Source: Squalus acanthias
Taxonomy: Eukaryota
DNA length: 64,000 nucleotides
Direction of reading: 5' to 3'
NCBI GenBank assembly: GCA_030390025.1
Contig: CM059432.1
Coordinates: 15,688,001-15,752,000, forward strand
Below the pieces are notes generated by a model that did no database searches, had not been told where the DNA came from, and saw only the letters and a program-made list of their open reading frames with translations. A program made the position numbers and the translations under genes. Below are positions 1 through 64,000 of the stretch, piece after piece (the stretch's first letter is position 1; the number at the start of each line of letters is the position of its first letter).

Positions 1-50
1 TTACTATGTTAAAGGAGCTATATAAATACAAGTTGTTGTTGTTGTTGTTG
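1..50 (+). mobile_element. L2-type LINE 3' tail
   Basis: ctatataaatacaag followed by (GTT)n, the same tail as the other L2 copies in the window. Confidence 0.75.
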
Positions 51-339
51 GAACAACTCTGGATGTGATTGTAACACTTTCCTTTGAAAAGTATTCATTT
101 TTACAGCACTGCCGTTCCTCGGTATTACCATTCCTGACAGGTTGTTTGTTAAGAAATAAAAAAAATAATAAAAGCAATAGAAGTAGAACTCTCCCAAAGT
201 ACGTTTGGTGGTGAGTGCATTGTCCAGTGTGGAACTGAGCAATACAGACCAGGACGTATAATCTCTGGTCAGTATGAAGTTAGTTGTTCTCAGCTTGGGC
301 TCCATTAGAACTTGTTGCAATTGGCCACAAAGTTCTTGG

Positions 340-520
340 GTTGGGAGGAGAAAAATCCAGTCAGGGTTCCCACTTCTAATTACTATCCAGTGATCTTATG
401 TTGGTTAGTGCTTGGGTATCATAGTTGGATAAAGACTGCAATGTCTGTGATAACTCTCTTGATCAAGTAGTCTGCTCATGCCCACTGACAGAGGTAGAGG
501 AGTACTGATGACATCTGGAA
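340..520 (+). mobile_element. Old unassigned SINE-like dispersed repeat (other degraded copies ~12830-12985 -, ~17380-17640 -, ~22990-23120 +, ~25900-26140 -, ~30170-30370 +, ~53490-53715 -)
   Basis: Shared degenerate core resembling cagggttcctgctcctgat...ctatccagtgaccc in all copies. Confidence 0.55.
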
Positions 521-654
521 TATATGTGGTAGAACAAATGCAGGACAGAGACACCAGTTGCTAGTTCATGAGCTTGCTTTACTAGGCCAGAGCGAACTGA
601 GCATGCTCATACTAAACCATGTGACAAACCATGTGCTAATACATTACAACACCC

Positions 655-714
655 ATAGAACTGTGCCCGTGGAGCTGTACCGATAGTACTGTGCCTGTGA
701 AACTGTGCCCATAG
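655..714. repeat. Degenerate 14-bp tandem repeat (~4 units, alternating as a 28-bp dimer)
   Basis: atagaactgtgccc gtggagctgtaccg atagtactgtgcct gtgaaactgtgccc atag. Confidence 0.6.
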
Positions 715-1141
715 GAGAGGAAGAGAGAAAATTGGAGAAATAAGAAGCAACAAGAGTTTCATATTTTTCTATCTGTTTATAGAAGTGACTCCCTCTCTAG
801 TGTCTAGACGGCTATTGACCACTTTAATCCAGACAATTGCAATCTTTCTCAAAACCAGGTCAGGGAAACTGGTAAAGGTGATGGTGGTTGTTATGTGTAA
901 CATTGTGTACAATGTGTAACAAATGCATTAGTAAAGATATCCTTTGTTTGCTATTTCTAACAAAATCATAACTCCTACACATAGCGAACAGAGGGATCCT
1001 TACCCCCAGGTTTTTACTTTTATTAAGCATGTCATCGTAGATCATTATAGATTGTAGCCGAGGTTTGATATCGGCTAGAGACTTGGACCCCCCTCCCCCC
1101 GCCCCAAACCGTTTAAAGATTGACTCTTTTCTTTTCATCAG

Positions 1142-1312
1142 GTCTTTTCCCAGCCATCCTGAATCTTGCCAGCAATGCTGTGATCTCCACCAACGCAACC
1201 TGCGGTGAAAATGGCCCCGAGATGTACTGTAAGCTGGTTGAACATGTTCCTGGGCGGCCAATACGCAACCCGCAGTGTCGTATTTGTGACTTGAACAGTG
1301 CAAATCGTAAAG
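1142..1312 (+). CDS. LAMA1: Laminin alpha-1 coding exon (LN domain start; probably exon 2)
   Basis: (G)LFPAILNLASNAVISTNATCGENGPEMYCKLVEHVPGRPIRNPQCRICDLNSANRK; polypyrimidine + cag acceptor ending 1141, gtaaat donor at 1313; 171 bp, phase 1-1. Confidence 0.95.
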
Positions 1313-1346
1313 GTAAATAACTTATGAAGTGTGTTTGTGACATATT

Positions 1347-2178
1347 GGGCGCGATCTTGCCAGCCCTGGGGAGGCGGGACTGCCGGGAAAATGGCAGAAT
1401 CTGGGGGCGGGTACCCATCCCGCCCCCAACCTGCCTCCGTGCCATCTTCCCAGGAGGTGGGTACCCGACCTGTGCCGGGTCCCGTCTCCTGGAGGCGGGA
1501 AGGGGATTACAGCCACTTAGCTACCTGTTAACAGGTAATTAACAGGTAGTTAAGAGGATTATCCCCATTTTTCCAGCAGAGGTGTGGGCTTCCCGACGTT
1601 GGGAAACCCCACCGGGGTCACCGAGGCGAGCAGTGGGTCTGCGGGGTTCGGAGGGGTGCTAAAGTGCGCTGTGGAGGTGAGTGATGGGTGCAAGTGTGGA
1701 GAGGTAAGTAGGTGAGGTGAGTGAAAAGCGATAGAAAATGTTTACTTACCTTTGTTTCTTCCTGCAGACTTCAACAGTTGGGGATGCGGAGAGTCTCGCA
1801 TCTCACTGGCAGAGATGACAGATGGCTGCTGCATTCTCCGATGCAACAGCCATCTAATTTCTGCTCACAAAAGAGGTTTAATGAGTCTTGAATACAAGGA
1901 CTGATCAAACAACAGAGAATGTCAGTGTCTGACAGCTTCACAGAGCTGTCAAACGATGACAATTCATCTGTCAAAGTTTTTGACAGATGAAACATCATAC
2001 GCTGACGTTCTCTGTGCCCGGCTTCCCCTTAATTGGCCTGCTAAGCCCGCTGGCCGGGCTTAACAAGGTCAATCAAGGGAAAATAGCGTGGGTTGGCCAC
2101 AAGTTGATGGAGGCGGGACTAAAACCTGACAAGCAGCAGTCCCGCCTCCAAAAGCTCCCCATTGACAAAATCGCCCCC
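1347..2178. mobile_element. Non-autonomous GC-rich DNA transposon (Harbinger-type MITE)
   Basis: TIRs gggcgcgatcttgcca / tgacaaaatcgccccc (13/16 match); 3-bp flanks att/atc. Confidence 0.65.
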
Positions 2179-4011
2179 ATCATGTCCATTTGACCAAGTG
2201 TGATAATGGCTCCTAGACCATTTAGTAGGAAGTGAGGTATTGCGTATAGTTATGAGACTTTTTATTCTTAACAGCGACTGTTTTTGATCTCTTTTAATGG
2301 GGATTTTTCCTTGCTGTTTTAAATACTGATTTCTTGCTGGGTTGGGGGAAGTGGTTGAGTGTTACAATTCTCAAAGTTAATCCTGCATCTGTTAGTTAAA
2401 GGTGAAGTTTTTCTATCCTCAGACAATTATTTTCCCTACCGTCCAACAGAAAACCAATATAATGTAATTAACCAGAGAATTTAGACAAATACTGTTCCCA
2501 ATACTAGTAATTCTTTCCCTTGCCCCAGAATCAACTGGTGATAATTGTTCTGGTTATTATTTGTAGTCACATCAAAGATACATTCAAAATGAACACCGTT
2601 CATAATGGCCAGCTTATGCCCGAAGTTTAGGAAAATGGTACTCTATAACATCTGCTGTGATAAATTAGGGTAGATTTTAGTCTGAGGGGCACTGTGCTTG
2701 TCAGCGGAACAGATCCTGTGGTTTTCATGCCCTTTAACATTTGCATGTCCCAGGCGCACTCCTGGAACAGGCCTTCCTCCTGGCCGGGCCTAGCATCAGT
2801 AAACAGGACAGGAAATAGGAGCGCAGGTCAGAGGTCGTACTACTGCCTGTTGGCATCTAGGAGAGCAGGAGCCGGAAGGCCCGAGGCCTGAAGGTCATCC
2901 TGAGGGGAAGGGGAGATGAAATCTCGACAGACCTGCTTCTTTCTGTTTGATCTTCGGGCTGCCCTCAGTATCCTCGCAGACCTTCCGTTCGAGGGGCCCC
3001 TGGTGTAAATCTTGGTCCAGGTTTCTTCAGGCAACCCTCTGCCGGGGTGCCCAACGGTCCCACAAAGCGAGGCAGGAGACCGGGAGCACCACTCCTGCAG
3101 CATTATCAGTGTTATCTGGACGGGCGCAGGACCAACGTTGTCAATTTGGAAGACTCAGAAAATCCCAGAGCAGCGAGTTGAGAGAAGGAAACGGGCTTTG
3201 AAAACAGGCACAGCAAAGAGGAAAAACCACCATCGAGGTCTCTATTGAACCTGAACAAGGACAAGATTAACGCCACCGTCGTTCACTGATAATACATGCT
3301 CTTTTGACATCGTGCATCAAATGCTGATACTACAAAACTAAAATGCACTGACACCAAATCTACAAATGATATTGAAATAAAGATTACTGGTAATGGTACT
3401 ACAACATTTTTGGAGCAACTTCTGTTAGTCCTCTAATATTGTAAATCTTTGTTTTAACAGTTTGACACAATAGGGGGAATTTTAACTCTCTGGGCTGGAT
3501 TTTGCCAGGCCCGAGGAGGCGGGATTGGAGGCGTGTGAGGTGTTAAAATCGCAAAAAATGGCGGCCAGCTCCGATCCCGCCTCCAAGCAATTTTCCCAGA
3601 ATCGGGGTTTCAGATCCCATTTCCATCCCATCTCCAGGAGGTGGGATAGGCCCTTAAGGCCCTTAACAACAAGTTAATTGCCTCTATAATCCCATTTTGA
3701 AAGGCCTTTCTGATTTTTAACACATTTCCCCCATCCTGCACGTCTCCTCTGGAACATGCCAGGTAATCCTGGTGGCCTCACAAGTGGATGGCTTACTAAC
3801 AGCTGCAGCTCCACCATTAAAAAGGAGTTTTCACCAAGGATCATTTGCAGGTGGCAGAACTTTGTTGTCTCAGGTCTGGGGGGACTTTTAGCAGGCCTAC
3901 TCATTGTTGTGGAAGTTTGGAGCCTGAGACCCATCTCCAGTGTGACCTCCTGGGAAACCCCTCTCCCCACCTTGACTGAGTGCTTCCTCAACTGAGGCAT
4001 ATACCAGAAGC

Positions 4012-4232
4012 ATGGGAACCATTCATTTCCTTTCCTCCTGGACATCAGATTTGGACGAAGACCAGCTGCGGCAACAGCAGAACCATGAACAACAGCAGCA
4101 CCAGCAGCAGCAGCAGCAACAACAGGAGCACCAAGCTGCTGTTCACCCACCTGAAACTGCACAGGCCAGAAGGCGCCAGCGCGCGACCACATTGCTGCCA
4201 GGGATGCACTGATGTTGGCCAGATTTGCTTAG
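4012..4232 (+). pseudogene. Vestige of Harbinger transposase (Gln-rich N-terminus abutting the C-terminal HIAARDALMLARFA*)
   Basis: ATG at 4012 and a CAG-rich stretch; in a shifted frame, a C-terminal peptide resembling HARBI1-type ends; convergent with the Myb gene. Confidence 0.5.
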
Positions 4233-4490
4233 CCTGCACAATCAAACACTTTTGCCTCGCACCTTCTTACCAGAACATCGACAATGGACAAGAACCTACG
4301 GATTCCTATCACTCTGACCACCATACTGACAATTGCAAGTCGCACTAAGCCCTCAATGTGGAAGTCCCATTTGCGAGATGACACAGGCCACAACTTCAAC
4401 AGTTTGCCATCAAATCTGTTTATCATCACATTACAAGGATGGCTTGTCAAAAAACAATACAACAGAACACCCAAGTGACTACCCTTGTGA

Positions 4491-6433
4491 CTACTTGTGC
4501 TTTATCTTCCTCTTACGCATGCTCCTACGTGGTGCTTCCCCTGTGGCTTCAGCAGATGTGGAGGCCCCTTGCTCACTTTCTTGCTGCTCCTGTCTCGACA
4601 CCTTTGGCGGGCGTCCTCTGGAGTTGCGAGCCTGTGAGGGCTCGGCAACAGTCTGCTGCTCCTGCGGCTGTGCAGGGGCTGAGATGCCCATCTCAGTTGG
4701 GTGAGGACTCTGGTGGGGCTCTGACTAAGGGCTTTGCAGTGGCATGGTCGTGTGAGCGCTTGGAGAGGAGTCCCCACTTCCTTGTTGTCTGCCACCAACA
4801 TCCCTCTCATGGGTCAGCCCCATTTCAGAGCTAGCAAGTGGCTTGACAGCACCTTGCTGCACTTCAGGGGTGCCATGAGGACCCGTTTCTGCACTGGAAG
4901 TCCTATCCAGAGGACTTCCATGAAAGTATTGGTTCTCTGCTCAATAGCTGACCATCGCTCCTCAAGAGATGTCAGTCTATTCTGAACAATGACCATGTTT
5001 TCAACATTCTGGCGACTTAGCTCCTCCATGGCCGTAGCCATCCTCTCCTCTACCGTAGCCATCCTTTCCACGGAGGTTGCCATCCTTTCCGTGGTGATGC
5101 ATTCATGCGCCAATGCCTCCACAAAGGCTCTGCTCATGTTTGCGATGGACTCCTCTATTCGCTCCACACTCGCAGCGACCCTGGAGACAAAAGCTGCCAG
5201 AGACTCCTGCACCTATTCCTGGAGTTCCAGCACCGCTCTCCTTCTGGATGGACCCGGAGGCACAGGGTCGACATGCAGCTGAGCCGAGCTGGGAGAGTCC
5301 TGCGCCCTCTGACGAGGACTCTCCACTGCTGTCCCTGTCTCCACCATCTGCTGATGCTCACTTGTGAGCTGTGATACACCAGGTGCCAACACTACTTTAT
5401 CTCGCGAAGGTCCCACCAAGGTGTGAGTGTCTGCGCTGGTGCTGGGTGCGCTGAATTCTGCTGACGCTGCGCCCTCAGAGGTTGCAGCTTCCTCTGAGGA
5501 GTCTTGCAGCTCAGGCTCTTCCTCCTGGACAGTGGGGACGGGGGCTGTCGATGGTCCTGTGGTGGAGTAAAGGAAAGTGTTAGAGATGTGAGGTAAAGGT
5601 TGCATGCACATTGAATTGTGCAGATGATCATAAGTCAATCTGTTAGAGCATCAGATTCATTATCAGTCAATCATGCAATGTCAATGAGAGAGATACTAAA
5701 CTATTCTGTCACCAGCTTGCTGTGATGCGCCCATCTGTCCATCCCCCATTTGCGAATCTTCCTCGACACCGGCAATTTCCAGGGCCGCCTCCTCCGAGGT
5801 GGTGAGCTGGGCTACTGAGGGTGGCCCTCCTCCTGTCCTCACTCTTTCCCTCTTATTGTGGACTCTCTTTTCCTGCAATGAGGGACACAAGTGGAGTTTG
5901 AGTGAGAATGAAGGAGTGAGTGTAGAGAATGCACAGTATAGATGCTTAGAAGGAGACAAAGGGCCCTCGCTGTGTGTTGTAAGTTGTTGTCATTGCATCA
6001 CAGTGATAGGGAGTGTGAGGGCTGCATGGTCGAATAGTTAAGTGAATGTGACCATAGAGAGAGAGAGGGAATGGGTAAGGGTGCAGGGATGTAAGTGTCA
6101 AGTGGGATGTGGAGGAAGAGGTTGGCAAAGCAGAGTGCTGGTGAGGAGAGGCAATGGGGATCAGATTGAGGGTGATGGGAAAGTCATACTCACTTTTCCT
6201 GTGCGGAGAAGGTCATGAAACCTCTTCCTGCACTGCAGCCAGGTTCTGCGGCACATAGAGATTGAGTTGACCTCCTGGGCCACTTGCATCCACACAGCTT
6301 TAGTCTGCTGGGGAGGCTTTTTCCTCCCTTAGGAAGGGAAGAGCATCTCTTTATTTGCTCTTGCTCCCTCCACCAGAGCTTGGAGGGAGGCCTCATCGAA
6401 CCTTGGAGCACACTTTGGCCTACTGCTGGACAT
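4491..6433 (-). pseudogene. Harbinger Myb/SANT-like DNA-binding protein gene, 3 exons (6433-6194, 5872-5713, 5556-~4491), with premature stops
   Basis: Exon 1 MSSSRPKCAPRFDEASLQALVEGARANKEMLFPS*GRKKPPQQTKAVWMQVAQEVNSISMCRRTWLQCRKRFHDLLRTGK|gtgagt; exon 2 EKRVHNKRERVRTGGGPP...; exon 3 has a coiled-coil-like ERMAT repeat and a basic C-terminal RGRPPK...RRSMRKRKIKHK; GT-AG junctions keep frame; stops at 6329-6331, 5213-5215 and 4814-4816, and a frame change before the last segment. Confidence 0.85.
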
Positions 6434-8081
6434 AGTTGATGAATGAAGCGATCACAACATTGGGCATAAAGTTTAAAGTCTCCAGAAGAAGCAAGGCTGC
6501 TTGTAGGCCTTAAATCCAGCAGCATCGATGACGTCATCGGAGGCGACTTTCTGTATGAAAAGACTCATTGGGCCAGGGGTTTCCACACACTGGAAATCAA
6601 GTGCCCAATTAGGGCAAAATCGCACTCTTTTTTTCCCCCACTTCACATCAGAGTCGGGGTCCTGACACGAAAACCACCTGACACGCCCCCAGCCCGCCCC
6701 CAATGGCAAAATCGATTCCTCTATGTCTGGCAAAAACCAGGCGGAATGAGAGTTACACTTGAGAAGCTGTACATGCCGCTCCGTTCCCACGCCGCAGCAG
6801 GATTAATCACGCTGTTTTCACCAGCCGCCTGACTCCGGCCGGAGCCTCATTAATGTAAGCCAATCGAGGGCCGATGATTTACGCAGGAGCGCAATGTCAT
6901 TTTAACGCCGTACTGAGCGGGGCTATCGGGGGAGAGGCGGAGGCTCTGAAACACAAGCTCCGCTATTTACGGGGAGGCGGAGGCCAAAGACCCCGGTGAG
7001 ACCGGGGGACGCGGAGGTCCTGTCGGATTTAACGGCAGGACCTCATTATAATTTTTTAATTCCGTTTCCCACCCAGCAACCGACCAGGCTGGCCGGCTGG
7101 GACAAACTAGCCGGGGACCCTTGGCGATGAACCCCGGCAATCGGGAGGCTGCAGATTGGGGTGGGGGGGGGGGGGTCGGAGGTCGCCGATCGCGGCAGTG
7201 GGGGGAGAGAGAGGCCGCGATCGGCAGAAGGGAGGCCGTGGCTTCTTTGAGGGACCAGGGGAGAAGCACCCCTGCTCCTCCTGGCCCACAAGGAATGATG
7301 TAAAAGGCACTTACCTTCTTGAACTGGCAGCTCCCGCCTCCCTTTTGTTGCCGTGGGAAACCCTTGCGGCAACTGTTAAACTTACATCAGGCGCCCAATT
7401 GCTCTGTGGAAGCCTGATTTTAATATGTTAATGAAGTGCCCCGCCTCTCCAAGACGGGACACTCTCGCCACGCTACCTGCCGGCGTTAAAAAATGGCGAC
7501 AGGCGCGTGCACGTCGGTTTGGAGTCGCATTTCATGTTTTTTAGGGTTTAACCCCACCCCCACCCCCAAGATGGCCTCCTGCCTGTCGTAAGGAGCTTAA
7601 TATCAAGGCCGTAATTTCTTCGTGGGGCCTGGAGGAGCAGGCGTGTTTCTCCGGGCCCAATAAGGAAATGTCTGGGCCTCTGCTGCCCCCGACCCTCTCC
7701 ACCTGCACAACCCTGCCGAGCCCCCCCCCCCCTCGCGACGTACCACCGTGCCAGGGACGGCCTGTGTCCGCCCAGTCTTTGCCAGCTGGCCGACTGCCTC
7801 TTTCCGCCCGTTTCAGGTGGTGCGGGATGGAAATTAGGCCCGGCCATTAATATCGGCCGGCCCGCCCGCAGAGACTCCCGGGCAGGCGGGCACTGCCTGC
7901 CACCCAGGTGTTAAAATCCCCCCCCCCCCCCCCCCCCCGTCCCAAATGTGTAACTATCTGCCATTTTATCAGAATGAGCCACAATAATGAAGAGGAGGAA
8001 GGTGGAAAGACAGACTGAGGGAGGATGCAGACAATTCGAAGGAAAAATAAATACTTCTCTTTTTTTGTGCCGTATCTGTAG

Positions 8082-8194
8082 AGCGACATCCGATAATGAG
8101 TGCGATAGATGGAACCAATAATTGGTGGCAGAGTCCTAGTATCCAGAATGGCAGGAAGTATCACTGGGTGACAATTACCCTGGACCTGAGACAG
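8082..8194 (+). CDS. LAMA1: Laminin alpha-1 coding exon (probably exon 3); not in the ORF track
   Basis: Read manually: (E)RHPIMSAIDGTNNWWQSPSIQNGRKYHWVTITLDLRQ; tag acceptor ending 8081, gtgagg donor at 8195; joins the previous exon in frame; TNNWW/IQNGR/YHWV residues are LAMA1-type rather than LAMA2-type. Confidence 0.95.
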
Positions 8195-8363
8195 GTGAGG
8201 AGAAATAAATAAATAAATAAATGAACCTCTTTACACATTGATATCTTTTTTGCTACATACATTCTTTAAATGCACCTCCTCAATACTGGCCTTTCAATCA
8301 ATTCCTGCGACAGATCAATGTCTGGGACAAATGCTAACCACACTAACGAAATTTATGTTCTAT

Positions 8364-8554
8364 AATAACAAAAGATGCTGGAAACACTCAGCAGGTCAGG
8401 CAGCATCCATGGAGAGAGAAACAGAGTCTGTGACCCTTCAACCTGAAACATTAACTCTGTTTCTCTCTCCACAGATGCTGCCTGACCTGCTGAGGGTTTC
8501 CAGCATTTTCTGTTGTTATTTCAGATTTCCAGCATCCACAGTATTTTGCTATTG
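8364..8554. mobile_element. Small head-to-head inverted Penelope-like 3'-end fragment (hairpin)
   Basis: Arms 8364-8427 and 8454-8520 are near reverse complements; 14-bp TSD aatttatgttctat at 8350-8363 and 8555-8568. Confidence 0.7.
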
Positions 8555-8649
8555 AATTTATGTTCTATGTTTGGCAAGAAAACCAAGCTGTATTCAGTGT
8601 TGTTACAGTGGTGGTATCATCGCTTGTGTTCTGATTAGAAAGAGGGAGG

Positions 8650-9058
8650 AACTGGCATTCATGTAGCACCTTTCATGTTGTCAGGACCTCCCAAAGTGCT
8701 TCACAGCCAATTAAGTCCTTTTGGAATGTAGTTACTGTTCTAATACAGAGGAATGTCACAGCTTGGTCACTGCAATGAGATGAAGGACCAGATCATCAGT
8801 CTTGGTTGAGGGATAACGGTTGGTCAGGACACAGACAACTTCATTGCTCTTCTTTGAATAGTACCATGGGATTTTTGACATCTACCCGAAAGGGCCTCTG
8901 TTTAACATCTTACCTGAAAGGCAATGCCTCTGACAGTGTAGCACTCTCTCAGTACCGCACTAAGGTATCAGCACTGCACTGAGGTGTCAGCCTAGATTAT
9001 GTGCTCAAGTCTCTGGAGTGGGTCTTGAACCCATTGACCTTCTGACTCTGACCTGAGA
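8650..9058 (-). mobile_element. Older DeuSINE (SacSINE1-like) copy
   Basis: Degenerate reverse complement of the SINE at 13896. Confidence 0.75.
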
Positions 9059-9221
9059 CTCTGACTGATATTTTCACTGAATGACAAGGTTGTCCTCTCA
9101 CAGAACATGTTCAGAGCCATGGTGATGATGGGCTTGAAATCATTCTGTTCCAATGTTTTCGTAGCTTCTATTTTTTTTAAAATGATCATGACCTGTTCTT
9201 TCAGTGGTGTTTCAGAAATTG

Positions 9222-9373
9222 CAAGCACCCTGCCCACCCGCCCCTTCAACCACCGTCTGCCCCACCTGTGACAGAGACTGTAGGTCCCGCATTGGACTCA
9301 TCAGTCACCTGAGAACTCCTTTTTAATGTGGAAGCAAGTCATCCTCGGTTCCGAGGGACTGCCTAAGAAGAAG
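9222..9373 (+). mobile_element. RTE (BovB-like) LINE 3' end
   Basis: Matches 39826-39955; ends gagggactgcct(aag)n. Confidence 0.8.
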
Positions 9374-9864
9374 TTCTCGTGCGACACTGACTGGTTTCTT
9401 GTACATTTCAGACAACATGGCTTATCTATTGTACTTTTAATTGTGCTGGTTGACGAGCTACAGGTTACCAATACCGTTACCAATCCTCTCGAGCGATTGT
9501 ACGCTGGCTCCATGGATCTTAACCAACAAATTAAAAGTGATATAAAGAGGAACAACTACCTCTACAAATCCTGCAGGGTGAAAGAGGAAAGGGTCTCTGG
9601 GATGAATATAAGAAAATGTGGAAACACATCAAAAATTTGCCCAGAGGGACAAAGAGGAACCGAGAATGAAGAACAGCAGCAGAGGCTAAACACAACAGCT
9701 TAAAAACTTAACAACAATAAGAGGGTAGTCCGGGAAGAGGCAAATGATGCACACAGGCTTGAAACCGAGGAGGAACAAAAAGTAGTAAATAATCGGATTA
9801 ATTACTTCCTCCTGATATCCATTAGGGAAGATATGAGTAACTAGTTCTCTCCAAACAGAGATAA

Positions 9865-10035
9865 TATATTCAAGGCTGAGATAGATACATTTTTGGACTC
9901 TAGGGGAATCAAGGGATAAGGGGATCGGGCGGGAAAGTGGAGTTGATGTAGAAGATCAGCCATGATCTTATTGAATGGCGGAGCAGGCTCGAGGGGCTGA
10001 ATGGCCCACTCCTGCTCCTAATTCTTATGTTCTTA
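9865..10035 (+). mobile_element. CR1 LINE 3' end, possibly within an older CR1 remnant at ~9520-10130
   Basis: atattcaaggctgagatagat...gaatggcccactcctgctcctaattcttatgttctta tail. Confidence 0.8.
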
Positions 10036-11309
10036 AGCAAATTAATTGACCAATATAAATGAGGTGGAAGTTCCAGAAAGGCTAAAAGGGCACAAAGCAA
10101 AGATAAACCTGCAGCAGAAACTCACTCTGTCAAATTTCACTCTGCCTGGAAGAACAGGAACAGACAACAAGAATAAAGTAAATCATTATAGTTGGGCTAG
10201 AGGTGTTGGCTTGGGAGAGGTAGCATGGAGCCGGCAGCTATAGTGCATACCACCTGGGGTTAAGCTGGGCAAAGAGGTCAGGTAACATTAGGAAGCGTAG
10301 AGAGAGGCCACTTCTACTGGGAAGCGGGTCAGGGTCAGGCCGAGCAGGTCAGGACCTTAGCGAGTGTGGCGCTCGGGGAAGGGCATTATGGGTTAGGCAT
10401 AGCAGAGCGGTTGAAGAGATTGATACCCGTCTTGTGCAATAGAAAAAGTTATTAAATGTAGAAAATTAAGAATAAATTAAAAAAATCAATGTGCTCTTAA
10501 GAAACCGCAGCATTTCCTGATTCACACGCGTCAATCAGCAACCTTACAGTCTTATTACAATATTACATTGTATGATACTAGGCATACAATATAACATTAC
10601 AGATACTCAGAATGAACACCTTTAACAATAGACAGAGATATGTTTGATTCCTTTGCAGGCAACTATTTCAATACACTGGGAGATCTGTTCATTCACCATT
10701 AGCAGTTTGAGGTGCAGGCATTGCCCGACAGTGCTGTTATATGAGCACTTGTGTGTTTATGCAGGGTGGTTTTGGAGGTGCAGTGTAACGAGAGTCAGGA
10801 GACTCTCTGGACTCTCATCACCTTGGCTTTGCCTGTATTATAACTCCAACTAGATGCAAAGGCCCATCTTAAAAGTGCCGTGTGAACTTTTCAAGCTTAC
10901 GATGGAATCTCTCTAATAGGGAAGAGCGGGCCCGCACACGGTTTGTTGCTGAGCTCAGTGCGAGGTGCAACTTTTCCACATAAGTCCGATCTGCCAACTG
11001 TGCCTCACATTGCACAGATACTGGTCTGCGACTGGTATAACCGCAGCCTTTTTCATCCGATTTAGATTTCACAACCATTTCTACCGCAGTATTGGCACAG
11101 AGTGCTCTAACTGCACTCTGTTTACATGCTGCGCTGCCTTGTTTGTTCGATGGACATGTCTCCAACGCAAGCATGTCATGAGTGTAAACCGAGCAGCGAA
11201 CCCCACTCTCGGCCATCACCAGGGGGAGGCAAGAGGCACCGCTCCTTGGAGCTGGGTGGATGAGCAACTTTCCGTTATTGCCATTATCCTGCTTTTCTCC
11301 ACATGGTCA

Positions 11310-11780
11310 TAGCATCATAAAACTTGCAGCGTAGCCGGAGGCCATTTGGCCCATCAAGCTTGTGCCGCTGCTAGCTCTTTAACAAAGCTATCTCCCTTTT
11401 AAAAAAAAAAAAGATTTCCTGCCCTTTACCCACCTTTTTTAAATACTTATCCAATTCCCTTTTAAATGGTGTTCTAGTTTCTGCCACAATAGCTGCTTGT
11501 GGTAAAGCATTCCATGCTCTTATAATCCTTTGTGTGATAAAACCTCTCCAGTCATTCGGAGTCCATTCCCCCCTCCCTTGTTGCCTCCTGTTATGAATTT
11601 GCCAACCAATTGAAGCAACCTTGCACTATTTACCCTGAAAGCCTCCGTTAAATCCCCATTGACCTTCTGTGCTGCAGTTTTGAAAAAAAAATATCCAATC
11701 TTTTGAGCCTTTCTTCACAACGATAATTTCTCATTCCTGGTATCATTCAGTCAATCTTTGCTGAACCCTTTCCTGGCAAT
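11310..11780 (-). mobile_element. Old CR1 3' fragment
   Basis: ggaggccatttggccc tail and degraded ORF2-end sequence. Confidence 0.55.
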
Positions 11781-12559
11781 TTCATTCAATGGATGTGTCC
11801 GAGTGACGGCGCCAAATGCAGTCAGTCAAACACAGGACTGGACACTGTAATATTATAACAATGCTTTCAATTGGAAACATTTGAAGCTAATACAGCCTGT
11901 GATGTGTAAAGCTGGAGTGCACAATCCTGATGGAACTATCTGACATGCTTTATCTTGCCACAAATGCAGAAAGTTGAGCTGGTTCTTCAGACAGCACTTG
12001 AAAAGGCTTTGAATAGCTATGGAAATAACTGATGAGAGTGCCTGAAGGCCTTGTTAATAATGGGCTACGTGTCCAATTACATGTGGGCTTTGAAGTGTGC
12101 CCATGATAGTCGTTTAGTTATTAAAATGAAATCGGCGTTGGATTGTGACGCCTACCAGCAGGCTGATCAAAGTAATATTCACTGCCGACTAGTGAGAAGT
12201 TATCTCGACTGAATATCTGACCTTTATATACTTCTTCTATAACTGCTGTAATCATTCTCGCTTTGATTTTTCAGAAAGAAGGAGATAGCCATGTGTTGCA
12301 AGCTGAACATTTCTTAAGAATTGTCTATGTGATAGATATAGATATATATATATTATAATATATATAAGTTGGTACATCTGGGAGTGATGCATATTGAAAG
12401 GGGAATTGTTGCAGAATTTGTTTCTGGTCATTGTAGCTCCCCCCCCCCCCCCCCCATGACCCGAGGAAGGCCTGTACAGGCCAGTGAGTTGAAAGACATC
12501 TCATTGATCTGTATTGGTTGGTTAAGCTAGTATTAGGAGCAATTTGGTCATTGACAGAA

Positions 12560-12823
12560 TTACATTTGGGGAGTTGAGGAGAAATCTTTTCACCCAGAGG
12601 GTGGTGTGGGTCTGGAACTCACTGCCTGAAAGGGTGGTAGAGGCAGAGACCCCCATCACATTTAAAAAAAATACTTGGATATCCACTTGAAGTGCCGTAA
12701 GCTACAAGGCTACGGACCAAGAGCTGGAAAGTGGAATTCGGCTGGATGGCTTTTTGTCGGTTGGCGCGGACAAGATGGGCCGAATGGCCTCTTTCTGTGC
12801 TGCAAATTTCTATGCTTCTATGA
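12560..12823 (+). mobile_element. CR1 LINE 3' end
   Basis: Matches 63040-63283 (FFTQRVV.VWNSLP region and ttctatg tail). Confidence 0.8.
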
Positions 12824-12984
12824 TCTGGCCTAATTCACGCACATGCGATTTCATTGACTAGCGATGAGGAGCAGGACCCCTGTTTGATGGTTTTTTCCCC
12901 CCAGCCCAGGGGCACTGAAGCCGATTTGGTGCAACTTAACTGCTGCCCCTGCAGAGGTTAGCTAACTCGGTCTCTTTGTTCGTC

Positions 12985-13766
12985 CCAGGCGGTATTTTGG
13001 AAAAAAAATGCTTCCAAGCTATTTTTGATTTCCCTTTTGTGGGACCAGGAGCGGCAGGAGAGACCCTTCGGGGCGTCACAAGAGTACTGTGAGCCGCCGC
13101 CGCGCTGGGCTCATGCCTCCATGTGGTCGGAAGTACTCCACTGGCCAACGAGCGAGCTGGGGCAGGGTGCCCATTCGCCAGCTCGCCAAGGCTATTGTAA
13201 TGAAGCCCGAGCCTCAAAATGGCTGAGGCCTCTTCACAGGCCGAATGGGGGTGTGGTTGGCACATTCCACTGTGGCTGGGCGGACCGGTTCAAAATCGGG
13301 TCAGTTAAGTCAGTAGACTTGGTGCCCTATTAACAACGAAGCTCCGGCTGTCGCCATTTTGAAAGGGCCCTTCCCTAAGGCGGCCGGAGTACCCGCCTGT
13401 TTCAGGCGGTAGGCCTCTTGATTATGACGTAGTTAGGTCTGCGATTGCAATTTTGAGGGACGTGTGGGTGGAGCGGGCATCGCACACCCTCTGCCCATGT
13501 GGCCACTCCAAAAAACAGCCCAGAAGTGCTTCTGGGTTATGTTATCGTGGAGGCAGGAGGAGCAGGAATCGCCCCTTCTCCCACCGCATTTGCACCCCGC
13601 GCCCCCAACTTCCTCAACCGGGACCTACCTGTGGGACAGCGCAATGCCCGAGCTGCCCAATATTGTGCTGGGGCCACAACTGCACCAGGACGCGCGATCG
13701 CAGCGTCCACTTGACGGGCGGCTGCCGCACTCCACCAATTACTGCCCAAAAGTGCAAATCGGCCCC
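12985..13766. mobile_element. GC-rich non-autonomous DNA-transposon-like sequence (left end unclear)
   Basis: CpG-rich; ends gcaaatcggcccc like the other MITEs; YY1-like motifs. Confidence 0.4.
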
Positions 13767-13778
13767 AGGAGTACAAGA

Positions 13779-14500
13779 ACAACTTGCATTTATATAGCGC
13801 CTTTAATGTAGTCAAATGTTGCAAGGTGCTTCACAGGAGTGTTATCAAACACAATTTGACACCGCACCACATAAGGAGATCTGGTCAAAGAGTCAGTGTC
13901 AGCTGTGACTCAGTTGGTAGCACACTCGCCTCAGAGTCAGAAGGTTGTGGGTTCAAGTCCCACTCCAGGGACTTCAGCACATAAATCTAGGCTGGCACTC
14001 CAGTGCAGTACTGAGGGAGTGCTGCACTGTCTGAGGTACCGTCTTTCGGATGAGATGTTAAACCAAGGCCCCGTCTGCTCTCTCAGGTGGACGTAAAAGA
14101 TCCCACGGCACTATTTCGAAGAAGAGCAGGGGAGTTATCCCTGGTGTCCAGGCCAATATTTATCCCTCAACCAACATAACAAAAACAGATTATCTGGTCA
14201 TTATCACATTGCTGTTTGTGGGAGCTTGCTGTGCGCCAATTGACTGCCGTGTTTCCCACATTACAACAGTGACTCCACTTCATTGGCTGTAAAGCGCTTT
14301 GAGATGTCTGGTGGTCGTGAAAGGCGCTATATAAATGCAAGTCTTTCTTTCTTCTTTTAAGGAGCATCTTAAAGGAGGAGGGAGAGGTAGAGAGGCGAAA
14401 AGGTTTAGGGAGGGAATTCCAGAGCTTTGGGCCTAGGCAACTGAAGGCACGGCCGCCAATGGTGGAGCGATGAGAATCGGCACTGCACAGGCGGCCAGAA
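13779..14500 (-). mobile_element. L2-type LINE 3' end interrupted by the SINE at 13896-14356
   Basis: L2 tail runs 13779-13895 and resumes at ~14357 (ttaaggagcatcttaaaggagg), collinear with the intact copies at 29852 and 53787. Confidence 0.8.
13896..14356 (+). mobile_element. tRNA-derived DeuSINE (SacSINE1-like), full length
   Basis: A-box-like gactcagttgg, B-box ggttcaagtcc, central Deu-like domain, L2-like tail aaggcgctatataaatgcaagtc(tttc)n. Confidence 0.85.
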
Positions 14501-14890
14501 TTCGACTACTGAAGATCTTGAAACACTGCATGTGCATATGTCCCAGACTGAAAACACTTCATAATGACAACCGCAGAAACTCCTCCTCTGCTCAGTACTT
14601 ACTCAGTCACTTACTTATTTATACCGTGCCATTTTGCAATAATTTTTCAAGCTGTTGTGGTGCCTTTAACCCTGGATGATGAGAAATTAGTCCGAGTTGA
14701 TGTATTTTGTATGATGATAATTTGCCTGTGTTAACAGAACCTGTGGCTGCCATTAGGAAAAAAGCATGGCTAAGTGGCCTTAATCGAATTCAGTCTCTGA
14801 AACGTCTTGAGATACACACTGCCTGGTGTCTTTGGTGAAACAAGGTGATGTTACATATTTTAATGGGATTATAGTGGAGGACCTCTTGGT

Positions 14891-16059
14891 TTGGTTTTTT
14901 CTTCTTAGGCAGTCCCTCGGAACCGAGGATGACTTGCTTCCACATTAAAAATGAGTTCTCAGGTGACTGATGAGTCCAATGCTGGATCTACAGTCTCTGT
15001 CACAGGTGGGGCAGACGGTGGTTGAAGGGGCGGGTGGGTGGGGTGCTTGGGTTGACGTGCACTCCTTGCGCTGCCTGCGCTTGGCTTCCGCTTGCTCCCG
15101 GCGAAGAGACTCGGTGTTCGGCGCCTTCCCGGATGCTTCTCCTCCACTTTGTGTGGTCTTGGGTCAGGGATTCCCAGCTGTCGGTGGGAATGTTGCACTT
15201 TTTCAAGGAGGCTTTGAGGGTGTCCTTGAAGCGTTTCCTCTGCCCACCTGGGGCTCTCTTGCCATGCCGGAGCTCCGAGTAACATAGAAACATAGAAGAT
15301 AGGAGCAGGAGTAGGCCATTCGGCCCCTCTAGCCTGCTCCGCCATTCAATGCGATCATGGCTGATCATCCAAATTCAGTACCCTGTCCCTGCTTTCTCCC
15401 CATATCCCTTGATCCCTTTAGCCTTAAGAAATATATCCAACTCCTTCTTGAATATATTTAATGAATTGGCCTCTACTGCCTTCTGTGGTAGAGAATTCCA
15501 CAGGTTCACCACTCTCTGGGTGAAGAAATTCCTCCTCATTTCTGTCCTAAATGGCTTACCCCTTACCCTTAGACTGTGACCCCAGGTTCTGGACTCCCCG
15601 ACTATCGGGAACATCCTTCCTGTATCTAGTCAGTCCAGTCCTGTCAGAATTTTATAAGTTTCAATGAGATCCCCTCTCATTCTTCTAAACTCCAGCGAGT
15701 ATAAGCCCAATCGACCCAATCTCTCCTCATTAGTCATTCCTGCCATCCCAGGTATCAGCCTGGTGAATCTTCGCTGCACTCCTTCCATGGCAAGAACCTC
15801 CTTCCTCAGATAAGGCGACCAAAACTGCACACAATACTCAAGGTGTGGTCTCACCAAGGCCCTGTACAGCTGCAGCAAGACATCCTTGTTCCTGTACTCA
15901 AACCCTCTCGCTACCAAGGCCAACATACCATTTGCCGCCTTAACCGCCTGCTGCACCTGCATGCTTACCTTCAGAGTAGAGCGCTTGTTTTGGGAATCTC
16001 GTATCGGGCATGCGGACAATGTGACCCGTCCATCGGAGCTGATCGAGCGTGGTCAAAGC
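14891..16059 (-). mobile_element. RTE (BovB-like) LINE 3' part with a CR1 nested inside
   Basis: YSELRHGKRAPGGQRKRFKDTLKASLKK; 21-bp TSD tatagtggaggacc(t/c)cttggt at 14870-14890 and 16060-16080. Confidence 0.88.
15282..15973 (-). mobile_element. CR1 LINE 3' part nested in the RTE
   Basis: LYRALVRPHLEYCVQFWSPYLRK...FFTQRVVNLWNSLP; GAGTA duplicated at 15277-15281 and 15974-15978. Confidence 0.9.
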
Positions 16060-16831
16060 TATAGTGGAGGACCCCTTGGTACTGACAAGACACTTACACA
16101 GGGCTGTTTACACTGTTTAAAACGTGTTTGGTAGTAAGTGGGCGAACAGGAAAGAATGCTGAAAAGTGGGCTTTGATTCTCATCCTCCCACGGTAATTAG
16201 CCAAATGGGTTTGGGGAAAGCTATTTGTAGATCTCACGACTTCTTTCCTGTCGCAAACTTACTGTTTCCTCTTGACCCCCAGCTGTTTTTTCACAGGTTC
16301 CTGGTTGGTGGCTGCTGCCGTTGCTTTTGTTTCCACTCGGCATGTTTTCTAATTACTTTAGCCAGCCCTGAATGGCTTTACGCATTGCTGCTTTTTCTCA
16401 AGTACGTGAAAGAAGCTGTTTCGATGTGAAATCTAATTGCAAATTCATTTTCTGTGAGCCGGGTTTTAGGTTAACAGAGGTTGCCAGGGGTTAAGAAACA
16501 GTTAAACGACACATTTGCTGTGCTGGTGTTGGAGTGTGCACAGCATGTTAATGTTGAACTAGAAGCTCAGTACGTGACAACCCAAAGTCGGTTGCCATTG
16601 GCGTTAAAAGTGACCGCGGGTTGAAGCCAAAAGCGACTCGACTTGTATTTATTTTAAAGTTGGGGGGGGTGGAGCGTGACAGATTTGTTTATCGGAGAGA
16701 AGGAGTTGCGCTCAGCATTTTACAGGGGGTGGGGGGGGGGGGGGGGAGACATTCTGGCCCAGTAACACGATTGTGAAAGGCTTAACGTGTTCTTGAAAGG
16801 CGAATTGCTGTTGCATGTGGTTTACCGGCTG

Positions 16832-17289
16832 TGTGTCAGTCGTGGCTCAGTTGGTAGCTCACTCGCCTCTGAAGTCTTGTGGGTTCAAGTCCCACTCCAG
16901 AGACTTCAGCACATAAACGAAGCTGACACTCCAGTGCAGTGCTGAGGGAGTGCTACACTGTCGGAGGTGCCGTCTTTCGGATGAGACGTTAAACCGAGGC
17001 CTGTCTGCCCTCTCAGGTGGAAGTAAAAGATCCCATGGCACTATTTCGAAGAAGGGGAGGGGAGTTCTTCCCGGTGTCCTGGCCAATATTTATCCCTCAA
17101 TCAACATAACAAAAACAGATTATCTTGTCATTATCACATTGTTGTTTATGGGATCTTGCTGTGCGCAAATTGGCTGCCACGTCTCCTACATTACAACAGT
17201 GACTCCACTTCAAAAAAAGTACTTCATTGGCTGTAAAGTGCTTTGGGAGAACTTGAGGTTGTGAAATGCGCCATATAAATGCAAGTTCT
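16832..17289 (+). mobile_element. DeuSINE (SacSINE1-like), full length
   Basis: Collinear with 13896-14356. Confidence 0.85.
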
Positions 17290-17473
17290 CATACGGCCTT
17301 ATAGGTTGAGAAATTTGGTTTACACCTTATACGAATGCAGAACTCCCGCCCCCTCCAATTTTCTTCCTTCATCTATGCGCCAGCTCTTTGCATGTGGTAG
17401 TGAACGTCGGTTGGATACACAACCATGATGGCTGTCATACCCGAGGGCTCTGATTATGTCCACACCCAACATC

Positions 17474-17498
17474 CACACACACACACACACACACACAC
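17474..17498. repeat. (CA)n microsatellite
   Basis: Direct reading. Confidence 0.9.
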
Positions 17499-18185
17499 AA
17501 GTACTTTCCGCAGGAGTCATGAGATGGATAGGAGGAGACTTTGCTGATATTCCTCCAAGTCAGGGGCATGGAGGCCCGCTGTGTCACCACTGCTGCCACG
17601 CCTGCTAATTTAGCACAGACTGCGTATCCGATACTACAGCATGGAAACCGGTGCTGTTTCTGACACTGGAGGGATGTCCTTCTGCCAAGATGCCCCTGTT
17701 ACTGAGGGTCCTCAGTGTGGTGACTTTTACCCACTGTGTTGCCCCTTATAATTCTGTTACAGTAAGTCTTTAGAACCAGAGTCTAGCCATGCTTCAGTAT
17801 CAGAAATTTACCATCAAGCGTCCAGTTCAATTTGGATCTTGCTTGTGCTGCAAGATCCCCAAAAGGCATTGGTTCAGTAATACACTTGCATTTCCTGGCT
17901 GCATCTCCATATTATTGTAAGCTATTTAAATTGACCCTTTGTCAATGCACCACAACACAGCTGTTTAATTATTTAAAAGTAAGCAGTGGTGCCTCAATTA
18001 GTTTATTTTTGTGTGTCTGTTGACCAAAGTGCTATTCTCAGCATAGACAGTTGGCCAGTGAAATGTTGCCATGGTTATACATTGTGCATTGCATTTGGAG
18101 CGCTGCTGAGAAATTCAGTGGCTATCTGGTATGTGCAGCCAGTGCAATGGCCCGTAGTAAACCTGCCTAGTAAACATCTGTCTGA

Positions 18186-18880
18186 GGCTGAACCACACTG
18201 TTCGCAACCTTGGTGTCATATTTGACCCTGAAATGACCTTCCAACCACATATCCGCAGCATAACAAAGACCGCTATTTCCACCTCCGTAACATCGCCTGT
18301 CTCCGCCCTTGCCTCAGCTCATCTGCTGCTGTAACCCTCATCCATGCCTTTGTTACCTCTAGACTTGACTATTCCAACGCTCTCCTGGCTGGCCTCCCAC
18401 ATTCCACCCTGCGTAAACTTGAGGTCATCCAAAACTCGGCTGCCCGTGTCCTAACTAGCACCAAGTCCCGTTCTCCCATCACCCCTGTGCTCACTGACCT
18501 ACACTGGCTCCCGGTTAAGCAGCGCCTCGATTTTCAAAATTCTCATCCTTGTTTTCAAATCCCTCCATGGCCTCACCCTGCCCTATCATGTAATCTCCTT
18601 CAGCCCCACAACCCCCTGCGCTCCTCTAAATCTGCCCTCTTGAGCATCCCTGATTATAATCGCTCCACCATTGGTGGCCGTACCTTCTGTTGCCTAGGCC
18701 CTAAGCTCTAGAATTCCCTGCCTAAACCTCTCCGCCTCTCTTTCCTACTTTAAGACGCTCCTTAAAACCTCTTTGACAAACTTTTGGTCACCTGCCCTAA
18801 TTTCTCCTTATAATACTCCTGTGAAGCGCCTTGGGATGTTTTACTACGTTAAAGGCGCTCTATAAATACAAGTTGTTGTT
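18186..18880 (+). mobile_element. L2 LINE 3' part
   Basis: SRLDYSNALLAGLP...IQNSAARVL...ITPVLTDLHWLPV motifs of L2 ORF2; (GTT)n tail. Confidence 0.88.
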
Positions 18881-19004
18881 GCCTCTGTGAGCTTGGCCTT
18901 CCTTCCTGGTATAAGAAAATGGTGCGGACCGTGGACTAATATCTGGACTGATGCAAACCTGGATCTTGACCTGAGCCTACTTGTGGTACAAAGTACAGGC
19001 GTGA

Positions 19005-19562
19005 ATCATAGAAGTTTATGCCACAGAAGGAGGCCATTCGGCCCATTGTGTCTGTGCTGGCTGACAATGAGCTATCCCGACTAATCCCACTTTGCAGCTC
19101 CTGATCCGTAGTCTTGTAGGTTACGGCACTTCAGGTGCATATCCAAGTACGCTTCAGAGGCGATGTGTGTTTCTGCCTCTGTCACACTTTCAGGCAGTGA
19201 GTTCCAGACCCCCACCACCCTCTGCGTGAAAAAATTTCTCCCCAACTCCCCTCTAATCCTTCTACCAATTACTTTAAATCTGTGCCCCCTGGTTATTGAC
19301 CTCTCTGCAAAGGGAAATAGGTCCTTCCTATCCACTCTATCTAGGCCCCTCATAATTTTATACACCTCAATCAAGTCTCCCCTCAGCTTCCTCTGTTCCA
19401 AAGATAACAACCCCAGCCTATCCAATCTTTCCTCATAGCTAAAATTCTCCAGTCCTGGCAACATTCCTCGTAAATCTCCTCTGTACCCTCTCTAGTGCAA
19501 TCACATCTTTCCTGTAATGTGGTGACCAGAACTGTACGCAGGATTCTAGCTGTGGCCTAACT
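19005..19562 (-). mobile_element. CR1 LINE 3' part
   Basis: ORF 19081-19464 SYEERLDRLGL...RGDLIEVYKIM...WNSLP. Confidence 0.9.
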
Positions 19563-19734
19563 GTGCTACTCAATTTGGATTTCTTACATTTTGACTTTCC
19601 TAAGAGTCACCCTCTGGTGCCTCCTCAGTATTTACATTGGACAAAGTTCAGTGGTGGACTATCAACATCTTAAGAATCATATGCAATTCTTCAATGCTGA
19701 AGTGCCATTCCAATAATGGACCAAACGTCAAGGG

Positions 19735-20188
19735 ACGTGGCTCAGTGGGTAACACACTCGCCTCCGAGTCAGAAGGTTGTGGGTTCAAGTCCCACTCCAG
19801 GGACTTGAGCACATAAAGCTAGGCTGACACTCCAGTGCAGTGCTGAGTGAGTGCTGCACTGTCGGAGGTGCCGTCTTTTGGATGAGACGTTAAACTGAGG
19901 CCCCGTTTGCTCTCTCAGGTGGACGTAAAAGATCCCATGGCACTATTTTGAAGAAGAGTATCCCCAGAGTCCTGGCCAATATTTCTCTCCCTCAACCAAC
20001 ATAACAAAAACAGATTATCTGGGCATTTTCACGTTGCTGTTTGTGGGAGCTTGCTGTGCGCAGATTGGCTGCCGCACCACAACAGTGACTCCACTTCAAA
20101 AGTACTTCATTGGCTGTAAAGCGCTTTGAGACATCCGGTGGTCGTGAAAGGCGCTATATAAATGCAAGTCTATCTTTCTTCTTTCTTT
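19735..20188 (+). mobile_element. DeuSINE (SacSINE1-like)
   Basis: Collinear with the other copies. Confidence 0.85.
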
Positions 20189-21858
20189 CAATTGCTGCTA
20201 GACCTGCCCTGGACATGTGTGGGGTGTAGGATTCGCTGGCCTTGTGGAAGCTGGCAAAGGCAGGCCCGTTCACGTGGGTGGCATTCCATCGCCTTAGAGA
20301 GGCGAGCATGATTGGCTGCAGCGGACACATGGTCCCGTGCAGGAGAGATCACGGACAACTGGCTGCCGCACAGCTCAATGAAGAAATGAAAGAACTCTCT
20401 CACACTGCACTCTGCCTCCGCAGCAACCAATCACACTTGTCTACCTGACCGGTTAATGAAGGAATGACATCCCCACACCCCCACGGCACCCAACGTCCCA
20501 TTTCGAATTAACTGCGACGAGGTCAGTGCTAGAAAACGTTGACAGAATATTGACCAGTAAGTTACCCGTCTCCTCTCCCGATGAGATTGTTCGTTTCCTT
20601 TTGAGGTTTGTATGGCAGGATGAAGTTTGTTCATTTAGGATTGATTTCAGCATTGTGTTTGGATTTGGAAACCAGTCCCACAGGCTGTGGATAGGTTACT
20701 GAACAGGGCTAAAAGTTGTAGAGAGGTTTTTGCAGTTAGAATTGTGTGCCTAGTCCGAGTGGGTGGATTCCCAGCATTTATGAGTTTTGATAGGAGTTTT
20801 AAAAATATGTATCGTTGGTGAGGCTATTAAGCGACTCATTGTTTTGTGGTTTATTTTCAGTACTTGGGATATTATATTAATCTACTTGTTGAGCTCTCTG
20901 AATTCAGATTTCATCTTTATTTTGCTCAAGAGAAAAAAAGACTTGGGTTTTTATATTGCACGTTTCACGACCTCAGGATGTCCTAAAGCACTTTACAAGC
21001 AGTAAACTACTTTTGAAGTGTAGTCACTATTGTAAACCCGGCTCTAGGAAAGCTATGTATTATCATTTGGAAGGGGTTGCAGAGTACTAGCGGGTTACCC
21101 GTGCGTGCATTGGTTGGGGGGGGGGGGGAGAATCAGGCCCTATCTTTGCTGTAAATGCAAACTTGGTCAGCTCTTTGCAAGTATACAGTTTCTTATTCTG
21201 AGCTTTGAAAGGTTGACCACTCCTGTGCCAAATGATTAACGTGAACTCGCACTAGGAAATGTGCTCTTGCGAAGGAGTTAAATATCAGCTTGTGCCTGTC
21301 GGCTAAACTGTGCTTTGTCTCTTGCTCCTAAAAGAAGCAAATAATTGCAATGTATTCTGTATTTTACAAATTTTCATATTTTCAAGTCACTTTTTATTTA
21401 ATCCACTTGTTTTTGTACTAAATTTAAAATTGTCTCCCAGTGAGATGTTCTAAGTTTGTGGCTGTGCGTTGAAAGAATTTGTAATGGAAGTGTGATACTT
21501 GGAATGGTGGATGTAAAGGTTAACTTCAGGGCCATGTGATATCCTGTAGCCTGTTGCATCGAGCAAAACCAGACACCTCCTAGTAAAGGTCTGTCATGTT
21601 TTGTTCAATTTTTAACTAGCTGCTAAAATTTCCAACATTGCTCACTTGTTCTGCTCATAAAGCAATTGTAGCTACGGTCCATTCCAAACTCTTATACACA
21701 ATCAGGTAGTAAAAACAGTTAACTTTCTATTCACATTGTGCACCCTTCAGTAACTCAGCTATAGTGGTCATGATGCGGAGATGCCGGCGTTGGACTGGGG
21801 TGGACAAAAATGAGAAGTCGCACAACACCAGGTTATAGTCCAACAGATTTATTTAAAA

Positions 21859-21896
21859 TTACAAGCTTTCGGAGCTGTCGCCCCTTCCTCAGGTAA
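21859..21896 (-). ncRNA. Minimal hammerhead ribozyme-like motif (mirror copy)
   Basis: Same motif on the - strand with stem II ggggc gaca gctcc. Confidence 0.65.
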
Positions 21897-22669
21897 AGTT
21901 ACAATGAGTGAATCTACAATATTTCACAGTATATAAACACAGAAACTGCAGAGATACAATCTTTCAGGGAAGGTGTCCTTACATCAAAGACACACCAAGA
22001 GCACAGCCAAGACAATGAGATGTGTCACAGGGGGTCCAACGTGTCAAATCCTGCTGTCTGCAGTGTTTTTTTTGGGTTGTTTTTTTGTGTTTTTTAAAAA
22101 CTGGAAAGACAGACAACGATGTCGAGTCACGTTCTGTAGCGTGACATGAACCCGATATCCCTATTGAGGCCGTCCTCATGGGTGCGGAACTTGGCTATCA
22201 GTTTCTGCTCGATGATTTTGCGTTGTCGTGTGTCTCGAAGGCCGCCTTGGAGAACGCTAACCCGCAGATCCGAGGCTGAATTCAGCCTCGGATCTGCGGG
22301 TTAGCGTTCTCCAAGGCGGCCTTCGAGACACACGACAACGCAAAATCATCGAGCAGAAACTGATAGCCAAGTTCCGCACCCATGAGGACGGCCTCAATAG
22401 GGATATCGGGTTCATGTCACGCTACAGAACGTGACTCGACATCGTTGTCTGTCTTTCCAGTTTTTAAAAAAAAACACAAAAAAAACAAACCCAAAAAAAA
22501 AACTGCAGACAGAAGGATTTGACACGTTGGACCCCCTGTGACACATCTCATTGTCTTGGCTGTGCTCTTGGTGTGTCTTTGATGTAAGGACACCTTCCCT
22601 GAAAGATTGTATCTCTGCAGTTTCTGTGTTTATATACTGTGAAATATTGTAGATTCACTCATTGTAACT

Positions 22670-22707
22670 TTACCTGAGGAAGGGGCGACAGCTTCGAAAG
22701 CTTGTAA
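22670..22707 (+). ncRNA. Minimal hammerhead ribozyme-like motif (Penelope pLTR type)
   Basis: ttac-CTGAGGA-a-ggggc gaca gcttc-GAAA-gc-tt-gtaa: core boxes, stem II hairpin, stem I ttac/gtaa, palindromic AGCT in place of stem III. Confidence 0.65.
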
Positions 22708-23184
22708 TTTTAAATAAATCTGTTGGACTATAACCTGGTGTTGTGCGACTTCTCATTTTCAGCTATAGTGAGCAGACCAAGAATATGTCCATCAATATTT
22801 TCTTCAAGAACTGTATAATTACAAAGGGAATGGTAGCTTATAGACAGAACCCACTCAATGGTTCAATCTCTGTAAATTGTTCCCATTGTATTTACGATAT
22901 AATATTCACACCTGCTGTGGAAACCAACAAGTCTCAATGAGCCTTGCAAAATTGGATTGTATTTACCATTGAGAAGACTAGTTGGTTTGATACTGAGCCA
23001 TCCAGACCAAGAAGGTCATAAGTTTGATTTCTGATCTAGTTGATCTTGCTGATCTCAGTGGGATAGCATCGGTACCCCAAGAGCAGGAAGAAAATAAATC
23101 AATCAGGGTTTCTACTGCTACAGAGCACTTTGTAAGAACCTATATCCATTCTAAAAGGACTGTTTCGAACATGCTGTTTTATTG

Positions 23185-23652
23185 AAGTCCCATTCACCTA
23201 CCACCCCTGTGCTCGCTGACCTACATTGGTTCCCGGTCCAGCAACATCTCAATTTAAAAATTCTCATCCTTGTGTTCAAATCCCTCCATGGCCTCACCCC
23301 TCCCTAGCTCTGTAATCTCCTCCAGCCCCACAACCCCCTGAGATATCTGCGCTCCTCTAATTCTACCCTCTTGAGCATCCCTGATTATAATCGCTCAATC
23401 TTCGGTGGCCGCGCCTTCAGCTGCCAAGGCCCGAAGCTCTGGAAATCCCTGCTTAAACCTCCACCTCCACCTCTCTCTGCTGCTTTAAGACGCTCCTTAA
23501 AACCTACCTTTCTGAGCAAGCTTTTGGTCATCTGTCTTAATATCTCCTTATGTGGCTTGGTGTCAAATTTTGTTTGATAACTCTCCTGTGAAGCGCCTTG
23601 AGACGTTTTACTATGTTAAAGGCGCTATATAAATGCAAGTTGTTGTTGTTGA
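23185..23652 (+). mobile_element. L2 LINE 3' end
   Basis: Collinear with 18460-18880; (GTT)n tail. Confidence 0.85.
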
Positions 23653-24199
23653 TATTAGGAACTATTACCAAAGAAAACTGATTGGCAGATGTAACAAGGG
23701 TTACCCAGAATATATTGACATTTTTTTGTGATTTAGTTTGGGAGAACATGCTTATGGTCTGGGTGCAGTGGAAAGCATTCAGGTACAAACTGACCCACGT
23801 GTGGTATCAAACTCAATTGCAACCTTAGTTTCAACATCCCCCCCCCCCTCCCATTGTTTATTTTCTCCTGTCTTTTTTTGATGTCTCCTTGCTGCACCTC
23901 ATTCCTAGCCAGGTTTGGATGTGAAGGAGGGAAGGGAAAGATGGAGGAACAGCACAGTTCTATTCCCAGACCCTTGCAAAAATCAAATGCTGCTAACATT
24001 ATTTATCTTCATTCCTCATTCTGCTTGTCAAACTTTGTGTAGAATCTGCAACACATTATAAAGCTATATGATAAATCTTGCCAGCAAAGAAGAGAGCAAA
24101 ATTGGAGTGTATTTAACATTGAGAAGACTAGTTGGTTTGATACTGATCCTGTGTAGGGAAAGTGATACAGCAAGCCATGAATTCAGAAATCATTCTTCT

Positions 24200-24303
24200 T
24201 TCCCACATTACAACAGCGACTACACTTCAAAAGTACTTCATTGGCTGTAAAGCGCTTTGACGTCCGGTGGTCGTGAAAGGCGCTATATAAATGCAAGTCT
24301 TTT
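24200..24303 (+). mobile_element. DeuSINE 3' fragment (similar fragments at ~20936-21035 - and ~29770-29840 +)
   Basis: cattacaacagcgactacacttcaaaagtacttcattggctgtaaagcgc tail. Confidence 0.75.
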
Positions 24304-27300
24304 TGTATATATTGTATCAAGCAGTGGTTTGGGAACGTGTGTTGGAGCTGGTAATACGATATCCAGAAAGCAGTGACTGATGTAAACTCGTCATTTCTCT
24401 GACTTGTGAACTATTTGGGGGCCCTTACAATTCTGCTCTGCTTACAATTTTGCAGTGCATATCGGTCAGCATGAAGCAAATTCCTACTAAAGTTAAATGC
24501 CTGTCTGCTGTGGCACAGTGGGGTCAGCCTGATGGATCCATTTCGTTAATGATATTCACAGACAATGTACTGGGTAAAATGAAGACTTTTAAGAGGGTAT
24601 CATCGTATTTAATGACTTTCCTTTGAAGAATGGAATTCCTCTTTAAGATTATCCTAAAGCTGCTTTTAAATTGAGCTTAGTGGCATGCAGGGTCCTCAGA
24701 TTATACTGGACTCACTAAGGCCAGCAAACATCTGCATGAGACCCGTGCATTGGGAGCTGGTGGTAATAGCACTCCGTCAGTCCCAATGTAGAAGCAGCCA
24801 ACAGGATGGCCGCATTGGTGCTAATGCGTTCCAGGCATTCTTTAGCTGTGTGGAAAGCTATCTTCTGAAATATCTTTCTCGCATATCGATGAGTGTGTCA
24901 CATTTGAACAAGACAAATATAACTCATCACCGGTATCATCGACATTAGCATGCCATTCCATAAATAATGAAAGTGTGTAGCTATCGTATTGCTCAGTTGT
25001 TGATGATTATATCAGTCAGAAACTTAACTTCCAATGTCACTGCTTGTCAGTCATGTGATTCAATTGCGAATACTGCTGTAGGTTGACTGCTTTGATGTCC
25101 CCAGTGGCAAAAAAATTGGACTAGGGTAAGAAATCCGCTTCATGTACATTATTTATTCTTTATTTTTTTCCCCCTTCTCTTCTTGCCTGATGATGCGAAC
25201 TCTTAATGGGCTAAATATCCACTGCTTTCCAAGTGGTCTCCTGTACCTTGCCCAACCGGGCATTTTTTTTATGTATGAGCTTCAGCAGTGAGGCTGGGAT
25301 TTTCCCCTCCTGTGTAATGCCCGTGGGGCAGCCTTCGCCTCCGCCTCCGCCAGTGACCTCTGCTCCTGACTCTGGCAAATTTTCTGAGGCCAGGTCACTT
25401 TACAAGTTTTAGGCTGGTGCCCCAGCTTCGATCGGAGGGTCCACCTTGAAGCCGATGGAAGTTGGTCATGACAGATCAGAGTAACATGGCCAACAACACC
25501 CTTTGCTGCCAACCCCAAATACTTTTCTCCACCCTCCCTCAAAAAAACCCCCAAAGGCCTTATTCTAAAGCGATCAATTATGTCGAGTGCGGTATCCCAT
25601 AAAATCCGGAATCCAGCAATCCCAGATTGCATGGCCATTGCCAGCAGCCAGTATTGCAAGAGCACAAATGACGGGAACTCATTCAGATGATGTATTCCAG
25701 TCATTTGCATGTCATATTAGATTATGCCCACCCAGATTTGGAAATTCCAGGAAATCTCAGAAGCACTGGGGCTGAATGCAGCTCTTGAGGAACTTGCTGC
25801 CCATATGTTATGCTGGGAAACCAGCCAAACGCCAATGGAAAATCTTCCTTGAATGTTGTTGGGCTGCTCTCCATGGAGGGAATCGCTGCCAAGTCCAAAT
25901 CCTGTCCCCCCCCCCCACCCCCCCCCAACAATCACACACAAACATTTTCCAACAGATACACCGGATAGAGATCAAGAGCTGATTTCTGCCCCTGCCCCTC
26001 ACCCCAGCCCATCTGCGTCAATTGTTGCATTCTCACCACCACCCTGACTCATTGACTAACTTAGCACAGGCCACGGGTTAACTCTGGGACCTTCCTGTTC
26101 TGTATGGCTTGGCACTGCTTGGTAGGCAGAGCATTTATCTGCAAGATTAATAGAACAGCTCTTTCCGTTGTGTGGATTTATGAAAACTGAAAAACAAATT
26201 AAAATGGAGGAGGTGGAGAAAATATTGTCCTTTTTTTAATTTTTGCATTTATTCTCCCTGTATCTGTGGACCAATGAATCTTCACTAGCGAGAAACTCAA
26301 ACTGCTGAAAGGGAAAAGTGTACGATTCTGCCCACAGGCGTGTTTTAGTTATTAAAATTCTTGTCAGTTTAAAAGTAGCTGAATGCTGCATTTCTAAAAC
26401 ACAAAGAATAGCGGGCAGACACCTGATTCTAGAGAAGTTAAGATACTTAAGGGGTAGAAATTAGTGTGTGTTGCGCCCATTCTCCAGGCATATAATGACG
26501 CAAAGCATACTAATCTGCACAGGCATTGGTCCCACTGCTAAATTTGTGGGGCTGTTTTTTTTTTTAGGCGCCCCATGCGAACTATTAAAACAGGCTCCAT
26601 GAATAAGTTAATGAGGAGCCTAATGCCTGTCTGAGGACCCTTTCACAAAATGAGTTATCGATGAGCGGGGTAGGCGTCGGGCCTGCTCGGCTCAGGATTA
26701 GTGGCTGCCAGCGAAAAGTGCGTACTAATTTAACTTTTTTCAACGCCTTTCTGTGGAGCCAAGGGGAGACGGAGTGCTCCCCCCAACTCCACAGTCCTGG
26801 CAATCAGTTCCCCCACCCCCCCCGCTCCCTCCGTTGCCCGCTCCAACTCCCCTCCTGGAATTTACCCGGAGCCGCAGTCGGCAGCCTAAAATTCACTTTT
26901 TTTAGTGAGGCGAGCAACAGAGCCACTGGCAGCTCACCCCCAGTATTCAGAGAAGGCCCAAAGCCCGATTTCAGGCCGGCCTCGGGCCTCTCTTTACGGG
27001 TGCACCGAGTCTGGGCCCAAAGACAGGCCCAGACTCCTTTCTACCAAGGATAATACATTTGTGTTTCTCCAGCATAGGGACTTCCCAGAAAACATTTATT
27101 ACTTTATTTTTTTTTGGTTCCGTTTTGCGCATCAAATCAGTATTCAGTCAATGCTGTGCTCGGCTTAAGGTGACGGGGGCGCCAGGATTTTGCTAGCTTA
27201 TCTGGAAACGGTCTTATACAGTTGTTGAGAAGCTACATCATTTTCTGACATTGGAGTGTTCTCCACCCACCTGTCCGCTCACTTCAGATAGGGTGCGATT

Positions 27301-27794
27301 AGCATTTGTTAGAGTGGAATGGCCAGTAGCAATAGCCTTGTCTGGCACAACACTGACATTTTCACTTCAAATAGCTTTATGTCCCTTTTCTCATTTGTGA
27401 GATAGGTCTGAGTCCATGACCTGTTAACCACAAGCAACTGGCTAGAATGATTGCAGACTCCTTTTGGTTTTGAAACCGTAGTAATTATCAGTGGGTGTTA
27501 GGAGACTGTTGCACTTGAATCCAGATCCTTGAGATGAAAGGCACAGATTTTTTTCTCGAATCCACTTGAATAAGGGTACCCGCCTTTCACCTGGTTTTAA
27601 ATTAGAGGCTTAGTGTGATTGACAGTAACAGGACACAACAAATAAACAGGAGCAAGCGCTACATGAGGTTTTTTGAAAAAGTTGCACCGTGAATTTCAAC
27701 TAAACAGTCCCGTTCTGCAGCTCCCCAGTATCTCTGACTGTGTGGCCTGCTCCTCAGTGTTCCTTCCTACTGTATCCTCCCCAGGAAACACTTC

Positions 27795-28015
27795 TCCACG
27801 CAAAGGGTGGTAGAAGTTTGGAACTCTCTTCCGCAAACGGCAGTTGATGCTAATCGTTAATTTTAAGTCTGAGATTGATAGATTTTTGTTAACCAAAGGT
27901 ATTAAGGGATATGGGGCAAAGGCGGGTATATGGAGTTAGGTCGCAGATCAGCCATGATCTCATTGAATGGCGGAACGGGCTCGAGGGGCTAATTGGCCTA
28001 CTCCTGTTCCTATGG
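27795..28015 (+). mobile_element. CR1 LINE 3' end
   Basis: VVEVWNSLP region and ggcctactcctgttcctatg tail. Confidence 0.8.
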
Positions 28016-28247
28016 TTCACTGTGCCATTGGTGTTTCCCAGTGCTATCTGCTCCACAGTGTTCCTCTGTGCTGCTCACTTCCTGATGTTCCTCTGAGTCA
28101 TGCGCAATGCCCTCCACTCCCCGACATCTCGTTGTGCTGATCCCTTCCTGATGTATCTCTGTGGCACCCACTCCTGGATGCTTCACTATGTCACCAGCTC
28201 CCCAGTGTTCCACTGTGCTGACCTGCTCTCTAACATTGTGCTTCACT

Positions 28248-28605
28248 GGCCCCGAGATTTACTCGGGGCCGAGAAGAGGGGGTGGGGGGTGCGTGGAGGA
28301 TGATTTTCGGATGAGAAACCCGGAAGTGTGGGCTTCCCGGACGTCCTGCAGAAATTAACCGACCCCCCGATCTTCTCGCTTGCCGGGGATTGTCCCCAGT
28401 GGTCCCTGGCTGCTGCCTTCTACCGCAGGCTTTCCTGCCCGGCCTTCAGTCTGGCTGGCTGCCGGGGGGCAGGGGGGGAACAGAGTAAAAAAAAAACTAA
28501 CAATGTCCTGCCATTAAATTTGGCCGGACTTCTGCGTTCCCGGCATTTCCGGGTTACCCGGCTGCTGACAGGCACCCCGCTCCCTCCCCATAAATATCTG
28601 GGCCC
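28248..28605. mobile_element. GC-rich MITE
   Basis: Ends ggccccgagatttac / taaatatctgggccc are imperfect inverted repeats. Confidence 0.5.
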
Positions 28606-28717
28606 AAGTATCTGGTGCCTGTTTCCTTTGTAATTAGAAGCAGTATGACATATCCTTGATTTATTTTTTTTCGTAGTGCAGACTCTACACGTTAAACCTG
28701 ATTTAAGAAAACCTTTG

Positions 28718-29337
28718 GACCTAAAAATTTGGTTGCTTTGCGCCTCCCGTTAGCGCCCGGGCGCAGCACTGCCAACGCCTCCCGTGAAATTCAACGGGAG
28801 GTTAGCGGCGGCGGTAACCGTTAGCGCCCCGCGGCACTGCGCCGCCGGCGATGACGTCATCGCCGTGTGCAGCGCCCCGGCCGCGATCTTCGGTAGCGCC
28901 CCCTGACTTACTGCCGGACGCTATGTCCGACGGGGTCAGGGGGGCCTACCTGCGGCCGGGGCGGTGCTAATTAAAGGGAAGGTGCCGAGCGGCCATTTTT
29001 GTTGCTGGCCAACTGCCAGCACCTGCCTCCGTTGCTGTCCCCGGCCTCCTCTGAAGCCCCCCCCGCGGAGTGCCGGCACTCTGATCCCGGGTGGCCCAGC
29101 TAGGCCCCGGGTCGCACTCTGCAAGAAGGGGGGGAAGACCTGCAGTACCGCGGCCACGACGCGGCATGTAGTGCCGTGATATTCACTCGCAGCGCCCCAA
29201 GAGGGAGGCGGGGCGCTCCAGTAGCATCCCGCTTCCCTCTTGGGGCGCTATCGATGAATTTCGGCCGTGTGCGTGCTAATTTTTTCAGGGCGCTACTTTT
29301 AGTGCCCTGGTGAAGTTAGCGCCCCGATTTTTCCCCC
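28718..29337. mobile_element. GC-rich Harbinger-type MITE with multiple tagcgccc subterminal motifs
   Basis: 3-bp flanks ttg/ttg; ends related, in inverted orientation, to 55651-56387. Confidence 0.65.
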
Positions 29338-29851
29338 TTGGTCTTCCGATGTGAAAATTGTGGATTTTGAGGAGTCCAAACCCAAAGTCCAGATTGATCC
29401 AGGTGCTCCCTAACACCAATGGCCTGGCCACATTCTTGCTCAGCCTTTCCCTGTATTGTAGATTTTGGAATGTTTCCTCGGCCAGATAGTGCTGTTGCGC
29501 AGTGCCTTGGAACGCACCGACTCACAGTGCCATAGACTGGCGGGCCGTGAGTTCATGCCAACCATCTCCCGATTCTCCTGAGTGCCTGAGCAATGAGAAG
29601 AGCTCACTGAGTCAGGGCCTTGTTGCCAGAGGTCAGAGAGAGGAGGCTTCCCATTACAGTTGCCAGCCATTCTGTTTTGGACCAAAAAGTTCAACAATTA
29701 TTGCAAGCTGTGTGAACATTTATGAAAAACAAAACCCAGGCAACAAAGTTTAAAAAAAAAAAGATTTTTACTGTAATTGTGAAACGTTTCGGTCATCCTG
29801 AGGAGTGAAAGGCACTATCTAAATGCAAGATCTTCTTTCTTTGTTTCAAAA

Positions 29852-30130
29852 ACAATAACACTTGCATTTATATAGTGTTTTTAATGTAGTAAAGCGTCCC
29901 AAGGCGCTTCACAAGACCGTTATCGAACAGAATTTGACACCGAGCCACACAAAGAAATATCAGGGCAGGTGACCAAAAGCTCGGTCAATGAGGTAGGTTT
30001 TAAGGAGTGTCTTAAAGGAGGAAAGAGAAGTGGAGAGGTTATTGGGGGAATTCCAGAGCTTGAAGCCTAGGCCGCTGAAGGCACGACCGCCAATGGTGGA
30101 GCGATTAAAATCGGGGTTGCTCAAGAAGCC
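29852..30130 (-). mobile_element. L2 LINE 3' end
   Basis: Reverse complement of the L2 tail. Confidence 0.82.
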
Positions 30131-30473
30131 ATCATTTGGTCTTGTCTTTGTGAAAATACTTTCAAGAAACTGATCTCAACCAGGGCAGAAAATGAGCCAT
30201 TGTTGAAAGTGGCATCAACTAGGAGGGGGAACAAAAGTTACAGTTCCTGCTCTCCCTTACTATCCAGTGACCCTTCTGGAAAGTGCACATGTGGATGTCA
30301 GATTAAGAAATAGCAGGTCTCCGTTTCTACAGTTGAATAGGTTTCCAATGTTCACTCCAGTGGTGAGCCATCATCTTTTACTTCACTAAAACTAATAATG
30401 ATCATTTCAAATGTTGGGTTCAGTCAAGATCTTGGCTGATCTGCACCTCGACTCCATTTTCCTGCCTTTATTC

Positions 30474-31132
30474 TATCTGCGCTCCTCTAATTCTGGTCTC
30501 TTGAGCATCCCTGATTTTAATTGCTCAACCATTGGCGGCCGTGCCTTCAGCTGCCTAGGCCCTAAGCTCCGGAATTCCCTGCCTAAACCTGTCTGCCTCT
30601 CTACCTCTCATTCCTCCTTTTAAGACGCTCCGTAAAACCTACGTCTTGGACCAAGTTTTGATCATCTGCCCTAATATCTCCTTATGTGGCTCAGTGTCAA
30701 ATTTTGTTTGATAACGCTTCTGTGAAGCGCCTTGGGACGTTTTACTACATTTAAAGGCGCTATATAAGATGCACTGCAGCAACTCGGCAAGACTTCTCCG
30801 GCAGCACCTCCCAAACCCGCGACCTCTTCCACCTAGAAGGACAAGGGCAGCAGGCGCATGGGAACACCACCACCTCCAAGTTCCCCTCCAAGTCACACAC
30901 CATCCTGACTTAGAAGTATATCGCCGATCCTTCATCGTCGCTGGGTCAAAATCCTGGAACTCCCTCCCTAACAGCACTGTGGGAGTACCTTCACCACACG
31001 GACTGCAGCGGTTCAAGAAGGCGGCTCACCACCACCTTCTCAAGGGCAACTAGGGATGGGCAATAAATGCTGGCCTTGCCAGCGACGCTCACATCCCATA
31101 AAACGAATTTAAAAAATGCAAGTTGTTGTTGT
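30474..31132 (+). mobile_element. L2 3' end split at its tail by the LINE at 30767-31115
   Basis: L2 runs to ...ggcgctatataa at 30767 and resumes as atgcaagttgttgttg at ~31116. Confidence 0.8.
30767..31115 (+). mobile_element. CR1-group non-LTR retrotransposon 3' end ('AAHHHLLKGN' family; clade not assigned)
   Basis: MHCSNS.RLLRQHLPN...WNSLPNSTVG...FKKAAHHHLLKGN*; 3' tail gggatgggcaataaatgctggcc...cccat...aaaa. Confidence 0.8.
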
Positions 31133-31931
31133 TGATTCTGTGAAAACTGCATCCAGAACTGCCCCCTGAGAAAATTGCTGATTAAGTATCTCCAGTGAGA
31201 TATTGGAAGGCCGCTGTGCTCTATACGTTAGCACAAGTCAGCACCTTCAGCAGAGGAGCGACGAAATCTGGGGAGAAACACGTTTTGTTGACGAGTGCTG
31301 CTTTCACAGACATTGTTTCACTGTAGTGGGATAAAACAACTTTCACACGGATCTGATGCGAACAAAAGGACAGCTGTCCTGATTTGGTGGTATCTCTGCA
31401 GAAGGCCAGCAGGGCAGCAGTAAAGGGGAATGTGTAGCTTTCAAGGACAACAATGCTATCTGTATCGTAGGCATTTCGCTTACAAAAATAAACTTAAGTC
31501 TGTTACTAAGCAGTTTAAATACAAGCAACTTGAGGCATATACAAACCTTCACCCAAGTACACTACTTCCATTCATACATTAATCAGCTGTAGTTTCTTGT
31601 GGGAAAATTCTAGTCCCAACATGCTCAGATCCAGTACTCGGGTCTAGACCTGTCATTTGAACTCATCACTCTCGGTTTTCATGTAGCTTTTTAGAAGCCA
31701 AGAGTGGCTCCATTCAAACTAATGTTTGCGTGTGGGGTCCATGTACTCATTGTGGGGCATAATCGTGAGTTGGCCTCATCTTCCTTTGATGTTGCCTCAC
31801 TCAGCTTTGCTCCCTCTGTTCTCCTTTTCCTCCTCTTCCTTCATTAGAATTGCAAACACAGGAAGCTCAGCAGCCATCCCTGTGTCTCGGGGTAGGGAGG
31901 GTCAAAGATGGTCTGGTGAGTGGCGACACTC

Positions 31932-32401
31932 TGTGTCAGCTGTGGCTCAGTGGGTAGCACACTCGCCTTCTGAGTCAGAAGGTTGTGGGTTCAAGTCCCA
32001 CTCCAGGGACTCGAGCACGTAAAGCTAGGCTGACACTCCAGTGCAGTGCTGAGGGAGTGATGCACTGTCGGAGGTGCTGTCTTTCGGATGGGACGTTAAA
32101 CCGAGGCCCCGACTGATCTCTCAGGTAAAAGATCCCATGGCACTATTTCGAAGAAGAGTAGGGGAGTTATCCCCGGTGTCCTGGCCAATATTTATCCCTC
32201 AACCAACATAACAAAAACAGATTATTTGGTTATTATCACATTGCTGTTTGTGGGACCTTGCTGTGCACAAAATGGCTGCCGCATTTCCTACATTACAACA
32301 GTGACTCCTCTTCAAAAAGTACTTCATTGGCTGTAAAGCGCTTTTGAGACGTCCAGTGGTTGTGAAAGGTGCTATATAAATGCAAGTCTGTCTTTCTTTT
32401 T
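31932..32401 (+). mobile_element. DeuSINE (SacSINE1-like), full length
   Basis: Collinear with the other copies. Confidence 0.85.
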
Positions 32402-32927
32402 CTCTGGTAGTTTAGCATCCTGCATAGTAGCTCCCTAAAGCAAAAATGAATTTTCTCCAAAGGTGCAGGCAATTGTGAGAAATGGGCAAACGTTTTCAAT
32501 GCTGCACCTTTCACTTCCGCCACTTGGGTCAGCTGCTGTGAAGGCATTTACCTAACTGGCCCTGAAGCAAATGACATGTAATGGGCTTGCACATTCTGGG
32601 GACTCTGAAAGCTTAAGTCAACATAATGGAATAGAAAGTGCGCACTGGTGAAGGGGAAGACGTAGCAACTGCTCAGACTGGAAACTTCACGGCATCGAAA
32701 GGTAGGCAGATCTATGGCAGAATCTGATCCGGCCAACATTTACAAGCCTCCAAATTCTGCTGCGTTGACATTGCTCTCCAAACTTGCCCCTACAAACATG
32801 GCTTTTGGGGCCCCCAATATGTATAAAGTTCAAAGACATTAGAATTTTTTTTTCCTACTCACACCACTTGGTTCTTTGTGTAAAATATCAAGGAGGAGGA
32901 GGAGGGAAATAATCAGATCCCAATCAA

Positions 32928-33490
32928 CAGCAACAATAACTTGTATTTATATAGTACCTTTAACGTGATAAAACATCCCAAGGCACTTCACAGGACCGTT
33001 ATAAAAAAATTTGACACCGAGCCACATAAGGAGATATTAGGACAGATGACTTGGTCAAAGAGGTAAGTTTTAAGGAATGTCTTAAAGGAGGAAATAGAGG
33101 TAGAGAGACGGAGAGGTTTAAGGAGGGAATTCCAGAGCTTAGGGCCTTGGCAGCTGAAGGCACGGCCACCAATGGTGGAGCGATTAAAATCAGGGATGCG
33201 CAAGAGGTGGAATTGGAGGAGCGCAGAGATCGCGGAGGGTTGTAGGGCTGGAGGAGGTTACAGAGATAGGGAGGGGTGAGGCCATGGAGGGATTTGAAAA
33301 CAAGGATGAGAATTTTAAAATTGAGGTGTTTCTTAACCGGGAGCCAGTGTAGGTCAGTGAGCACAGGGGTGATGGGTGAATGGGACTTGGTGCGAGTTAG
33401 GACACGGGCAGCAGAGTTTTGGATGAGCTCAAGCTTATGGAGGGTGGAAGATGGGAGGCCGGCCAGGAGAGCCTTGGAATAGTTAAGTCT
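32928..33490 (-). mobile_element. L2 LINE 3' part
   Basis: ORF 32999-33529 RLNYSKALLAGLP...LTDLHWLPV. Confidence 0.88.
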
Positions 33491-34149
33491 ATCTCCTTGC
33501 ATATCTCTGGGATGAACTTTTCCTGTCAATAATCTTAGTGAAAAAGTTGGTGTGAGTACAAACCAGAAATTAAAAATAAGGTTTTAAAAATGAGCGTTAA
33601 AAAGCACCCGACAAGAGCGGAAATTTGACTGGTCATTATCCGGGGAACAGGCTGACCTAACAGCAGTATTTGGTTTTTGAAGTGATTCCAGTAAAATGAA
33701 ATACAGACGCACCGTGTCACGGGGTTAGAATGGAGGAGGAAATCAGAAATGTTCACACACTGGAAAACTAGTCAAGGTTTTGACCAGTGAAATATCTTCT
33801 ACCTCAGAATGGACAAGGAAAATAGAGCAAACCCAGGAAGGCTCCCATTCCCCCGCCCCCCACCCCACTTCTAAATCCAACATTATGAACAAAAGGGTGG
33901 AGTTGCTTTAACCACAAACAAAACCAAAACAACCCTGGACTGATTTTTCGATCGTGTCTCTGTGCAGGAGAGCCAGGAATAAGCCTTACGCTGTCCACAG
34001 AGCTCAAACAAAAAATGGAGTGGAAGGGGCCGTGTGCATGACCTGATCAGAAATCTTCTACGTTATCAATCTTAATCGACCCTACTAACTATATTTTTAT
34101 AAAATATTTACTTAATGAAATTTTGAATTTGAAACACCCATGCATGATG

Positions 34150-34221
34150 CCCTCGTTAGTATAGTGGTAAGGACCGCTGCGTGTCAAACCAAGTGACGGG
34201 GTTTGATTCCCCAACAGGGAG
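34150..34221 (+). pseudogene. Degenerate tRNA-Asp(GTC)-derived sequence (pseudogene or SINE head)
   Basis: ccctcgttagtatagtggtaag...gtgtcaa...ggggtttgattccccaacagggag aligns over 72 nt to vertebrate tRNA-Asp (TCCTCGTTAGTATAGTGG...GGGGTTCGATTCCCCGACGGGGAG); anticodon stem broken, T-loop TTC changed to TTT. Confidence 0.8.
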
Positions 34222-34520
34222 ATTCAAAGTTATCCTTCCTTTGGCTGAGATGTTAAACTGAGGTCCCATCTCCTTATTCCACAGGGTTAAATAGACCTTA
34301 CAGGTCCCCTACCACTATTTGAGGAGCAGGGAGTTCTCTAGCCATCCTGGCCAACATTCCTCACTTAACTAATACCATTAATTAAACAGATTGGCTCATA
34401 TTATTATTTGTGCGACATTGTTGGTGCTGAATGACTGACTGCCATATTTGGCTGCACAACAGTCACTTCACTCCTAAGGTACTTTGAAGTATTTCAACCT
34501 GATATGGTGCTATATAAGTA
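34222..34520 (+). mobile_element. Old Deu-domain SINE body and tail directly after the tRNA-Asp sequence
   Basis: ctttggctgagatgttaaactgaggtccc...gagcagggagttc...tcctggccaaca...ggtgctatataag parallels the SacSINE1-like body. Confidence 0.65.
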
Positions 34521-34609
34521 GTATAGTACATGGCAATGCAACAAAGTGTGCACACTTCAACAGGAAGGCTTAAGTACTTAATTTCACACCAGTCAGCGAA
34601 CCATAGAAG

Positions 34610-35150
34610 TTTCTTCTTCTTCTTAGGCAGTCCCTCGGAACCGAAGATGACTTGCTTCCACACTAAAAATGAGTACTCGGGTGACTGATGAGTCTAATGC
34701 GCGACCTACAGTCTCTGTCACAGGTGGGGCAGACGGTGGTTGAAGGGGTGGGTGGGTGGGGTGCTTGGGTTGACGTGCGCTCCTTCCGCTGTTTGCACTT
34801 GGCTTCCGCTTGCTCCCGGCCAAGAGACTCGAGGTGTTCGGCGCCTTCCCAGATGCTTCTCCTCCACTTTGTGCGGTCTTGGGCCAGGGATTCCCAGGTG
34901 TTGGTGGGGATGTTGCGCTTTTTCAAGGAGGCTTTGAGGGTGTCCTTGAAGCGTTTCCTCTGCCCACCTGGGGCTCTCTTGCCGTGTCGGAGCTCCGAGT
35001 AGAGCACTTGTTTTGGGAGTCTCGTATCGGGCATGAGGACGATGTGGCCCGTCCATCGGAGCTGATCGAGCGTGGTCAAAGCTTCGATGCTGGGGATGTT
35101 GGCCTGAGCAAGAACACTGACGTTGGTGCGCCTATCCTGCCAATGGATTT
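34610..35150 (-). mobile_element. RTE (BovB-like) LINE 3' part
   Basis: ORF 34663-35079 QLRWTGHIV.MPDTRLPKQVLYSEL...GGQRKRFKD...CPTC.RDC.SRI.L.SH zinc-finger-like end. Confidence 0.9.
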
Positions 35151-36265
35151 ACGGTGCTGACTAAGGCCATTGGGTCCATCATATCTGTGCCAGCTCTTTG
35201 CAAGAGCAATCCAAAAGTAATTCCACTGCCTGTGCTTTCCCCATAGGCTTAATCTTCCTCCTCTTCAAATATTTATCCACTTTTCTCTTGAAAAGTACAA
35301 TGTTCTCTGCCTCAACCACTCCTGTGGCAAAGCAGTTCATGCTTCAACAATCCACTGCATAAAGAAATTTCTCCTCATCTCTCTCCTCACTCTCTTGGAA
35401 TTTTAAACTGGTTGTCCCTAGTCACCGACTTCCCAACCACAGGGAATAGTCCTTCCCTATTCACTTAATCATAATTCTTCATAATTTTAAAAACCTCTAG
35501 TAAATCTCTTCTTAGCCTTGCTGCCAAGTGGAAATTGTTCCAGTCTCTCACATTTCCCCATATAAGTAAAATTTCCCATCCCCCGCATCACCCTGGTAAA
35601 TCTATGCTGCACAGTCTCTATGATCTTAATGTCCTTTCTATAATAGGGCACCCAAACAGCACACAGTGCTCTAACTGTTGCCACTGTTTTGTATACATTG
35701 ATCATTACTTCTTACTCTTCTACTCTAAGCCCCTAGTTATAAGCCAAGGCTTCTTCGGCAGCACCTCCCAAACCCACGACCTCTACCACCTAGAAGGACA
35801 AGGGCAGCAGGCGCATGAGAACACCACCACCTCCAAGTTCCCCTCCAAGTCACACACCATCCTGATTTGGAAATATATCGCTGATCCTTCATCGTCGCTG
35901 GGTCAAAATCCTGGAACTCCCTCCCTAACAGCACTGTGGGAGTAGCTTCACCACACGGACTGCAGCGGTTCAAGAAGGCGGCTCACCACCACCTTCTCGA
36001 GGGCAATTAGGGATGGGCAATAAATGCTGGCCTTGCCAGTGATGCCCACATCCCATAACGAATTTAAAAAAAAACCTCCAAATTCTAGTGCCTTTTTTTT
36101 AATGGATTTAATTTATCCACCTGCACTAACACTTTCAGGAAATAGTGCACTTTAAGTCCTAGGTCTCTGTTCATCCAGACCCTTCCGTGTCTTTGCATTA
36201 AGCGCATATGCTGTTTCTTCTCTGAAAGCACATTACCTCACATTTATCCACATTTAATTGCATCT
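35150..36265 (-). mobile_element. Old CR1 fragment, interrupted by the LINE at 35745-36073
   Basis: INVYKT...W.PYYRKDI..IE.VQ.RFTR motif. Confidence 0.6.
35745..36073 (+). mobile_element. 'AAHHHLLKGN' family LINE 3' end
   Basis: Collinear with 30767-31115. Confidence 0.8.
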
Positions 36266-36420
36266 GGATAAGTGTATGAGGGAGAAGGGAATAGAGGGTT
36301 ATGCTGATAGAGTTAGATGAGGAAGGATGGGAGGAGGCTTGAGTGAAGCATAAAAGTTGGGATGGACTGGTTGGGCCGAATGGCCTGTTTCTGTGCTGTA
36401 TATCCTATATCATTCTATGC
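36265..36420 (+). mobile_element. CR1-type 3' tail (related copy at 45325-45650)
   Basis: gagggagaagggaatagagggttatgctgatag...gggccgaatggcctgtttctgtgc. Confidence 0.7.
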
Positions 36421-36544
36421 TTCCTGTCTGGCCTTCCACTAACGTGTCTATATCTTCCTAAAGTCTTTTACCATCCTCCCGTCTGTCAAATCTCCTACTT
36501 TTGTGTTGTCAGCAAATTTAGAGATTCTGTTTCCCCATAGCCAT

Positions 36545-36965
36545 AGTGGGTACGGTAGCATAGGGCTAGCAATCCAGAGGCCTGGACTAATGATCCGGAG
36601 ACCTGAGAGTTCAAATCTCAGCACGGCAGCTGGGGAATTTAAATTCATAAATAATTCATTAAATCTGGAATTTAAAAAAAAAGCTCGTATCAGTAATGGT
36701 GACCATGAAACTACCAGATTGTCATAAAAATCCATCTGATTCACTAATGTCCTTCAGGGACAGGAAGGAAATCTGTCTATAGGTGACTCCAGACCCACAG
36801 CAATGTGGTTGACTCTTAACTGCCCTCTGAAATGGCCTAGCAAACCATGCAGTTGTATTGAAGAGTTCGTGGCTCACCACCAGCGTCTCGAGGGCAATTA
36901 GGGATGGGCAATAAATGCTGGCCTTGTCGGCGACACCCACATCCTGTGAATGAATAAAAAAAAAA
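36545..36965 (+). mobile_element. Second SINE family sharing its 3' tail with the 'AAHHHLLKGN' LINE
   Basis: B-box-like gagttcaaatc, non-coding body, terminal ~75 nt near-identical to the LINE tail. Confidence 0.7.
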
Positions 36966-37189
36966 TCTATCCTGAACAAAAATTGGACCCTCTAGAATAC
37001 ACCAGCTCTAACCCTCTCACCTGTTGTATGTATGCATTCACCATCTTGGCTATAAAAGTTAAAATTGCCCCCACTATGTAAAAATCACCAATTGGACTCA
37101 CTAAGCAGTGACTGCTGATTGTTGTGGGGAAGTAAGAAAATCAAAGGTAGAGACTCACTGCCAAAAAACTCAAACTGCTGATTTTTGCG

Positions 37190-37690
37190 CCCTCTCCCTT
37201 CAATTTCCCCCTCCCTTTTTCGCCCCACGACATTTCCTTCCCCTATGTCTTCCTCCCTATACTCCTCCTCCCCCATTCCCCTCATTCTCTCCCATCTAAT
37301 TCCCTTCTCTCCCATCTAATTCCCTCCTCCCTGCTCTTCCTGTCTCACCCCCATTTCTCGGCCCTTCATGCTTTTCCCCATTTTTCCCAGTTCCTTCTTC
37401 AATTTGCCCCTCCTTCCCCTTTTCTAGGATCCCCTTCCCAAGCCTTTAACAATATTCCATCTTCTCCCTCCCTCCTAGCCTCTAACCTTCCTTTACCTTT
37501 CCCCGCCACCTGGCTTCTAGCCCTGCTCTTCTATCCAACTCTCCTCTGGCCTCTACTCCTGCTTTAACTTCACCCTCTCTCCCCAGCCTCTAACACGCCT
37601 CTACCTCCCACTCTATCTTCCTTGCACCCCAGCTATATCTACCCACTCTGGCCTCCATCATCACAGTCTTCCCTAAGCCCTGGTCAAATT
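37190..37690. repeat. Pyrimidine-rich low-complexity tract with a short tandem duplication (tctcccatctaattccc x2)
   Basis: ~500 bp dominated by C/T on the + strand. Confidence 0.75.
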
Positions 37691-37841
37691 ATCCCCTACA
37701 CTCTAACCCTGCCTGACTTGACTACTTCAGTGGTGACTCCCTGTGTGCAATGCCACAGGAGATCAACTAGTATATAGCCATTTTTAAGTATTACTAGTTT
37801 AAATGTTACTGAAAAGCAGGCTTTTTCATCAAGAAGCCTTA

Positions 37842-38235
37842 AAACATTCACTCCCTCCACCACCGGCGTACTGTGGCTGCAGTGTGTACCATCTACAAGA
37901 TGCACTGCAGCAATTCGCCAAGGCTTCTTTGGCAGCACCTCTCAAACCCATGACCTCTTCCACCTAGAAGGACAAGGGCAGCAGGCGCATGGGAACACCA
38001 CCACCTCCAAGTCACACATCATCCTGACTTGGAAATATATCGGCTGATCCTTCATCGTCGCTGGTTCAAAATCCTGGAACTCCCTCCCTAACAGCACTGT
38101 GGGAGTACCTTCACCACACGGACTGCAGCGGTTCAAGAAGGTGGCTCACCACCACCTTCTCGAGGGCAACTAGGGATGGGCAATAAATGCTGGCCTTGCC
38201 AGCGACGCCCACATCCCATGAATGAATTTTTAAAA
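37842..38235 (+). mobile_element. 'AAHHHLLKGN' family LINE 3' end
   Basis: Collinear with the other copies. Confidence 0.8.
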
Positions 38236-39484
38236 ATCTTTATGCTTCTACTGAAAGAATTCGCCTCAGACTAAACAAGGTAAGTAACTAGCCATCCTCC
38301 AATACGCCATACACAGCCAGCCTTACAAACATACGGACAATGACGGACAGGAAAAAGCCCTCTGGTCCATCCAGCCTGTTTCACAGTGGTTAAGAGCAAA
38401 GTATTTAAAGAAAATTCATATAAAAGTTACACAGTTGTTCGCAGTAGAAAATCTAATGATAAACATAACATTTTCTACACATGACACCTTTTGCTGCAGC
38501 ACTAGCGAGGGCTCTTTAGTGACCATATTTTAAACTATTTACCCCCTGTTTGCCACTGCCTGTTAAAGTATCTTTGTGCTCATTACACAGTTGGCTGCGT
38601 TGGGAATAAGCCACTTCTGACTGCACCGAGATTTGTTTTTTTTTTGTTCCTTCTCCCAAAAGCTGAAGCAGTATAATCGCACCATGAAAACTGCAGCTGA
38701 TACAGCTCATTTTAAATCCTACTTCAACAATCAGTCAAAGCAAATTATTCTTTTCAGCATCTACTCACTTCAATCAGCACAATACAGTTAAAAGAAATCA
38801 ACCCTGGTTCCTCGTAATTCGAAGTTACAGTTTTACAACACAGTGCACTCAGTTCAATATTCAGCCATCCATCAATGGACCTTTTTAAAAAAAAATCAAA
38901 CGTGAACTTCTCATTTCCTTCCCCCTCCGTCAATGTTATCCCCTTTTTCTCTGTGCCATGTACCTCCGATTTCCATCTTTTACCATTTCTAACATGAGAC
39001 AGGGGGCAGGATATTGTGGTTGGCCGGGGGGCGGGGGAATAGTGGGCGGCATCATGGCCAAGTTTACAGACTCACTTTGGCAATAACGAAAATTCATACC
39101 TGCACGTCATGGCCGGCCTCCCATCTTCCACCCTCCATAAACTGGAGCTCATCCAAAACTCTGCTTCCCGTATCCCAACTCGCACCAAGTCCCGCTCACC
39201 TGTCATCCTTGTGCTCGCTGACGTTTCTGAAGCCATCACATTTCAATGTGATGGCTTCAGATTTAAACTCTACTGATTTAACAAAGTAGCTCAGCATTTT
39301 ATTAGCTTTGTGCATTGCAATGACTGGACATGGTCATTCAACACCATTCATTAAGTAACTGTGCCCCTTCCCCCATTTTTTTCTTCCACTATGTACGGAA
39401 CTTCAGATTTGGTTTTGGAGTGCTCTGTGCAATTACATTTTAAATATATTTTCTAATGACGTTATGTAGCAGAATGGTGACCAT

Positions 39485-40009
39485 CAGTGTTTCCCTCTAA
39501 AATTCCATTCTTGAGCACGACCAGTTTAGTTCAATGCACAGTACCTTTAAATTTAAGCAGTATTTAAAAGTGGCCTGAGTGGTAGCTTCCAGATTCGGAG
39601 CTCCGACACGGCAAGAGAGCCCCAGGTGGGCAGAGGAAACACTTCAAGGACACCCTCAAAGCCTCCTTGGAAAAAGTGCAACATCCCCACCGACACCTGG
39701 GAATCCCTGGCCCAAGACCGCACGAAGTGGAGGAGAAGCATCTGGGAAGGTGCCGAACACCTCGAGTCTCTTGGCCGGGAGCAAGTGGAAACCAAGCGGA
39801 AGGAGCGCAAGGAGCGCACGTCAACCCAAGCACCCCACCCACCGTCTGCCCCACCTGTGACAGAGACTGTAGGTCCCGCATTGGACTCATCAGTCACCTG
39901 AGAACTCATTTTTGATGTGGAAGCAAGTCATCCTCGGTTCCGAGGGACTGCCTAAGAGAGAGAGAGAGAGCTTCCAGATTGTTACGCACACAGCTTAGAG
40001 GGAACATTG
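39485..40009. mobile_element. hAT-type MITE (~140 bp) with a nested RTE
   Basis: TIRs cagtgtttccctctaa / ttagagggaacattg; 8-bp TSD gtgaccat (39477-39484) / gtgaccgt (40010-40017). Confidence 0.75.
39596..39968 (+). mobile_element. RTE LINE 3' end
   Basis: RTE ORF end, (AG)n tail, 12-bp TSD agcttccagatt at 39584-39595 and 39969-39980. Confidence 0.9.
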
Positions 40010-41064
40010 GTGACCGTGTCTTGGAGCCTTTGCACCCGGCGCCCTGGATTGGTAGGATGTAGCGTTTTAGCAGCCAATCCCTCTGTGCTATGTTCCCAAT
40101 TTCGGCTGTGCCAATGAAGGATATTGGTGAATGGAACTTGAGTGTCTCCCAGAATGGAATGTCATCCTCAGGCTGGCCTCACACACCTTCTAGTGGTCAG
40201 TTATGTACCGGTATCTGTAGATGATTGAAAGTGGTCACTCCTGGCTCAGAATGGCATCAGGTACAACAGCACCTAACTGAACTACTTACATAAAATGAAA
40301 ATGCAATTTAGGAGTAATTTGAGGGAAAGAATGAAGCGTAGGTGGATTTCCTGAACGAGCAGTTCTGTATATAATAGGACGCTGACTGACAGCTGCACTG
40401 TGCTGCTAGTTCCTTGGCTTTTGGTAGCAAGCAACGTTGCAGGGCAGAGGTCATCGCCATTTGTAAACAAAGCTCCTGTTTCAGGATCTCAACCTCTACT
40501 CCAAAAATTTCAAAAATGTCATGAAACGGATTGGGTTTCAAATGACATTTTGGGCGAGTTAATCTGCTTCAGTGATGGCACTTACGTTAAAGCCTTTTTG
40601 TTGGCCATTTTTAACTTGAATGCTCCGTTAGCAGAAGCTGCTCTCTGTAAATGTGTTGGTGACCTGAGAGAGAGAACGCGTGTTGGCGTGAGTCAGTGTT
40701 CGATCAGGCACATTTATTTTCTACCATCTCAATAAGAAGCGAGATTGCTGCAGCTGATTAGTTCACATTCAAGCAAAGATGTGCGATCGATTTAGTTTGT
40801 ACGTTACTGACAATTCCTTATTAAATTTTTGTGGTCAGGTGTTCAAAACCCAGGAAGTTCCAGTAACTCCTTTCTGGTATATAAAAAGAATTTGACAGTT
40901 AATTAGAGAGAAGGAAGGAGCTAATTTGAATATATCTGAGAAGGAATAAATCACTTTGAAACTTCTAAGAGATAATTTAAATTAATGCAGTGGTAAGCAA
41001 TTTAAAAATATAAACACTGCATAACATAAAAAGTTATTTGCAAATGATTAGCTTAGTATTGATT

Positions 41065-41425
41065 TTTTAAAATTCATTCACGGGATGTGGGCGTTGCTGG
41101 CAAGGCCAGCATTTATTGCCCTGGCCTAATTGCCCTTGAGTGGCTTGCTAGACTATTTCAGAGGGCAATTAAGAGTCAACCACATTGCTGTGGGTCTGGA
41201 GTCACATATAGGCCAGACTAGGTAAGGACGGCAGATTTCCTTCGCTTATTAGTGAACCAGATGGGTTTTTACGACAATCCGGTAGTTTCATGGATTACTG
41301 AAACTAGCTTTTTATTCCAGATTTATTTAATTAACTGAATTTAAATTCCCCAGCTGCCGTGGTGAGATTTGAACTCACGTCTTTGGATCATTAGTCCAGT
41401 ATCATAACCGCTATACACCTGTACC
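41065..41425 (-). mobile_element. Second SINE family copy (as 36545-36965)
   Basis: Reverse-complement similarity to 36545-36965. Confidence 0.7.
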
Positions 41426-41614
41426 CCTGGAATTGCGATCCTTTTATTGCTTTTCCATCCAAGGAGTTCGGGTGGAAGGATTTATACTGTAAATATATAA
41501 TTGTAAATGATTGTTACTTATTTGCTTGTTCAGCTTTTGTTAAGTATGGTTTTAAACTTAAAAAGCAGGCCTAAAGCTGTGATGCTCGATTTGCTCATTG
41601 AAGACAAGGCATAG

Positions 41615-42445
41615 GATAAGAACATAAGAAATAAGAGCAGGAGTAGGCCATACGAACCCTCGAGCCTGCTCCGCCATTCAATAAGATCATGGCTGATCAT
41701 CGACCTCAACTCCACTTTCCCGCCCGATCTCCATATCCCTTGATTCCCCTAGAGTCCAAAAATCTATCTCAGCCTTGAATATACTCAAAGACTCAGCATT
41801 CACAGCCCTCTGGGGCAGAGAATTCCAAAGATTCACAAAGCTCTGAGTGAAGAAATTCCTCCTCATCTCAGTCTTAAATAGCCTACTCCTTATCCTGAGA
41901 CTATGTCCCCTAGTTCTAGACACTCCAGCCAGGGGAAACAACCTCTCAGCATCTACCCTGTCAATCCCCTTTAGAATCTTGTATGTTTCAATGAGATCAC
42001 CTCTCATTCTTCTAAACTCCAGAGAGTATAGGCCCATTCTACACAATCTCTCATCATAGGACAGCCCTCTCATCCCATGAATCAATCTAGTGAACCTTCA
42101 TTGCACCACCTCCAAGGCAAGTATATCCTTCCTTAGATAAGGAGACCAAAACTGTGCACAGTACTCCAGGTGTGGTCTCACCAAGGCCCTGTACAATTGT
42201 AGCAAGACTTCCTTACTGTCATACTCCAACCCCCTTGCAATAAAGGCCAACATGCCATTTGCCTTCCTTATTGCTTGCTGTACCTGCATGCTAGCATTCT
42301 GTGTTTCTTGCATGAGGACACCCAAATCTCCCTGAACACCAACATTTGAAAGTTTCTCATCATTTAAAAAATATTCTGTTTTTCTATTCTTCCTACCAAA
42401 GTGAATAACCTCACATTTCCCTACATTATACTCCCATCTGCCACC
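41615..42445 (-). mobile_element. CR1 LINE 3' part
   Basis: ORFs 42098-42325 and 41687-42085 with LVRPHLEYCAQFWSP / RGDLIETYKIL / WNSLP. Confidence 0.9.
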
Positions 42446-43090
42446 TTACTGCCCACAATAAGACCAGTTGCTAGAAGAAATGATTGGATAGGGTGGCCAT
42501 TTTCAGGGGTGCCTGAAGAAAGTAGATGTTGTGGGTAGTTCCGGGACCCCTCGCTGACCAGCAGGGTTCTCTGGGGCAGCTCGAAGCTAGAAGTGCACTG
42601 AAGGTTAAAGAATTCCACCTTTCCCCTTCCCCAGGATAATGTTCGGAGTCCGTGGCCTCCAGCTGCAGCAGCCAGTAGGCCCCATTGCCAGTGGCTCCTG
42701 TTTCATACCCTGCCTCCTAGTGCAGGACCCAGGATAAGAAATCCCAGTGCTCTTGGGCCTGGCCAGACGTCATGCACTTCACCATAATGGTCCTTTCCAC
42801 TGCCTGGGTAGAGGGGGTCCCCAGATAATCAGCCCTAGTGGTTTTCTTTACATTGTGGTCGGGAAACGTTTGCAATTCTTTTAAAATTTTAAATCACTTT
42901 TCTAATCATATATTTAAAAAAGCCACTGAGATTTTTGATTTTTCTTTGTGAAAAGGAAACAGTTGAATTGGCAGCAATGGTCCAATGTTACACGCTACCT
43001 GTGATGGCAGGTTGTTTTTTCGTATTTTGCAAAAGTCGTGCCGCAAATGTCAAAGAGCCAGAGATGGCTTGTAAAGAATTCCAAGTGCCA

Positions 43091-44485
43091 AGTGTCAGCT
43101 GTGGCTCAGTGGGTAGCACACTTGCCTTTGAGTCAGAAGGTTGTGGGTTCATAAATCTAGCACATAAATCTAGGCTGACACTCCAGTGCAGTGCTGAGGG
43201 AGTGCTGCACTGTCGGAGGTGCTGTCTTGCGGATGAGACGTTAAACCGAGGCCCCGTCTGCTCTCTCAGGTAAAAGATCCCATGGCACTATTTGGAAGAA
43301 GAGCAGGGGAATTATCCCCGGTGTCCTGGCCAATATTTATCCCTCAATCAACATCACTAAAACAGATTATCTGGTCATTTGCTGTGCGCAAATTGGCTTT
43401 TTTTTAAATTCGTTTTTTTTATGGGATGTGAGCGTCGCTGGCAAGGCCAGCATTTATTGCCCATCCCTAATTGCCCTTGAGAAGGTGGTGGTGAGCCGCC
43501 TTCTTGAACTGCTGCAGTCCGTGTGGTGAAGGTACTCCCACAGTGCTGTAAGGGAGGGAGTTCCAGGATTTTGACCCAGTGACGATGAAGGATCGGTGAT
43601 ATACTTCCAAGTCAGGATGGTGTATGACTTGGAGGAGAACTTGGATGTGGTGGTGTTCCCATGCACCTGCTGCCCTTGTCCTTCTAGGTGGAAGGTGCTG
43701 CCGAAGAAGCCTTGGCAAGTTGCTGCAGTGCATCTTTTAGATGGTGCACACTGGAGCCACGGTATGCCGGTGGTGGAGGGAGTGAATGTTCATGGTGGTG
43801 GATGGTGTGCCAATCAAGTGGGCTGCTTTGTCCTGGACGGTGTCGAGCTTCTTGAGTGTTGTTGGAGCTGCACTCATCCAGGCAAGTGGAGAGTATTCCA
43901 TCATACTCCTTACTTGTGCCTTGTAGATGGTGGAAAGGCTTTGGGGAGTCGGGAGGTGAGGCACTCGGTGCAGAATACCTAGCCTCTGACCTGCTCTTGT
44001 TGCCACAGTATTTATGTGGCTGGTCCAGTTAAGTTTCTGGTCAATGGTGACTCCCCAGGATGTTGATGGTGGGGGATTCGGCGATGGTAATTTTGTTGAA
44101 TGTCAAGGGGCGATGATTAGACTCTCGCTTGTTGGAGATAGTCATTGCCTGGCACTTCTGTGGCACGAATGTTATCTGCCACTTATCAGCCCAAGCCTGA
44201 TCGTCGTTCAGGTCTTGTTGTATGCGGGCATGGACTGCTTCATTATCTGAGGAGTTGTGAATGGCGCTGAACACTGTGCAGTCATCAGCGAACATCCCCA
44301 TTTCTGACCTTATGTTGAGGGGAAGGTCATTGATGAAGCAGCTGAAGATGGTTGGGCCTAGGACACTGCTGCATATCACACATTACAACAGTGACCACAC
44401 TCCAAAAGTACTTCATTGACTGTGAAGCGCTTTGAGACGTCCGGTGTTCATGAAAGGTGCTTGATAAATGCAAGTCTTTCTTTCT
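43091..44485 (+). mobile_element. DeuSINE split by the LINE at 43398-44367
   Basis: 5' part to ...gcgcaaattggct (43397) and 3' part gctgca...cattacaacagtgac from ~44368. Confidence 0.82.
43398..44367 (-). mobile_element. 'AAHHHLLKGN' family LINE, ~1 kb including RT motifs
   Basis: SVLGPTIFSCFINDLP...MFADDCT (RT motifs); YKAQVRS.MEYSPLAW. Confidence 0.88.
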
Positions 44486-44851
44486 AGGTGGAAAGTAGTA
44501 ACTAATTTCAATCAAGAATTTGTTCCACTTAGTGTATTCCACACCATCATGCATCAAGTATAATTGCTGTAGTTATACTAAGTTAGTCTACAATACTCTC
44601 CAGTAGAGTGTGAATGTACATTTAATCAGAATGCCTACCTTTTCTTAAAAAAAAGCTGATTAAATAACTTGTAGCTGTTCCAAATAAAGACGATAAATGA
44701 TAATCAGAATCCACACATTCTCCACAAATAATGCACCTTTTTAAATGTCGTTCATTGCAACAAGTTACAAGAGCAATCAGATATTTGCAGCTATTTATAA
44801 ATGAGCATCGGCATTTTTAATTCACAGTTTTTTTTCCTTCTTTCCTTTAAG

Positions 44852-45094
44852 GTATTTCAAGTAGCCTATGTTATCATTAAAGCTGCAAATTCTCCTCGAC
44901 CTGGAAACTGGGTATTGGAACGCTCGGTTGATGGCATTGAATTTACACCGTGGCAGTACTACGCCACAAGTGACACCGAGTGCTTGACTCGCTACAACAT
45001 CGTACCTAGAATCGGGCCTCCAACCTACAAAAGAGACGATGAAGTGATCTGCACATCTTACTATTCTAGACTCGTCCCACTAGAACACGGAGAG
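44852..45094 (+). CDS. LAMA1: Laminin alpha-1 coding exon (probably exon 4)
   Basis: [28 protein letters not shown]...[14 protein letters not shown]; long pyrimidine tract + aag acceptor, gtaaat donor; 243 bp, phase 0-0. Confidence 0.96.
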
Positions 45095-45324
45095 GTAAAT
45101 TAATCCTCAAAAAGAGATATAAGAAATAGTCGCTAGCACCTACATTTTAAAATAGGCATGTTGATAGATTGCTTGTCCAACTGATACATGGGCAAGAAGA
45201 CAATTTAAAAAATCGCAACTTAGTATTAGAGAGAAGAATGATCACTAAGAAATATATTGAACAGCAAATGCAGGATGGACTTCATAAATGTAGTGATGTT
45301 AAACATGAACGCAGCAACCACACT

Positions 45325-45650
45325 AGAGAGAGGTAGGACATGCGAGGGTAAACATATCAGGAAAGGATGAACAGGCTGGGTCTCTTTTCTCTTGAAAAAA
45401 GAAGGCTGAGGGGTGATCTAATAGAGGTCTTAGAGTGGTGAGAATGTGAAACTCGATACCACAGGGAGTGGTTGAAGCGAATGGTATAGATGCATTTAAG
45501 GGGAGGCAAGACAAGCATATGAGGGAGAAGGGAATAGAGGGTTATGCTGATAGATTTAGATGAGGGAAGACGGGAGGAGGCTCGAGTGGAGCATAAATGC
45601 CGGCACGGACTGGTTGGGCCGAATGGCCTGTTTCTGTGCCGTATATCCTA
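45325..45650 (+). mobile_element. CR1 LINE 3' end
   Basis: RLGLFSLEKRRLRGDLIEV-like sequence plus CR1 tail. Confidence 0.75.
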
Positions 45651-46237
45651 TGCGTTGTTTAGAACAAAGTGTTTTGAACAGGGGATACGACAGTGCCTTG
45701 TTAATATAGCAGATAAAGAAGGATGAGGTGAAACCATTATTCAAAGTGTGAAGGCTAATGAGGGTAGAATTAAATGACAGTGAAGCAGCCCTGAGGTTGA
45801 TCTGTTCTTCCTTTGGTGTCAGTTCAGAACTTGAGGTTTAAATAATTTTATCGTAGGAAATATGCTGATTTTTTTTTTGATGAATGAAACCTTTATAAAT
45901 ATGCAATGCAATGCAAATATCCTGAAAGTTACAGTAGCAGTCACTGTAAAAAGTATCAGACAACTTCTATAAAAAATCTTGCAATTTTATTGTACAAAAT
46001 AGTTCCTTAAAACTCGCCAAAGAAAGCAAGAGACTTGATTCCAAACACATGTACAATGATAGTCAATATTTAGCTACTTATGGGACAGTCCTTGAATATT
46101 ATCGTCAAACTGACCTGACTAATACTGGATATTATGTTGGCTTGGTTTCATGATTTTTAAATGAACTGCACTCGTTTGGCCTATAAAGAAATACATTCTG
46201 TCATAGATTTATCCATAATGGCATTCGAAGAAGCCAT

Positions 46238-46893
46238 GGGGGGGGACGATTTTAACTCTACCAACCCGACAGAAACTAGGCGGGTGGGCATTTAGGGTCG
46301 CCCAGGTTACTTACCTGCCCTGGAGCCACCGGGAGCTGACCGATCACAATTTTAACCGGCTCAACTGAGCTGGTGGTTAAAAACACCCGCACAAAGCCAG
46401 AGGGGTCTTTTTTTTTCACGTGCGTGTCGGGTCCCGATGATGTCATTGGGATCCGACTGCCATTTTAATTCGGCGGCCTGAGTGGGAAGCCGTAGAAAGT
46501 TTCCTGTCAGGCCAACCCAGCGGGGAAGAGGATCGGGGCCAGAAAAAGTCCCAAAGAAATAGGTTTTAAATATTTTTTTTATACTTTCCTTGTTGGACCA
46601 GGAGGAGCTCTCTCTGGGCCCTATGAGGAGAGCTTAGGCCTCCCCTGCTGCAGACTTGCGCTGGCTTCGGCGGCCGATCCCTCCACTTACCTGTTGCCAG
46701 CGGGCGGCGTCTGGGTCTCGTGACTTTTTGCCGCTTCCCACCGACTTCCGGACCGGAAGTTGGCCGGCGGGATTTAATATGAGGCTGGGGAAGTTAAAAT
46801 ACCCCGGGCCTCATTTTTGGAGCAGCGGGTGAGTTGCTAACTCGCACTGCTGCCCACTCACCCAAAACTCGCCCAGAGTTAAAATTGGGGTCC
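46238..46893. mobile_element. GC-rich Harbinger-type MITE
   Basis: Ends ggacgattttaactc / gagttaaaattggggtcc; internal palindromes. Confidence 0.6.
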
Positions 46894-48569
46894 ATATTTT
46901 CATTTCTCTGTCGAGCATGATAAAAAAAAATGCATAACTCAGCTGCACAAAGCCAGGAATGTTAGCGAAAGGACTGTACACAGCTGGAATCCTGAGGAGA
47001 GAATTTTTGGCAGCGTTACAGTCCAGATCTGTAATTAAAGTCTGCATTGTCTGTGTTCCCAACTGATTGTTCCTAGTTTAACTGAGTCTATTCATGTTGC
47101 TTCTTACTTGTCTGTGAAAGGCAGACGCATAATGCAATGCTTTATTAAAATTACCAGCGGGTCTGTATGACATGCCAGTGCCTCTTGTATGAATGCAGAC
47201 GATCATTCTAGCCAAGCACGTAGACACTTCATTTACTAACTGCATATGTGTTGGATAAAAATTAATTTCAACCCCCCCCCCAAAAAACGGGTGGGTTGGG
47301 GGGGTCGGGTGAGATGTTAAAAAAAAAAAAAATTTCAATCGCAAACCCGACCCCAACCTGCCTCCAACCCGGCTAGTTCTGGGTTTAACAGAGGCGGGAC
47401 AGGGGGCGGGCAGCCAACCCTTTCCCAGGAGGCGGGTTGTCCATTTAAATATTTTAATGAGGCTGGCAGCCTCTGATTTTACCTTGTGTCTGTTGTTTGT
47501 TGATGAAGCTATTGCTGTTAAGTTTAGAATTTGGCTTTCGCCTCATCCATTTTGAACTGAATTTCCGATGTTAATCATTTGTGATTGGGTCTTGTGCTCT
47601 CTGGTCAGCCTTTACTGTCTTCTGGCAGAGGGGGGGGTCGTGGTTATGAAGGGCCGGCAAATCTGCTATTCATGCACTGAATCACTGAATATTGGAATTT
47701 GGGAGGCCGTCATTTTATACTGAATGTCCACGGTGACTACATTTCATGGGGATTGTTGTGACGGCTGTGGCTGTGCTTAGGTTTGATGTACTTTGATTGT
47801 TGTATTTTGTGAGGTAATTTTTATGCAATTTTGTTTTTTTTCCTACACTAAAATAGAGAAACAAGATTATGTCCCCTCAGGATAGAATTTCTTCCCGTAT
47901 GATTTCTTCTTCTCTGTGGGTAAAGTCCTTTTATCTTTCTCTCTTGGTCTAATGGACTGTACATCAACTGTGGCAGAGATTTCACCAGTGCCACCCTGAT
48001 ACAGCTGCTAAGATCACCTTTCATGTTATTTTTCTCCCTGCCCTTCACTCACCGCTGCCGACCCACAATGATGCAGCACGGAGATCAAACCTTGCGCGCT
48101 ATCACGACAGAGGTGCTCCCTCACACACAGTGCGAGCACACCTCCTGTGTGTGACATCTGATCATAGGCGAAGCAAATTAGCCTGCAACAGGTGGCTAAT
48201 TCTCTCCGAACAAACGGGGTGACCTTGCCAAAGAGGCCAGAAGGTGAATAAATGGACACAACGAGGGTGTGACCAACTAGAAGTATGGGCGGAAATCACT
48301 ACTGGTGGTTCCTGAGCCATAATTAGTTATGCCAGAAATAGACTTAATTTTGCCCGTATAAATTTGGCACTCGGGGTTGCTATGATCTTGTTTAAAGGGA
48401 CAGTTTGCAACTGTACTGTTAATTTTTCACGCTTATTTTGAAGTTTTGGGGGTTTATGTTTGAGCTTCTTCTTTTCGGGGACCCACTGTGTAACTGAGGA
48501 GAGTTTATGGCATAGGTTTGGACCACAGATGTTTTGCTACCAAGCTACTAATGAACCACGGATATTCCT

Positions 48570-49640
48570 ATGGGCATCCCTCCTTATTATGCTAATTGGA
48601 GGAAGGAAATGAAGAGGAGGAATGGAGGAATGTGAGACGCATCAGGTTACACCAGGAGAGGATTGTGACCACTTGGCATTACCCTCCCAACTAGATAGAG
48701 ATATATACCAGAACTCATCAGAGGAATGGTGTAAGCATAGACTAACTAGGGAGGCAGTGAAACCACACTCCAGGCCAGGAACAGTACTGCCTGTGGATTT
48801 CAAAGTCCCTCCTGTTCTGAACTTCTATGCTTCAAGCTCATTCTCGGCTGCCACAGAGAACACCAGTAAAACCAATCATAAGAACATAAGAAATAGGAGC
48901 AGGAGTTGGCCATACAGCCCCTCGAGCCTGCTCCGCCATTCAACAAGATCATGGCTGATCATCGACCTCAACTCCACTTTCCCACCCGATCTCCATATCC
49001 CTTGATTCCCCTAGAGTCCAAAAATCTATCTGTTTAAGAACATAAGAACATAATCAATCTGGGTGTACAATTATAGTAAACATGTGACTGATGTCTTGCT
49101 TGCCAGAGTAAGAAACATCACTGCCGTAGACGACCGGCAACAGTATAAGAGGGTACTGCATGTTTTCCAAACTGCAGGAATCCCCAACCCCCCCACCCCG
49201 CCCCGCCCCAAGTCCATGGTATCATTGATTGCATCCATGTAATCCTATACAACAATTGTGCATTTATGAATCAACAGGCCTATCACTCCATCAATCTGTA
49301 GCTGGTTTGTGAAGATCTGCAAAGGATGTGGTTGTCGTGGGGGGAAAAATAAAGCGATGGCTCATGACGTCTCCCAAAATAAGAGACCCCATCATTACTT
49401 TATAATATTGATATGAATTGCATATGCCTAGCATATACAGTTACCTCCCACCCACATTGTCGCAGGAAGCAGTAATGATGCTTTCATTTTAAGGCATTTC
49501 ACTCCATCTCCTCCCCAGTTATTGGACGCAGAAAGAGGCGTGCAGGGTTCGCCACTCTCTGCAGTGTTGTGAGTTGGAGGGATCCCCCGGGTCCCTGGTC
49601 ATTTAGAGAATGAGAAGGAATACATCTTACAATGGTGTCT
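48570..49640 (+). pseudogene. Fossil HARBI1-like (Harbinger) DDE transposase, interrupted by a CR1 tail at 48876-49050
   Basis: Ordered peptides SEEWCKHRLTREAV, LPVDFKVPPVLNFYASSSF, VTDVLLAR, QVHGIIDCIHV (49209-49241), FMNQQAYHSINL*LVCE (49263-49313), AGSSNDAFILRH (49462-49497) match HARBI1-type motifs IDCTH, NRKGFHSINVQLVCD and PGSXHD. Confidence 0.8.
48876..49050 (-). mobile_element. CR1 3' tail
   Basis: Near-identical to 41615-41770. Confidence 0.85.
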
Positions 49641-50095
49641 TGGAAAAACACTTCAAAATTACATTTCAGCTGAATGAAGGAAATGGGTTGTTCACTGTGA
49701 GCTTTGGTGGCAGTCAGTGAATCGGATGAGAGAACAATGAGTTTGGTACAAATTTAGAGCCTGCGCCTGGTGGGTCCCCTACTTTGACGGCCATAATTAA
49801 GTCATCAATTTTTTTGGCACTTAAGCCACATCCTCTGAATGGTGCCAGTGGCATTGATGTTCCTGCCACCCTCCTGCCGTACTGCCAAAGAGATGATTTG
49901 CTCACATGGCAACCACAGGCAGGGAAACAGGACATCTCCCCTGGCGTGCAATTGCTTCAGCAGATCTGAATGGCTCATCTGAACACCAATGGTGGCTTGC
50001 TGCTAGCACGGCCGCCTGAGATATTTTGAAAATTTGGGTCATATGCCCACATAACAGCAGTGCTAGCACTCCAAAAATAATTAATTGGACACAGA

Positions 50096-50675
50096 GGGGT
50101 AGGAATTCATTCGTGCCACTAGACCGGTGCGAACTGGCCGCAGAGAACAGTCCCTGCGCCAGCAGGTAGGCCCTAGGCCCGATCAATATTAGGCCCTCTG
50201 ACCTCGTTTTAATGCGCGGCGAGCTGCGGACGTTTGCTGCCCAACCCCAGGCAGCTCGCCGGTGAAGCGGGGCTGAATTTAGCGATGCGGCGGCGCCAGC
50301 AGCGGCCCTCGGGTAGGTCCTGGGGGAGGCGATTGGGAAGGGGGGGGCGAGTGCAGTCCTGCAGTGGCCCGCAGCGTTGTTGTCGAGGATGGTTGTCCTG
50401 CTCCAGCTGGCTCCACATTAAGGTAAGTTTTAAAATGTTATAAACCAGAAACTTAACCTGGTCTGTGGCGGTCGCTTAAAGTACCCGCTGGTTAGGCCTC
50501 TGTATTAGAATATTGTTAAGGCTGATGCCAGGGATGCCTCTAGAGCACCCGAACCAACATGATGTCGGAAGTGTTTCTGACGCAATTCAGGCGTGGAATG
50601 TTGGCCCCCTATATTGGACCTCTCTGCTCCGTTTTCTGGCCAGTAAACAAGTGCAACAAGGTCCAATTCTTCCCC
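50096..50675. mobile_element. GC-rich MITE-like element
   Basis: Ends ggggtaggaatt / aattcttcccc; CpG-rich interior. Confidence 0.45.
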
Positions 50676-50736
50676 GAAATGCTTTGGACATTCTGGCACA
50701 CAGTATAAGGCACTGCACAGATACATGTTCTTTTAT

Positions 50737-51040
50737 TCGAAACATAGGAACAGGAGTAGGCCATTCAATTGGATCACGGCTGATCTGCACTTTAACTCCA
50801 TTTATTTGTGTTTGACCCATATCCTTTGATGCCCTTACCTTGATACCAATCTCGGTCTCAAAATTTTCAATTAACCCAGCGTCCACAGCCTTTTGGGTGG
50901 AGAGAATTCCAGATTTCCACTTATGCCTTTGTGTGAAAAAGTGCTTCCTGATTTCACTCCTAGCTCGAATTGTAAGATTGTGCCCACTTGTTCTGGATTT
51001 CCTCACCAGAGGAACTAGCTTTTCTGTAGCTACTCTCTGT
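50737..51040 (-). mobile_element. CR1 3' end (degenerate)
   Basis: SRTSGHNL.IRAR.EIRKHFFTQR. Confidence 0.75.
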
Positions 51041-51120
51041 TAGAACATTTGAATCTGACACCAAATATGGTTGCTATGTTAACCTTTCATTGTGTTCGAT
51101 CAAGTCCAGACACACTCAAT

Positions 51121-51865
51121 GGGCTGGATTTTCATTGACCCATGGAGGCGGGTTTGGAGGCGTGTGGGGGGTTAAAATTGCGAAAACTGGCGGGCGGGCA
51201 CAAGTCCGCCTCCATCCCGCCTCCACGCAATTTTCATTAAATCGTGTCTGCTGGTCCCGACTCCGTCCCGCCTCTAAGAGGCAGGATAGGCTGTTAAGGC
51301 CCTTAACAAGCACTAAATTGGCTCTATTTTGCCATTTTGAAAGGCCTTTGTGATTTTAACCCTTGTTCTACGTGAAGCACGCCTGTTCTGAACCACGATT
51401 GTGAAACCTGGCGGGAGCACATTTGGATAGCTGACTATCAGCTGCAGGTCCACTATTACAACGGAGATGTGATGAAGGTAATAGTAGGCTGGCTGCATAT
51501 TCATTCTCTCTCTCTCTCTCTCTCATTCTCTCTTTCTCTCTCGCTCTCTCTCTCTCTCTCTTTCTCTGGTGTAAAAATATCTGGGAGCAGACTTAGGGCT
51601 GCTGCTGCTCATTTTGCATCCAGGTCCTCTCACAGCAAAGGCCAGGCAGTCTCTGAAGACCTTCAATGCAGCAGCAATGATGACATCATCAGAGGCGACT
51701 TTCAGACTGAAAACACTAATTGGTTCATGGGTTCCCACATGCTGGAACTCAATTGCCCAATTAGGTGAAAATTGCATCAATCTCCCACATCCAATTGCAG
51801 TCGGGTGGATAACACGAAAAGTGGATAACACGACCCCAACCTGCCCCAGTATCAAAATCCAGCCC
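51121..51865. mobile_element. Harbinger MITE related to the element at 3492-6719
   Basis: TIRs gggctggatttt / aaaatccagccc; 3-bp TSD AAT (51118-51120, 51866-51868); both halves align to the ends of the 3.2-kb element; central (CT)n at 51506-51566. Confidence 0.85.
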
Positions 51866-52439
51866 AATGTCTTTAAGCAGTAGTCATACAGAGAAATCAA
51901 CGCAATTACCCTGCTTTTCCTCTGGTTAGAGATGTAACCTTCATCGAACCTTTCGTTCTCCTCTCTCTCTACAAATTGTGAAGAAACGCTCAAGATCTTT
52001 ATAGGCCTCTAGTCACGCACACTGTCCTTGATGATTCATTATGTCCTGATAACAGTTATTGTGAACAAAACCTCCAGAAGTGAGGTAGTTCTTACAAAAC
52101 TTCCAGATGGCCAATCTGTTTACCTTTAAGCATGTAACTAATCATCTTAGCCCCATTGTCCGTTTCCTTATCTCAAGACTATCTCGTTTCCCATGTATTG
52201 ACAAAAAGAAGTCAACAGGCACAAATCACACATCCTGCACTTTCGGCAGAAGCGAAACAGCACAGTCAGCCAAATTGTACCCTGATACATTAAACCCGAA
52301 AACATCCTGGGTAAGAACAATTTAACCATTTCATTATTTACAGCTACAATCCAAATCCACAAGTTAAAAAGGAAGCAAAAAACCAAATCATATGAGATGA
52401 AACCAAATCCTAATCCTACGTATATATGTTTACACGAAT

Positions 52440-52790
52440 AAGGTATCTTACATATGTTGAATCCCTTTCTCATTTTAAACACCTCAATTATATCACCACT
52501 CAACCTTCTTAACTCAAGGGAATACAAGCCAAGTTTATGCAACTTGTTCTCACAATTTACCCCTTTAAGCCCTGGTATCACTTCCTCCCTTTTGTATTCC
52601 AGCCCCCCTTGAGGTGAAGACCAACATTCCATTAGGCTTTTGATTATCTTTTTGTACCTGTGCACGAGCTTTTAGTGATTTGTGTACCTCCACGCCCGAA
52701 TCCCTTCACTTTTCCACAGTTTCTAGTCTCTCACTGATTGATTGTTTTTTTTTCTTGGATCCAAAGTGGATGACCTCACACTTCCCCACA
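52440..52790 (-). mobile_element. Old CR1 fragment
   Basis: KLGLYSLELRRLSGDIIEVFKM; NVGKCEVIHFG. Confidence 0.7.
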
Positions 52791-53786
52791 TTGAGCGCCT
52801 TTGGATGTGGAGTCAGCAATGGCTCTTTAAACTGCTGCAGGCCCTTTAAGGAGTGCAGCATCATGGATTTCCTGTCCAGAAATGAGTGAGCTCCCAATCA
52901 GAGGCATTCCCATTGCCTGGAGCTCACCCATACAATAACAAATTAGGCTGCGCCCACACAACGCGCCGGGGGCAGCACACTAAATGTTGGCACGTCCTGA
53001 GATTTCACCCTGCCCCCCGACAAGCAAAGGCACAAGAGAAAAATTGGGGCTTGTAGCTATTGCATAACAAGGATTATAAACCATCAAATTTAATAGATTT
53101 TCAACAGAAGGACAGTGTCTGATGTCAGTAGCTATTCCTATTTGTTAAGTGTGATTTAATTCTCTGTTTATATACTTGAGCGATTGTACTGTCTGCGAGA
53201 GAGGCTAATCGAAACAAGTTCCACTATAATGATTATTATTCCTCAGGCACTGTTTCTAAAGTATTGGAGAAAGTGCGGGCCATCCTTTATTCATTCTTCT
53301 ACACATGCTAAGACTAATGATCCGAAACCACAATAGCCCATGGGAAGGCAGGCGGGAGCTTTCTTCCACCCTTCTCCAGTTTTCATCCCTTCTCTCCTGA
53401 AGGTGTTGACACATGCTGTGGTGCAATTCAGTGAGTGACGAGCGGCACCCTCTGGTTACCCCCCCCCCCCCACCCCCCCCGCCTGCCCGGAGCAGTTTTC
53501 CAGATGTAAACCTAGATGGTGCACTAGGTAAGTTCTTCGACAATGTAAGAGGCACCAGAACCTGTAGTCAGGGGTCAATGGATAGTGATCACGAGCAGGA
53601 GTCCTTGTTGACTTCCGCCCCCGCCCCCCAAACCCCCACCCCCTCGTCCAGGGGTGCTGAGGCCAATTGTAGCTTTCTCCTGTTTATGCTCTGGTTGAGA
53701 TCAGCCAACAAAGCACTAGATACAAAACTGGGGAGATTAGAAGAAGCCTTTTCACACAGAGCTATTGCAAAAGTGCATTGCTTTTC

Positions 53787-54257
53787 AACAACAACAACAA
53801 CTTGTATTTATATAGCGCCTTTAACATAGTAAAATGTCCCAAGGCGCTTCACAGAAATATTATAAGACAAAAAATTTGACACCGAGCCACATAAGGAGAA
53901 ATTGGGGCAAGTGACCAAAAGCTTGGTCAAAGAGGTAGGTTTTAAGGAGCGTCTTAAAGGAGGAAAGAGAGGCGGAAAGGTTTAGGCAGGGAATTTTAGA
54001 GCTTAGGGCCCAGGCAACAGAAGGCACGGCCACCATTGATTGAGCGATTATAATCAGGGATGCTCAAGAGGGCAGAATTAAAGGAGCGCAGATATCCCGG
54101 AGGGTTTGTGGGGCTGGAGGAGATTACAGAGCTAGGGAGGAGCGAGGCCATGGAAGGATTTGAAAACAAGGCTGAGAATTTTGAAATCAAGGCCAGTGTA
54201 GGTCAGCGAGCACAGGGGTGATGGGTGAACGGGACTTGGTGCGAGTTAGGACACGGG
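53787..54257 (-). mobile_element. L2 LINE 3' end (older L2 remnant follows at ~54455-54985)
   Basis: (AAC)n followed by the reverse complement of the L2 tail. Confidence 0.85.
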
Positions 54258-55650
54258 TGATCAGTGCTAAATTGATTACAGCATTCAAAAAGGTACAGAA
54301 TAATTTCTTAAAGAAGAAGAATATATAAAGGTATGGGAAGAATTCAGGAAATTTGGATTAGTTTGGGGAAAAGGACAGGAAATTGGAACAGTGTAATATA
54401 CGTCCCTACGAGGGGCTAAATTCAGTGCTAAAAAATTCTCTGTTCTGTGCATTGTGCAATTAAGGTAGAAAAACATCCCAAAGCATTTCAGAGAGCCATG
54501 AGGAAAATCGATGCCGAACCAGCGAAAGAGAGATTAGGAGGGGTGCCCAAAAGAACTAGTATTAAGGAGGGTCTTAAAGGAGGAGAGGGAAATGGAGAGC
54601 CAGAGAGGTTGAGGAAGGGGACTCCAGAGAGAAGGACCTAAGTAGTTGAAGACATGGCTGCCAATAGTGGAGGGATGGATGCACACGAGGCTGGAATTAG
54701 AAATACAGAGAGTTGGGGGTGGGGTGGTCTGGGTGGGGTTTGTAGGGCTGGAAGAGGTTACAGACATAGGGTGGGTGAGGCCATGCAGGGATTTAAAGAC
54801 AAAGACAAGAATTTAAATATGATAGGGTGAGTAATGGGTGAGCGAGAATTGGGGCAGGGTAGGATTATGAGCAGCAGAGTTCTGGGTGAGCTGGAGTTTC
54901 TGAAAGTGACAAAAGGCTTGTATGACGGTTTCATTGGTGGATGGGATAAGATAGGGGCGGAGATGGGCAATGTTACAGAGATGGAAGTCGGTGGTCTCCC
55001 TGACGGAATGGATAGCAAAGCAGAATCTCAGAGGAGTCAACTTTTCCAGCACTGGTTTTTAACAAGCTAAAGCATTACCAATAAATAGATGACGAAAACC
55101 ATCAGTGCAGGCTGGACAAATTACTTTCAGTGTTTCTACCCAAGATTTGCAGGTGCAGCTTCACCATTATTCACTTGTACTTTTGGAAAATGTATTTAAT
55201 AAGGCAGGTTATTTTTTATTCCATTAACAAGCTGATTCCTCCATTCTGGAGCTGTCTTGACATTTAGTAACAAATCTCTGGATTTCAAGTTCAAGATGAA
55301 CTTAACAAAATCTAAAAAATGCTCCATAAGAAAATGAAGTTAGAAACGGTACCTTTGACAACCTTATTCAGATGGCAATCTGAAGACAGGCTCTGAACCA
55401 TAAACATCCCATCTCATAGACATGGATGCTAAATGACAAGTACCAGGCAGAAGGCATTCATCAAGCCCCATCAGTAGCGGTGCCCCATCTATATATGCGT
55501 ACTCTTTTTTCTGAATAATAGACCAGTGGAAACATGTCCTTCTCGAAGGGTAGGAAGGTTCAACCAACGCAGTCAGTAGGCGAATATGAAACTCCTTATT
55601 TCTCTCAGTTTTTCTTTCCTCTTACAGTCTTCAGACTTCTAGAACATTAG

Positions 55651-56387
55651 GGGGGAGAAATTCGGTATCGCCCCGTTTGGGGCGCTAATTTTTAAAAGTT
55701 GAAAAAATTAGCGGCAGCTGCTAATGTTTTTCAACTTTAAAAAATTCAGTTTTGCGCTCCGGGAAGGAAGTGGAGCGCTAAATCAAGCACTCCAATTCCT
55801 TCCTGGAACGCAACAGGCAGCAGGCGGGGCGGGAGGTGAGCAGCGCTGCACAATGGGCCGTACAGCGCTGCCACGTTGGAAGGCTCCTTCCCTCCCTTAA
55901 AGGAAAGGGCCATCACTGCAGGCTCTGCGAGGAAAAAAGTTACCTGGTCCCCGACGGCAGCCGCAATCCAGCCCGATCAGCCCGATGCACTGCAGTAGAG
56001 TGCCGGACTGATCGAGCGCTGGAGAAGAAAAATTGAAAAAAAACCAGAAACAGCATTTCTGAATTTTTTTCACTTACCTCGGCCACCTCGCCTTTAAGTA
56101 TCGTCCCGAAGCGCCCAGGCCTCCCCATGAACGCCTCCTGCAGCTTGCCAGTATTTTCGCCTGGCGATGCTGCAGGGGGCGGAACCGAAGTTTGGGTCCG
56201 GGGCGATGCGTGCGGCGATGACGTTACGATCTACGGGCGAAGGAGATCGGGACGCAACGCCATACCGCCGCCGCAAACCTCCCGCCGAATATAGCGGGAG
56301 TCGATCTTCTTGCTGTGCCCGCTCGATAAGTAATTAGCACCACGTTATCGCCCCCCCGGAGGCGCTAAGGTGCCCAATTTCTAGCCC
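55651..56387. mobile_element. GC-rich Harbinger-type MITE related to 28718-29337
   Basis: Ends gggggagaaatt / aatttctagccc; repeated tagcgccc-like motifs; flanks tag/aag. Confidence 0.6.
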
Positions 56388-56414
56388 AAGGTTTTTACCA
56401 CCTAATAACTACTT

Positions 56415-57030
56415 TCTTTTTTTTATTCATTCACGGGATGTGGGCGTCGCTGGCAAGGCCAACATTTACTGCCCGTCCCTAATTGCCCTTGAGAAGGTGG
56501 TGGTGAGCCGCCTTCTTGAACCGCTGCAGTCCGTGTGGTGAAGGTACTCCCACAGTGCTGTTAGGGAGGGAGTTCCAGGATTTTGACCAAGTGACGATGA
56601 AGGAACAGCGATATACTTCACAGTCAGGATGGTGTGTGACTTGGCGGGGAACTTGGAGGTGGTGGTGTTCCCATGCGCCTGCTGCTCTTGTCCTTCTAGG
56701 TGAAGAGGTCACGAGTTTGGGAGGTGCTGCCGAAGAAGCCTTGGTGAGTTGCTGCAGTGCATCTTGTAGATGGTACACACTGCAGCCACAGTGCGCCGGT
56801 GGTGGAGGGAGTGAATGTTTAAGGTGGTGGATGGGGTGCCAATCAAGCGGGCTGCTTTGTCCTGGATGGTGTCGAGCTTCTTGAGTGTTGTTGGGGCTGC
56901 ACTCATCCAGGCAAGTGGAGAGTATTCCATCACACTCCTGACTTGTGCCTTTTAGATGGTGGAAAGGCTTTGGGGAGTCAGGAGGTGAAGTCACTCGCCG
57001 CAGAATACCCAGCCTCTGACCTGCTCTTGT
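56415..57030 (-). mobile_element. 'AAHHHLLKGN' family LINE 3' part
   Basis: ORFs 56479-57042 and 56709-56933. Confidence 0.85.
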
Positions 57031-57319
57031 AACTACTTTCAAATTAGCCTTGTAATCTTTTTAAGCTTAGTGGGGTCCTGCACCAGGGCCACTGACCTTC
57101 TTGTTTTCTCAATTCGAAAAAGTAGAAGATCAAAGCTCTGAGGAAGTGCTGTGCACACACTGGGTACACCTTCTTCAGAGAAGGAGAAAGTGAAAATCCA
57201 AGTGGTGTTTTCATAATGCACTAAATGTAGCTCCGTACTTCCCAGAGAGGTTAAGTAGCTTGTTAATTCATGTTATTTTTATAATGGTGCAATCACAATA
57301 CCGTCTTCTCCATATGCAG

Positions 57320-57499
57320 ATTCACACGTCTCTGATCAATGGCAGACCCAGTGCTGATGACCCTTCCCCTACTTTGTTGGAGTTCACCTCCGCTCGCTAC
57401 ATTCGTCTCCTCCTTCAGCGCATCAGAACACTCAATGCTGACCTCATGACCCTTGGCTATCGTGACCCGAGGGAAGTCGATCCAATTGTTACTCGTCGG
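57320..57499 (+). CDS. LAMA1: Laminin alpha-1 coding exon (probably exon 5)
   Basis: IHTSLINGRPSADDPSPTLLEFTSARYIRLLLQRIRTLNADLMTLGYRDPREVDPIVTRR; cag acceptor, gtaagg donor; 180 bp. Confidence 0.96.
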
Positions 57500-58034
57500 G
57501 TAAGGAAAATGCAACCGTTAAAAGGCCATTTCTGGCATTTGTTTCCTTTTGTTGACGGGAGGAACCAAACACTTCGCCGTGTGAATAGAGAGGATCCAAC
57601 GTTTTGTCTTGGCGTAAAAGATTGTTCTCCTCTTTTGATTTACAGTGGCTTATAACTTGTTTAAAAGTTTCCTCCTTTGTTAGAAATTGTTTGAAACCCC
57701 TTTTTCCATACAGTTGAAACTTTGTAGATTATGCTTTGTCTTTTAAAGTAGGATCTTTCTCTTTGCACAATTTTACTTTGAAACTAGTGAATCTGTTTGG
57801 TTGCAAACCAACAACAACAAAATAATTAGACTGTGAGTTTGCTGAAGTAACAATTTAGCACTGTTCGTACCATAGTCCAGTTTTTAATGAAATGAGAACT
57901 AATTTTCAAACGCCTTCATTGTGTGGATGTAAAACCCATGTTTGTACCTTCTGTGAATTCAGGAATTTAATGCAGGTGAGCCGCGCTGAATACTAGCAGG
58001 TTTCAATTTACGTCTGGTTTATTTCCTTACACAG

Positions 58035-58124
58035 TATTACTACTCCATCAAGGATATCTCAGTTGGAGGCATGTGTATCTGTTACGGTCATGCACGCAGC
58101 TGTCCATGGGATGAAACGCTAATG
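58035..58124 (+). CDS. LAMA1: Laminin alpha-1 coding exon (probably exon 6; end of LN domain, start of first LE domain); not in the ORF track
   Basis: Read manually: YYYSIKDISVGGMCICYGHARSCPWDETLM; cag acceptor ending 58034, gttcgt donor at 58125; 90 bp. Confidence 0.93.
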
Positions 58125-60624
58125 GTTCGTTACAGAATATGTCCATCGAAAAATTCATGCATGTATAGCATTGTACAGTCATAAAAATTTACCACAGTTT
58201 CAAGATCTGATCAATCATGAGTATTTGTGGGAAGTGTGTTGTCATTTTAGGGCGGGCTCACCTTGGTTTAATTGTTATCTTAAATCCTGCCTTAAACTTA
58301 GAATTATTCCTCTTGTGAGTGGAGTCATAAAGTGATGACATTGTTGACTATTAGAGCTGACCCCGTTGTGACCCCCCCGATCCAGGTTCCTTGGGTTGGG
58401 GGTCCTTAGCTATGCAGTGCGGGTTCCAGGCAGGAGGCCCACCACACAGAAAGAGAGAGGGAGCCTGCTGCCGCTACCCAGGGAAATGTGGCAGCATTGC
58501 GGCAGGGGACACCCACTGCAGCTACAGGAGAACAGCCACCTGTTAAAGGGGACAGAAATTCTAATGCCATTTGTATTTTAGGTCTCAGACTGAGACAATG
58601 CCTAAAAAGAAAGTTCAGTGATTGGGAGGAGAGGAGATGGAGGAATGTCCACTACTGGGCCCTGGACCCCCTGAAAGATCCTCCTGCTGCAGGAGCTACC
58701 TCCACACCTCTCCTGGCAGTCCCTGGGGTCAGCAGTAGTCGAGGTGGGAGGCGGGAAAATCATCTGGCTTCCATCGCATTGCAGTCGTTTAAATGCCGTT
58801 TTCCCTGCTGCGATGGGAGGAGGAGTATTCCTGGCACGCCTCATCATTTCAGGCTGTACAGCGGAGGAAAATCCAGCCCACAATCTCTTTTGAAGAGCAT
58901 CACATTTCACAATGGAATGGTTACAAAGAGTTGCTGGTGACACTTCCCTCCCCATCTCCCCATGGGACGTCTTCCTACGCTAAAGGCGCTATATAAATGC
59001 AAGTTGTCGTTGCTTAGGTTAACCCATTTCAAGTACCTGAGGCCGCTAATTAAATCTGAAGTAAATATTGGTAACTAAAGATGCTTCTGTAACCTTGTTA
59101 TTTATTGTGCTGTCTTGGGATATTGAGATCAGTAAGCCCTGGAAGCTGTTTTCCTCTCTATGTGTCATCCCCACTCCTAATTAAACAGATATTCAGAAAA
59201 ACATTACAAATAAAAGATGATGTTAACTTTAACAATTTTCTGCAACTTAATTTTTTTTAAAAGGGTGAGCCTCTCTTTAAGGCTGTCACTATTAAACGTT
59301 GAAATTATTAACTAGTAGTTAATTAGGTGTGCAGGGCGGGGTACTCGATTCCGTATAGTAGAAGCCAAGTTTGGCTGCGAGCTCTTTTACCCGACATATT
59401 TCACTGTGAAGACCAAATGGAGACGAGAACAGACACCTCTGCGCATTGAGTGACAAGTTATCAAGCAAAGCAGCACAACAGCTCTGACAGGCAGAAAATA
59501 TTTTGTTACCCCTTGTAATTAACAGAGAAAACGTGCAGATTTTGCCAATCCAATATGCAGCTTTGCCGTTGTAGAAAGGCTTCATCGGAGATGCACGAAA
59601 GGAATGGCTAACTGCACGCCCAGTATTTGCCCAAATGTAAGAACATTTTGGTTGATGTTGCAACAATGAGAGAATGAAATAGCGTTCTTAGCCTCAAGCA
59701 ATGCCTCTCAATCTGGATTAGATTTAGTCGCCCCAACTCCCCAGCACGCGCTGCAATAATAAAAGTATGTAATCTGAGTATCGAAGAAAACCTCTGAGGT
59801 CCGAGTGAGATGATTAAAAAAAAATTACACATGTTTCGAAGTTGCTTTTGAATGGGCCAAAGGTTGCAGCATTTTTAAAATCCAATTTTCTTTGAATTTA
59901 GCCACAGAAATGATATTTAATCTTTGCTCCAGTCTGATGTTGCCCCTCTTGACCGTTGCATTCCACCTGAAATAACCAATTTAGCTTTGCTTTCTGGGCT
60001 GAATAAACAGAACAGAAATGTAGTTTCCTGGCCCCCCCGTCCCCCACCCCCCGTCCCATTCAGTATTTGGATTCAGACAAACCAGAAACAGCTGCCGGGC
60101 ACAACCTTTGTCAAATCAAGTGCTCTTGATTAGTTGATGTATGTGCAGCTTTGACACAAGCTGATCTCATTGAAATTACTGCGTTTGGACTAAAATGGAT
60201 AGAATCAGACTTTTTTTTAAGTTCAAAGCACGAAGAGGAAATGGTGCCAGACCAAGAAAATAACAAATGCACGTTCAGCAACTCTCCAATTGCGTCTACA
60301 ATGCACATCCTGCCTTTAAGCAATGAATTCTGAAGGCCTTTTCCTCCTGGGTTACCAGAAATGTAGAACACTTTTGAGATGAAAAGAAAGTAACTTTTTT
60401 TTCTTTTTTCTTTAAAAAAAAATAAAATATTTTTAGAGATTACAGTGCCAGTGTGAACACAACACCTGTGGAGAGAGCTGCAGTGAGTGTTGCCCTGGTT
60501 ACCATCAGAAACCATGGCGGTCTGGAACCTTTACTTCTGACAATACGTGCGAGAGTAAGTAGATAATTTGTAAGTGCATTTAATCAAATGCCGAGAAATT
60601 CAGCCGCACAGCGCCCATTTTTCA

Positions 60625-63283
60625 GGCAGCAAAGGGTAGGGCCTATTAGAGATCATGAGGGTAATCTGTGTGTGGAGGCGGGAGAGGTCGGTAGGGTTCT
60701 TAATGAATACTGTGCGTCTGTTTTCACAAAGGAGAGGGGCGAAGCAGACATTGCTGTCAGGGAGGAAGCGTGTGAAACATTAGATGAAATAAACATAGTG
60801 AGAGAGGAAGTATTAAGGGGTTTAGCAGCTTTAAAAGTGGATAAATCCCCAGGCCCGGATGAAATGTATCCCAGGCTGTTATGCAAAGCAAAAGAGGAAA
60901 TAGCAGAGGCTCTGATCATCATTTTCCAATCCTCTCTGGCTTCAGGTGTGGTGCTGGAGGACTGCTAATGTGTTTTTTTTTTATTCGTTTATGGGATCAG
61001 GGCGTCGCTGGCAAGGCCAACATTTATTGCCCATTCCCTAGTTGCCCTTGAGAAGGTGGTGGTAAGCCGCCTTCTTGAACCGCTGCAGTCCGTGTGGTGA
61101 TGGTACTCCCACAGTGCTGTTAGGTTGGGAGTTCCAGGATTTTGACCCAGCGATGATGAAGGATCAACGATATACTTCTAAGTCAGGATGGTGTGTGACT
61201 TGGAGGGGGACTTGGAGGGGAACTTGGAGGTGGTGGTGTTCCCATGCGCCTGCTGCCCTTGTCCTTCTAGGTGGAAGAGGTCGCAGGTTTGGGAGGTGCT
61301 GCCGAAGAAGCCTTGGCGAGTTGCTGCAGTGCATCTTGTAGATGGTACACACTGCAGCCACGGTACGCCAGTGGTGGAGGGAGTGAATGCTTAAGGTGGT
61401 GGATGGGGTGCCAATCAAGCGGGCTGCTTTGTCCTGGATGGTGTCGAGCTTCTTGAGTGTTGTTGGAGCTGCACTCATCCAGGCAAGTGGAGAGTATTCC
61501 ATCACACTCCTTACTTGTGCCTTGTAGATGATGGAAAGGCTTTGGGGAGTCAGGAGGTGAGACACTCGCCGCAGAATACCTAGCCTCTGACCTGCTCTTG
61601 TTGCCACAGTATTTATGTGGCTGGTCCAGTTAAGTTTCTGGTTAATGGTGACCCCCCAGGATGTTGATAGTGGGGGATTCGGCGATGGTAATGCCATTGA
61701 ATGTCAAGGGGAGGTGGTTAGACTCTCGCTTGTTGGAGATAGTCATTGCCTGGCACTTTTGTGGCGCGAATGTTACCTGCCAGTTGTCAGCCCAAGCCTG
61801 AATGTCGTCCAGGTCTTGTTGCATGCGGGCATGGACTGCTTTATTATCTCTCTCCCTTGTTTAAAAAGGGAGAAAAGGATAGACCGAGTAATTACAGGCT
61901 AGTCAGCCTAACCTCGGTGGTGGGAAAATTATTGGAAAGAATTCTGAAGGACAGGATAAATCTTCATTTAGAAAGACACGGATTAATCAAGGATAGTCAG
62001 CACGGATTTGTTAAGGGAAGGTCGTGTCTGACAAACTTGATTGAATTTTTTGAGGAGGTAATAAGGAGGGTAGATGAGGGTAGTGCGTTTGATGTAGTAT
62101 ATATGGACCTTAGCAAGGCTTTTGATAAGATCCACATGGCAGACTGGTCACAAAGTTAAAAGTCCATGGGATCCAGGGCAAAGTATCAAGTTGGATTCAA
62201 AACTGGCTCAGAGGCAGGAAGCAGAGGGTAATGGTTGATGGGTGTTTTTGTGACTGGAAGGCTGTTTCCAGTGGGGTTCCGCAGGGCTCAGTACTAGGTC
62301 CCTTGCTTTTTGTGGTACTGTATATATCAATGATCTGGACTTGAATATAGGGGGTATGATTAAGAAGTTTGCAGATGATACTAAAATCGGCTGTGTGGTT
62401 GATACTGAAGAAGGAAGCTGTAGACTGCAGGAAGATATCAATAAATTGGTCAGGTGGGCAGAACAGTGGCAAATGGAATTCAATCCGGAGAAGTGTGAGG
62501 TAATGCATTTGGGGAGGGCTAACAAGGAAAGGGAATACACATTAAATGATAGGACACTGAGTAGTGTAGAGGAACAAAGGGACCTTGGAGTGCATGCCCA
62601 CAGATCCCTGAAGGTAGCAGGCCAGGTAGATAAGGTGGTTAAGAAGGCATACGGAATGCTTACCTTTATTAGCCGTGGCATAGAATACAAGAGCAGGGGG
62701 GTTATGCTTGAACTGTATAAAACACTAGTTAGGCCTCAGCTAGAGTACTGCGTGCAGTTCTGGTCACCACATTACAGGAAAGATGTGATTGCACTAGAGA
62801 GGGTACAGAGGAGATTTACAAGGATGTTGCCGGGAGTAGAGAATCTTAGCTATGAGGAAAGACTGGATAGGCTGGGTCTGTTTTCCTTGGAACAGAGGAG
62901 GCTGAGGGGAGACCTTATTGAGGTGTATAAAATTATGAGGGGCATAGATAAAGTGGATAGAAAGGACCTATTTCCCTTAGCAGAGGGGTCAAAAACCAGG
63001 GGGCACAGATTTAAAGTAACTGGTGGAAGGTTTAGAGGGGATTTGAGGGGAAATTTCTTCACCCAGAGGGTTGTGGGGGTCTGGAACTCACTGCCTGAAA
63101 GGCTGGTAGAGGCAGGAACCCTAACCACATTTAAAAAGTACTTGGATGTGCACTTGGGATGCTCTAACCTGCAGGGCTACGGACCAAGAGCTGGGAAGTG
63201 GGATTAGGCTGGATAGCTCTTTGTTTACCGGCACGGACACGATGGGCTGAAATGGCCTCCTTCCGTGCTGTAACTTTCTATGA
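60625..63283 (+). mobile_element. 5'-truncated CR1 LINE (ORF2 RT region), interrupted by another LINE
   Basis: KSPGPDEMYPRLL; PLFKKG...NYR.VSLTSVVGK; QHGFVKGRSCLTNL; D.SKAFDK; KFADDTK (ORF 62341-63207); CR1 tail ttctatgattct; frameshifts present. Confidence 0.93.
60973..61847 (-). mobile_element. 'AAHHHLLKGN' family LINE nested in the CR1
   Basis: ORFs 61164-61697 and 61642-61824; CR1 sequence resumes at ~61848. Confidence 0.88.
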
Positions 63284-64000
63284 TTCTCCAATATGTCGGG
63301 CAGGAAGCGCACACTCGTCACGAGCCGGATGTGTGCCACCAGTCATATTGGTAAAGGCCAAATAATTGTCAGGCAGTGCCCATGCCTTTCCATATGCTAA
63401 TAAGGGAACTAATGCCTTTTTTAGGCCCCCCCACTGCAAGATTGGTTTACCTTGAGGCAGCCGGCACTGGCTGTACTGAGAAAAACCAGGTCTACAAGCG
63501 GCCTGACTGTACCCCTCCCGACCCCACATTCAAAGAACGTGGGCCGCTTTCAACAACTGCCCCCCACCTCCTCCGACCCCTCCGAGACCGTCACCACCGC
63601 TACCTCCTCCCGGGCGCCACTACCTCACGACCTGATTACCTCACCACCCCCCGCCTTATCGACCCGGTCACCCACCCCCACAACCCCCCCCATCCCCAAT
63701 GGCCCCCTATCCTTTGAATCACTTACCTGTGGGTCGCTGCTGACATCCCAGTAGCCCAATCTTCACCGGCGAGCTGCCCGTTACTGTCCGCAGTTCATTG
63801 GCTCAATGGTAGCAAGGCCTGAGGCCCAATATTGGGTGTGCCTCGTGCCTCACCATTCAGGCACAGAGATAGTTCTGCGTGGCCAGAAAGGTCGAACGGT
63901 TTTGAGAGGACAGGTAGTGAAGGGTTCTTTCCACTGGTTGGAAAACGGGTACAAGGGACATAAATTTAGGATCAGCACTACGCATAAAGAGAAAGATTAG

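Follow-up and report, generated by a model that had tools for sequence, protein, structure and literature searches.

A zero-spacer Penelope-like palindrome in a LAMA1 intron of Squalus acanthias and its possible origin by priming from both target nicks

Introduction

How can one insertion leave two copies of the 3' end of a retroelement joined head to head, cut off at the same internal base, with no nucleotide between them and a single short duplication around the pair? The question is raised by a palindrome of Squalus acanthias found in the 64-kb stretch of DNA analysed here, which is called the window and to which all positions refer. Penelope-like elements (PLEs) typically insert with an inverted 5'-truncated copy next to their 5' end and with a tail of 30–40 bp, often at one end only (PMC8557442), and a curation guide counts inverted pLTRs and short 3' extensions among their usual peculiarities (PMC8969392). 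The overall layout of the palindrome is already known for PLEs, and head-to-head units are locally routine. What has been described as unvalidated are the later steps, namely the end of PLE integration and the origin of inverted copies with a one-sided tail (PMC11167929).

Anatomy of the palindrome

The left arm (21807–22280, minus strand) is the reverse complement of the right arm (22281–22759, plus strand), with a spacer of 0 nt. Both arms derive from one and the same 474-nt segment of a 5'-truncated PLE, which comprises the C-terminus of the endonuclease, the 3' UTR and the terminal repeat. Global alignment places three substitutions between them (21872/22694, 22053/22513 and 22065/22501) and five extra T in the runs of the right arm; counting substitutions, the arms are 99.4% alike. 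The symmetry is perfect over 191 bp on either side of the axis, and every difference lies farther out. Alignment thus confirms, in the assembly, what an earlier note on this DNA had described as reverse-complement arms with no spacer, about three substitutions and differences in homopolymer length. The runner-up among zero-spacer palindromes of the 64-kb window has arms of only 11 bp. Within the window the family is represented by these two inverted truncated copies only, further copies being absent, and at the locus there is no direct partial tandem of the kind that forms pLTRs.

Both outer ends are 3' ends of the element, as the earlier note had proposed. The left arm alone carries 40 extra terminal bases (21767–21806, minus strand); the note had recorded them but missed that they are the well-known PLE tail, of the 30–40 bp described elsewhere (PMC8557442; PMC11167929). 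The right arm ends at the tail-less site.

The unit is bordered by a 12-mer that occurs exactly twice in the window, at 21755–21766 and 22759–22770 (both plus strand), and the composition-based chance of such a match at one fixed place is 7e-8. From its position, the repeat is probably a target-site duplication (TSD). The first T of the right copy also belongs to the T run at the end of the element, and for this reason the duplication is 11 or 12 bp; of the 12-bp flanking repeat claimed earlier, the bordering of both ends stands, and the length has to be widened to these two values.

A single duplication that surrounds the whole unit, with none at the axis, supports the view that the palindrome arose in one insertion event. 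It also bears on the idea that the arms are independent insertions, of which the later one struck the 5' end of the earlier one. The family is indeed very abundant, with 17,905 matching contigs in sequencing run X1 and 13,829 in run X5, but the two arms have identical stops and their 99.4% likeness compares with a spread of 88–100% across the family contigs. The earlier note had set this idea aside, and it is regarded here as barely credible, the least probable of the readings considered.

The host intron

Six exon-like matches to laminin alpha proteins were obtained by tblastn on the plus strand, near 1140, 8080, 44850, 57310, 58030 and 60440, and proteins labelled LAMA1 fit better than LAMA2 (for example, 80–90% against 69–73% identity at 44850). 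The exon matches that flank the palindrome confirm its location inside a LAMA1 intron of about 36.7 kb (8195–44851, plus strand), at whose borders GT and AG are read. We take it to be intron 3 in the numbering of human LAMA1.

This intron most likely carries the palindromic unit as a defunct and neutral passenger. In folding predictions the unit closes into a hairpin of approximately 480 pairs around a 4-nt loop, at −929 kcal/mol for RNA and −619 for DNA, which agrees with the long double-stranded hairpin of about 475 bp that had been foreseen in the LAMA1 pre-mRNA. The window also holds many distant inverted repeat pairs (300–570 bp, 80–92% identity), and therefore intronic double-stranded RNA would not be special to the palindrome. 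As DNA, palindromes that lack a spacer are described as the most recombinogenic ones (PMC7999016).

Two further features of the intron may be mentioned. An AATAAA in the right arm (22713–22718), in the sense of LAMA1 and within the predicted hairpin, could be a cryptic polyadenylation signal, and an imperfect inverted repeat of 40 bp (78%, with a 5-nt loop) lies at 29178–29262.

Identity of the element

The assignment to PLEs made in the earlier note is supported by the endonuclease C-terminus, the hammerhead motif and the tail. The last 50 codons of a GIY-YIG endonuclease and its stop codon are found by tblastn in the left arm (22127–22279, minus strand), and their second copy lies in the right arm (22282–22434, plus strand). 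The left-arm peptide is 92% identical to residues 594–642 of protein P0002, its closest relative, and the arm peptide as a whole reaches 92–94%. All 16 proteins retrieved with the arm peptide are 79–94% identical to it, and those that are named are all from sharks. The 50-residue piece matched no Pfam family when searched alone; among the relatives, P0004 and P0007 match PF01541 (P0007 just under the cut-off), and P0002 carries a DKG motif and a match to PF00078, a reverse transcriptase region that has been truncated away at the locus.

The relatives, rather than the locus, also provide the CX2-5CxxC motif in the linker between reverse transcriptase (RT) and endonuclease and the CCHH cysteines inside the GIY-YIG domain. 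Judged on this motif of the relatives, which Nematis shares, the element would be Neptune-like. According to a preprint, Neptune and Poseidon alone were found among the vertebrates sampled.

A second line of evidence is the putative minimal type I hammerhead, known here by sequence alone, for which the criteria were taken from PMC4209133. A descriptor scan of both strands found two matches in the whole window, one per arm: 21859–21896 on the minus strand and 22670–22707 on the plus strand, the latter in the sense of LAMA1. All three features of the minimal form are present in both arms, that is, the extra base between 9 and 10.1, the G10.1–C11.1 pair and the palindromic helix III region. The search against Rfam gave 15 matches, none at the gathering score and none to a hammerhead; those to miRNA families were rejected, as they reflect the hairpin only.

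A stem-loop formed by the tail and the terminal repeat was also considered and dropped: it appears in the folds, but no better than in shuffled sequences (z of −0.6, −1.1 and +0.6). Terminal repeats of PLEs often take in the start of the ORF. The tail ends in ATG (21767–21775, minus strand), and the ORF of the element may begin at this codon.

Outside the locus, a 25-nt pattern from the terminal repeat found no family copies in metagenome and viral contigs (0 matches). Three loci matched by P0002 at about 30% identity were discarded as not belonging to the family of the palindrome. The shark gene models P0001, P0013 and P0016, named as isoforms of XRCC5, FAM210B and FAM204A, contain the endonuclease peptide of the PLE, which reflects either mis-annotation or exonised PLE pieces.

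Read evidence

Five of the 24 listed runs hold at least half of the sampled words; they come from two studies of one organism, and one of them may be the source of the assembly. Contigs from four runs were compared with the locus over a stretch that takes in the left flank, the left arm and 30 right-arm bases. In run X1, a contig with a depth of 2.9 leads from the left flank through the left TSD copy (21755–21766) into 23 nt of the tail, a length below the 31-letter threshold for bridging. In the left flank, a contig of X5 ends at 21722 (55% of that run was read), and X11 and X16 cover only 21204–21386 and 21511–21661. Among the contigs listed for the four runs, over the stretch compared, none crosses the axis. 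A search of these contigs for the empty site likewise found none, which at such coverage weighs in neither direction.

A G at 21272 is present in X1, X5 and X11 and missing from the window, which represents either an indel error of the assembly or a private allele. Small assembly indels are therefore possible, and they may explain some of the run-length differences between the arms. The ending of the X1 contig 23 nt into the tail was at one point taken as a sign of target preference, an idea that was dropped given that the abundance of the family allows such an end by chance.

The absence of a contig across the axis and the possible indel at 21272 are what would speak for the mirror arm being an assembly fold-back artefact. 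A good number of observations stand against it: the flanking sequences are unique and show no mirror symmetry, three substitutions and a one-sided tail set the arms apart, the duplication abuts the unit precisely on either side, the tail-less end is a site used elsewhere in the family, and a second unit of like anatomy lies in the same LAMA1 intron. An artefact is thus considered highly improbable.

Parent sequence and ends of other copies

The parent element beyond the stop was reconstructed from loose ends in 46 contigs of X1 and 33 of X5. Its translation gives the residues that the endonuclease should have there, and it matches the left arm as far as 22281. Each arm follows the parent one base beyond the axis, and hence both share a self-complementary AT of 2 nt (22280–22281), within a His codon of the endonuclease. 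The axis thus lies in coding sequence, and a palindrome built into the element is absent from the inverted junction. In the parent, the best terminal stems for stops at 22276–22292 have 2–3 bp.

The tail-less end of the right arm recurs: elsewhere in the family, two distinct joints have their ends at 21808 (X1 and X5) and 21809 (X5). Other copies end at the equivalent of 21768–21777. At 37 of the 38 family-variable sites checked, the two arms are in agreement (the sites were drawn from 40 positions, two of them in the flank, and nine further ones stand outside the count), which points to one source RNA or to one very young source.

The symmetric stop is not the rule in the family, and three of the seven joints listed, all three from X1, are head-to-head with unequal arms (21830/21867, 21846/22280 and 22049/22280). 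In the last two, the sense arm starts 3 nt upstream of the stop of the palindrome, which hints at recurrence of the 5' stop, with the proviso that the stretch compared favoured the detection of such joints.

A contig of run X11, from another organism, follows the element to window position 21874 and has a zero-spacer head-to-head junction in a variant hammerhead. This single contig ends 15 bases beyond its own axis, which would be the behaviour of a hairpin in a 31-mer graph.

That other junctions of the family are unequal would fit another history for the locus, in which a head-to-head unit first had a spacer or unequal arms and became a perfect palindrome afterwards, when genomic processing of its hairpin trimmed or converted it. 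The fact that the 191 bp beside the axis are perfect, with all differences farther out, would agree with such a history. On the other hand, the processing of hairpins at palindromes usually breaks symmetry, the centre matches the parent on both sides and shows no scar, and spacer-less palindromes are reported to be the least stable form (PMC7999016). Later symmetrisation is accordingly rated as quite unlikely.

Origin of the two arms

Classical twin priming of L1 yields segments from adjacent, largely non-overlapping parts of the RNA. Here a single segment makes up both arms, which excludes this route; the earlier note had likewise ranked it below fold-back. The same note preferred fold-back synthesis on the nascent cDNA, a proposal that loses ground here in view of the lack of a parent stem at the stop, the AT overlap and the recurrent tail-less end.

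In its full form, the fold-back reading holds that a cDNA begun at the tail site stops and turns back to copy itself; endonuclease cleavage of the copy at the boundary of the tail would follow, and after it the joining to the other target end. It has the merit of explaining the equal stop and the identity of the arms in one step. Self-priming has been proposed from palindromes at inverted junctions (PMC3846280), the tail has been ascribed to endonuclease-mediated resolution (PMC8557442), the endonuclease of D. virilis requires the tail for cleavage (as cited in PMC11167929), and the unequal arms of other copies fit fold-backs with large loops. The junction itself is harder to reconcile with it. 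The 4–6 bases at the centre of a hairpin cannot pair (PMC7999016), so that a loop should remain; the parent offers terminal stems of only 2–3 bp; and the nearest product, with a 2-bp stem and a 3-nt loop, has one central base more than is observed. The axis falls in coding sequence and not in a built-in pLTR palindrome, later work traced the tail to a pair of RT start sites (PMC11167929), and a separate cut is needed to end at the recurrent tail-less site. Taken together, these points make fold-back synthesis doubtful, although it keeps a real share of the probability.

It is on balance probable that synthesis was primed from both nicks, at the two start sites already known, that it stopped at one shared base and that the ends of the two cDNAs annealed. 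The PLE protein would nick both strands of the target, 11–12 bp apart, and each end would prime its own cDNA. Starting at the outer site, one cDNA would include the 40-nt tail; the second would begin at the inner site and lack it. Both cDNAs would stop at one template base inside the endonuclease gene, either because one RNA molecule served for both or because each came upon a recurrent stop. As their 3' ends are identical, the cDNAs would then pair through the terminal AT, and fill-in would leave a zero-spacer palindrome between duplicated target bases. The spacer would be zero because two cDNAs that end at the same base anneal through the AT without any extra letter. The joining step and the shared stop are the parts of this course that we infer.

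The outer ends of the unit agree with priming from both nicks, since they are 3' ends that face their own target ends across an 11–12-bp duplication. The recurrence of the tail-less end as a family site, the agreement of the arms at family-variable sites and the zero-spacer junction of X11 also speak for it. With a duplication of 11 bp both nicks fall at TG|AG, a symmetry that was recognised post hoc and is equalled at 1.0% of 63,800 positions of the window. The enzymatic steps have a precedent in vitro in another PLE, that of the anole, whose protein cleaves and extends both strands, has two adjacent internal RT starts that bound the tail, and is predicted to form a dimer (PMC11167929); that element belongs to the Poseidon clade and not to Neptune. 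With regard to the joining step, L1 insertions made of two cDNAs of opposite orientation joined at microhomology have been reported (PMC11702581).

Other features weigh less or count against it. For the stops to be equal, both cDNAs must have shared one template end, an assumption of this reading. The AT overlap carries little weight, as about one in four stops would show a self-complementary overlap of 2 nt by chance, and the identity of the arms is expected equally under fold-back or later conversion. Unequal head-to-head joints are allowed by priming from both nicks and by fold-back alike.

A more specific version can be put forward, tentatively and as something rather unlikely: a PLE dimer would cut a quasi-symmetric TG|AG site and copy one RNA twice, from starts 40 nt apart. 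Both cDNAs would run off the same 5' end of the RNA and be joined by a self-complementary dinucleotide. No double-priming account of PLE head-to-head units was found in the literature covered, older subscription papers and figure supplements being outside its scope.

Comparison with known systems

The closest parallel is found in the units Pen2a_Av and Pen2 of Adineta vaga, head-to-head structures with TSDs of 8–10 bp and palindromes at their junctions, for which self-priming was proposed in 2013 (PMC3846280). The shark unit shares with them the inverted head-to-head copy, the tail at one end (optional and of 31 bp in Adineta) and the TSD around the whole unit. In Adineta an empty allele has been shown for one unit, flanked by Pen3a (PMC3846280). 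In the Adineta units, which contain a full ORF and direct pLTRs, the junction falls on a palindrome built into the pLTR at its 5' end. In contrast, the shark unit consists of two equal 5'-truncated ends with the axis in the endonuclease coding sequence and no built-in stem.

Compared with the general layout of PLE insertions (PMC8557442), the shark unit is devoid of the partial tandem, which that account considers optional when direct, and its target is not a (TA)n microsatellite; exactly equal arms are not treated in the available text of the same account. The element PAc, a Poseidon of Anolis carolinensis (PMC11167929), supplies the ingredients of priming from both nicks: two RT starts that bound the tail, cleavage and extension of both strands, a predicted dimer and a minimal hammerhead. 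It differs in its clade and in its AT-rich cut site, ATT, and the available text of its account derives no head-to-head units from double priming (PMC11167929). Twin-primed L1 insertions and inverted insertions from two RNAs (PMC11702581) resemble the course proposed here in that RT starts from either end of the target, a TSD is retained and short microhomology joins the cDNAs. They part from it in the template, since the segments of twin-primed L1 are adjacent parts of the RNA and the shark arms are the same part.

The same intron holds a second head-to-head unit, of another family, at 8350–8568, about 150 bp past an exon. Its arms of 66 bp (8362–8427 and 8454–8519, 91% identical) are separated by a centre of 26 nt, an extension of about 35 nt is present on the right arm only, and a direct repeat of 14 bp flanks the whole. 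Its centre is a further sign that symmetric stops are not the rule. From its hammerhead-like pieces, it is presumably also a PLE.

Concluding remarks

One locus does not decide the mechanism of PLEs. The shark locus is, however, a minimal case, in which both primer ends, the start sites and the junction can be read to the base, and it turns the question of integration into a count of the end types per arm, the spacer lengths and the dinucleotides at the axis. If the reading of a dimer that copies one RNA twice were true, the tail would be a trace left by two active sites engaged on a single RNA, and shark genomes would preserve direct, countable fossils of this step in the form of zero-spacer palindromes tailed on one side.
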